Part shown: positions 1 to 64,000 of the stretch, one piece after another
Layout: each line of letters starts with the position of its first letter
Position numbering within the stretch: the stretch's first letter is position 1
Origin: Desulfobacterales bacterium
Lineage (GTDB): Bacteria > Desulfobacterota > Desulfobacteria > Desulfobacterales > 4572-123
Length of the DNA: 64,000 nt
NCBI GenBank assembly: GCA_029939715.1
Contig: JAOZSJ010000003.1
Coordinates: 1,880 to 65,879 of the forward strand
Reading direction: 5' to 3'
Notes under the pieces: model-generated
The model's database searches: none
What the model was told of the DNA's origin: nothing
Seen by the model: only the letters and a program-made list of their open reading frames with translations
Position numbers and translations under genes: made by a program

Positions 1-1080
1 AATATCATCAGCCCCGCTGCCGCCAAGGATAATGTCATCACCGGCATTGCCGTATATCACATCATCTCCGGTCGCAATTGCAAAAGCTCTGATAATGTCA
101 ACAGCACCGCTGCCGTCTATCGCAACCTGGCCGTTATCACCCACCAGGATGTCATTGCCGGAATCTCCGGTTATTTCATCACCTCCGGCCCCGCCGAAGA
201 TAATGTCATCATCCTCGTTACCGGCCAGGGTATCATTGCCGCCGGCCGGTGAATCAATATTCAGAGTCCTTACTGTCCGGTCGCCCCATTTATCGATAAC
301 GGCGATCCCAACGTCGCCGATTATCGTATCTTTGCCGCTGTTACCGGTTATGCAGTCATCCCCGCTGCCGCCGAAAATAATATCGTTGCCGGCATCTCCG
401 GTTATGCTATCGTTGCCGTCGTCAAGCCGGCCAAGGGCTTTAGCAACAAAGCCGTCATCCTCGCTGAAAAGAACAGTTCCGTCATCTCCAAAAAGGAGAT
501 CCATACCATCACCGCCCCGGATCAAATCGTCTCCGGCCTGCCCGTAAACTATGTCATCCCCGCTCCCGGCCCGGATCACATCATAAGTTCCGATTGCATC
601 GTCGGTGACGGAGACTTGAGTTGCATATCCACCTTCCAGGCGATCGGCATCCGGTTCAATGATTCCACCATCTCCCAAAATCACATCATCTCCCTCACCA
701 CCTGTCAGGGTATCGGCTCCGGTGTCGCCGATAATGACGTCATCCCCTTCATGTCCTGCGATCTCGTCCTCATCATCGCCGCCAAAAAGAAAATCGTTGC
801 CCATGCCGCCGGAAATAAAATCCCCTCTGCCGTTTTCAGAACCGGCGGATGCAGCGCTGACAAGGTTTTCAACAGATTTTTCAACAATCCTGTCACCGTC
901 AAAGATGGTTATGAAATCATCTCCGAATACAACCTCCCCGGCATCACCGAAAAGCATCATGTTCTCTGTCCAGTTTTCACTTTCAACGGTGCCGATCAGG
1001 TCATTCCCGTCTCCGCCGAAGACAACGGCAAGCCCGTTTTCATTTTCGCCGTCATCTTCAAGAATACAGGTGTCATCCCC
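1..1080 (-). repeat. RTX-type Ca-binding nonapeptide repeats running off the window edge
   Basis: Hand translation of 1-69 gives GDDVIYGNAGDDIILGGSGADDI. Hand translation of 661-831 gives GRGDFISGGMGNDFLFGGDDEDEIAGHEGDDVIIGDTGADTLTGGEGDDVILGDGGI. Confidence 0.85.
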
Positions 1081-4000
1081 CTGATTCAGCCACACAAAGG
1101 TTATATCCTCTGCCTGAAGGCCGTATATGTACACGATATCGTCGGCCTTGCCGGCAAGGATATGAATGCCGCCGTCAAAATTGCCGTCGGCATCCCAGGT
1201 AATCACCGCCGGCGCCAGGCCGGTAATACTGCCGTGTTCTATTTCAGCCAAGGTGTCTGCATCGTCATCACCGGCATCACTGATATTCAGCATATGCCGT
1301 CCCTCTCCGGCATGGATAGTCAAATCCCCGGTAATCAGATCAAGGCTGCCGTTTTCAAGACGGGTATCAGAGGAGATATTGAAGATCTCGTTTCCGTCGT
1401 TGCCGCTGATGGTTGTAACGGCAGTCGTTCCTGTTACATTAAAAATGTCATTTCCCGAACCCAGTTCAATATCCAGGGTCTCGATGCCGTAATATACAAT
1501 GCCGTGGGCCATGGCCGTGATCTTGACCGTTCCGATCATGTCCGCGGAAGTATCGATGAAATCGATAGATAGATCTTTACAGCTCCCCATGAATGTAATC
1601 CGGTATACAGGCCCAAGAGAGGTAATCACGATATTTTTTGTGTGGGGCAGATCATCATGCGCATTATTGGGATTCAAGATGGGATCAAGGGCCGCAAGAA
1701 TATCTTCTGCTCCCGCATCAACGGAAATTTTCTCCGTCCACAAATCCATTGTTCCGTCATTGACAACTCCCCGGACATGCAGTCTGTAGGTACCCCGGGC
1801 CGCTTCAACCGAAAGGATCTGGGCCGTACTCAGATAAGGCCGGTTCGTTCCGTCGTGAAGCGTGCCGGTTTTTACAATAACCGAAGCATTCAAAGCGGGT
1901 ACCAGAGCTGTCGTATGGATATCCTCGGCCCATTTGATCTGAGCAAAATCATTGCCTGCCAGTTCACCGCCGAAGAGAATCGTAAAATTTGTATAAACAT
2001 CGGTTTCCAGATTAACCTGAATACTGTCGGAACCGTACAGCGCCCTGAGTTGAAATGCGATCTCATCTGCCGTCATGCCGTAATCCAGCAGCAGGGTTGC
2101 AAATCCGTAATATCGCGTGATCCTGTCGGTATCCGAAAGGCCCGATTCCCTGCCGCAGCCTTCAGCCGACAGGAGATAACTGCCCGAGGCCGCCTGGACA
2201 TACACCGTCTGAACCTCGGCCACGGACGGCATATCCAGCCCCGTCAACGTGGTCTGCGTCAGTGTGCCGATATCATCGGTTGTGTCATTGCCGTCATCGA
2301 CAAACAGTTCATCTTCACCTTCGCCCCCGGCAATTGTAAGCAGTGCCGCGATACGGTCCACGTATTGATCCTGGCTGCCCACATTGATCGTATCACTGCC
2401 AATGCCTGTATCAACGAGGGTATAACCGGAAACCGATTGAATATAAAGGGTATCGTCTCCATCGGCGCCAAAGACAGTGGTCAGGCCCTCATGGGTGGAT
2501 TCAATGGTCAGATTATCACTGCCGGAGCCCAGTTCAAGGTTCATCTCCTCCATATTGGCATAACGGATTCCGCCGGGAACCGGCCTGTCTCCGATCATGG
2601 TATCAGGCCCCATGCCGAAACCGTAAAGGCTGCTTTCGGTCAGGGTGCCTTCATCATTGGCCGGGCTGTTTCCGTTGTAGATGTTCAACGTATCCACCTG
2701 GTCTGCTTCATCCACCCTTACATTGGGATTTACCGGAGTATAAAAATAGGTATTACTACAGGCCACATAGCCGGTATCGATCCTCAGGACGGCGGAAAAG
2801 CCATCTCCGTTTACATTGGTGATTACGATATTGCTGCTGTTCTGTCCGGATTCGGCCGTATATCCATTGGCGTAATCCAGCTTGCCCGCCAGCCTGGAGG
2901 CCATTGACTCAAGGTCATCATCTGTTTTAACCGTACAGCCGTACTCTTCACCGTCGAGCACCATTGTCCATATCTCGCCCCTTATGACATTACCGCTCAG
3001 ACTGAAAGAGAGCTGTTCATCATTGCCGTCTTCATCCGTACTTGAATCCAGTTCTGTTTCGCTGACAGGCTCCAGCGTTATCGAAAAATCATTTCCGTCT
3101 GTATTCCTGATAGCAATTTCGCTGTCGCGGGCATCCGCTGCAAAACCGTCAATATCGCTTAACTGATCTGCCAGGGCCAAAGCCACGGTTTCAAGGGTCT
3201 CGGTGATGCCGCCTGCCGTGTAAAATGCGGCCGGTCCGGTTTCATCATTTATAAATATCCGCCAGGTCTCACCTGCGGCAGCATCACCGGTGAGCGTCAC
3301 CGTTCTGGCTACAAACAGATCGTTTACATCGATATCAATACCGGCCGCTGTAAAGGCATCTTCCCAGGATGTAGTAAATATTACGGTATCACCGATCACC
3401 GAGGCCGCCTGCATGACAATCCCCCGGGCCGGGCCGGCTGTGAGGACAAATTCATAGGGATTGTCGTTCATGCGGGGATCAAAGCCATCCATGCGGCCCT
3501 GCTCCGGATCGATGTACCAGGCGCTGGTATCGGTCAATGTCGCCTGCTCCTCACCATCGGCATTAACAATGGTCCCGGCGGTCAGGATATAACCGTCAGG
3601 CACATACCAGTTGGTTTCTCCGGGCAGGGTGAAGGGATCATTTAAAAACTTTTCCTCGCTGACCTGTATGCCGCCGTCGATGGCAAGGGGCCCCCGGATG
3701 CTGTTGATCCGTTCATTCATTGCAGGGAAAACCCGGGCATCACTTCCATCTACAACGTCGTCATCAATTCCCGAAACAAGGATCGTCTGGGGAAGATTCC
3801 AGTTTTGTGTGGTAAACACTACCTGGGGGATGACGGTCAAAAAGCCCGTACCTGCTGAATCAACCCGGGCATGAACTGTAAACAGCACCGGTTCGTCAAG
3901 CTGGTAGGTACTGACGGTCAGTGTATCGGCAGCCGTATCAGGTGTTGCCGAGTACCGGTTCAGGGCACCGGCCAGGCCGATGGCCACATCTTCTATGGTA

Positions 4001-7000
4001 TCATTTTCCTTTACCGTATAATTATAAGAGACGCTGTCTAATATAATGATCCAGGTATCCCCCGCTTTAACAGGGCCGTTCAGGTCAATGGTTTGAGCAT
4101 CGGCATCAAAACTGCTGAAGGAGCCTGCCGGTACGATATTGTAAGACAGGTTCATGTCAATACCCGACAGACTGGTGAGCACAACTGTGCGATCCTGTGA
4201 ACCGGCGGTCAGATCATTTCCGGACACCGCGTTTATAAGGGCGGCGAAACTGCCTGCAACGCTTTGTGCAGTGTCGTCTGTATCAATGACATACAGATAC
4301 TCGATGCCGTCTATCGTCACTGTCCATTGTTCACCGGCAACCACATCCGCCAGCAGTTCCACTGAGACCGAAGCCACTGCGGAAGCATCGACCTCACCCG
4401 ATCCCGTGGGGGTAACTGCACATGCCAGGGAGAACACCTCTCCTGCTTCACTGGTTACGGTGATGGTGTCGGCATCTGTATCATAAACCGCTGTAAAGCC
4501 TTCGACTGCATCCAGAAGAGATGCCAGCCGATCCCCTGCGGTATCCAGTTCCAGCGAATCTCCATTTGCCCCGCCCACATAAACATATTCATTTCCGTCC
4601 AGGGTCAGAGTCCATGTTTCATCCGCGCGTACCGGGCCGCTTAGAAAAATTTCCTTGATCCATTTTGTATCGGTGCCGAGGACTTCTCCGCTGCCTGCGG
4701 AAGATACCGTGCAGTACATGTCGAAATAATTTCCATTGAAGCTGGAAATTGTAATGATGCGCCCCTCGTATCCTGCAATAAAGCCATCCTCGGCATCCAT
4801 CAGGCCTGCCAGAATTGCCGCGATCTCCTCAAGTGTCTCGCCGGCGGTTACCGTGTGGCTGTAATCTTTACCGTCCAATGTTGCTGTCCAGTTTTCACCG
4901 GCAAACACCGGACCTGTCAGGTCAAGAGTCCGGGTCATCACTGCAAGGCGATTTACGACCACGGCATCTTCAAGGTCCGAAACAATCATGCATTGAATGT
5001 CGGCAGAGCTCAATCCATCTATATAAAAAGTAATTTCAGAACCATCTGAGCTTGCGACGCCATCGGGCTGCCGTGTTATAATTTCCGCCAGGCGTGTAAT
5101 GACGGCATCGATATCATCACCTGCCTGCACTTCATAGGCATAGGCAACCTGGTCCAGCATAATCGTCCAGATATCTCCGGGAATAACGGGCCCGTCAAAT
5201 TCGATCTTTGCCTGCGGAGTTGCCACATCCACCTGGACAGCTTCATTTTCACCGAAATTTGCATCCGGATCAAAGGCCAGGTCGGAGTTATAGGTCCGGG
5301 TCACCCGGGGAACAACATCTACGGCCACATCGCTTTCAGGCTGGAGCGTCAATACTATGTCATAGCTGTCCGTGACCGGGTTATAACCGGGGAATTCATC
5401 TTCCATCAGATAGGTTATGATAAAACGGCTCTCATCGGCTGAAAGAGTCTCCCATTGCCCGGTGCCCGGATCAACGGTATATTTCCTGGTAAGTGGGTCA
5501 TAGCCCATAATTATTGCAGTATTGCCGGTCCCGGGGCCTTCAACCACCGTAATCTGTTTGCCGATGAGTTCTACTGCCTTGGGATTTGTGGCATGCCGCT
5601 GCAGAGAGAGATTCAGTTGATATGAAAGCCCTTGGGCCACACCCTGTTCATAATCCGCATAGGGGATTGAAGGCAACGGCCCGGGTTCCATATAATGCAC
5701 CTGACTTCCGAGGCGGATGATGTAAAAACCGGCCCGGTCAAGATCAAACTCCAAAAATGGATCGTTGATGGAAAGGCTGCCTGCGTCAGGTACTGAAGGA
5801 TATACACCATTGAGAGGCTCCACCGGTGAAAGCACACCGCTTGAACCCATCAGATCATCAAAGGTTCGGCCCTCAATATCTGTTCCAGCGTCTACTCTGA
5901 ACAGATCAACACAGGGCCTTACGGTATAGACAACAGGAACCGGGATCATGCCTATCCCCGTATTATAATCATATATGGAGTAGCCCGTGAGATAGTTGCC
6001 CCTGTCAATATCTATAACGCCATGGACGGTTCCGCCGCCCCTTGTCACTTCGATTGTAAACGGTTCTTTTACGCCTTCTTTATCTTCAATAATAATTTTT
6101 TTATTGGAAAGCCGGCCGCCTGTGTTCAATCGGGCACTGTAAGTTGCCGCCGTATCTGCGTTGACAGCATCAACCAGGGCCAGTTTTACACCATACAGAT
6201 TCTTTAAAGGATCGGCCAGATCGGAAGTATTGCAGCTGTATGCCCTGCCGTTTACATAAATGGTCCAGAGCTCATTGGACTGGTAATCACCAAGCAATTT
6301 AATCGCTGCGCTGAAATAGTGCTTCCTGGCGTCAATCACCGATTGATCAGAGTCTATATCAAGGGCATCATGCAGACTGTGGTTGACTGAACTGATAAAA
6401 ACAGGTTCACCGTCGTCGGTATTGACGGTGATGGTACTGCCACCGTCCACATTTGGATTAAAACCGGAAAGGATTTCATCCGCCAGCCCCAGGGCCACGT
6501 CATTCATCGAGGTGTCTCCGGCAGCTACCTCATAGGCATCAGGATCGGCATTTTCGATGGTGACGCTCCAGAGATCGTGCGCTTCAACGGCAGCCCCGTT
6601 GTCCAGAACGATATCGCTGTACCAGAACAATAGCGGTGTACCGGACATTTCACTGCCACCTTCAATATCGGCTGCTGAGATATCACCGCTCAGGTCAATG
6701 CCCGCCGTATCATGATAGATCACCATGAACACTTCATTGCCGGCATTGCTGAAAATATGTGTGTCATAACCGGTGATACTGCCGTCAAGACCGTCCGCAG
6801 CATCGGATATATCCGCATCTGACGCGGATACGGTGTAATCATAGGTATTGACGTCCACGGTAACGATCCAGTCCTGTCCCTCATAAACTTCGTCCGTGTC
6901 CGTGTCGCCCAGCCGCAATGTTCCGGCATAACCGGTTTCACTGACAGCTCCCGAAGAAGATGCGGCGGTAATGTTCGCTGCCGTCAGCACGAGTGGCCCG

Positions 7001-10000
7001 CTGCAGGTAATACCGATGGTGCCGCCGGCAGTATCGGCAACAGGCGAGTATCCGCCGTCGATATCCCCGGCAAGGCCGGTGACTGCACTTGCAAGGGTGG
7101 AGCCATCGGTTTCATTGGCGGTATAATCAAACGACGAACCATCCATGTTTACAGCAAAAGTTTCACCCTCGGTAACATCGCCCCCAAGCAAAATGCTAAA
7201 GGTACTGGCAATCCGGATCTCATCGGTTCCAGCCGGGCTTGCATCTTCAGTTCGACTGTCCGCACTTAAGGCACCAAACGTTCCGGATCGTGAAATCGTT
7301 ATCTGACTGCCGGAAACTGATGTTGCGTACTGTGAAGGCAGGCCGGTTGAAGCGGCTGCCAGTCTGGCCTCAAAACTTGCCGCCACATCCGCCAGACTTG
7401 CATCAGCGGCAAGTGGCGTATGGGAATACTCGATGCCGTCAAGTGTAATGGCCCAGAGGTCATCGTCATCAAAATCTCCGGTCAGGGTAAAGGTTCCGGT
7501 CCAGTCCGTATAATCGATCGTGCTTTCGATATCCGCCTGTTCCACCTCCAGGGCCACTGTGAAGGTATCTTCGGAGCTGTTTTCAATCCTGATCACCCCG
7601 GGCTCATCCACGGTTCCGGGACCCTCCGCCGTGTAGGCGGTATACCGGATCGTGCCGTCGTTTATTTCCTGTGCAATGCCTGCTGCGACATCGTCTGCAG
7701 TGGTATCTTCCGCCGGTACCAGCCAGGAAAATTCATCCGTGCCGCCCAGGGTCAGTTTCCATGTCTGACCTTCATACACATCACCTTCAAACTCCACCAG
7801 GACAGATCGACGGTCCAGGCTTATGGTATCGGCCACCGGCGCGGCTATGATTTCAAAATCAATTGTAAAATCATTCCCGCGACTGTTTGCAATACTGAGT
7901 GCATGATTCGAGCCGGCCGCCACTTGTGCAGAATAGGGCCAATGGATCTCGGCGGCCAGGCCCGTGGCCACATCAGCCAGGGTTGTATTACCGCCCGGCA
8001 CAATATACTCGAAGGTATGCGGAGCTCCGGCTGAAGTATCATCCAGGGTCACCTGCCATGTTTCACCCTTTTTGACATCACCGCTTAATTCCAGCTGCAT
8101 TTCCACCCATTGAATACTCTCTATCACGGCTTCCGTCTGAACCGGTGTACCGCTGATATCCGCCCTGCCCGCGGGAGATGGGCCCTGCAGGGAAAAACTG
8201 ATGGTAAATCCGGCTGTATCAGATAGTGTCAGGGTGTCGTCTCCGGACCGAAGCGGTAAATAGTCATGATATGGATGATAATTTTCAATTTCATTGATAA
8301 GACCGTCTACAATGCCTTCAGGTGTCGGCGAATAACCGTTTTCTCCGGCGGTAACCGCATAGGGCGTATCGTTCAGTGTCAGGGTCCAGATCTCACCCTG
8401 GATCACCGGCCCTGAAATCTTAATCCGCGATTCGGTGAATTGAATCAGCGGCGTTCCGGTACCTGCAGGTGTTGTTACATCCGTTCTTCTGACCACAACT
8501 CCGGCATCCTGCCCCAGGTGGCTTACCCTGTCCACCCGGACACCGTTTTCATTGACGATAATTAAACTTCCGCCATCTGAAAAAACCTGAACCGGTTCAT
8601 CGGCAGCCGGGTTGTCATCATACTGTGCTGTCAGTACCGATGCCAGGCCGCCGGCCACATCGGCCGGCACTAAGTCGGTTTCCTGCACCTGGTAAGAGTA
8701 ATCCACGGCATTGAGCCGTATAGTCCAGACATCTCCGCCGGAAATCGTATCACTGTCATCAAGCAGATTCACCCTTACCCGGGTGTAATAGGTCTCATCG
8801 TCCGTGATTGTCCCGTTGCTTAAAATATCAGCCGCCTCCGGGACAAGCATCTCCTGTGTTACTTCAAACAGATAATAATCCCATGTGCCGTCTCCATAGC
8901 CCTGGATCTTGGTATAAGGCGTGTCGGAATTGATGGAATCGCCGTTACCGATCCGGGTGTCATAAAAAGTATACCAGTAGTAGGTATCCTCTATATCCTG
9001 AATATTCGCATAGCCCTCATTTTCGGAAACCGGATCAGGAGCAAACAAGAATGCATCCACATCGTGGTTTTCCATGGACACCTGCAGTTCATAGTCGGTG
9101 CCGGAGGGCAGGCCAAACCCAAGCCAGTTGTCTATTTCAAGATAATAATCACCCGCCTCGTAAAATGTGTATTCCATGTAATCATCAAGCCAGGTCGTGC
9201 TGCCTTCTCCACCCGTTGACGGGTTGGACCAGCCCTGCCCCTGTTTGACCAGGCGTGGTGTCCGGCTCCCGTCTTCATTGTCGATCATTTCATACAGTTT
9301 GAAACGGCTTGCCCATAAAATAGAATCGGTGTACTCAAACCCGTGATCCATATCAAAAACAGCATCAATGCCGGGAGAACCGCTGTCCAGGGCATCCCGG
9401 ATCATTCGCTCTGTTATGGAAAAGGCGTAGAAGGCGGACTCATCGTTTCCCTCGCCCTTGATGGTCAGGTGCGGAATGGCCGTGGACATATTGATTTCAT
9501 TATCAAAATTCATACCCCACATGCCCATGTCAATATTCTGGGCCGTATAGGCAGAGGTGTTGTATCGGGTGCCGTATATGACGGAAGTGCCGAAATCCGC
9601 CTCAAACACAGTGTCGGAATCCACAGACCGCACCTGTCCTGTTCCAAGTACCACCAGGCTGGTGGGCTCGGCTACAGTGGTCGTTCCCCCGGGCTCGGTT
9701 ACAAGGACACCGCCCGTGGCATCATCGGCAATCATGACATCCACGAACGACAGATGGAGGGTCTGGTTATTTACACCGGCCGTATAGGAATACTCTGTGC
9801 CGTTCAGTTTTACCGCCCAGATATTCCCGATATTTACAGGACCCTGAAGCTGGATTGTAATCCGGGTGAAATGGTTCGAAGGTTCCGGGTCTGTCAGGAT
9901 AACGGCATAATCCTGCGGGGCCGCGGTGATGGTAAAGCTGCTTCCATCAGCGCGGCTGAGAATGATTGTATCTGGATGGGTTGAATCAACATATGCGACA

Positions 10001-13000
10001 TAGTTTGAATCTCTGTTAATTTTTTCGGCCAGACCCCCGGCAATATCTTCAAGGGTATCTATACCTGTCACAACATACTCAAAAACATCGGTTGAATCGA
10101 TTGTAATAGACCAGGCATCGCCGGCCAGAACCGGACCATCGAGTTCAACAGATGCGATAAAGGCGGTATCAAAATCGGTCAGGACCGCACCCTGCAGCCT
10201 TGACTCGTCAAATGTAAACGTCGGGCCCCGTATGGTTATCGATGTGTTAGGATCGGAACTGCTGATGTCGGCTGTAAAATTTTCATACACGTTGCCCTGG
10301 ATCTTTTCAGACAGGCCATGGGCCGCATCTGCCGGCCCCAGGTTGAAATATGCTGCATACTCAGCTTCGCTTATATCGTGCGTAATCCGTGAGTAGTGTA
10401 TTCCCTCCACCTCATATCCGGCAGCATCGGGGGCAGCCTTCACATAGATATCCCGGGGGGTGTTCCAGTCTGCCTGGTTGAATTCCAGGCTCAAGATATC
10501 GGAAAAACCGGTGGATGCGGATGTTGACACCTGGGACTGGCTGTCGGTTTCAACAGTAATTTCAACACTGTCTGCTACAGCCCGGGTCAGTACGACCCTG
10601 TACCTGTCACTGCCCGTATAAAGGCCGGTATCGGCAAACTGATCATCTTCGCCAATCACCGTACCGGTTGTATGCTGGATCACCAGGACATCCGCGGTAT
10701 CATTGTCTATTACCTGAGCCGTCACGCCTATAACCGCCAGGCCGTCATATTCGCCGCCGTCATCCGGAATTGCCCCCTGAATAACCGTATGCTGGATATT
10801 ATAGTACCGCCGGCCTTCGGCAATCAGGTCTTCGGGAGCCGACACGGTCACGGTCTGGGGAATAAACCAGTTGGTCCGGTCAAACAGAAATGTGATACCG
10901 TCGCTGCTGCCGTTGAGTGCTATACCGGCACTGCCCGCCTTTTCCTCGGACTCGGTGGGCCTTGCGGGCGTTGCCGTAACGCGTACGCTCTCTACTGGTG
11001 ACCGGGTCAGAACGATCTGGTACCGGGATTGAACAAGAGTTGCAAATCCGGCGGAAGTATCCTCAAAAACCCGAATCGGACCCTCAACCATATCAACGAT
11101 GATACCTGCCTCGTCATTATCCACTACATTGGCGGAAACATCAGGGATGAACAGACCGTCAAAAATGGGATCATCGCTGAAGATGGTATGATCGATCAAC
11201 CCGCTGTGTCCTTCAAGGTCATTGCTCACAACGGTGATTGGATCGCCGTCGGTTCCTCCTGCAATATTAAAGGTGTCGCTGCCAAGTCCGCCTACAAGCT
11301 GGGTCTCCACATGCTCACTGGTGCCGGCCACATAGAACCGGTCGTTACCTTCCAGGGCATCCACCACGACCTTTTCAATGCCGTTATAGGTAACAAACAG
11401 GCCGCATCCCCAGACACCTTGATCCGTCACAACAATATCATCTCCAAACTCGGTGCCCACGATTGTCAGCGTATCATACCCGTCGCCGCCGGCGACCCGC
11501 ACCGGCGCGTTAACAACATAGGAGATAAAATCCGCGCCCTGCCCCCCGTTGATATTCGTATACGGGGCTTTGGGATCATTGGGGTCGACCTTTACAAAAG
11601 CCCTTACCCTGAAGGTATCGTCATCTTCCTCTCCGTAGAGGTACAACTCAGCCTTGTTGGCATATACTGTAAAACCGTCGTTTCCGATTCCGCCGTATAA
11701 GATTGTCGGAAAACTGATACCGTTGCTGAGATAGCCACGGGTGGTATGGGTGGTTTCAAACCAGTCATCTTCGGTGAGCCCGGCAGATCCATCCCGCGGA
11801 GACTTGAAGACCTGGCCTATCTGAAAGATATCGTCCCCGGCATCACCGTAAATAATGGTGGCGGAACTGTTGTCATCCAGGACAAAGGTATCATCTCCAT
11901 CCCGGCCGAAAATTCTCAGGCTGCCGTTTATGTCCCCGTTATAATTGACCCTCTCAATGGATCCGTTTTCAACTGGATTGCGAAATTCATCAAGTTCGAT
12001 GCAGGCAACCATATTCGGACGCATGAGAAAATAATCAGCCCTGTTCGTGCCGAAAATATCCAGCAGGTCGACATTCAGGTCATTTTCAGGAGTCTGGTCA
12101 TATACATCGATCAATGCCGACCCCTCGCCGGCCAGGCCTACCTGGTAATAATCACCGCCCGCCTGACCATGAAGGGTCAACGTGCCGCCGATACCGTTTT
12201 CATAGGTCTGATTCCCGGAAATATTATAGTTGGCCCGCAGGATGTCATTGTTATCGCCGGCAAAAATTTCGGTGGCCCCTGCAATACTGCTTATGTTGAT
12301 CGTGTCATCACCGCTCCCGGTATGCAGGGTTGTGGACCAGGCATGGGTGCTTTCGACAAAAAGGTTGTCCTCACAGGAGCCGAGCCATACTTCCAGATCT
12401 TCGGCTCCAAAGTAGAAAACCGCCCCTTCCATGCCAAAACCCGTAAAGGATGTTTCCGTCAGAACTCCTGTCTGGCCCGCGGAATCATCAGCTCCGGAAT
12501 TATCAATCCGGATATCATCCGCTCCCGTGCCGGTATTGACGGAAAGCGTGTAGCGGATATCCGCCAGTGTGTTTCCAAAAGGAAGCCCCGGTGACACGTC
12601 AACTTCATTTCCGATAAGAACTGAGTCGTCTCCTGTATTTGTGTTGACGGAACTATCTGTATTCTCCGCGATACTGAGTATATTAAAGGTATCACTGCCG
12701 GTTCCAAGGGCAATGTTCAGATCCTCAAGATTCCGATATCCGATTCCCGATGCCATATCAAGACCGGCAAGGAAACTGCTGCTCAACGTTCCGGTATTAT
12801 CGTTTGTATCCCCTGAATCATCGATATCCACCCGGTCGGTACCCGATCCGCCGTCAATATCAAGCAGGGCGTCTATACCGTCCACCCAGGGGTACCGGTT
12901 CTCATTTTCGTCCACCAGGATGTCAGTCACATCCGTCGTATCATCACCACCGCCGGTATTAACGGCAGTGAATCCTGAAATCGTCCTCACGTAAACAGCG

Positions 13001-16000
13001 TCATCGCCGGCAGTCGTATTGACTACGGACTGCCCTGTATGCGTGCTAATCAGGTCAATCGTGTCACTGCCGCTGCCGGTGGTGAATTCGACATATTCGA
13101 GATCGTCATACAGGATGTCAAAAGAGATGCCGCCACTGCTTGCAGCCGCGATACGGTAAAATGAATATTCAGTCTGAACCTGATCCGCATTTGTATAGTA
13201 GGCCTGCTCCCCGCCGAAGTATAAAACAGGCTCGTTGCCAAGATAATATCTCGCATCTCCGGCACTGTATGTTGCAGGGCTCCAGCTTTCGATGAGGGCC
13301 GGATCACCGCCCGGGGCAAGTTCATAGACGATATCGCCCCTGCCGTGAAAAACAGGATCACCGGCTTTGTCAATGATCGTATCGGCAGTAAAAAGTATCA
13401 CATTGTCGTCATCATCGAGGCGGATGCTGCCGTAGATGTCAAGGACTACCTGGCCGATTGCAACCTGTTCATCCCCGTAGTAGTATGCCGTCTCGCCGCC
13501 TTCATATGTCAGATGATTTCCATTCCGGTCCAGCACCGGGTCACGGCGGTTATGAATCATTGCCTCGCCTGCAAGGTGTACAAACAGACTGCCGTCGCCG
13601 TTAAAAACCTGATTGCCCTGCTCATCAAGTACCGGCTCTCCGCCGAAATAACGGACAACATCACCTGCAAGATGCAAAACAGGATCGCCGGCCATGTGCA
13701 CCAGCGCATCGCCGGCCTGATGCAGAACGCGGTTACCGAACATATCCCGGACAACCTCGCCGGTAAAAGGATTCAAAACAGGATCACCGGCCTGGTAAAC
13801 TTCTCCGGTATAGGGATCGATCTGCGCGTCGCTTTCATAAAAAAGCGGCTCAAGTGTTTCAAAATCTACCTTCTGTTCTCCGCCGAAATACAACCTGGGA
13901 TCGGCATCTATGTCACCCGCGTAATACAGCGGAAGTCCCTGGGCATCATACCGGTCCATGCCGGTTTCACAAGTGTCAAAGGATACGGAAAAATCGTCAC
14001 CTTGCTCTGCGCCGTTAATAATAAGGCTGTCGGCATAATCACCGGTTGTGATACGGTAATCCCTTGCAACAGTAAAATCCGACTTCTGGGTACGAAAAAC
14101 GGGAATAACCGACGGGAGGTTAGCCTGGTCCGCTTCATCATCATACGCGTCAAGGGTTTTGTAACCGTTTGAATTGACATATAAGAAATCTCCGTTTTCA
14201 AAATCGGTTGCAAATGACGGGTTGCCGGTGTTTAGGAAAACTTTCCGAAACTCACCGTCAAGATATAAAGGACTGCCGGAGTGATCATCGGTAACCGTTA
14301 TTACCGGCACTCCGGTATCGGTGAACACCGGATTTCCATCAACGTCAAAATAGAGCGGCAGCCCCCCGGCAGTTACAGTATCGATGGCCGGCACACCCGT
14401 ATCAACAGTTGTTTCTTCATTGTTTTCATCAATGAAAAGCAGATTACCATCCCCATCCGTCCTTTGAATCCCTCTATTTTGGACACCGGTTTCCTGCACC
14501 CCCTTTTCATGGACAAGATCCTCATAGACAGCGCCATTGGGATCGATGACAACCGTATAAATTGCAAGTCTGTCGGTACCACTGCCGTCATCTTCTTCAA
14601 AAAGGATAGGGGCCAGCTCAGGCAGCTCATAATAAACCCTTTTACCTGCGGTATCGGTAAAATAAAGAGTTCCGGTGGGGGCTGAGTGAATAAATGCATC
14701 GGGAACATTATTCAGCAGTTCATAATACTCATCCAGCTCCATGGAAAGAAATTGTGCATGCTCGGCCGCGGTAAGATGGCTGACTCTTTCATCGATATGA
14801 TCATCGCCGAAAAATAGAATCCGGGCTGCCAGGTTATCCAGCATGCCGTTATCGGAAACATGGACACTGTCTTCACCGCTGCCGCCAAGAATTATGGTCT
14901 GATCACCTGTCTGTTCGATAAAAATCTCGTCATTGCCGGGTCCTGCGGCAATGAGCATCTCCATGCCTGCAAGCATCTCGCCATCGGATACAACATCCCG
15001 CCCATTGATATAGGCATAAGTGTCGGCCCGGGCCACTGCAAAAGAGTCATTCCCGTCGGCAAGCCTTATCTGCAGATCTTCAATGCCCTCCACTTCGATG
15101 CCGAAATACCTGACAGTATCCACGCCCCGGCCATCGGGGAAACCGATCCCCTCAAGGCTCAAAAATGTATCATACAGGTACTTGCCGTCCTCATCGATTC
15201 CCTGTTCAAAAAGAGGATTGCCGTACTGGTCTTCACCGATCTGCTCCATACGGGAGGTGATTCTGTTGGCCAGGAGACCGGCCTCCGACGACCCCTCCTG
15301 GTTATGGATAATGAGTCTGTCACCACTTGTTTCATACTGGTCCCCGCCATCTATCTTGAGGCGCCCGAGAATATTGGAAACATTATTATTCCCTTCGGCC
15401 CGAAAGGCAAACGGCGGCGGGTCCACCGTCACTTCAGGGGGCTGCACCGTCTTTGATCTGGGCTCGAGCCGGCCGATATAACAGGTGAGTTCCAGATCAT
15501 GTACCGTTATTTCAACATATTCTTTGGACCAGAACCAGAAAGAGTCGTATTTGAATCGCCAGGAAATACCGGCATAGGCCATATCCGACGATGTAAATGC
15601 AAAATAGGGGTATGCATTCGAGATGCTCGCCATCAGGGCGCTGAAATAATGTTCCGCCGCCGCGTCCGGGGTATTAAAGGTAAAATCGGCAAGCTCAATC
15701 TCAAAGGTATAGCTTGCCAGGGACCATGTCATCGGCGTGTATACAAGTTCGGGCGGCAGATCGATTTCAAAGGCCGGCGGCTGATAGGTATAGGCCGGCG
15801 GGTCAAAAACAATCGGCGGCGGGTTGCCGCCCACATGAATCGTGTCATCTCCGCTGCCGCCCACAACCGTGGTTTCCACATTTTCATCGGAACTCAGGAT
15901 ATAGATTTCATCGGGTCCGCCGCCCCCGTCAACTTCAATGGATTCGATATTCGAAAAGTTGGTGATCCTGCCGGCACCGGCAATATAGGTATTGGTAATC

Positions 16001-19000
16001 ACGAACGTATCGCCAATGGGAGTACCGATCACAACGATGGTATCGATGCCCGGGCCGCCGTTTATCTCCACCGGCGCATTCTGCAGGTAGTCGTAGCGGT
16101 TGACACCGGCACCGCCGAAAAGGGCCGCCAGGTTTGTCACTTCATCAGGATTGTCCGCGTTCTCCTTGAGCACCAGGAAGGTTTTAAGCAAAAATTTATC
16201 ATTTCCCGAGCCGCCGTGCAGATACAGCTTGGCCCGGTTGTGATTCACCTCCATGCGGTCGTTCTGGCCCTGCCCCATGACAAAAAGAGGTGCACTGTTG
16301 CCGTTTGTCATATTCTGAGTATCCGCCACGGGAACGCCTTCGGGATATTCCAGGGTCCGGTTGCCCGTGTCCGGTATCAGGGGAACAGTACCGATGACAA
16401 TTTCGTCATCACCGCTGCCCATATTGATGATGGTCACAACTGCCGTGTCATTGGACAGGAACAGATCATTACCGGCGCGGCTGTTGACGGAAACACGGTC
16501 AATACGCCGGAAGGTAATGATGTTGCTTTCATCGGCAGATCTGCTTTCAGCGGTAATCCGGCCGGTACGGAAGGCACCTGAGCCTGCGGCATCCAGTGTC
16601 ATGATATCGGATTTGGATGTTCCGTTCACAATCAGTTCATCAAAACCGGAATCACCGGAATCGTCAATGCTGTATCGGGTTCCGCCGTCAGGGCTGATGT
16701 TTATGATAATGTATTCCCGCAGTCCCCCCTGCCCGCTTTCATTGCCCAGGTTGTCGATACTCACGGGGCCGGTCCAGGCACCGGCGGAAACAAAGGCACT
16801 GCCCACATAGATGGTATTATCCATATCGCCGACAACGATAACATTGCAGCTGTTGCCGCCGGTTATAAACGCTTCTTCAAAAATATTATCGATATCTTCG
16901 AAAATTGCACCTGCGGCAAAATGATCACCGGTATCTCTTAATGTAAGATCGGGATCATCCTCCCTGACCCGTTCGGCCAGGTCAAAGGCCGTATCAGGGG
17001 CCTGTTTCAGAAAACTGCCGCCGGTATCACCCACTATGGTGCCGGTAACAAACCCTGTATCAAAAAGTGACATATCCCGGTCCTGAGCCTCAACCAGAAT
17101 ATCATATCCGCCTTCATCGATGAATATATCAAGACCGTCGCCGCCGGTCACCCTGTCATTGCCCTCGCCGCTGTGCAGGATGTCGTTATAGGGTGTACCG
17201 ACCAGTTCATCATTATCTCCGCCGCTGTGCAGTTCCAGTGCCGTAAGATCGGGGTAGTGCAGATTATCCGAACCGTCGGGGTCACCCATTCCCCCGAAAT
17301 TAAGAATATCATCCCCGGCGCCGGTCCAAATTTCCAGAGCGTCCCCTTCAGACCGGACAGAACCGGAAAGTGCAAATTCCATTACCCCCACACGTGAAAT
17401 CAGGACATCCTGCATCCAGGAGGAGCCGCCGGAACCTTCACCGGCATTTCCCAAGCGTCCCATGAAACTGTCATCGCCTGCACTTCCCATGACAATCAGT
17501 TTATCTGCAAAATTGTCGTCATGGAAAACAATATCAGGCACCTCAACGCTGAATCGATCTTCTGTTGTAGAGCTGTCTCCATCCAGATCTTCGATCACCG
17601 TTTTTGTGCCTGCAACCTCCATATGCTTTCCAAAATCAACAGAGAGTTTGGTCATACCTGATCCGACAAGATCCTGAGCCGTGATCACATCGGCACCTTC
17701 GCCGGCGTCAATGGCCAGTTCCCGGACCCCTCTTGCATAAATGTTTCCGCTGTTTAGAAATTCAACCAGGACCTGGTTTAATCCCGGTGTGGAAACCCTG
17801 AGATCATCATTTCCAGAAGTACCCGTGATGACCAGATAATTATCATCGGCATCGGTATCATCCGCATCCACCGTGCTTCCAAGGTCGCCGGCCCCGAGCC
17901 GGATCAGGTCATTTCCGCTGCCGCTTGTAATGGTATTGATGCCGCCGCCGCCGGTTATTTCATCGTCACCGGTGCCGGCATTAATAATATCGTCTCCAGT
18001 GCTGCCCGTGATCTGATCGTTGCCGATACCGCCAAAAAGGCCGGCAAGGCCTGAGCCGGTGTGAATAATGTAATCATCGCCCGCATCACCGTTGATCACA
18101 ACAGCACCGGAACATGAGGTTTCCAGATAATCGGCTCCGCTTCCGCCGTTGATGACGGCACTGGAATCGCCGTTATAGATAAGAATGTCCTCACCATCGC
18201 CGCCGTTTAATTCCACCGGGACAAGAACGCCTTTCCTGATAAAAATACTGTCATTACCTGATCCTGCATCAGCATGGATACCCGTTACATGCTCATAGGT
18301 CCGGCTGCGGCCCATGGCACTTACCTTTATGGTGGCATCCGAAGCGGTCCCCCCCACCTGCTCCACGACATAGGCTTCATCTGGCTCATCTTCAGCCAGG
18401 TTCCGGTACTGCCCACGGGAGCCCATATTCAAATACAGTTCGCCGCCGCTCCAGCTTCTTGCCGCATCCTGAGAAGTGCCGGCATCACCGGCCAGCCAGA
18501 CGGGCCTGGGCAGTTCGAGGTAGCCGATGGTAAAACGGGCCGTCTTTTTGACTTTAACAAACAGGATCTTGATCTTGACGGTGACACTCAGCTGGATCTT
18601 GACCCGGCCGGTTCCCTGGGCACTGAAGGAAAAGCCGAGATCCAGACCGGCCAGGGTAATGCCAAACACCTTGGCCTTGACATGGGCCGATCCGGAAAGT
18701 TCAAAACGATAATATGAATTCCCGGTGGCATCGACAATGCTTTCGGATACAATATGGAAATGAAATCCACCGGAAAGACCGAAGGAACTGGAACCAAGGG
18801 TAAAATCTCCGTTCAGCCGGATATCAAAATTCCCTCTCGAATCAAGGTATCCGCTGCTGTCAAGGGTGGCCAGCCCGAAAAAACTGATGTCCGCATGAAA
18901 ATCAAAACGCCACTGTCCTCCACTCACCAAGACACTGAAGCCTGCATCGAATTTCAGGATCTTGAGGATCTCAACGTGACCTGAAAGCGACAGGTAAAAT

Positions 19001-22000
19001 GAGTTGGCGTCCACTCCCAGGCGACGGGTATTTGTGCTGTTAATGCTCAGCTTGCCGCTGCCCTCGATATCAAATACGGAGGAATTGGCCCCGGCATAAA
19101 CATCCAGGTAAATGACTATACCCGGATCGCTGCCCCCGTAAACACCGGCGCCGCCGCTTGCCCGGAAGCTAAGTCCGCCGATGGAAAATGACAATGAAAA
19201 TTCAAGGGTGATTTCAGATTCCGCAATGACGATATCGAGAGTGCCGCTGCCCCTGGCAAAGCCCAGAAAATCAATACTGCCATCAATGTGGATACGGAGT
19301 CCCGGTGCAATCGAGTTGCTCCCGATGGTCTGCACGCTCCCGGTGGTATTGATTTCAAGCCAGGCATTGGCATAAAATGCCAGGCCGATATCTTCTCCAA
19401 ATGCCAGATCAAGTTCAAGCTGGACATACATGACCAGGCCGGCACTGTTGATCCGCATACCGCCTTGTACCTGTATCGTTCCGATGGGATCCAGAGACAA
19501 AGCCGCATCCGCGGTGATCACGAGTTCAGTCGGGGTGATTCTGAATAAAAAGCTTCCGTCAAAAACAAGGAGCTCCGCCACATTCAGATATCCTGCCATA
19601 CTCAGTTCGATGCCTTCGGTGATATTGATATCAACTGTTTTTTCACCGATGGAGCCGTCATCGAGAATGGCCGGGATGGAAACATTTTGCCAGGCGTTGG
19701 CATAGGTGTTGATCTCCAGCAGGAAATCACCGTCCAGTGTGATGCCCGGGATCACGTTGCTGTCAAGGGCCAGATGAACGTATCCGATAACCCCTGCGCC
19801 CGGATGATCCGGATCATCATTTTCAAGAAAAACCTTGAACAGAAGATCGCCTGAAAATGTGCCTAAAAATGATATATCGGTGCTGACCGTACCCATGACA
19901 CTCAGGTAGGTACTGCCGGTGCCGGTACCGGCGGCAATCTGGATATAACCGGCAAGTGTAATCACATCACCGATGACAAGCTCTGCCTTGATGGTGGCCA
20001 CAAGGTAGATTTCAGGTGCCCGGGCCTCATTTTTCCTGCCGTCCAGGCCTGGAGACGACTTGTATATCTCTATGGTTGTGGGATCGCCCGGTTCGAGCAG
20101 CGGCAGAAAGGACTGGGGAATATCAAAACTCTGATCCTGCATGGTTGTATTGAACATGACCGACACCGAACCCGATGCCCGGAACAGATTACCGATATCC
20201 GGCAGCCCGATGCCCGCCGAGGCCCCGACATGGAACATACCGGCCACGCCGGGGTTATCTCCGGATTGAAAACCGGTTACAACCACGAAAAGTCCCGTGG
20301 CCTCGCCAAATGTGATGGCCGCATCTCCGGCCCCCATGGAAAGTTCGGCAGTGGCAAATATCTCGAACCGGTCAGGGTTGATTTTTAGAAAAAACCCGCC
20401 GTTCATCCGGAACAGGTCCGTATCCAGCCCGGGAGGCCGCAGCCTGACCTGACCTAATATCTCAACTGAAAATGTAAGGGGTGCAAGAACATATGTGCGG
20501 GTAAGGTCTTCGCCGTTTTCTCCAAAACCCGGCAGCGTGATGCTTTCGGTCTTTTCATAGAGCGTTGTGTTAATCTGCAATGTTCCGCTGCCGAACATGA
20601 AAATCCCGATCTGTTCGAGAAAATCAAAATTGGTCTGGACCGTCATGACGCCCCAGAACTGGGGTCCTTCGGTGAACAAATTATTCAGGTCCAGAACAAA
20701 TTTGCCGGCAGAGGCGCCCAGAGTGCCGAGTTTGAACACCTTGAGTTCTCCGCCCAGGGTCAGTTCAAAGACTTTCCTGGCGATATCGATTTCAAGGACG
20801 ACCTGCCCGGTCAATGACATCAGGGGTTCATCGAGAAAATCTGCGGCCCGCAGCTCAATACCGCCTCCGATCTCGATAAAAAATGATGCGGCCTGGGTAA
20901 TAACCACCATGGATTCGGACGAGGCAATGCCGTAATTACCTGCATCGTCCATCCAGCTTTTCTCGGTAAAATGGATGGTGAGTATGCCGGTGTCGAACTG
21001 GTCTTCGAATGAATAACGGAAGGTATTTGTGCCTGCCAGTTCACCCGGTTGGGTAGGGGCCCCGTTTACTCTGACGTTTTCACCGTTCGCACCGGTAAGT
21101 GTAAATTCAGCACCTGGATCCACGATGGATGAAAAATCCAGCGAATTTCCATTAACCGGAGTAAACGTGATTTCAATATATCCGCGGTCGTTAAGGACTT
21201 CACGGTCAACAGTCTCGCCGGCCATGGGGTCAGCCGGGGATGCCCGCGCTTCATCAACCCGGAATGATTCCGTTTCAGACAGGTTCACCATGCCGCTGGT
21301 ATCGGCCCATGCACCGGCACTGTATTCAACCGTATATTCACCGGCATTAAGGGCAACCTCAAAAAAGTATCGGTATCTGTCCGTCAAAAAATCGTCTTCG
21401 ACGTTTTCGCCCGTTGAAATAATGATCCGTTCAGGACTCCCCCTTATAGGGACGATATTGCCGTCTGAATCCTTTACAACCAGTTCATCGCCGTCAATAG
21501 TATTATGATCAATCAGAAAGCCGTCGGTGGCCTTGAAGAGGATCGAGATAAAGCCTGCTGCATTGATTACATCTTTTCCGATAACACTGCCGTTACCAGG
21601 ATCAGCCAGATCGGCCGTACTGCCCGCGGCGGTAAACATCATGGAAGATGAAATGTTGGATATACCGGCATCATCACACCATGTATTGTCAATAAACTGA
21701 ACAGTCACTTCACCGGGCAGAAATTCGCCTGTAAAATAATACCGGAAAGTATTGTTCAGATCTTCGGGGATTTCAGTCAGATCCGCATAGGCGTCATCAA
21801 CATCAACCACCTTGTCTACCTGCCCCTGGATGGAAACGCCGGAGGCACCCAGCCCGCTGACGCCAAATTCAGGACTCGAGTCAAAAATCGAATCCGTATC
21901 AAGGCTCTGTCCCGAACTCGGGAAAAATGTGACATCGAGATATCCGCGGTTGTTCAGCTGATGAATATCGATGCTTGATTTTCTGCCCGGATTGTTCAAA

Positions 22001-25000
22001 ATGGCGGTGGCACCATCTACAACAAAGGCAAGCATCAGGGTATTGTTCATTTCACCGGCGATGGTATTGCCGTTTGCCAGAACAATATCATCGGTCTTGA
22101 ACGTGCCTGCATCAAAGAGCAGCTGTGCTTCACCGCAGGGAAATACAAAGGAACCCGATGCAATGGTATAGCGAAACCGGTTGGTTCCCGTCCGGATAAT
22201 GGCTTCGATCATGGTTTCGCCTGCATTGGGAACCAGTTCGCTAAAGGTCATTATACCATTTTCCGTGATGGATACCACCGGCGCCGGTGCGCCATCAACG
22301 GAAACGCCGGCCCCGTTGACTGTCAGTTCAAACTCGCCGCTGCTGTCCAGAATCGATTGATAATCAAGGGTTGTACCGACAGGTGCCTCAAAAAGAACGT
22401 CGATATATTTATCCCGGCTGTTTATGACATTCACATCGATGCGATCGCCTGACGGGTCTACGATACTCGCAACGGGGATCAGATCGACGGGTTCCGATGC
22501 TTCAGTATCATCCACTACTTCAAACTGTACCTCTTCACCGGACGCATTCTTGAATCCCATCTTGAAATATCCGTATATGGACAGGAGCCTGAACTGTTCG
22601 GGAATATCGGCCAGAAAGTAGAGTTTGACCTCACCTGAGAACACATTGGCCAGATCCGCATACAGCTTACCGCTGATGCTGATGTTGTCGGCGGCGAAAT
22701 TCAGCTTTCCGGCAACCAGGAATTTGCCGTCCGTGCTGAGTTTTATCATAACCTCCCCGTTAAATACCTGTTGGGAGGTGTACAGGGAATAAATTTTTCC
22801 CCCGCCGGTGATGGTCATCGGCGAGGTAAATGCAGCCAGAAACCCCAGCCCGGGGGGCAGGCCCTTGGTGGCAACATACTGATTCAAGACCTGCTGTTTG
22901 ATGGATGACAGCCACATTTCAGCGGTCATGTCCGTGGGCAGTCCGAATGCCGAGTTTCTCAGTTCAAAAGGATGATCGATGGACGGCAGTGACTGAAAGA
23001 ATTCAACACCCGCTGAAAAATCATTGATGGCCAGGCCCACATAGGGAATGGGCAGCGGAACCCCGCCGGGCACTTCCACATTGATAAAAACCCCAAGGGG
23101 GCCCAGTTCACTCAGGCCCAGGCGTATGGTAAGGCCCCCCAGTCCGGGCATGCTGAATCCGCCTTCGATGCCCATAAAGAAAATGCGGGCAGCAACCTCC
23201 GAGGTTGTGTCGAACGCTCCTATAAGTTGATCATACGGATCGATCTTTAAAATACCGCCGACAAGTGCGGCCTTCAGCTCGCCCCCGAACATCTTGCCCT
23301 CAACACTGACCCCGATGGAGGCGATATCGATAATCGGGAATTCACCGTGCAAAAGCTTCATGGGGGCGATCTTGACACCTTCGACAGTACCGGAAAACTG
23401 CAATCCGGGAACACCCTGAATGCTCTCTACGCTGGCCGACAGGGACAGTACAAAATCTTCGGGATGGCTCTGGATGTCATCCCACTGAATACCGATGGCA
23501 TTGATGCGGATGGGCAGCCAGCTTGGCCATTTAAAGCTTTCACCGCCGGCAGCACCCACGCTGATAAACACACCGAATCCGGGTTTGGTAACAAAACTTC
23601 CGTCACCGAGGAAGGCAAAATTCCGGGCTTCTCCGCCAAGGAGCAAAGAACCTATCCTGACCTCGGCGCCCACGGAAATAAAGGCCACCAGTTCCTCATC
23701 CGCTGCCGCCCCGGTGTCCAGCCTGAACCCGACGGCATTGATGGAAACCAGTGTGCCCAGCTTCACGGAGAGGGTATCGACTTCAAAGATAAAAGCGTCC
23801 ACACGACCGTTGGTAAAGGTCAGCTCAAGGCGCAGGGCTTCATCATTGGCAGTGCCGTCGGAATTCATATCATCGGCACTGTTCCGGTCGGTGATCGAGG
23901 CCGATATCGGACGGCCCGGAAAAAATTCAGCACCGCCGGATGCAATATATATGGATCCGCTGAATTCAAATCGCTGACCGAAGGTAACCCCGAAATTGGT
24001 CACGCCGATGCGGATATCATCAAATTCGAGAATACTGCCCAGGCGGATCTTTTTGTCGTCGGATGTGACGGTTGTCCCATCCTGGGGTTCTTCACCGAAG
24101 CCGATCCCTATTTCGGCAACGCCTATCTGAAAACCATTCGGCCGGATCACAAGCCCCGGGATTTCGTCACCGGCGATTGTGGAATCAGGATCAAAAGGCA
24201 TGATTCTGCCGCGAATACCCAGGGCGGGAAACAGAACAGTCACCGATTCGACCCGCAGAAGTTCCTGGTTCAAATAGGCACTGCGGGCATCGGGATAGGC
24301 ATCCAGTGCATCGAGATAGGCCTCATATGCCTTGGGGTAGGCTTCCAGATCTTTGGTATATACTTCATACGCCTCTATATATGCGGCCCTTTCCTCCGGG
24401 GTTGCGGACTGCCCCGGGTCAACAGGCTCCGTGGGAAAAACCGGTTCCTCGGGAATTGACGGCGCCGGGTCGAAATTAATAACAATTCCTTCTGCCTCGA
24501 TCTCCACCACTCCGGGTATTACCACATCAAGTGCGGCAACACGAAACCCGAAGCTGCCCGGCACTTCAACACGTACTCCGCTGAAATCGCCGCTGAGTAT
24601 ACCGAGCAGACCAAACACATCAACGCCTATATCGAACGTGCCCAGAACACCAACCAGATCCGCCGTGATGCCGCTGCTCTCCTGCTGCTCCGTGGACTGT
24701 GTTGTGGTGCCGCCGGCATTGGAATTGCCGCCAAAAGCAAGCGTTGCCCGGTCAACGCCTATGCCGATGGTAAGCATCAGTATGCCGTCTTTAAAACCTA
24801 TGTCCTCGATGCCCACATGAGGTCCCTGCAGCACAAGCGGTCCCAGTTTAATGGATTTTTCCGATTTAGCCTGGCCCGCGGCCGTCGCACTTAGCGTAAA
24901 GCGCTCTGTTGCGGCCGTGTTGGCCGTCCCATCCTCGGTACTGAAGGTGTTGGGCCGGAAACTCACGGTTATTTCACCATCCTTGAAAAGATCGATGGTG

Positions 25001-28000
25001 TTGGCGGTGTTGGCATCCTTCAGATAATATCGGTATGTCGTGCCGGAGATAAGCTGCGGTCTGCCGACAATGTCAGGGATACCGCCGGTGCCCTGAATCA
25101 GTTTCACATCGCCTGTGCCAGTACCTGCCAGGCTGATTTCATCACCGTCAATACTATTTGTATTAAGAGGACTGTCGCTGCGGCTTGTAAAGGTAACGTC
25201 GATATAGCGCTTTGCGTTCAGGGACTCGGCAGACAGCACCGCACCGTTGGCGGGATTGGTAAGGGTGGCACCTGGTGCGGGCGGCAAAAGCTCTCCCGAG
25301 GCATTCCTGTTCACAAGGCTGAAACGCTCTGTCTCCGCAAAATTGGCATTACCATCGGCATCATACCAGGATCCGGCAATAAAACCGAGCTCAACATCAC
25401 CCGACCGGGCAAAGCTGCCTGTAATGGTGTAACGATACGTATTGGGAAATCCGTCTGCAACCTTTTCCGGGCGGCCGTTCACCGTAATGCCGGATATGGG
25501 CTGATTGTTCATGAGCAGCATAAATTCCGGGGAGTTATCCAGGATGCTGTTATCATTCAGGCCGACATTATTCGGGTCACTGAAGGTTACCTCGATATAT
25601 TTTTTATCCGCCGTCAGTCCGTTTATTTCGGCCCGGTCATATGCCATATATCCCATATTGCCGATCTCAAAGGAATCCTTGCCGAAACTTGCAGCGGACA
25701 TGTCCGCTGTTGGAAACAGGACAGGGATATCGGACAGCGGCGAATCAAAACCCACCTGATCAAATATCTGGAAATTATTTATATTGAAACTCTGCATCCT
25801 GAATCCGTCGGTACCGCCGATACTGAATGAAGCGCTGCCTCCGATCTCAAAATACTCCTGGCCCCCGACCGTAATCCTGACATAGGCACCGGCAATGGCA
25901 ACATCGATGGCACCCGTGGGTTTTTTGGAAAAACTGACAGTTCCCCCGATTTTCAGGATATCCAGTATGGATATATCCATACTTCCGGTAAAGGATGTCA
26001 CCATTACAGGTGTTGCAAAATCTATAACAACTGATTTTTCAGTATTTGGAATGTTTATTTCCCGATAGACCACCTGGCCGGAAGTATTGATGTCAATTAC
26101 AGCACTGCCGCTGATATCAAGACCTGCAAGACCTGCAAACGCGATATCTCCACTGGCATGCAGGGCGTATTTTCCGCCATCGAATTTCACCATTCCGATC
26201 TGCGCATTGGTAAGCAGAACACCGATGGCATCGGGGTTTACCTCTCCGTCATCGTTGCGGTACGGCCCCTGGCCCATGAAGACATCGATGCCTTCACCGC
26301 CAAAGGCGTCGCCGCTGAATACGACACTCCCCTCGATGGAGATAAAATTTGCGATATTCAGTTTTGCTTCAGAGGCAAAGAAGATAAACCCTGTTTCCTC
26401 GGCGCTGAAGCGGATCAGGATGGTACTGCCGTTGACCTCGATTTTCTCATCGACACCGCCGCCGGTGGTGTTGATCATAAGGCCCAGGGTTGCCTCGACC
26501 TGCACGGGCCCGCCGCCGCCCAGGGAGCCGACACCCGAAATAATACCGGCAACCCCTGAACCGGTAATCACAAGAGCGCCCTGACCATTTGTAATACTGC
26601 CGCCAAGACTCTCATCACCAAACTCAATACCCGTTACGGCCATCCGGGTAATCTTTTCGCCGGTTTCTGCCCGCGTGGCCTGATCAAAATAAAGGTTGCC
26701 TTCAAGGGTATAACCGCCGATTGTAATTCCGGCGTCAAGAGCGACGATGCGGACAAATACGCCAGCCGGGAGCACCATGTGTTCGGTGGTTGTACCAACG
26801 GTAAAATACTCATCCACTGCTGCCGGCAGCGTGTTTATTTCAAAGGTGATGGTTTCACATGAGAGGGTAAAAACAGATCCGATATTCAGATCATCGGGAT
26901 CAATGGTCAGTTTTCCGGCAATTCCCTGGGCGGTTATCAGCATGACACCGCTTGGGATACCGAGGCTTAAAATCGTGGAAGATCCGCTCTTGAGTTCAAG
27001 CTCAACTTCTGAAACAGCCAGTTTAACAACCCGGCTGCCGCTTTCGGTGCTCGTCTGTTCAAAGCTGAAGTTGCCTGAAAGTGTCTGTCCGAGGATGGAA
27101 AGAGATACATCAACACCCTCCACCCGCAGAAACGGTCCGGCATCCAGACTCAAGGCGACTGTTTCGCCGCCCGTGACAAATATTTCGTCAACAGCGCTGC
27201 CGGTATTGTTTATGGTAAGGGCGAAACTGCCTGCAAATTCAATACCGGGAATGTTTTCCACACGGATATCGGCGCCTATCTCACCGGCCAGTCCCTCGCT
27301 TGTAATCAGCAGTGATCCCCGGCCGTTTTCAACAACTACAAAATCGGTGGTGCCGTTACCAAGCCCCACTGATACATTTGAAGCTCCGATGCGGACAACA
27401 CTGCTCGTCACACCGCCGCTGATGGAACTTACCTTTTCAAAAGAAAAATTACCGCCAAGGGTCTGTCCGAGAATAGTAAGTTCAATGCCGGTTCCTTCAA
27501 CCCTGACAGAGGATTCCGCACCTACATCAACCGTGATCTCTTCGTCCCCGATGGTAAATGTCTGGTTTATGGGTCCGCTGGTTTCAACAATAGATACTGT
27601 AAATGTTCCATCAAATGTAATTCCGGGCACATTTAATCCGACAGCGGCGCTGATCCGGCCGGCCATGCCGCTGTCTGTAATAACCAGGTACCCGGATCCG
27701 TCATGCACGCTGACCACATCGCTTGATCCGTCTCCAAGGCGCAATGCGATATTGTCGGCCGCCACAATGACAATCCGGCTGCCTTCAACGGTTTTTTGTT
27801 CAAAGGCAAAATCACCGGAAATCGACTGCCCGGCAACAGAGAGGATGACATCACTGCCTTCAACGCGGAAATAGGGTCCCTGCGGGAGCAGGAGAGAGAC
27901 GGTGCTGCCGCCAATGACAAAAGTTTCCTCAACCGGGGCCATGGTATTATTTACGGCGATCTCAAATCTCCCTGCAAATCCGACACCGGGAATATTCCTG

Positions 28001-31000
28001 ATTGCCACCGCGGCGCTGAAGCGGCCTGCAAGACCGGCATCGGTGATTATCAGGAGGCCTTCACCTCCGGAAACGCTGACAAATTCCGTGGTGCCGTCGC
28101 CAAGACTTAACCCGGCGCCGGATACAGCCACGCGAATCACACTCGATCCTGCAGCGGTTGTTGCTTTCTCAAAGGCAAAATTGCCGGTCAGTGTCTGGCC
28201 TAGGATTTCAAGATCGAGATTTTCGATCTCCACTTTAAGGTACGGACCTGCCGGCAGTTCCAGGAGGCGTGTATCGTTTCCAACCGTAAACTCACTGGAA
28301 ACCGCCTGGCCCGTATTGTTTACCGATACCGTGACGCTGTCCACAGTTGTCGTCGTAATTCCGGGAATTGTCAGTGTTACACCTGCACTGATTTTTCCCG
28401 CCAGCCCGTCGCCGGTAATAATAAAATAGGCCTCACCGTTTTCAATTGTGACATAATCGGTGGTACCTGAGCCGATATGCAGTTCCACCCGGGTTGCACC
28501 CATCCGTACAATTCGCTGATTGTCGGCAGTTGTGGCCTGCTCGAAACTGAAATTTCCGCTTAACTTCTGGCCGAGTACTTCCAGCGAAGCAGTGGTGCCG
28601 TCCTCGATCCCCGTAATATCCACCTTCAGGTAGGGACCCGCCTGCAGATCAAGGGTTATCTCTTCATCACCGACTTCAAAGGTTTCAAGGACCGCCTGGC
28701 CGGTATTGTTGACAGCTATGCCAAATGCACCCTCCAGGGAAATTCCGGGAATATTGACGGAAACATCAGCACCCAGATAGCCGGCAAGGCCCGCGCTTGT
28801 GATGAGGAAACTGCCCTGTCCGTTGGTGACCGATACAAAATCCGTATGACCGTTGCCAAGGCCGAGGTGGACATTTACAGCAGCAATCCTGACGGCATTT
28901 TCGTCATCGGGCGTACCGATCAGGCCGTCGATGCCTGCGCTTGTAACGCGCTCAAATGCAAAATCACCGCCCAGCGTCTGCCCCAGGATATTCAAATTGA
29001 CGCCGACCCCTTCAACTCTCAGGTAGGGACCGGCCGGGAGATCAAGTGTGATGGTCGTTCCATCAAGAATTATCGTATCGTTTACAGCCGACGGGATATT
29101 ATTAACCGAGAGTTCAAATGATCCGTTAAAAACAACCCCCGGCACGTTAAGACCGACACTTGCCCCGATTTTACCCGCAATGCCCGCACCGGTTATAAGC
29201 AGGGACCCGCTGCCCCGGGAAATGGAAACCGCATCACCGATGGCAAGACTGACATCAGAGGCTCCGAGTCGTATCACGCGCTGTCCGAATGAATTTATGA
29301 CCTGCTCAAAAACAAAATTACCGGAAAGATCATTATCAAGGATTGAAAGTGTGGCATCGGTGACTTCCAGCCTGAGATAGGGTCCTGCCGGAAGGTCCAG
29401 GTTGAATGAATCAAAACTTTCAGATACGGGCGCCGCGGTATTATTCATGGCAAGCCTTATCGTACCTGAGATGGACACGGCATCCAGGTCCAGGGTCATG
29501 GATGCATTCAGCATACCCGAAACACCGGCAGTGGTGATCAAAAGTGCTCCGGAATCAATTTCAATTGAAAGGATATCACCCGCATCGTCGCCAAAGCCAA
29601 GCGCCGCATTTACAATGGCAATTTTTACAATCCGCTCGCCGTCGGGTTTTGTAAGCTGCTCAAAGACAATCTGCTCCGCGGTCAGTGAAATCCCGAGAAT
29701 TGTCAGGCTTGCAGGAGTTGTCCCCTCCGACGCATCACCGATGCTCCCTCCAGAGACGGGATTCAATGCATAAAGTCTGTTTAATGCACCCGTGTTTACA
29801 ACAACCAGTTCAGGGCCGGTGGCGGCAGTGTTCACATCTCCGGCAAGGATTGAAACGGTGGCATCCGCATCTGCTGTAATATCGGAAGCAGACCATGCAC
29901 CGGCGTTATGGGTATAAAGCCTGTTAATTTCATTATAATTACCCGCGGCAATATCAAGGTCGTTGTCTCCGTCGGCATCAAAAAAGGCAATGGCCCGGGT
30001 ATCGCCGTCATCTAACGTTATATCGGCACCGGCATCAAATCCGGCCCAGATGTTGCCGGCGGTTCCCGAATTCAGGTAAAGCCGGTTTACGCCGGTATTG
30101 CCGGCAGCCAGATCAAGGTCTCCGTCATTATCAATATCGCCAAGGGCAATGGCATGGGTTTCACGCGCGTCCGTGGTTAAATCCGTGCCCGGGCCAAATC
30201 CCAGCCAGTCCCCGCTGTCCCCGTCAAAGGCCAGCCATGCACCGGAATTTTCATCATAGCCCGGATTCAGGTAAAACCGGTTTACACCGTTATTACCGCT
30301 TACAATGTCGGAAGCACCGTCACCGTCAATATCGCCGCAGACAATGGAAGTCGTCGAATTTTCGGCATCGGAAACTGCAAGGCCCTCTTCAAACCCGATC
30401 CACTCACCTGTCGCATTGTCAACTCCCCGGTTAAAATAAATCCGGTTTACCCCGCCATGACTGGCTGCGATCAGATCGACATACCCGTCTTTGTTAAAAT
30501 CCTCAAGGGCAAGATCCCTTGTGTCGTCGGCATAGGTACCGATAATGCGGCCCACGGCCATATCCCAGGGGTTATCGTCTCCGTCATTTAAATAGGTAGT
30601 GTTGGCCTGATTAGAATTTCCCGCAACGAGATCAAGGTCCCCGTCATTATCAAGATCGCCAAGGGCAAGGCAGGAAGTTGCATCAGTCTCAAAACCCACG
30701 TTAAGGCCGAAAACCATATCCCATGGATCTCCATCTCCGTCATTGAGATAGAGGCGATTCATGGCAAGGGCGCTTCCGACAACAAGATCAAGGTCGCCGT
30801 CGCCGTCTACATCGCCAAGAACCGAACAGGTATCATCGGCAGTATCGTTATCAATACCGGCCACTTCCACACGCACATAGGGTCCGGAAGGCAGGATGAG
30901 GGTCATGGACCTGCCGCCTGCTTCAAAGGACTCTTCAATCTGCCGGTCGGTACTGTTAATGGCAAGTTCGATGCCGCCGTTAAAGGAGACCCCAGGAACA

Positions 31001-34000
31001 CTGATGTCGACATCACCGCTCAACCTTCCCGCAAGCCCGGCGGCGTTGATCACCAGCAGTCCATGGCCGTTTGAAATGCTGACAAAATCGGTTGTGCCGT
31101 CCCCTAAGCCAACATTTACCTGATTTGCTGCAATTTTAACGATATCCGTATCATCATCATCCCCTGTAATCCCGTTGGGTCCGGCAGACCTGATCTGTTC
31201 AAAGGCAAAATCGCCGCTGATTCTCTGGCCGAGCAACCGCAGATTTACGTCGGTGCCCTCGAATCGCACATAGAATCCGGCAGGCAGGTTAAGATTGATG
31301 CTCTCCGTACCGACTTTGAACTGCTCATTTACCACACTTGTCGTCGTATTGATGGCAAATCCGAAGGTTCCGGAAAATTCAAATCCAAGTGATGGATTAA
31401 AGATGACTGTCCCGCCAAGGCGCCCTGCCAGACCGCCGCCCGTAAAGACAAACATCCCCTCTCCGTCAGTGAGTGTAACAATCGGGGTTTCTCCGGCCAT
31501 CATTTCAAGAGAGACATCAGTTGCGGCCAGAGTTAAAATCATGGGAGGTGTGAAATCCGGATTTTCTGCTGACTGCGGACTGTAATTACCTGTAATTCTT
31601 TCAATAAAAAAGTTTCCGGAAAGTTTCTGTCCGGCGATTTCCAGTAAGGCATAAGGATCGGTTCCGCTGCCGGTTATGGAGAGCCTGAAATACGGTCCGG
31701 CCGGAAGATCCAGGATAATGGTTTCATCGTCTGTGTCTATGGCGGGGTCGTGTCCCAGAATAAACGTTTCGTTTATCTGATTATTTGTATTGTTGATGGC
31801 AATGCCGATGGCCCCGCTGAAAGAGACAGGGCCTACTTCAAGGGATTGAATATCAACAGATACCTCTCCGGCAAGTCCGTCTCCTGAAATCAGCAGTGCA
31901 CCGCTTATGTCTTCAATTGTGACAAGATTAGAGTTCCCGTCGTTTAACGACAGGGATGCGCCGGCCACTGCAATCTTGATATCACCGGCTTCATTTTTAC
32001 CCGGTGTGGCCGGATCATCCGCACCCTTTTCAAATAAAAAGGTTCCGGAAAGAACCTGACCGAGGATATCCAGATCAATGGTGGCCTCAAAGCGTCTTGC
32101 GCCGTAATTTATCGTATGATCGACACTGCCGCCGTTGCCGTCGGGTACGGAAACAATCGTCTCACCGCCGATGTCACTGTATTGTACAACCGCACTGCCG
32201 GAAAAGGATACGCCCGGAATACCGAGAATCATGACCTCCCCTTCGGCATACAGGGCATAGGTGTATGGGCCTGATCCGGACCGGATCAGACCGATGTTGG
32301 CGTTGTCCAGGAGTACGCCCCTTGCATCGGGATTGATACTGCCGTCTTCAAGCTTTACCGGTCCCTGGCCCATGAAAACGGAGATTCCGCTGCCGGAAAA
32401 AGAGCCTCCGGTAATATTGATTTCATCGCCTTCAATGATGACGAAATCACCGATGTTGATGGAGGCTCCGGAAATGATAAAGTTAAAAAAGGTGGAAGGA
32501 TCAGCGATCTCACCGTCACCAAATTCTATTGTAAGGCTCTGACCGTTAAGCTGAATCTCCTCATAAACCGTATGCGATGTAGAATTCAGGCGCAGTTTCA
32601 CGCCGGCACCTGCATCACAGCCGCCGATGCCAAGCGATAGCTGTCCGGAAACAAACCCGGCAATACCGTCGGAATAAATGACAAAAGCGCCCTGGCCCTG
32701 ACTTATTTCAAAATTATCTCCATCAGAATAATCAAAAGAGACATCCGACATGGCAAAGCGGGTTATTTTTACATTATCAGCATTTGTGGTCTGGTCAAAA
32801 AAGAAATTGCCGCTGAAGGAGACACCGCCCACGGACAATGTCAATTCCACCACCGATACCCTGACAAAGGAACCGCCCGCCAGATCGTTTTCATCTATAT
32901 CGCCGTCATCATCCAGGTCAAAGGGAAGCGGTCTTGTGTTGATTTCAACCCTGGTTGTGCCGCCGCTCACGGTTACTCCGGGAATATTCAATATATCAAG
33001 TGTAACATCAAAACTTGCCGCAATCCCGAGGCTGTCAATAACAAAAACAGCGGAACTGCTGGTTACAAGGACAAAAGGATCTGAATCAGAACCTAATTTG
33101 AGTTCAAAATCGGTCACCCGGAGAGTGAGCCTGGTGCCTTGAGGCGTATCTTCTATTTCAATGGCAAGGCTTTCACAAACGATTGACTGCCCGGCAATAT
33201 CAATATCAATATTCGTACCTTCGATGAAAAAACCATCTTCGATCAAAATTTCATCAATAGTTTTTTCACTGCCCGTGGTGTTTATTTTCACCTGGAAACT
33301 GCCGTCAAAATCGACCCCCGGAACATTGACGCCCACGCTTCCGGAAAGATAACCGTACAGGCCCTTTTCAACGACCACACCGTTTTCAAATATCTTTATG
33401 ATTTCAAAAGCACCCTGGCCGTTTGTGACCTGTATTATACTGTTATCCCCTTCACCAACCTTGAGTTCGACATCGGCAAAAGAGACCCTCACTGCCGTGG
33501 AAAGACCGGATGAAGTGCTCTGCTCAAAAACAAAACCGCCGGTGAGCAGAACCCCGCCCACTGAAAGCACAATACTGTCGCCTGCAACCCTCACATATGG
33601 ACCGGCCGGCAGGTCCAGCGTTTCTTCAACGTCGCCTGTAATAAAAGTTTCATTAACAATATGCCCGGTGGTGTTTATTTCCACGTCAAGGATTCCGCTG
33701 ACAACGATACCAGGGATATTTAAAGATGCACTGCAGCCGAGGCTGCCTGCAATTCCAGTGCTGTCTATCACGAAATTGCCATGGCCGCTGCCCACCGTTA
33801 AAATGCCGCTGCCAATGTTCATGGCAACCTGGCCTGCGGAAATTTTGACAACCTTTTCACCGCTGTCCCGGGTGGACTGCTCAAATGCAAAATTTCCACT
33901 CAGAGTTTGACCGAAAACGGAAAGGAGCACACTGTCACCGGCGATCAAAAGGTAAGGCCCGGCATCGAGTTCAAGTGTCAAAGTGCCGGATCCTGCCTGT

Positions 34001-37000
34001 ATGATTTCCGATACCGCGGCATCGGTTGTATTGATCTTGAGTGTGAAATCACCGCTGAAGGATACATCATCTCCTGCCTCTACACTGACACCGGCAGAAA
34101 GAGTTCCGGCCGCACCGGCTCCGGTAAAAACAAAGAAGCCTTGCCCATCAGTCACGGAAACGATGCCGTCGGCAAGGGAGATCTCCACATCCGATGCGGC
34201 AACGCGCACTACTGCCTGCCCGTCTGCACCGGTAACCTGTTCGATGACAAAATTGCCTTCAAGGGTCTGACCCAGGAGTGAAAGGGATGCCCGAGTGGTG
34301 TCATCCACCCCGGTTACTGCAACTTTGAAATAAGGACCTGCCAGAAGAGCTGCAGGTTCGGCATCAGGTAAAAGCTGGATATCCCCGGCAGCAGCGGTGG
34401 TGTTCACAAGCACAGTAAAACGGCCGGATAAGGATATCCCGGATAAATTTACGGCAAGGTCCGTGGAGAGCCCGCCCATGAGCCCGGCACTGGATATTTC
34501 AAAAAACCCGTATCCATTTGAAAGGCTGATGACGGGCGTAGTGCCCCCAAGGGAGATGGCAACGTTTTCCGCACGGGCACGCACAAGTGTATCGGCGTTT
34601 TCCGTGACCTGTTCAAAGACAAAATCACCTGTCAATGTCTGGCCGGATATGGACAGGCTGACATCTGTCCCGGCAAGGCGCACATAGGGTCCGGCGGGAA
34701 GTTCAAGGGCCACGGGTATGGAACCGGCCATGATGGTTTCATGGACATCTACACCGGTTGTGTTGATCTGCAGGTTAAGGGTTCCGGAAACTGCAACATC
34801 CGGGATATGAACGGCAACACTGCCTGAAAGCTCTCCTGCCAGGCCCGCGTCTGTTATAAACAGGGCACCGGTTCCATGAGTAACTGTGACCAGATCATCT
34901 GAGCCGTTTTTCAGGGAGAGCGTCACGTTGGCAGCGGCAATCTTTACAATTTTTACAGGCTCGGGATCCGATGTAACCGTCTGTTCAAATGAAAAATCTC
35001 CGGAAAGACTCTGGCCAAATACCTCAAGCTGCAGGCCGGTCCCCTCAAATCTCAGGTAGGGTCCAGAGGGCAGGATTAATTCAAGAACATTTGAATCTAC
35101 AAGGAACTGCTCATGAACGGCAAAGGTGGAAGTATTTACGGCGAGACTGAGATTACCGGCAAAGTTGATGCCCCCCGGGATTTCCATGGTGACCGTGCCT
35201 TCGAGTCTGCCGGCAAGGCCTGAATCGCTGATGACAAACATACCCTGTGCCTCTGTGAGGCTGAGGATATCATTTGATCCTGCTGTCAGGGAAAAGCTCA
35301 CATTGTCCGCCGCCAGTTTCACGATGGATCCGCCGGCGGGCGATGTCAACTGCTCAAAGGCAAAATCACCGCTGAGCGTCTGCCCCATAAGTTCAAGGCT
35401 GACATCCTGACCTGCAATCCTCATAAACGGCCCGGCACGAATATCCATGACAAGCTGTTCTTCTCCGAATACAAATATCTGGTTCACCGCTGCATGGGTC
35501 GTATTGATTTCAAGGGCAAATGTACCCGCAAAATCCACACCGGGAATATTCTCGGTAATGGCTGCCGATACGCTGCCGGCAATGCCGCTTCCCGTAAAAA
35601 TAAAGGACCCGCTGCCCTGGGTGATACTGACAAGATCGGTTGATCCGTCACCCATGGACATACTGACATCATTTGCAGCCACGCGAAGTGTGCCGGCCAT
35701 ATCGCCACTTGTTATTTTATCAAAGGAAAAGTCACCGGCAAGACTCTGACCGAAAAGGCAAAGTTCGGTATCGGCTACCTGCAGGCTAAGCACCTGGTCG
35801 CCGGAATCAAAGGTAACCGGGACGCCCTCGTCATTTGAACCCGGAATGGAAAGTGTTTCATTTATTGCCGTGCCGGTTGTATTGACCCTGACAGAGGCTG
35901 TTCCGCTGATGGTGATACCGTCAATACCGATAAGCGCAACGCTGCCCGTGGCATATAATGCAAAGGTATCTCCCTGGGCCTGTGTAATTTTTATCAACCC
36001 TATTTTTGCATCGGAAAGAAGAACGCCCGAGGCAAGGGGATTAATATCTCCGTTATCCAGTTTTGCAGGCCCGCTGCCCATGAATATCATCAGTTCATCA
36101 CCGGCAAAAACAAGCCTGTTGCCGTTTTCCACAAAACTGATATTGCCCTCGATTGAAATAAAATCGGCAATATTCAAGGAAAGGTCTGAAATGGAAAAGG
36201 AAAAAATGTCGCCTTCGGATTCTCCAAAACGGATCACAATGGATCGGCCGTTAATATCTATGGTTTCATCAACGGCCCCGCCGGTTTTATTGACACGCAG
36301 GATAATATTTCCACTGGCATCGGCTACGCCTGCATCAAGGGATGCCGAGCCGGAAACGACACCTGCGACACCTGCCGAAGATACGACAAATCCGCCTTCA
36401 CCGTCGGTGAGACTCTGGTCTCCGATGGCCACTGTTACATCCGATACGGCCATCCGGGTAATTTTATCATCATTTTCATCCAGGCGCTGATCAAAATAGA
36501 AATTCCCTGAAATTGCAGGAGAACCGGCCCCGATGGTTATTTGCGCGCCGATGATGGCCACCCTGACAAATGATCCCGCGGCAAGATTCAGTGTGATGGT
36601 TTCACTGCCGATTTGAAATGTCTCGTTGACAGGGGCCGGGGTTGTATTGATTTCAAAGGAGACCGTTCCGCCGCTGATTGATACGCCCGGCACATTAAAT
36701 ACGGGATCTATTGAAAATCCGGCGGCCACTCCGGAACTGCTGATGATCATCGCACCGCTGCCGCCGGTTATGGCGACAAACGGACTGGCAGGATCGCCGA
36801 GAGTTAAATTAAGCGCCGATGCCCCCAGTCTGACAACGCGCTCTCCTCCTGCAGTGGTGATGGATTCAAAGGTAAAATTGCCGCCAAGGCTCTGACCGGC
36901 GATCTCCAGTGATACGCCAACGCCTTCTATCCTGACAAATTTATCCGCCGAAACCGTATCGATCTCAAGGGCAAAGGTACCGGAAAAACTCAAATCCGGG

Positions 37001-40000
37001 ATATTGGCGCTCAGTTCGGCACCTGCAATCTCCCCTGTTACACCGGCACTGCTTATGGAAAGATTGCCGGATGCAATGGCTGCGCTGATAAAATCGGTGG
37101 TCCCGTCACCAAATCCGACATATGCGTTGGAAAGAGCCAGTTCGATGACATCCCCGTTTTTTATAAAAGCGAAATCACCGCTGATGGTCTGACCGAGAAT
37201 ACTGATACTGACATCTTCTCCTGAAATTTTCAGATATGGCCCGACAGGAAGATTTAAATAGATCGAACTGTCACCTGCGGTAAACAGTTCATTCACGGCA
37301 GCAGTTGTCTGGTTGATCTGCAGAGAAAATATTCCGCTTACATCAATTCCAGGGATTGTAATTGTAACAATACCGCTGATCTCACCGGCAAGGCCTTCGG
37401 GTGTCAGCAGGAAGCTGCCCTGCCCGTTTGACAGCGAAACAAGATCGGTTGACCCGTCACTCAGAGCAAAGCTTATATTTTCAGCCGCCACCCGGACAAG
37501 CTGTTCACCGGTATCATTGATAACGCTTTCAAATGCAAAATCGCCGTGGATTGCCTGATCGAAAATCACCAGGTCAAAGTCAACGGCCTCAAGGCGTATG
37601 TAGGGGCCGCCCGAAAGATCGAGTACCACACTTCGGCTGCCGGCAGTCATCGTTTCCAGCACAGGGCTGTCCGTAGTATTGACGGCAAGCTGGATATCGG
37701 ATCCAAAATCAATCCCGCTCACGTTGCTCAACGATATGGAACCGCTCAAACGGCCGGCAATGCCCGATCCGGTTATGATAAAAATTCCATCGCACCGGGC
37801 CCGAACACCAAAGTCATCGCTTTCATCGGCTGTATTTTGATCATCACCGATAAAAATTTCAACATCCATGGCACCAACGCGAATGATTGAACCGCCGCCG
37901 TCCGCAGCGGCCATTTCAAAAATAAAACTGCCTGAAAGTGTCTGGCCCAGAATATCAAGCTCGATATCGGTCCCTGTAATTCTTAAAAAGGGCCCGGCGG
38001 CAAGGGTGACATCAACATCATTGCCGGTTGTAAAAGTGACCTCGGAGCCTGTGGTATTAATACCAATCCCCATGGCACCCTGGAACTCGACACCGGGAAT
38101 ATCAGCTGCGACAAAAGCACTGAGCACTCCGGTCAGGCCGTCGCTTGTATATATAAAGGTGCCCTGGCCATCGGTGACATCCAGAGAACTGCCTCCGGCC
38201 TGGCCCAGGGAGAGCGAGACACTGTCAGCACTTATTTCAATAACCCGGCTGTCATCTTCATTGCCCGGCGTACCATCGGGGTCAAGGGTCAGCACCCCGA
38301 AGCCGAAATTACCGGTGAGGGTCTGGCCCAGCACCGTCAGTTCCATGTTGGTTGCCTGAAAGCTTTTGACCAGATCACCGGTGCTGAAAAAGACAGCAAC
38401 ATCACTGTCGGTTCCCGGAATTTCAAGAAGCTCATCCACAGCCAGGCCCGAGTTGTTGATCCGAACCCTTGCCGTGCCTGAAATCGTGATGCCGTCAACG
38501 CCGATTATGGCCACTGTTCCCGTTGCATAAAGTGCAAACCGGCTTTCCGAATAGTTGATCATCCCCACGGCGGCATCGAAAAGAAGGACACCGGCAGCAG
38601 CCGGGTTTATCTCCCCGCCGTTCAGCCGGGCAGGTCCCTGGCCTATGAAAATCTCAAGGCCAAAGCCTGCAAACCACTGGTAATCGCTTGCCGATGTATA
38701 GCTGAAACTGCCTTCGACGGAAATAAAATCGGCAATTCTAAGGCTCATATCAGCGCCGAAGATCTGGAAAAAAGGCGTTATGCCGCCCGCACTGCCGGAG
38801 GCCGTTTCGTTTTCACCGAAACCGACATGAATTAAACTCCCGTCAATTTCAACGTTTACGTCCACCGCTGACAGGGTTGAATTAATTCGAAGGCCCAGAC
38901 TGCCGCCGACACCGAAGTCATCTCCGGCGGCAATTGAAATTTCTCCTGAAATAATGCCGGCAATACCGCCGGGTGTAACCACAAAAGCACCGTCGGCATT
39001 TTTAACGCCGTTACCGTCAAAGGTGAATGAACCGTCAAGGACCGCCAGTGTAGTGACTGTTTCCAGCGTCCCTGCCCCGTTGTCTGTTGTCTGCTGCTCA
39101 AAGCCGAAGGTACCGGTGAGTGCCAGGGCATCGGCCTCGCCGATATTTACCGCAACATTTTTACCCACTACCTTTATATAAGGACCGGCAGGCAGGTCCA
39201 GCAGGATATCGTCTGTACCTGGAAGCGAAAAGGATTCACTCACCGCAGCCGCACTGGTATTGATTTCAACATCAAAGGATGCATCTGTCGTAAGACCGGT
39301 GATGCTGATATAAAAATCTCCCCCGATCATGCCGGCGATTCCGGTTTCCATGATCACAAGGGCTCCATGGGCGTTGGTGATGCCCACTGAATCCGACGCA
39401 AGGGAGACGCTGACCCCTGTTGCAGCCACACGGACGATCTTTTGATTATCGCCGGCGGTCAGTCCTTCAATCACAAAAACACCCTTTAAGGTCTGGCCGG
39501 CGATGGTCAGGACTGCAAGATCATTTTCATCTGCGCTGATTTCACCGCCTGCAATCCTGAAGTATTGAGCGGCCGTATCGATTTCAGCATTAAATATCCC
39601 GGCAAATTCGATGCCGGGCAGATCGACCTCTATTTGCGCCTGGGTCAACGTTCCGGCAATACCGCTGCTGCTCATGGCAAGACTGCCCGATTCGATGGTG
39701 ACACTTACAAAATCTTTTGTGCCGTCGCCAAGACCTATGTGCGCGTCACTGATGTGAATCTCAACATCACTGCCGTTTTTAACAATGGAAAAATTCCCGC
39801 CGATGGTCTGGCCGAGCATTTCCAGCTTGACATTCTCCCCGCCGAACCGAGATGTGCCCGCGGCCAGATCCAGGGTCTTTGTGATATTGCCCACGGTGAT
39901 CCCACGCAGAACAGCATCGGAGAAAGTGTTCTTCTGCATCCCGAGATCACCGGATAAAGTCACGCCGTCGATACCCACAACAGACGCCAGCCCCCCGGCC

Positions 40001-43000
40001 TCAAATGCATATCCGCCTGGAGCGATAAGCACCATGAGCTCGGCACCGGAAACACGGACGCCGATTTCCTCACTGTCACTGCCCACAAAAAGATCCACCC
40101 CTGCAGCGGCAATCAGTATCTGTGTCGGGCCATCAGGTGATGTTGTCTTTTCAACGGCAAAACTGCCGGAAAGGTTCCCAAGGGGGGTTTCAAGGGTTAT
40201 ATCATCCGCCCCCAGCCGGCTCATGCCCGCGGCAACATCAAGGATGACCGGTGTAGTGCCGACGGTGATGGATCGATTCACATCCGTAGTCATGGTATTC
40301 TGACTGGCACTGAGAACGCCGCTGAAAACCAGTTCAGGGACACCTGCAATTTCGGCGCTGCCGCCGGCATTAAATGCGTAGGTGCCGTCGGGTTTGATCA
40401 AAAGGGCAAATTGAGCCCCACTGACCCTGACGCCGAGGTCGTCGCCTTTATCCACGGTCTCATTATCATCACCTGCAAAAAACTCGATGCCGGTGCCACC
40501 GGCAATAATTTCATTGGTTACGCTGTTCTTTTCAAAATAAAGTGATCCGGTCAGGTCTGCCACGGGGGTGGACAGGGTAATTAAATCGCCCGAAAAACAG
40601 AGGAGATCGGTATCATCAGGCCCGAAATCAAGAACATGGTCCGTTCCATTGATATTGATCACCTGATGGACTTCATTGCCTGTGGTATTGGCACGCATGG
40701 ACAGGGAGCCGCCAAGGGAGAGGATGCCTTCAAGCCCGGTAAGCGCCACATCCCCGGATGCATCCGCCGCAAATGTAGAGTTGTCGTAAATCACCATCAG
40801 TAAAGAGGCGTCGCTTAATGAAATTCCCACCGAACCGGGTACACCGAGAAAAGTGTCCACATTAATGGCGCCGATCTTGATAACAGGGTCTGAAGGGCCG
40901 GTGGCATCGGATTTTTCAAAGAAAAAATCCCCCTGGATGGATACAAAATCCTCTATTTCTAGGTCTGCAAAACCGGACATGCGAATAAAACTGCCGGCTG
41001 CGTCAAATGTCAACGGTATGCCCGAGACTGTTTCATTGACACTGATACCGGTGTTGAACTCCAGATCAAGGCCGGCACTCATGACCAGATCGTCAATGCC
41101 CGAAAGGTCCGCAACCCCGGCTGCCCTTCCGGCCATGCCGTCCCGGGTCAGGATAAAGGCGCCAAACCCGCCTGCAAGATCCAGGTGTACATTTTCACTC
41201 CCGATGGAAAAAGTCACATCAGAGGCAGTAAAAATCATCGCTGTGCCTGATTGTTTAAAGACAAAGCTGCCCGTGAAAGTCTGGTCAAAAATAGTCAGAT
41301 CGACCCCGGCAGCTTCCACGCGGATAAAAGGACCGGCGGAAACATCAACCACGAGCACCTCTGCCCCGGAATTTTGAATCGTTTCGTAGACAGCAATATG
41401 GGTGGTGTTTACTGCAAGCGTTATATCTGCCGCCATGTTGACCGCACCGGGAATATCGATGGTTGTATGAGCGGACACCTTTCCCGCAAGGCCCGTGGAA
41501 GTCAGTAAAAATACACCATTTATACCGGTGATTTCAGCAAGGGGGTCGGGGTCGTCTCCGTCGGTGAAAAGAATATTTCCGGAGGTAACAGCCACGGTGA
41601 CCGTCTGGGTGTCGTCATCGGTGCCGGCCTGCCGGTCCGGACCGTCTGCTCTCTTTTTCTGAAAAATAAAAGCGCCGTCGGTAATCTCCTGATCGGCAAT
41701 CCCGAGGGTCAATCCAGTGCCGGAAACCGTTATATCGCTCCCGGAAATATCCAGGCTGATATCAGCGGTGAGGATTATGCCGGTATCCGGATTTACATGG
41801 ACGTGAGCCGAGGCCGAACCGGTAAGGCCCGAATCACTGTTCAGGGTAAAACCGCCATGGACCTGAGTCACCGAGACCAGTTCGGTTGTACCGTCACCCA
41901 GCAAGAAGGCCACGTTATCAAAGGCCACATCTATCATTGCCTGGGTTCCTGAACTCACGTCAAAATCAAAATCACCTTCAAGGGTCTGGCCGGCCACATG
42001 AAGTTCCACCCCCGTGCCTGAAATACTGAAAAAGTTGGTTTCTTCATCTGAAAATTTTATCGATACCGTGTCGGTCCCCATCAGGAAAGTCTGATCCACA
42101 GCGCCATCGGTGGTATTCATGTCGAGGCGGAAGGCTCCCGAAAAATCAACATCAGGAACGTTGAAGGCAACCGAGGCGCCAAGGGTTCCGGCAAGCCCGG
42201 TACTGCTTATAACAAAAAATCCTTGACCGTCCGAGAGGGTTAAATACTCACTGTCTGCCGATCCAAAGCCGATCCTGACATTGGATGCGGCAGCGACTAC
42301 GGTCTCTCCTGCCTTTTCAACGGCAAAATCACCGGTCAGGGTCTGCCCGTAAACCGTAAGTTCCACATCCCTGCCGTCAATACGGAAATAGCTTCCCCCG
42401 GGCAGATCAAAATCAAAGTTAATGGTTTCACCGTTGACTTCAATGGCCCCTGTCTTTGCTACCGGAACAGGCATGGTGTTGACTGAAACGGCCAGGCCCG
42501 CTCCGAAAGCGACATCAGCAGAAGCGTTGATTTCAATTCCGGCCTGCATGGTTCCCGCCAGCCCCTGGCTGTTAATTACAAAACAGCCGAACTGGCCTTC
42601 TCCCTGGGCAATGCTGACCGCATCTCCAAGATTAAGTTCCACACCGGAAAAACAGACCGTGAGCAATTTTTCACCATCTTCTGCCGTCACCTGATCCAGA
42701 GAAAAAAAGCCGCTGAGGATCTGGCCGAGAACAATCAATTCAAGGTCGCCGGAAAAACTCATATCGCCGTCACTTACCGTGACGGGATCACCGCCTGTCG
42801 TAAAGGTATAATCAAAACCGATATTATTGAATCGAACCGATGCCGAGCCTGAAAGCTGCGCATCGGACACCCCGAGCAGTTCCACATCACCTTCGGCATA
42901 AAGGGCGTATGAAGAACCGCTTTGAAAAATTTCCACAGATCCGTTGTCCATCAAAAAACCGCTGGCCGCAGCACTGGTTTCCCACAGTTCGGGATCATCA

Positions 43001-46000
43001 CCTGTTTTGACCTTGGCAGGTCCTTTGCCCATGAAGATGCTCAGCCCGGTGCCGGAAAAAACTCCGTTGCCGCCAAAGGAGATCTCATCTCCCTCTATGG
43101 TGACAAAACCGCCTATATTAAGGACAAGATCCGCACCGAAAAACATGAAATAAGGGCCGGTATCGCCGGCAGTTTCGGCAGCACTGAAACTGATGACAAT
43201 TTCACGGCCGTCCAGAATAATGGTTTCATCAACGGATAAACCGGTGGTATTGATCTTGAGTCCGATGCTGCCACCCATATCAAACCCGCCATCAGCGCTG
43301 ACACTGACCTCACCTGAAACCGTACCGGCAATTCCGCCGATATCACTGCCGCTACCGGCAACTATGACAAAAGCACCCTCTCCGTTTATAATTCCGTTGC
43401 CGTCGTAGGTCAGCGAAATACCGGTCATGGCAATTCTGGTCACGCTTGAACCGTCGGGCCGCTCACTTTGATCAAAACTGAAACTGCCTGTAAGTTCAGT
43501 GCCGTTGATGCCGAGGATCGCGTCGGTAACCACGATCCTTACAAACGGACCTGCGCCAAGGGATAGATCTATGGTTTCACCGGCGACCTCAAGGGATTCA
43601 TAAACCGGGACATCCGTGGTGTTCAACTCAATCGACACCCCGGCATCGGCAAGTGATATTCCCGGGACATCAAAATAAGCCGTTGCTGCAAAACTGCCGG
43701 CCAGACCGATGCTGTTGAAAACAAAAACGCCCTGACCACCGGTAACTCCCACATAGTCATTTTCGGTACTGCCAAGAGTCAGGGCAACATCGGATAGGCC
43801 TATAAGGACAATGGCTGAATTGTCGGCGGCGGAAAACTGCTCGATGCTGAAATTTCCGGAAAGAGACTGCCCTGCCGCGGACAGGCTCACATTACTGCCG
43901 CTTACCCGGACATATTTATCCGTGGGCGAGGTGGTATCGATGGCAACGGAAAATACACCTGAAAAAACAACTCCGGGAACCTGGGCTGTAACCAAAGCCT
44001 GGTCAAGAAATCCTGTAATACCGGAACTTTTAATCTCAAGACCGGCGAAATCCGCTGCCACATGGACAAAATCGGAAGTACCGTCCCCAAGAGAGAGCGT
44101 CACCGAATCAGCGGAAAGCGCAACCGTCGATTCACCGCTGTTATCGTCAAATCCGTATTCAAATTCAAAAATTGCGGCATTGAGCCGGATACCGAGGATA
44201 TGAATATGACCGCCGGCAAGTGCCGTCCGCACAAAAAAACCGCCCGGTTCCGCGGCTTCCACCGTCTCACCTGCCAGGGTATGGGCGGTTTCGGTGGTGT
44301 TGAAAAGCAGGGAGACCGTGCCCTCAAGGGTAATGTCACCGCCGAAATCAGGCCCCTGTACAGCGGCATTTACAGCCGCTCCGGCAATACCGTCCGGCGT
44401 AAAGATAAATGCAAATTCCGCATCTTCAATACTGATTACACGGGTCAGTCCTGCCTGCAGTATAAAGTCCAGGTTTTCACCGGAGATGGAAACATCTGCA
44501 CCGCTCTTTTCAAGGGTAAACCGGTCGGCACTCAGCCTGTTTTCAAACACGGTCAGGCTTCCGGAAGCTATTTCCACCCGGACATAGCCGGTGGCAGCGG
44601 CATCTACTGTAATGGTCTGATCATCTATGACCAATGTCCGGGTCTGCCCGGTTGTGTTGACCAGGAGCGAAACGACACCGTCAAGTGAAATATTTTCCAG
44701 ATCCGGTCCTGATACGACGGCATTGATCACACCGCCGGCAATGCCGGTGTCGGTAAATATGAATCCAAAATCAGCATCGTTGATCTCGACAATCCGGGTT
44801 ATGCCGGCCTGCAGTAAAAAGTCCAGATTTTCACCGGAGATTGATACCTCGGCCCCGCTTTTTCGCAGCACAAGGCTATCGGCTGTCAGGCGGTTGCCAA
44901 GAATTTCAAGGGCTGCGGGCTCGTTATCCGACAGGGCCGTTATGCCTAAATAAAAATAGGGACTGTTCGTCCCGGCCGCGGCAACGGTCAACGATTTTCC
45001 GTTTAATTCGAAGGTCTGCACTGTTGTGGTCGTATTAAAGGAGAGCGACAGTTCTCCGGCAAGAGAAATACCCGAAAGTGCAGGACCATTAAAATCGGTT
45101 ATCACAACCCCGCCGGCGATACCGTCATGGGAAAAAATGAATCCGAAGTCGGCCTGCAGGACTTCAACAATCGTCGTTCCACCGGCGGCAAGGTTGAAAC
45201 TGAAGCCCTGACCGGTGACCGTCACTTCAGCGCCGCTTTTTTCAAGAACCAGACTCTGGGCCGTAATTGTGTTGTCCAGTATATCCAGTGTTGCCGGAGC
45301 ACCTGTTTCGGTATCTTCACTGATTTCCACCCTGAAATAAGGGCTGCCCGTCTCGGCCCCTTCAACGGTGATAGTTTCAGTAGTGATATTTTCAAATGAC
45401 TGGATTGTTGCCGTTGTATTGACAAACAGCGACACCGAACCTTCAAGGGTGATAAAATCAAGATCCGGACCGGTCACATCCGCATTAACCAGCACACCGG
45501 CAATACCATCGGAGGTAAAGCGGAATCCGAAAGCAGCATCATTTATCTCAATAATCCGGGTGGTGCCTGCCTGCAGGAGAAAATCAAGGCCCTGCCCCGA
45601 AACATCGATCACCGAACCGCTCTTTTCAAACACCAGGTGATCGGCTGTCAACGTGTTGCCCATAATGCCCAGCTCCGCATCAAAAATCACAGCCTTGACA
45701 TAGAAGCTGTCCGCACCGGCACCACTTACTGAAACAACCTGGCCGCCTGCCATGATCTCCCTGGTGGCCTGTGTTGTATTCACAAACAGATCGGCCCTGC
45801 CGCCAAGGGTAATTTCCCCGGCAAAATCAGGCCCAAACATCCGGGCATCGACAACGGCGCCGACTATCCCTTCCGAATTAAGCTCAAATGCAAAATCCGC
45901 ATTAGTTACAGAGAGTATCCGTCTGTTTTCAACCCCGAGCCGGAATGCAAAACTTAAATTGTTTCCTGAAATGCCGACAACGGCTGTATCGCTGCTGTTT

Positions 46001-49000
46001 TCTTCAATCACCAGCTCATCGATGGAAAAGTCAAAGCTGTCCATCACAGTCAGTGTTATACCGGTACCGACAATTCTGACAAACGGTCCGGCTTCAAGAC
46101 CCAGGGAAAGCAGGGTATCATCAATTGTTGTTTCCAGGTTTACAGCCAGGCCGGTGCTGTTTAAAGACAGCCTGAAAGTCCCTGCCAGGGCAGCTTCCGG
46201 ACCGGCTATGGAAACCCTGGCCCCGCACTCGCCGGCAATACCTTGGGAATCAAGGATAAAAAAACCGCTGGCCTGATCGACAACGACAAGATTTGATCCG
46301 AGGTTAACTTCAACATCATTGAAAACGGCGGTCACAACCGCGTGATTTTCAGATGTAGTCTTCTGCTCTATGAAAAAACTGCCGCTCAGGGTCTGATCGC
46401 CCACGGCAAGTGTTGCCGGGCCGGTTACTTCAATCCTGAAATAGGGGCCTGCGGGAACACTAAGATCAATGGTTTGCCCGTTGACCTCAAAGTTTTTTAC
46501 AACAGCCTCACCGGTGCTGTTGACAGCCAGGGCCACATCACCCTGGAAAGAAAGGGAACCGATTGCCAGCCCGGCGCCAAGATCCAGCTTACCGGCAATG
46601 CCGGATTCCGTTATCAAAAGTGCACCGCTGATATCACTCAATGCTGCAAGGTCACCTGATTCATCACCTATATTCATAAAGGCGGCACTCACCCCGATCT
46701 CTATGGCGCCGTCTCCTCCAGCGGATCTTTCAAAGGAGAACGTGCCTTCCAGCACCTGATCAAGAATGGTAAGAGCAATGCCCCCTTCAAAACTCAAGGC
46801 TCCTGCGATGACTGAAATCGTACGGTCATCGGCCAGAACAACCGACTCGTCACTGCCTGTGTTGTTCACCCGTATAACCGCAGTTCCTGAAAAGGATACG
46901 CCCGGAATTCCCAGCAGCACCACCTGACCTTCGGCATAAAAAACATACTCACCGGCAGCCGGAGTATAAAGTCCGAATGAGGCATCCTGGAGAAGAATAC
47001 CGCTGGCACCGGGATTTATGGAGCCGTCATCAAGGACGCCCGGGCCTTCTCCAAGAAATATACTGGCATCTGCTGCAGAAAGCCGGCCGTCACCTCCGAT
47101 GCTGAAACTGCCCTCGATGACGACAAAATCGGCGATATTGATTCTGCCGCTGCCGAAGAACTCAAAAAGATCGGTTTCCGAAGAATCAAAGAAAATGGTA
47201 TAGATAACGCCGTTAACGTTGATGGTTTCATCAACCGATCCGCCGGTTTTGTTGATTCTCAGCCCCAGAGCCGCATCGACGCCGGCCTGGCCCCCTTCGA
47301 CATGCAGATCGCCGGACATGACGCCTGCAATTCCCCTTGCGGTAATAACGATTGCCCCTGCGCCGTTTTCAAGGGTCTGGTCGCCGATGGTAACTTCCAC
47401 CTCAGTGAGTATGATCCGGGTAATGACGGCACCGTCTGTTTCCCGCTGATCAAAATAAAAATTCCCCTGCAGCAGGCTTTCGCTGTTTCCGGCAATAGTT
47501 GCCGCTGCATTCAAGACAGCCACTCTTACATAGGGTCCTGCAGGGAGTTCAACAAGGTCAGGCGTTTCACCCATGGAAACACTTTCCGACCGCGTATTGA
47601 TCTCAATTAAAACATCTGTTGTATCCAGCTCGAACTGGTCAATCTCAAGGGCAATTGTACCACCCAGCACACCGGAAATGCCGGCATCACTGATATTCAA
47701 AATACCGGTTGTGACCGCAGCTTCAACAAAATCGGTGTTCCCGTCACCAAGGGTAAGGTCGGCATTTGAAACCCCCAGTGTAATCTGATCACCGCTCTTT
47801 TCAAACAGGAAAATACCGCCAAGGCTCTGGCCGGCCGCGGTAATGGAGCCTGCCAATTCGACCTTAAGATACTCGCTGCCCGCTTCAGTCGTATCAAGTT
47901 CCAGCTTAAAGCTGCCGGCAAGTGCAATACCTTCGATCCGAGAGGTAAAATTTTCAAGCAGATCCAGATCAATGGCGGCGATGATCCCGTTTTCGGTTAT
48001 CTGCATGAAACCGCTGCCTGCAAGACTGGCCAGGCTTTTTTCACCGGCGGCAAGTTCAAGTTCATCGATTCGGGTGGTTACGGCAATATCAATGCCGTTT
48101 TTCTCAAAAATAAAAAGACCGGCTATGGACTGATCAAGGAGCGTCAGCGCCCCGTCTAATTCAACCCGCAAATAAGAATCACCGGTTTCATTGACAGCCA
48201 GGATTTCCGGAAGCGCCTCTCCGCCGATGGCGGTAATTGTTTCACCTGTGGTATTGAGCTTAAGTGTAAAACCGCCGTCCATTGCCAGATGATCAAACCC
48301 GGTTGTAGAACCCGCGGCGACGGACAGTTCGATAAACGCACCAATACCGCTGGTGTTTATCAGCATTGAACCTGCACCGGTCAATTCAATCAGGCTTTTG
48401 TCGCCTGCCTTCAGCTCAAGGCTGTCGATATCTGCACCAGCCCTGATAGAGGCGCCGTCTTTTTCGAAAACAAATTTTCCGGCAAACAGTTGATTAAACG
48501 CTGTCAGGGTCCCATCCATCTCAATGAGAAAATATGCATCCCCGGCGTCATTTACCGCAAGCTCTTCCACAAGAGGCGTTCCACCTATGTGGGTGACCGT
48601 TTCACCGGTGGTATTAATTTTAAGATGAAAAGTTCCGTCCAGTGAAACCAGATCGATGGTTGAATCCGCAGTCAATGTCAAATCAAAAACGGCGGCAATG
48701 CCCTTTTCACTGATCTGGATAAAACTGTCTGTGATGGAAAACAGAGCAAGACTTTTAGCCTCATCTCCGGCACCTGTTTTTAAATCCAGGATAGCGGATG
48801 TGATATGAACAAAAATATTCCCATTGTCCAAACCAAAAGAAAAATCCCCCGAGATGGTCTGCCCCAGAATTTCCCAGGAACCGGAAATATCGGCAGACAG
48901 TGATTTGCCGGCCAGAAATGAGGCCAGTGCATTTTTCATACCTGGGTCATCCGCGGTACTTACCTGCAGATCATCAGAGGCGTTCACCACTTCGAGTACC

Positions 49001-50781: not shown

Positions 50782-51019
50782 AAGCAAATGACAACTGAGC
50801 AACCTGCCATTTTAGAAAGTGACAAACGGGCAGGCCTGAGTTAGAGTAATATCCGGATAATATAAGCTATTTGGAAACCCGGCTGGCAACATAGTGTTTA
50901 ATAATGCACCATAACGAACGTCTCTGCTGCAACTTTAAATAAAATATTATCTGCTGAATATACATTATTTTATTATTAAATCAACAATAATCAGCAAAAT
51001 TGTTCCGGTAATGATTCAA

Positions 51020-51693
51020 TCACAGCTCCCTAATAAGAGATCTGGCCGTCTTCCAGAGCCCTCTCCTTTCTTCAATTAACTCGCGCAGTAATCGCACCCT
51101 GTTTTCAGTTGACCCGCCATATTCATCCGTCCGATTGTTGGTTTTAGAAGATAAAAAAGGTGAAATCAAATAGTTGTGGGTTGCATACACATAAATGATA
51201 TCAAAGCCGGCGGTTTTGGCGCGCCTGGCAGCAGCCACATGCCATCTCCGAATTTTTTCTAATCGGATTTCCCCATAATACTGCTTTGAACCGGGTCATT
51301 GAATACGGCCGGTCTGCTGTATGCTGCCAACGGGGCCTCACGCGAATATAAATTCGCAACCTGATGCCCGCCATGCCATGGTTCAACGCCTGCCAGTGAT
51401 CCATGTTCATGCACCTTTTCAACCATTAAGGCGTTTGCTTTAATGTCTTCTTCATCCCAGAGACAGGCATGCGGATACGGTATATCTTCTGAAGTAGGAT
51501 GGATAGAACAGTATTCCGTATTAACGACACCCCAGCCCCCTTCCGCCTTCATTCCCCGCATCGCAGCGAGTGTATTGGGCATTCTGTAACCCATGCCGGT
51601 GGCATGAGGCACCTGATAAAATCTGTTTTTTGCTGTGACCGGACCTATTTTTACCGGTTCAAATAATATATCAAAGTAGGGACTGCGAGTCAT
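51020..51693 (-). pseudogene. Frameshifted and 3'-truncated Old-Yellow-Enzyme-family flavoprotein gene, closest in my recollection to the N-terminal domain of trimethylamine/dimethylamine dehydrogenase
   Basis: ATG at 51693 with an AAGGGAG RBS 5 nt upstream. [36 protein letters not shown]...AEGGWGVVNTEYCSIHP parallels the TMADH N-terminus ([23 protein letters not shown]...KAEGGWAALNTEYCSI). That frame stops at 51259-51261 (..MGKSD*). The homology then continues in another frame (LEKIRRWHVAAARRAKTAGFDIIYVYATHNYL...NNRTDEYGGSTENR) and ends at 51020, around residue 225 of an expected >600 aa. Confidence 0.75.
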
Positions 51694-51776
51694 GAAAACT
51701 CCCTTGTATTTATTAATGTTATGTACTTTCACCTGTTTTGATATCTTTGACAAATGTGGCGGAACCATCGACATTA

Positions 51777-53207
51777 TCAATCGGAAAGCACAAGTTTATC
51801 GTATTTTTCCAGTATTGTTTTTCCCTGTTTCAAAATTTCCGAATCCAGAGCAGGCACAACATGATTTTCAATTAGGTCTTTGGCTACTGCTCTCGCTTCC
51901 GGGACCATATTGTTGGACAGAGTTGTTTGCATAGCCAGTTTCTTTTTATCCCACAGGGTGAGTTCTTTCTTGAAATTGGCAAAAGTATGTTCGTGCTGTA
52001 GAAAATCTTTACCGGGGCCCACCTCTTTAACAATATCCAAAGCTACTTTTTCTTCTGTGATTTCTTGATTTTTGAGAAAAGATTGATAGCAGTCCCATAA
52101 GTATGCATCAATCACCAGTTGTTCATAAGAGTTAGTTAACGCATTATTGGTAGATCCCAGTCCAGTGACTAAATCCGTCCCCATAACAGAAAGCGTTGTA
52201 GTAGCGGTTTCGCAGTAAGATTTGGACATACCGATAGCTCCGTCACTTCCTCCAAAGCACCCTGTTTCACAGGGCAGCCGATATCTTCCGGCCATTTGCG
52301 CTGCGGAATTGGAAATAAAAGGGAGTTCCGGCGCACGGTAGTTAACGCCGGCTGTTGTCATTTCCATGGGTGTGGACTCGACGGTATATATGTGAGGTGC
52401 CCCGGGCGATGCGGTTTGAGTTATTACCAGACTGGCCAGGTTTTCGGTATTATTGTTGGATATCATCCCCGCTACTGTGATCGGTGCTGAGATCCCCCCC
52501 ATTGACATGGACATGGAGCTGATTGGAACACCTGCTTTGGCGAATTCAACTTGCGCTTCCACGGCACCTTTTTCAAAGGTGAGAGGTGCTACAGGGCACA
52601 CGACGACAGATAAAATCGGCTTTTTTTTCAGATTCTCTTTACCACCTGCCACCAGAGCAGCTAATTCGATCTGCATTAATGCATCTTCAGCACTCTGTGC
52701 AGTAACGCTGGTTACATGTTTCGTCGTATTCTGCAATGTGATCCAGGCTTCATGGGCGCCGTGAGTCATGGTTGGAACATCGGAAAGAGTGATGGATGTC
52801 CAAACGTACCCAACACTTTCCAAAGCATCCGCCAGCCTGATAAATTTGGTCAGGTCCTCTTTTGTGGCGTTCCGTTCTTCTCCGGTTTCCAGATCAGAAA
52901 TAAAAACAGCCAATCCGCTGGTTGAGCATTTTGGCGGACCATTGACAGGAAGCGCAATATCATGTCTGGAATCCCGCCCGTAAAGAGTGAATTGACTGGG
53001 CGCGGATTGAAGCGCTTTGTTCACCAATATTTCCGGTATTTTAGCCACCATGCTGTCATAATCCACAACAGCACCCTGTTCTTCCAGCATTTTCAGCACT
53101 TTTTCACTGTGGATGCAGACACCAATCTCATTTAAACATTTAATACTCATCTCATGGATTAAATCTTCTTCTTTTTGATCCATGGTAACCATCTTTGCTT
53201 TGGCCAT
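51777..53207 (-). CDS. MttB-superfamily (trimethylamine methyltransferase family) protein, non-pyrrolysine type; probable quaternary-amine:corrinoid methyltransferase
   Basis: Track ORF of 476 aa with no internal amber codon and an AAAGAGG RBS 6 nt upstream of the ATG. Length and sequence character match MttB-family members. It is a paralogue of the ORF at 54585-56018. Confidence 0.75.
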   Translation of the reverse strand: MAKAKMVTMDQKEEDLIHEMSIKCLNEIGVCIHSEKVLKMLEEQGAVVDYDSMVAKIPEILVNKALQSAPSQFTLYGRDSRHDIALPVNGPPKCSTSGLAVFISDLETGEERNATKEDLTKFIRLADALESVGYVWTSITLSDVPTMTHGAHEAWITLQNTTKHVTSVTAQSAEDALMQIELAALVAGGKENLKKKPILSVVVCPVAPLTFEKGAVEAQVEFAKAGVPISSMSMSMGGISAPITVAGMISNNNTENLASLVITQTASPGAPHIYTVESTPMEMTTAGVNYRAPELPFISNSAAQMAGRYRLPCETGCFGGSDGAIGMSKSYCETATTTLSVMGTDLVTGLGSTNNALTNSYEQLVIDAYLWDCYQSFLKNQEITEEKVALDIVKEVGPGKDFLQHEHTFANFKKELTLWDKKKLAMQTTLSNNMVPEARAVAKDLIENHVVPALDSEILKQGKTILEKYDKLVLSD

Positions 53208-53332
53208 AATTACCTCTTTAAAAATGCTAATATTGTAGTGTGACTAAATTTAAGGAATGTTTCCTGCCTGGTTTGAAATTCATAACCTGATGTTTTTTGA
53301 TAAAAAGCACTTACATATCCTTCTTTATTCTT

Positions 53333-54469
53333 TCAGGACCGCTGCATTCTGCAAAGGACACCTCGTTCGGCCAGATATCTCGCGACGCTTTCCCGGCATC
53401 CGTTAACACGCCCTACCAATTCGGGAGCACTTATCCCTGTTTGTGAATAACCGCCGTCAAGCACCAACCGGGTGACCGCTGCACAGGTGTACCCGGTCGT
53501 CCTGGCCATGGAAGGGGTTCCTGTTGCGGCATCGTATTCATCGTACATGTCGTAGGTGTAGGTCACGGGTTTTCCATCTTCCACGCCGGAGATGATAAGT
53601 CTCATGACAGTAAGATCAGCCTCGCCTGGTTCGTATTTCCAAATCGGGGTAAAAAGCTTCGCTGTCACATCGATGGGCCGCACCGAAGCGCCCTTCACCT
53701 GGATGGGGGCCTGGCTGAAAAATCCGGCATCATTGAAGATGCGCATCTGGTCTATATGCTCGGGATAGCGCAGCGTCTTCTCGAACATGACGGGGATGTC
53801 GGAGACAGAGGTATGGATCAGGGTTCTGAGTCCATCGGAGTTGAGGCATGCCATGGTGCCGACCTTAGGGAGATCAATGGTCATGGTTTCGGAGAGCGCC
53901 GGCCTTTCGACCACCTTGCCATCTTCAACCATTCTGCCAGGGCCTGAGTATTCCTCAAAAACCTCAAGGACGGGAAAGTCCGTCTTGTACCCTAAAGGCG
54001 CGTTCCTCGATTTTGGAAAGCCACCGACGTAGCACTCATAGCGGGCAACCTCCATCTTCCGCATATGATCGCCGAGAATGATGTTGGACATACCTGGTGC
54101 CACGCCGCAGTCCACCACCGCGGTGACTCCCTTTTCCCTTGCCAGGTCGTCCAGTCCGAAGGGATCCTCTAAAAAGTACGAGATGTCCACGATGTTCTTG
54201 CCTGCGCGAATGACAGCTTCAAGCATTGCGTATCCCAGGGGGCCGGGCACTGAACCGATGACAATGTCCGCATCCTCAACGGCCCGCGTGACGCCTTCCA
54301 CCGTGGAGAGATCCTCTACCCGGATCTGAACGGGATGTTTTTTGGCCAGGTGCTCCAGAGCATCCTGGTTGATGTCTACCGAGATAATCTCACAGGCGGG
54401 GTCCTTGCACAGATCGATGGCAATGTGTCTTCCCACTGGTCCACAGCCAAGGATTACCATTCTGTTCAT
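53333..54469 (-). CDS. Saccharopine dehydrogenase family NAD(P)-binding oxidoreductase
   Basis: Track ORF of 378 aa. It has an N-terminal Rossmann motif (VILGCGPVGRHIA) and then the layout typical of the saccharopine/carboxynorspermidine dehydrogenase family. A GGAG RBS lies upstream. Confidence 0.65.
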   Translation of the reverse strand: MNRMVILGCGPVGRHIAIDLCKDPACEIISVDINQDALEHLAKKHPVQIRVEDLSTVEGVTRAVEDADIVIGSVPGPLGYAMLEAVIRAGKNIVDISYFLEDPFGLDDLAREKGVTAVVDCGVAPGMSNIILGDHMRKMEVARYECYVGGFPKSRNAPLGYKTDFPVLEVFEEYSGPGRMVEDGKVVERPALSETMTIDLPKVGTMACLNSDGLRTLIHTSVSDIPVMFEKTLRYPEHIDQMRIFNDAGFFSQAPIQVKGASVRPIDVTAKLFTPIWKYEPGEADLTVMRLIISGVEDGKPVTYTYDMYDEYDAATGTPSMARTTGYTCAAVTRLVLDGGYSQTGISAPELVGRVNGCRESVARYLAERGVLCRMQRS

Positions 54470-54504
54470 ATTTTTCTCCTTTTCCTTTAAAGATAAGCTT
54501 TTGG

Positions 54505-54580
54505 CTTTTAGCAGTTAGCCATTAGCTAAATGAATCCTTTGTCATTTCGAGCTTGAAAGCCAATAGCTAACAGCTAAAAG
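54505..54580 (-). repeat. Imperfect 23-bp inverted repeat (CTTTTAGCAGTTAGCCATTAGCT ... AGCCAATAGCTAACAGCTAAAAG) forming a long stem-loop 5 nt after the stop of the MttB gene at 54585
   Basis: The arms lie at 54505-54527 and 54558-54580 and pair at 20 of 23 positions by my alignment. No U tract follows on the minus-strand RNA. Confidence 0.55.
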
Positions 54581-54584
54581 TTAA

Positions 54585-56018
54585 TTACGCCATTGCTGAA
54601 GCACGCTTGCAGATTTTATCCAGTTCTTGTTCAACATCATCATCAAGGGGCAGTGGCTCATGATTTTTTAATATTTGATTCACTTTTTCATGTGCTTCTT
54701 CCAGAACATCTTTTTTCCCCTTCTCTTTCCAGCGATCATATGTTTCATGGGAACCCAAATCTGAAATATACCAGTCATCACTGCGGACGGCTTTGACTGT
54801 GGATTCTTCAAGCAGGTAAGTGCCGCCCGGACCTGTTTTTTTAATAAGATCGGTTAACCACATTTCGTCATTGGTATTGACACCGCGCTGGGCATGTCTG
54901 CCCAAACGGAAAATCTCTGTATCAATTACAAGTTTTTCCAGGCTGGAGACCATTGAACCATCCAGCATTCCAGGGCCGACGATAATATCCGGGCAGGAAA
55001 GGATGGTTGGAAGATTCATGGCAGCATTCTCATAAGCCTCCTGGATATTTACAACATGGGCATCTGATCCGCCGGGTGATGACTCTGAGGGTATCCCATA
55101 ATAGCCGGCCATTTCAGTGGCAGCAGAATCCATAATGGAAAATTCCATACTGGCATAACCGGGTGTTGCCGTTCTGGGATTCATGACGGCCAGGGCCGGT
55201 GCATAAATAATGGGAAGCCCCGGTTCATTTGCCTCGAGCAGGCAGATCATGGAAAGTACCTCGCAATTTCCCTGGATGATCGTTGAAATCATATTTCCAG
55301 GAGCACTGGAGCCCATCAGGGGCATCGGCATGATACCAACCGGTATGTTCCAGCCTTTCGTGGCCAGATAAGCATCGGTAAAGGTTTTATCGATTGAAAG
55401 TGGAGACTGGGGGCAAAGCAGCCAGGAAACCGGGTGATTTTTTCTTATTTCTTCTCTGGACCCGAAAATTGTTTGCAGAATTTCAAGATACCAGGGTGCT
55501 TCATCAACCTTATCGATGCCTTCCTGGATATGTTTGGAAAAATTTCTGAAAACCCGGCACAGATAATCAACTGTGCCGCCAATATCACCAACCCTGTCAC
55601 CGGGCTCTACCTGGCACCAGAAAACACCGATTTCGTCCAGGGCATCTGACAATCTTGTTACGTTTTCCCAATCAGCGTAAGTTGCCGGGCGCCGTTCACA
55701 AGTTTTATAATCTAAAACCATTGTCCCGTTGCCATCCAGGCAAAGCGTGCTGTTTCCTTTGTTCATGATCAAGTCGTGACCAGGCCTTCGTGCACTTAAG
55801 GTAAATTCCCTGGTGATTTGTTTAAGGGATGTTTCAACGAGTGTTTTGGGAAACTTAACAATTTTATTGTTTTCATCTACCACGGCGCCGGCATCTTTCA
55901 ATATCCGCCGGCCCAGGTCTGTTTCAATACGAACACCTGTTGTTTTAAGAATGTCCAATGATTCTTCGTGGACACGATGTCGTTCATCTTCCGAGAGTAC
56001 TTGAAAAAATGATTTCAT
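54585..56018 (-). CDS. MttB-superfamily protein, non-pyrrolysine type (second paralogue)
   Basis: Track ORF of 477 aa, uninterrupted. The N-terminus (LSEDERHRVHEESLDILKTTGVRI) is typical of the family. Confidence 0.75.
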   Translation of the reverse strand: MKSFFQVLSEDERHRVHEESLDILKTTGVRIETDLGRRILKDAGAVVDENNKIVKFPKTLVETSLKQITREFTLSARRPGHDLIMNKGNSTLCLDGNGTMVLDYKTCERRPATYADWENVTRLSDALDEIGVFWCQVEPGDRVGDIGGTVDYLCRVFRNFSKHIQEGIDKVDEAPWYLEILQTIFGSREEIRKNHPVSWLLCPQSPLSIDKTFTDAYLATKGWNIPVGIMPMPLMGSSAPGNMISTIIQGNCEVLSMICLLEANEPGLPIIYAPALAVMNPRTATPGYASMEFSIMDSAATEMAGYYGIPSESSPGGSDAHVVNIQEAYENAAMNLPTILSCPDIIVGPGMLDGSMVSSLEKLVIDTEIFRLGRHAQRGVNTNDEMWLTDLIKKTGPGGTYLLEESTVKAVRSDDWYISDLGSHETYDRWKEKGKKDVLEEAHEKVNQILKNHEPLPLDDDVEQELDKICKRASAMA

Positions 56019-56054
56019 AAATATTCCCCAATAATAGATACAATTTTTTCTTGA

Positions 56055-57422
56055 TTATAAATGTCCTGCGTTCTTGACAACATTCACCATGTACCATTTT
56101 TTCAAAATGCTAAAAGATGCCCGCAAAAACTTCGGCCCGGCATAGGGAATAGGCCGGTTAATGATAAAGTGCTCGGTAAATTCATTTTTTTCACCGGTCA
56201 TCAATTCCGCTATCATTTTGCCGCCGGTCTGTGTGGAAGGAACCCCCTCGCCGTATCCCACACCATAATAGATATTATGATGATCGCCCATAACGCCGAC
56301 CGACGGTTGACGATCCAGACTACCGGCGGTCGGACCGCCCCAGGCATGATCAATCTTAATTCCGGCAAGTGAAGGAAAGGTTTCAACCAGATCTTTGAGA
56401 ATCAATTGTGAAACAGATTTATTATTTCCAGGAGCAATGCGATCATTATCATAGTATATGGCATCCGACCCGCCGATAATGATCCGTCCGTCGGCACTGG
56501 GGATCATATAATTAAACAGCTCCCTGTAATCTGAAATGCCCTGCCGGTTTTGCCAGCCGATAGCCTGCCATTGCTGATCACTTAAAGGTTCAGTGGCAAT
56601 CACATAGGTATACAGGGGAAATACCCGGTTTTGAAAAAATCCTAATTTATGGGAATAGGCGTTGGTGGCAATCACAAGGACAGGTGCTTTTACATCTCCC
56701 AGTTCCGTATCCACATGATTGACTTTACCGGGGATCACACGGGTTACAAGGGATCGCTCCCTGATTTCAACCCCCATATCTTCAACAATTTTTTTCATCC
56801 CCCGTGCCAGTTTCGCCGGATTAAGGGTCGCGCCATGGTCCATTTTGAGGGCCGCAATATATCTTGGGGATTTAATTTCCTTTTCAAGATCTTTTCCATG
56901 GAGCATTTCAACATTAAGTCCCCAATCCTTGAAAATTCTGTAATCCCTTTCCATGACTTTGACCTGCCCTTTATTCATGGCAGTGTCCAGCATTCCCATT
57001 TCATCGAAATCACAATCCAGGCCATAAACACTGATAAATTCTTTAATTTGATCAAGGCCCTGCAGGCTGACTTTCAGGTTTCTTTTACGGGCATGCGTAT
57101 CCTTACAATTCACATCTATCAACGAGGTTGCAACACAAAAACCGCCGTTTCTGCCGCTGGCGCCATAACCGCAGCAGGCACCTTCCAGTATCATGATTTT
57201 TTTATCGGCAAATTTTTTATGGATATTATAAGCTGCTGAAAGTCCGGTATAGCCACCGCCGATAATCACGATATCCGCTTGATGGCTGCCGCGCAGGGGT
57301 TGGTTAATAATTTCATTTTCCAGGCCGGCAGCTTTAAACCAGAAGTTGTCCAGAAAATATTCATAAATACTGGGGGGTTCTAATCCCAGCCGCCTGTTGT
57401 AAATTGAAGAAAAATGTTTCAT
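56055..57422 (-). CDS. FAD-dependent oxidoreductase, DAO family, PuuB/OrdL-like (gamma-glutamylputrescine-oxidase-like)
   Basis: Track ORF of 455 aa. It carries a dinucleotide motif (IVIIGGGYTGLSAAY) followed by GASGRNGG, and a C-terminal NIYYGVGYGEGV that resembles the PuuB layout. Confidence 0.7.
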   Translation of the reverse strand: MKHFSSIYNRRLGLEPPSIYEYFLDNFWFKAAGLENEIINQPLRGSHQADIVIIGGGYTGLSAAYNIHKKFADKKIMILEGACCGYGASGRNGGFCVATSLIDVNCKDTHARKRNLKVSLQGLDQIKEFISVYGLDCDFDEMGMLDTAMNKGQVKVMERDYRIFKDWGLNVEMLHGKDLEKEIKSPRYIAALKMDHGATLNPAKLARGMKKIVEDMGVEIRERSLVTRVIPGKVNHVDTELGDVKAPVLVIATNAYSHKLGFFQNRVFPLYTYVIATEPLSDQQWQAIGWQNRQGISDYRELFNYMIPSADGRIIIGGSDAIYYDNDRIAPGNNKSVSQLILKDLVETFPSLAGIKIDHAWGGPTAGSLDRQPSVGVMGDHHNIYYGVGYGEGVPSTQTGGKMIAELMTGEKNEFTEHFIINRPIPYAGPKFLRASFSILKKWYMVNVVKNAGHL

Positions 57423-57446
57423 ATAAAAATTCCCCCGGTATTCCAG

Positions 57447-58574
57447 TCACGCCCCCAGCACGTTATTGTATTTCCAATCCCAGTACGCCGTGATTTTGGA
57501 ACCGGCCTCAATGGATGAATTATAATGGATGGCGCGATTTAAATGGACGGTCAAATCATCACTACTGTCATTGAGCTCAATGGTGAGTTCACTGAATTCG
57601 CCCTGGTAGAATGTTTCTTTCACTTTCCCCTGGAATACGGTGTACTGATCCCGGGAAAGTTTTTGATTGTCGGGCGGGTCCCGGGAAATGGAAATCAGCT
57701 CGGGATGAATCGAAAATCCGGTTATATTTTTTTGGGCAATCCCGTTTTTTTTCGGTACAAAAATTTTTTGCCCGCTGTCTGTTTTTAATTCAAGCCGGTC
57801 ATTTTCTCCGGCTTCCACCCTGCCTTTGAAAATATTGGTTGCACCGATGAAAGAAGCGACAAACTGTGATTTCGGTGTTTCATAAATGTCCCGGGGACTG
57901 CCCATCTGGATCACGGCACCATTTTTCATAACGGCAATTTTGTCGGACATGCTCAACGCCTCTTTCTGATCATGGGTCACGTTCAAAAAGGTAATCCCCA
58001 CTTCTCTCTGGATTCTCTTTAATTCGGTCTGCATCTCTTTTCTCAGCTTGCGGTCAAGTGCTGCCAGGGGTTCATCAAGCAAAAGAATTTTGGGTTTGAG
58101 CACCAGGGATCGGCTCAGGGCAACCCGCTGCTGCTGGCCTCCGCTGAGCTGGGCAGGAAGCCTTTTTCCCATTCCGGTCAGGTTGACGAAGTCTATGGCT
58201 TCATTCACCAGTTTTTGAATCTGGTTTTTGGGCAGCCGTCTTTCCGTCAATCCAAAGGCAATGTTGTCAAACACCGTCATATGGGGGAAAAGCGCATGCT
58301 GTTGAAACACAATATTGCACTCTCTTTTATCGGGGGGAAGGTGGTTGACTTTTTTTCCTCCTAAAATAATGTCTCCCAGGTTGGGGCGCTCAAAGCCGGC
58401 AACTATGCGCAACAGCGTAGTTTTACCGCAGCCGCTCGGCCCCAGCAGAGAAAAAATCTCTCCCTTTGGAATCTCAATACTCACAGCATCAACGGCGAGC
58501 AGATCGCCAAACCGTTTGGTTACATTCTTTATTTCGAGAACCGGTTTTGCCTTGTCATTTTCTATTGATGTCAT
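57447..58574 (-). CDS. ABC transporter ATP-binding protein, PotA-like (polyamine-type importer)
   Basis: Walker A GPSGCGKTT, signature LSGGQQQRVALSRSL, Walker B LLLDEPL, and a C-terminal TOBE-like extension. 375 aa. Confidence 0.85.
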   Translation of the reverse strand: MTSIENDKAKPVLEIKNVTKRFGDLLAVDAVSIEIPKGEIFSLLGPSGCGKTTLLRIVAGFERPNLGDIILGGKKVNHLPPDKRECNIVFQQHALFPHMTVFDNIAFGLTERRLPKNQIQKLVNEAIDFVNLTGMGKRLPAQLSGGQQQRVALSRSLVLKPKILLLDEPLAALDRKLRKEMQTELKRIQREVGITFLNVTHDQKEALSMSDKIAVMKNGAVIQMGSPRDIYETPKSQFVASFIGATNIFKGRVEAGENDRLELKTDSGQKIFVPKKNGIAQKNITGFSIHPELISISRDPPDNQKLSRDQYTVFQGKVKETFYQGEFSELTIELNDSSDDLTVHLNRAIHYNSSIEAGSKITAYWDWKYNNVLGA

Positions 58575-58591
58575 ATTAAATTTTTCCTGTC

Positions 58592-59374
58592 TTAAAATCT
58601 TTTGTTCTTATTTTCCAGTGCCATACTAAGCAGAAGCAGGGTAATTGAAATCATCATGAGTATGGTTCCGATACAGTTAATCGTTGGCGTTGCACCAAAT
58701 CTTAACTGGGAAAATATATAGATCGGCAAGGTGGCGTTCCCCACACCTGCAACAAAATAGGTGATCATAAAGTCATCAAACGACCAGGGAAAAATTACCA
58801 GTGCGGATGCCCCGATGGCCGGCAGCAAAAGCGGCAGCGTGATCCTGAAAAAGGTCCTGATCTTTGATGCACCCAGATCCTGGGCTGCCTCCTCCCATGC
58901 CCAGTCGATCCGCTGCATTCTGCCGAGAATGATAAAAACAGCCAGGGGCGCGGTCCAGGAAAGCTGGGCAATAACGATGCTGAAATATCCCAAAGGGACA
59001 TGTACGATCCGTTCAAAATAAACCAGCAAAGAACCACCCATGACAACACCGGGCAAAACAATGGGGACCAGGATGGCGATCCTCAGCATTCTCTTGAATC
59101 TGAATTGTAATTTATAGAATCCGTATGCACCCAGTGTACCGATAATACAGGAGAAAATGACCACAACTACCGATACCGCCAAGCTCCTGAACAAGGCATC
59201 GTGCAATTGTGAATTATCAAGAAGGGTGCGGTACCATTTGAAAGTAAATTTTTTCCAGACCACCCCCAATTTGCTCTCATTAAAGGAAAAAATTACAACA
59301 ACGAGAACCGGTACCCAAAGGATAAAATAGACCAGTCCGGTGATGACCTTAAGCAATATATTATCTTTTTTCAT
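58592..59374 (-). CDS. ABC transporter permease, PotC-like
   Basis: Track ORF of 260 aa, hydrophobic, with the EAA-type loop (EEAAQDLGASKIRTFFRITLP). Its start overlaps the upstream permease stop by 4 nt (ATGA). Confidence 0.8.
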   Translation of the reverse strand: MKKDNILLKVITGLVYFILWVPVLVVVIFSFNESKLGVVWKKFTFKWYRTLLDNSQLHDALFRSLAVSVVVVIFSCIIGTLGAYGFYKLQFRFKRMLRIAILVPIVLPGVVMGGSLLVYFERIVHVPLGYFSIVIAQLSWTAPLAVFIILGRMQRIDWAWEEAAQDLGASKIRTFFRITLPLLLPAIGASALVIFPWSFDDFMITYFVAGVGNATLPIYIFSQLRFGATPTINCIGTILMMISITLLLLSMALENKNKRF

Positions 59375-60288
59375 ATGACCTTCTCCAATGCGTCTTCCCC
59401 GCCTTTTTTGATGATGATGAAAAGAACAAGAATCAATATGGCGGTCAGGACAACACCGAAGGCACTGCCTCCCGGAATATCGCCCGCGGTTATATACTTA
59501 TGGGTGACCAGGTTTCCAACCATCATCACTTTTGAACCACCCAGAAAAGTCGGTACCAGGTAATCACCCAGTGCCGGAATAAAAACCAGAATTGTTCCGG
59601 CAAAAACGCCTCCCTTGGTCAGCGGGAGTATCACCCTGAAAAACCGACGGATGGGAGTTGCCCCCATGTCGGTGGCGGCTTCAAGAAGCGCCGGGTTAAG
59701 GCCTTCCAAAGAAGCATAAATCGGCAAAATCATGTACGGCAGCGAATAATAAACCAGTCCGAACATGACGGCAAACGGTGAATACAACATACGGATGGGT
59801 GAATCAATCAGGCCCGTAGCCATCAGAATATTATTGATCACCCCCATATTGCCCAGCATGGTTTTAACGGCATAGATTCGAATGATAACCGCCGTGGTTT
59901 CCGGGATGATCAGCATGAGAATGAGAAAGGCTTTCCACCGGCCGCCGTACTGGGTAATGTAATAGGCCACCGGAAACGCAATAATAATGCACAGAATATT
60001 GGTTTGAACCGCATAGTAGAAAGATCTTAAAAAAATTTCCCCGTAAGCTCCGGAAAATGCATTGATGTAGCTCTGTAATGAAAAAGAGTTGGTCATCAAA
60101 CCATCATCCCCTAATTTCAAAAAACTGAAAAACAGTGTAATAAGAAGGGGTAAAAAAGTAAAAAGGACAACCAGCAATGTGAGAGGCCCGATGAGAATGG
60201 AGAACTCAAGATCAAAAAATCTTTTTTTGTGTATGGGTGTGTCTTCAGAGATCACTTCATCCATTGAGTGATCTAATGTGCGGTTCAT
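59371..60288 (-). CDS. ABC transporter permease, PotB-like
   Basis: Track ORF of 305 aa, polytopic, with the EAA loop (LEAATDMGATPIRRFFRVILP). A GGAG RBS lies upstream of the ATG at 60288. Confidence 0.8.
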   Translation of the reverse strand: MNRTLDHSMDEVISEDTPIHKKRFFDLEFSILIGPLTLLVVLFTFLPLLITLFFSFLKLGDDGLMTNSFSLQSYINAFSGAYGEIFLRSFYYAVQTNILCIIIAFPVAYYITQYGGRWKAFLILMLIIPETTAVIIRIYAVKTMLGNMGVINNILMATGLIDSPIRMLYSPFAVMFGLVYYSLPYMILPIYASLEGLNPALLEAATDMGATPIRRFFRVILPLTKGGVFAGTILVFIPALGDYLVPTFLGGSKVMMVGNLVTHKYITAGDIPGGSAFGVVLTAILILVLFIIIKKGGEDALEKVI

Positions 60289-60344
60289 TTAATTTTCTCC
60301 TGGAAATAAAGCCCTTAAAAACCTGAAGCCTGCAGTAAAATTGA

Positions 60345-60390
60345 TGCGGCGGACAACAGAAAGTTCCTGTCCGCCGCACCGGTTTTTTTT
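60345..60390. terminator. Perfect 11-bp stem hairpin (TGCGGCGGACA / TGTCCGCCGCA, 12-nt loop) flanked by T8 on the plus strand; a possible intra-operon attenuator or bidirectional terminator between the binding-protein and permease genes
   Basis: The stems lie at 60345-60355 and 60368-60378, with the T run at 60383-60390. On the minus-strand transcript the hairpin is followed only by UCAAUUUUAC. Confidence 0.5.
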
Positions 60391-60415
60391 GTTTCATCAA
60401 TACGGATTAAAATGC

Positions 60416-61543
60416 TTACCTTTTTATCTTTTCCCAGATTTTAGCCCTGAGAGCGCGGCCTTTACCTACGGCTGCTTCATAATTTGGCAGTATGCATTTT
60501 TTTAAGTATTCCGATGAAAGAGACATGGCCGGGAATGACTTGACCTTATCTGAAAGCATATGGGGTGTTGCTTTATGGGTGGGGGCATACCCGATCCCTT
60601 CTATCAGTTTTACATGATTTTCCGGGCTCCAGATCCAGTTTAAAAACAGGTGGGCGGCGGCAGGGCTTTTCCCGCCCTTGGCAATGGCAATGGAATCAAA
60701 TCCCATCATGGTGCCTTCCCTGGGTAATGACAATTTAATTCCAGGGACCTCTTGGGCAGTCCAATAGACATCACCGGCCCACATGACGGACAGAACGGTT
60801 TCCTGCTCAGCAAACAGGCGCGTGGGGTAGGCATCATAGGCTATCAGGTTCGGTTTTTGTTTGAGCAGCAGGTCCGTGGCTTCTTTCAGCTCTTTTTCAT
60901 CACAGGAGTTAGGGTTGTAACCCAGATACATCAATGCGGAACCAACCGCCTCATAGGAATCGTCGAGGGCGGTCATCCTGCCTGCGAATTCGTTCTTTTC
61001 AAAAACAATCTTCCAGGAATCCAGATCTTTGGTATTGGGGTCGACTATGTTCGAATTATAGGCTATTCCGGTTATATAAATACTTAAAGGGGCATAATAT
61101 TCAAACTTCGGGTCGAATTCCGTCTTTTTAAAATCGTCCATGATGTAATTGTCAATATTGGGGATCCATTCATGATTCAGTTTTTTTAATGCACCAAATT
61201 CTTTCAACAGCATAAAAGAACCGGAACCTATACTGACGATATCATACGGCACTTCCGGATTCAGCCTGAATTTTGTGTTCATTTCCTCTGTGCTGCCATA
61301 GTTGTCCCGGATAATTTTAATTCCGTATTTTTTTTCAAAACCCGTGTATAACTCTTCGGGCCACCATTCCGCCCAATCGTAAATGCGGAGTACACCTTCT
61401 GTTTTAGCCTGGGCAATACATGCTTCGGGCGGTTCAAAATTCGGGTAGTTATCCGCTGCACAAACAGGCGAAGATATGGCACACAGCAGGATGAAAGTGA
61501 TCATTGCAAAAAAAATCGTACTTTTTCTCGGGAATGTTTTCAT
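60416..61543 (-). CDS. Periplasmic substrate-binding protein, PotD/PotF-like, with a Sec signal peptide
   Basis: I prefer the ATG at 61543 (MKTFPRKSTIFFAMITFILLCAISSPVCA/AD) because a GGAGG RBS lies 5 nt upstream, whereas the track start at 61606 has none. The mature part follows the PotD layout (L.IY.W.E..P......F....GIK(V/I), ...YD(L/I)V..., ...IGY.P). Confidence 0.8.
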   Translation of the reverse strand: MKTFPRKSTIFFAMITFILLCAISSPVCAADNYPNFEPPEACIAQAKTEGVLRIYDWAEWWPEELYTGFEKKYGIKIIRDNYGSTEEMNTKFRLNPEVPYDIVSIGSGSFMLLKEFGALKKLNHEWIPNIDNYIMDDFKKTEFDPKFEYYAPLSIYITGIAYNSNIVDPNTKDLDSWKIVFEKNEFAGRMTALDDSYEAVGSALMYLGYNPNSCDEKELKEATDLLLKQKPNLIAYDAYPTRLFAEQETVLSVMWAGDVYWTAQEVPGIKLSLPREGTMMGFDSIAIAKGGKSPAAAHLFLNWIWSPENHVKLIEGIGYAPTHKATPHMLSDKVKSFPAMSLSSEYLKKCILPNYEAAVGKGRALRAKIWEKIKR

Positions 61544-61567
61544 TGTTGCCTCCAAGTTTATGGTTAA

Positions 61568-61597
61568 ATTAAAGTGGGACATGTCCATCATTGTCAA
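61568..61597 (-). promoter_or_regulatory. Candidate sigma-70 promoter of the transporter operon (-35 TTGACA, 18-bp spacer, -10 TTTAAT) with a 10-bp palindrome GGACATGTCC in the spacer
   Basis: Minus-strand sense reads TTGACAatgatGGACATGTCCcacTTTAATttaaccataaacttGGAGGcaacaATG. The -35 is at 61597-61592, the -10 at 61573-61568 and the palindrome at 61577-61586. Confidence 0.4.
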
Positions 61598-61780
61598 AAT
61601 GAGCATTTCAGAAAATTATATTTGTTTTAGTATAAAGCGGCTGTATCGGGGTGTTTTTAATTATTCATTCGCTCATTTCCGATAATTGTTCAACCCGGGT
61701 TTTGATCTGGTCTATCACCTCCTTTTTTACTGCCGTATAAAGGCGGGCTGGTAAGATGCTATAATTGCAACGCCCCTACT

Positions 61781-61857
61781 GACAGAATGATGTAACATTT
61801 TTAGGGAGGAGATTCCGCAACTGTAACCGCTATCCCGCACCTGGGACAGAATGATGT
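61781..61857. repeat. Two copies of the 13-mer GACAGAATGATGT, 64 bp apart, upstream of the transporter operon
   Basis: Exact copies at 61781-61793 and 61845-61857. Confidence 0.6.
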
Positions 61858-62026
61858 TGATGAATTCGGCTTGAATGAGCGTTACAGTATTTTGTTGCTT
61901 TTCGTCAAAAAGGCCCGTTACATTATTTGGATCTTATAACGCGGTTGGAAAGATTTTTTCATATCTGCAATTCTTAAGCATTATGTAGAGCTTAACAGGG
62001 ATGTTCTTTTTTCAGATCGGATTTGA

Positions 62027-62046
62027 CATAGATTTGGCATAGATTT
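62027..62046. repeat. Tandem direct 9-mer CATAGATTT x2 in 11-bp phase
   Basis: Copies at 62027-62035 and 62038-62046 (gaCATAGATTTggCATAGATTTa). Confidence 0.6.
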
Positions 62047-62143
62047 AACTTTTATTTTTAATAAATTTCATACTAACAAAAACAAAAAATGGTGTTAATA
62101 CAGAAGAAATTCAGCCTGCGGATAGACTTTTATGGCGGACAAT

Positions 62144-64000
62144 TTACAGAAGTTGTTCGCCGGCCCATGTTGATTTTGACGGGAAGCCGCCTTGAAGCAG
62201 TTTTTCCATTAAATCATCCGTGGCATTATCAGGATTAATCGATAATTCATTTTTCAGCTTTGCCCTTAATTGTTTATAGACTCTGGGTATTTCATTCCGG
62301 TTTCCGGAATAGACACAGGCTATCATCAATAATCTATATGCGGATTCACAGCAGGGATCATGCTCAATAAGTTTTTTTGAACTTTGCCGTGCCTTATGGT
62401 AATCACCAATATCCAGATAAAGTTTAGTTGAAGCATGCAAAATGAATCGAAATTTCTTTTTCAGGGAGACCCTCTCCTGATTGATCAGATCATCATATAA
62501 GTCAAAGTCAATGAAATCTCCCTTATACAGGTCTGCCGCCGCTTCAAACATTTGCAAAGCTGCCGGAGTATCATTTTTCTGAAGCCCTTTTTTTCCCAGG
62601 GAATAATAATTTTCAAATATATCTGCATCCAGCCAGTATGTATCCTTTAAAAGCCGGATATTTTCCCCTTCAGATTCAATAAAATCATGCTTTGTTCCAA
62701 GCAGATTACGCATACGAAATAAGAGGTTATGTAAATTTGTCCGGGCTGACTTTATCGGGTAATTCTGCCAGAAAGTGTTGTAAATGACCTCCTTTGGCAC
62801 ATATGATTTTCGATGAACAATAAGAAATTTTAACAGCCGGCTCAACATCTTCTGCCGGTTCAAATTAAATCCCGGAATATCCTGCCCATCAATTTTTAAA
62901 TGCAGTGTCCCGAATGTGTAGATCTTGATACAAATATCAGTTGAATCTGTTTCAGATCCTGAAGTGGTCAGCCGGTCATCCCCGAGATACGATTTATAAT
63001 TAGACCGCTGCTGATTCAAATGCTGAACAAGTTTACTGCCGGATCTATCCTCAATCTCTTTTAAAAGATCATTATTGTCGGCCTGGAGTCCTTCAACTTC
63101 ATGTTCTATCAACACTTTTTCCATCAGACTAAAATACTTTTCAGACGCTTTTTTATTATTATTCCTGTCGTGCAATACGCCCATCATGGCATAACCCGAC
63201 GCAACAGCCAGCGGGAACTTGCTTTCCGGGGCCTCTTTTATAAAATTATCAAGTGTCTTACACACCTCGGAATCGTTTCCAATAAACAGACTGGCTTCTG
63301 CATAATACAAATATGTATCCGGATAATAAAAGAGAAAATATTTATGATTTTCTCTTTGTTTAAGGCGGTTGCAATAATATTCAACCTTTTCTCTGTCTTT
63401 TGCAAGGTAAGCGCTTCTCAATTGGGCGAAAAACATAAATCCCTGTTTGAAATACGAATCAGTGGCCGGGTATTCATACAATATTTTATCAATAATCTGT
63501 TCACATTCAGAGAGCTCTTCAGGAATACGATAACAATAATAAAGAACAGCATATAAGTTATAACGAAATGTAGAATCCTGATCAAGAAGTGCCAGCGCTT
63601 TATCAACCTCTTTTTTTGCCTTGTTGCTGGAACCCATAATGAGAAGGGTATCTGCTTTATGGTAACGTATCAGGGGTTCGTAAATATGGTAGTATAACTT
63701 TTTATGAATGATTTGAAGCGATTTGTCATATTGCAGCAGGGCTTTTTTAAATTTTCCGCGGTCATTATAGAGGCGGGCCATTGCCAGCCGGGAAAAAATT
63801 AATACTACCTCATCTTTCAGTTCAAATGCATGCTCTTCAGTATCAAGTATTACTTCAAATGCCCGGTCATATTCCAGAAAAATCCACCATTTCCCCAGAC
63901 TGATCCACATGTCTAAAATCTTGGTTGAGCGTAACTTGAGCTTTGATTTATTCACTTCAAGAAAAACCTGGGCATCTTCAATGAGTTTTAATAAATCATT
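62144..64000 (-). CDS. Transcriptional regulator with a TPR-like N-terminal part and a C-terminal SARP-type winged helix + BTAD domain; 5' end probably outside the window
   Basis: Track ORF 62144-63955 starts at a GTG with no RBS, and the frame stays open to position 64000 (NDLLKLIEDAQVFLE upstream). The C-terminal ~255 aa (62147-62923) read IKIYTFGTLHLKIDGQDIP...RQKMLSRLLKFLIVHRKSYVPKEVIYNTFW...ARTNLHNLLFRMRNLLG, then YWLDADIFE...AADLYKGDF...YRLLMIACVYSGNRNEIPRVYKQLRAKLKNELSINP. This is the DnrI/AfsR (SARP) pattern. Confidence 0.65.
   Translation of the reverse strand, partial: NDLLKLIEDAQVFLEVNKSKLKLRSTKILDMWISLGKWWIFLEYDRAFEVILDTEEHAFELKDEVVLIFSRLAMARLYNDRGKFKKALLQYDKSLQIIHKKLYYHIYEPLIRYHKADTLLIMGSSNKAKKEVDKALALLDQDSTFRYNLYAVLYYCYRIPEELSECEQIIDKILYEYPATDSYFKQGFMFFAQLRSAYLAKDREKVEYYCNRLKQRENHKYFLFYYPDTYLYYAEASLFIGNDSEVCKTLDNFIKEAPESKFPLAVASGYAMMGVLHDRNNNKKASEKYFSLMEKVLIEHEVEGLQADNNDLLKEIEDRSGSKLVQHLNQQRSNYKSYLGDDRLTTSGSETDSTDICIKIYTFGTLHLKIDGQDIPGFNLNRQKMLSRLLKFLIVHRKSYVPKEVIYNTFWQNYPIKSARTNLHNLLFRMRNLLGTKHDFIESEGENIRLLKDTYWLDADIFENYYSLGKKGLQKNDTPAALQMFEAAADLYKGDFIDFDLYDDLINQERVSLKKKFRFILHASTKLYLDIGDYHKARQSSKKLIEHDPCCESAYRLLMIACVYSGNRNEIPRVYKQLRAKLKNELSINPDNATDDLMEKLLQGGFPSKSTWAGEQLL

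Follow-up and report, generated by a model that had tools for sequence, protein, structure and literature searches.

A probable relic of a histamine/trimethylamine dehydrogenase-type flavoprotein gene, frameshifted and 3′-truncated beside a giant gene in a Desulfobacterales genome

Histamine dehydrogenase (PDB 3K30 and 6DE6) and trimethylamine dehydrogenase (TMADH; PDB 2TMD and 1DJN) combine an OYE-like FMN barrel with a 4Fe-4S cluster and an ADP-binding domain. The likeness of the gene described here to these enzymes is seen through its closest intact ortholog, P0121, a complete protein of 687 aa encoded on a 4,053-bp contig of the JGI metagenome 3300072015, where a 193-aa partial gene follows 414 nt downstream. 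The alignments of P0121 to 3K30 (histamine dehydrogenase; E = 3e-209) and to TMADH (E = 2e-160) run end-to-end, and further whole-length structure matches were returned to 6DE6 and to 6L6J, an uncharacterised Oxidored_FMN protein. Compared to histamine dehydrogenase and TMADH, the gene present on the minus strand of the window (i.e., the whole 64,000-nucleotide stretch of Desulfobacterales DNA that was analysed) is down to 30% of its length and frameshifted. Judging from its sequence, and with a probability that we put at about 0.85, it is the relic of a ~687-codon histamine/trimethylamine dehydrogenase-type iron-sulfur flavoprotein gene that two lesions would have rendered non-functional.

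A ribosome-binding site, AAGGGAG, can be read directly from the sequence at 51699-51705 (minus strand), 5 nt 5′ of the start codon of the remnant, an ATG at 51693-51691 (minus strand) that is the start in all homologues. From this ATG, fragment A (51259-51693, minus strand) runs through 144 codons of the FMN (OYE-like) barrel into a premature TAG at 51261-51259, and matches positions 2-116 of the 342 positions of Pfam family PF00724 (Oxidored_FMN; E = 4e-22). Fragment B (51064-51262, minus strand; LEKIRRW...ENRVRLLRELIEE) takes up the family in the -1 frame, covering codons 145 to ~210 and PF00724 positions 153-211 of 342 (E = 1.6e-22). The OYE-like FMN-binding TIM barrel of PF00724, which spans ~340 residues, is accordingly only partial in the remnant and split over two frames, although its descent from this domain is clear. 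Frame B as a whole extends over 80 codons from 51262 to a TGA at 51022-51020. The homologous part accounts for 65 of them (51262-51064), and the last ~15 codons (RRGLWKTARSLIREL) are junction sequence unrelated to the family. The upstream edge of this non-homologous tail (RGLWKTARSLIREL; 51020-51063, minus strand) is the 3′ breakpoint of the gene. The coordinates proposed in a preliminary description of this DNA were essentially right, except that 51780 is the TTG at which a mechanical ORF (51259-51780) begins upstream of the true start, leading some gene callers to a 171-aa product, and that the second frame, which does end at 51020, has already parted from the family at ~51064-51067.

Once joined across the frameshift, the two fragments (209 residues) form an ungapped alignment with P0121 residues 1-209 at 90.9% identity; with other intact proteins of 687 aa, encoded at loci L094, L089 (P0122) and L174 (P0242), the identity is 83-87%. 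Fragment A on its own shares 87% identity over 147 aa with the copy found at locus L006. The closest genome matches for the flavoprotein were in other Desulfobacterales MAGs, and many close homologues bear the JGI label 'dimethylamine/trimethylamine dehydrogenase'; no NCBIfam equivalog cut-off was reached by this clade. Together, the PF00724 matches, the identity to P0121 and the alignment of P0121 with TMADH bear out the earlier reading of the locus as a dead TMADH-type flavoprotein gene. Both the remnant and P0121, in keeping with their clade, read VPHATGMGY, with an Ala where 3K30 has a Cys (VPHCNGMGY). The Cys of the VPHC motif, which is the residue forming the 6-S-cysteinyl-FMN link in histamine dehydrogenase and TMADH, is absent from the two proteins and is kept by some paralogs (P0127 and P0136). 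P0122 and P0126, considered as candidate intact paralogs in the same genome, were set aside because both come from other samples.

In a DNA alignment with the relatives at L094, L006, L089, L174 and L007, the window shows exactly one 1-nt gap, confirming the single-nucleotide frameshift that had been proposed. The base is missing between 51261 and 51262 (minus strand; GAT[A]TAG), where the window reads GAT TAG and all five aligned relatives encode Asp-Ile (GAT ATN). Most parsimoniously, the lost base would be the A of the conserved Ile codon; the earlier proposal was correct in that one base is gone and less parsimonious in naming it a T. This 1-nt deletion at codon 145 brings the TAG in frame.

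The second lesion concerns the 3′ end of the gene. When the gene is compared with L094, L006, L089 and L007, similarity stops at both the DNA and the protein level after ATTGAAGAAA (LRELIEE) at ~51064-51067, with tblastn and blastn placing the boundary at 51062-51068. Everything past codon ~210 is lost, which represents 478 of the 687 codons (70%, or ~1.43 kb) and agrees with the earlier estimate of about two-thirds. The lost part includes the 4Fe-4S and ADP-binding domains, as had been recognized, and also ~130 residues of the FMN barrel, corresponding to its last third with the strands on which the FMN phosphate is held, which had been overlooked. In line with the preliminary description, no frame downstream of the break continues the flavoprotein family, as examined over 50600-51062. 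Four motifs of P0121 that lie beyond the break are absent from all downstream window frames, namely the FMN-phosphate motifs VGRFTSP (residues 295-301) and GAARPSIADP (residues 317-326), the 4Fe-4S motif CIGCNICx11C (residues 343-361) and VGAGPAG (residues 392-398). Nor was the more general 4Fe-4S ligand motif, CxxCxxCx11C, found in any window frame downstream of 51064, and the C-terminal ADP/NAD-type binding domains that intact relatives possess (GxGxxG; Pyr_redox_2, OYE-like second alpha-beta) were not found in the window. Because these cofactor-binding motifs and domains are lost, the locus is not expected to give rise to a functional product: at most a 144-residue piece of the barrel could be translated, and it presumably could not bind the cofactors. 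A purely internal deletion was also considered, because tblastn faintly matched (E = 28) the sequence following the break to the 13 residues with which the family ends. It was dismissed, as the DNA is by eye only ~48% identical to the 3′ ends of these genes in relatives, compared to ~80% in the coding part, and the sequence at 51020-51063 is without similarity to these 3′ ends.

Upstream of the remnant, on the same strand and separated by short gaps, are eight genes. Four of them encode an ABC importer (a binding protein, two permeases and an ATPase), and the other four a DAO-type FAD oxidase, an MttB-family methyltransferase, a saccharopine-dehydrogenase-like protein (SacDH) and a second MttB-family methyltransferase. 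The latter, immediately upstream of the remnant, itself the final gene of this operon for methylated-amine breakdown (51777-53207, minus strand; PF06253, E = 9e-60), is an intact, non-pyrrolysine protein of 476 aa identical to OQY08210.1 of Desulfobacteraceae bacterium 4572_123, a MAG from Guaymas Basin hydrothermal sediment (PMC8318568). Both MttB genes are uninterrupted and score under the cut-off for true pyrrolysine-containing trimethylamine methyltransferases. The lost enzyme would have belonged to a five-gene methylated-amine module comprising the flavoprotein, the two MttB proteins, the DAO-type oxidase and the saccharopine-dehydrogenase-like protein. The order of this module is permuted among the window (DAO, MttB(a), SacDH, MttB(b), flavoprotein remnant), L089 (flavoprotein, MttB(a), DAO, SacDH, MttB(b)), L006 (flavoprotein, MttB(a), DAO, MttB(b), SacDH), L174 (flavoprotein, MttB(a) and a 51-codon SacDH stump) and the contig of P0123.

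On its downstream side, the remnant is followed by an AT-rich junction of 281 nt (50782-51063, minus strand; 37.5% GC) that leads from the breakpoint to the ATG of a giant ORF. This ORF (1-50781, minus strand) comprises more than 16,927 codons and runs off the window, being free of stops from 50811 to 1 with its ATG at 50781. Its start is real, because a LEPR-XLL N-terminal motif is found at residues 12-32 and because distant relatives align with it from their residue 2. No relatives of the giant N-terminus were found by a metagenome scan or a word-indexed protein search, and an exhaustive HMMER search yielded only distant ones (43% identity at most). One of these, L175, which is 43% identical to the giant N-terminus, has an upstream region of its own of 390 nt with 28% GC; this long AT-rich region fits the interpretation of 50782-51063 as the native upstream region of the giant gene, which it probably is. 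The junction contains a promoter-like sequence (TTGATT-16-TATATT) at 50984-50957 and a weak terminator-like hairpin at 51057-51041. It matched none of the 170-odd fetched loci, no other part of the window and no Rfam family, and displayed no unusual RNA fold (z-score 0.05); overall, Rfam, repeat, terminator and RNA-fold scans of the junction revealed nothing beyond chance.

That the frameshift, the junction or both should be sequencing or assembly errors concealing an intact gene is very improbable. The frameshift site adjoins a run of six A residues and every sequence available comes from a metagenome assembly, but the missing base lies outside the homopolymer run, and the exact 476-aa MttB neighbor was found on five other contigs, all of which continue with the split flavoprotein gene and then the giant gene. 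These five assemblies (ENA ERZ23491059 and ERZ23491060, from different BioSamples; JGI 3300005264; GCA_029935855.1; and Logan SRR21545388) share 99.7-99.96% identity with the window; each has private SNPs, and none shows an indel in 50400-52000. Since all six assemblies of the species, the window included, carry both the frameshift and the junction on backgrounds that differ by SNPs, we attribute neither lesion to a sequencing or assembly error, and the frameshift is not the read error that the preliminary description had named as grounds for refutation. Another way of sparing the gene would be recoding, in which the ribosome either shifts to the -1 frame in a programmed manner or decodes the TAG as pyrrolysine, so that a short functional protein is still expressed; its likelihood is close to nil. 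Fragments A and B do stand in a -1 relationship, and the host falls within a marine Desulfobacteraceae group whose relatives have been described to use pyrrolysine and selenocysteine (PMC8318568). The site, however, lacks an in-frame slippery heptamer (X_XXY_YYZ), and frame A past the TAG is without family homology and meets three further stops (TGA, TAA, TGA) by codon 226. A fused product, for its part, would end at codon 224 with 209 homologous residues, i.e., half to two-thirds of the barrel, and would have neither FMN-phosphate motifs nor an Fe-S cluster nor nucleotide-binding domains. In addition, the strain of the window has since acquired a Leu-to-Pro substitution at a conserved site (VELWHGG to VEPWHGG; SNP at 51380, minus strand). 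The Leu is conserved at this position in at least 95% of homologues, and the other five assemblies have T and keep it; both alleles occur among cluster members and the Pro is specific to the window's strain.

How the 3′ part of the gene was lost is a separate matter. Some rearrangement certainly removed it, and the break coincides with the AT-rich boundary of the giant gene, similarity ending at ~51064; on both counts the preliminary description was accurate. The most economical scenario would be a truncation by deletion or illegitimate recombination having its far end in the AT-rich region upstream of the giant gene, an event that would have occurred in a cluster of visibly unstable gene order. 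We regard as unlikely that the giant gene, or its 5′ end and upstream region, was instead inserted into an intact flavoprotein gene and split it. The position of the break, exactly where the AT-rich region before the giant gene begins, would suit such an insertion, as would the fact that the junction has no counterpart beside the intact orthologs of relatives. Furthermore, the two distant relatives of the giant gene examined have unrelated upstream genes (a SecA-like gene and a response regulator), so its adjacency to the operon is not ancient. Against an insertion, the giant gene resembles the operon in codon usage (RSCU correlation of 0.82) about as closely as one half of the operon resembles the other (0.83), and the giant gene is therefore unmarked as a recent import. 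No mobile-element ends, transposase remnants, tRNA-like features or flanking direct or inverted repeats were found at the junction. No large fragment that could represent the 3′ remainder from the same samples was present among the best 120 database matches to the missing part, a search that would miss small or unannotated fragments. Considering the codon usage, the lack of mobile ends and repeats, and the upstream region of L175, there is no sign that the giant gene was 'brought in' as had been suggested. No genome was found in which an intact ortholog occurs together with the giant gene, and all available contigs of the locus end inside the giant gene, so that deletion and insertion look alike in these sequences. 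Truncation by deletion or illegitimate recombination is the preferred reading.

The presence of both lesions in all six assemblies indicates that they are older than the divergence of the strains. Because these strains differ by only ~0.2%, the maintenance of the broken form across them is uninformative on selection. The remnant shows 3 deviations at 93 strongly conserved positions, compared to 0-4 in intact homologues; one of the 3 is shared with the intact P0121, and whether another counts as a deviation is a matter of the way in which the frame is restored. As the remnant is hardly degraded, its inactivation would appear to be fairly recent. The gene is most probably an ordinary pseudogene, fixed in its population.

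The finding matters mainly for the annotation and metabolic reconstruction of the Guaymas Basin MAG. Public records for this MAG and its relatives list the fragments separately, as small proteins of 144 or 171 aa and of 72 aa with an Oxidored_FMN match, and a pathway model could credit the organism with an amine dehydrogenase that cannot be made from this locus. The cluster of MttB, flavoprotein, DAO and saccharopine-dehydrogenase-like genes is rearranging and decaying in the Desulfobacteraceae studied, and we attach no wider significance to it. There is a slim chance, put forward as speculation, that the loss was not neutral, in that it may have placed the giant LEPR-XLL gene partly under the substrate-responsive transcription of the operon, and that loss of the flavoprotein may have been repeatedly favored in Desulfobacteraceae from anoxic sediments that demethylate amines via MttB and corrinoid proteins. 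Transcription of the giant gene from the operon is conceivable because no convincing terminator is left between the two, and a repeatedly favored loss because the L006 and L007 lineages carry independent 1-nt knock-outs of this same flavoprotein gene.

The L006 (10001-12063) and L007 (3644-5706) copies are orthologs or paralogs that are 78-86% identical to the remnant, and in both of them an independent loss of 1 nt at or beside an A run has broken the gene. Unlike the window remnant, these broken copies are still full length (379 + 289 and 389 + 289 codons, respectively), and neither is abutted by a giant gene. At L006, an intact 689-aa tandem paralog adjoins the broken copy. L088, a candidate further truncated copy, was left out of the evidence, since almost all genes of its assembly are split. 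More generally, the remnant compares to the unitary pseudogenes of bacteria that result from a small indel and a deletion, with which it shares clear homology to a functional family, a premature stop caused by a 1-nt deletion, 3′ truncation, fixation and intact neighbors. Next to these, it presents nothing else of note than being unusually well preserved.

Downstream of the flavoprotein remnant (51064-51693, minus strand), positions 1-50781 of the minus strand were occupied by a single giant open reading frame (ORF), which exceeded 16,900 codons in length and remained open past the window edge. In other assemblies the product was longer than 17,004 amino acids, and all contigs terminate within the ORF. 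A LEPR-XLL motif was present at the N-terminus of the predicted product; a Pfam search over residues 1-3,000 found no domain, and the first 400 residues retrieved only distant relatives (≤43% identity).

The five-gene module of the operon (window 51780-57422), consisting of the flavoprotein gene, two types of MttB-family methyltransferase genes, a DAO-type oxidase gene and a saccharopine-dehydrogenase-like gene, was found again in the relatives' loci L089, L006 and L174 and on the P0123 contig, with a different gene order in each. The two MttB types share only about 26% identity with each other, and GGACT, B12-binding and P5C-reductase genes frequently accompany the module. The saccharopine-dehydrogenase-like gene, shortened to 51 codons in L174, displays in the window (53336-54469) a GC3 of 0.65 compared to 0.44-0.54 in its operon neighbors; its origin may be different from, or more recent than, theirs. 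The operon's ABC importer (57450-61606) shares only 43-58% identity with those that accompany this catabolic module in L006 and L089, so the transporter part either was exchanged or is not orthologous. Further upstream, a 9-bp insertion/deletion polymorphism at 62069 distinguishes the window from assemblies L001 and L002, within the gap separating the BTAD/TPR regulator gene from the ABC binding-protein gene.

The flavoprotein ortholog was also disrupted in two related metagenomic contigs, L006 (10001-12063) and L007 (3644-5706), by independent 1-nt deletions, each at or adjoining a run of A: A7 to A6 at PKKIEEG in L006, where an intact tandem paralog (689 amino acids) lies directly upstream, and a deletion after A6 at PKKSDD in L007. 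Histamine dehydrogenase (structure 3K30) carries, at the position matching residue 31 of the closest intact ortholog, P0121, a cysteine which we take to be the FMN-linking residue. The remnant's clade has alanine there (remnant codon 30, 51604-51606) whereas some paralogs (P0127, P0128 and P0136) have kept the cysteine, which suggests one gene cluster family with two putative cofactor-attachment states.
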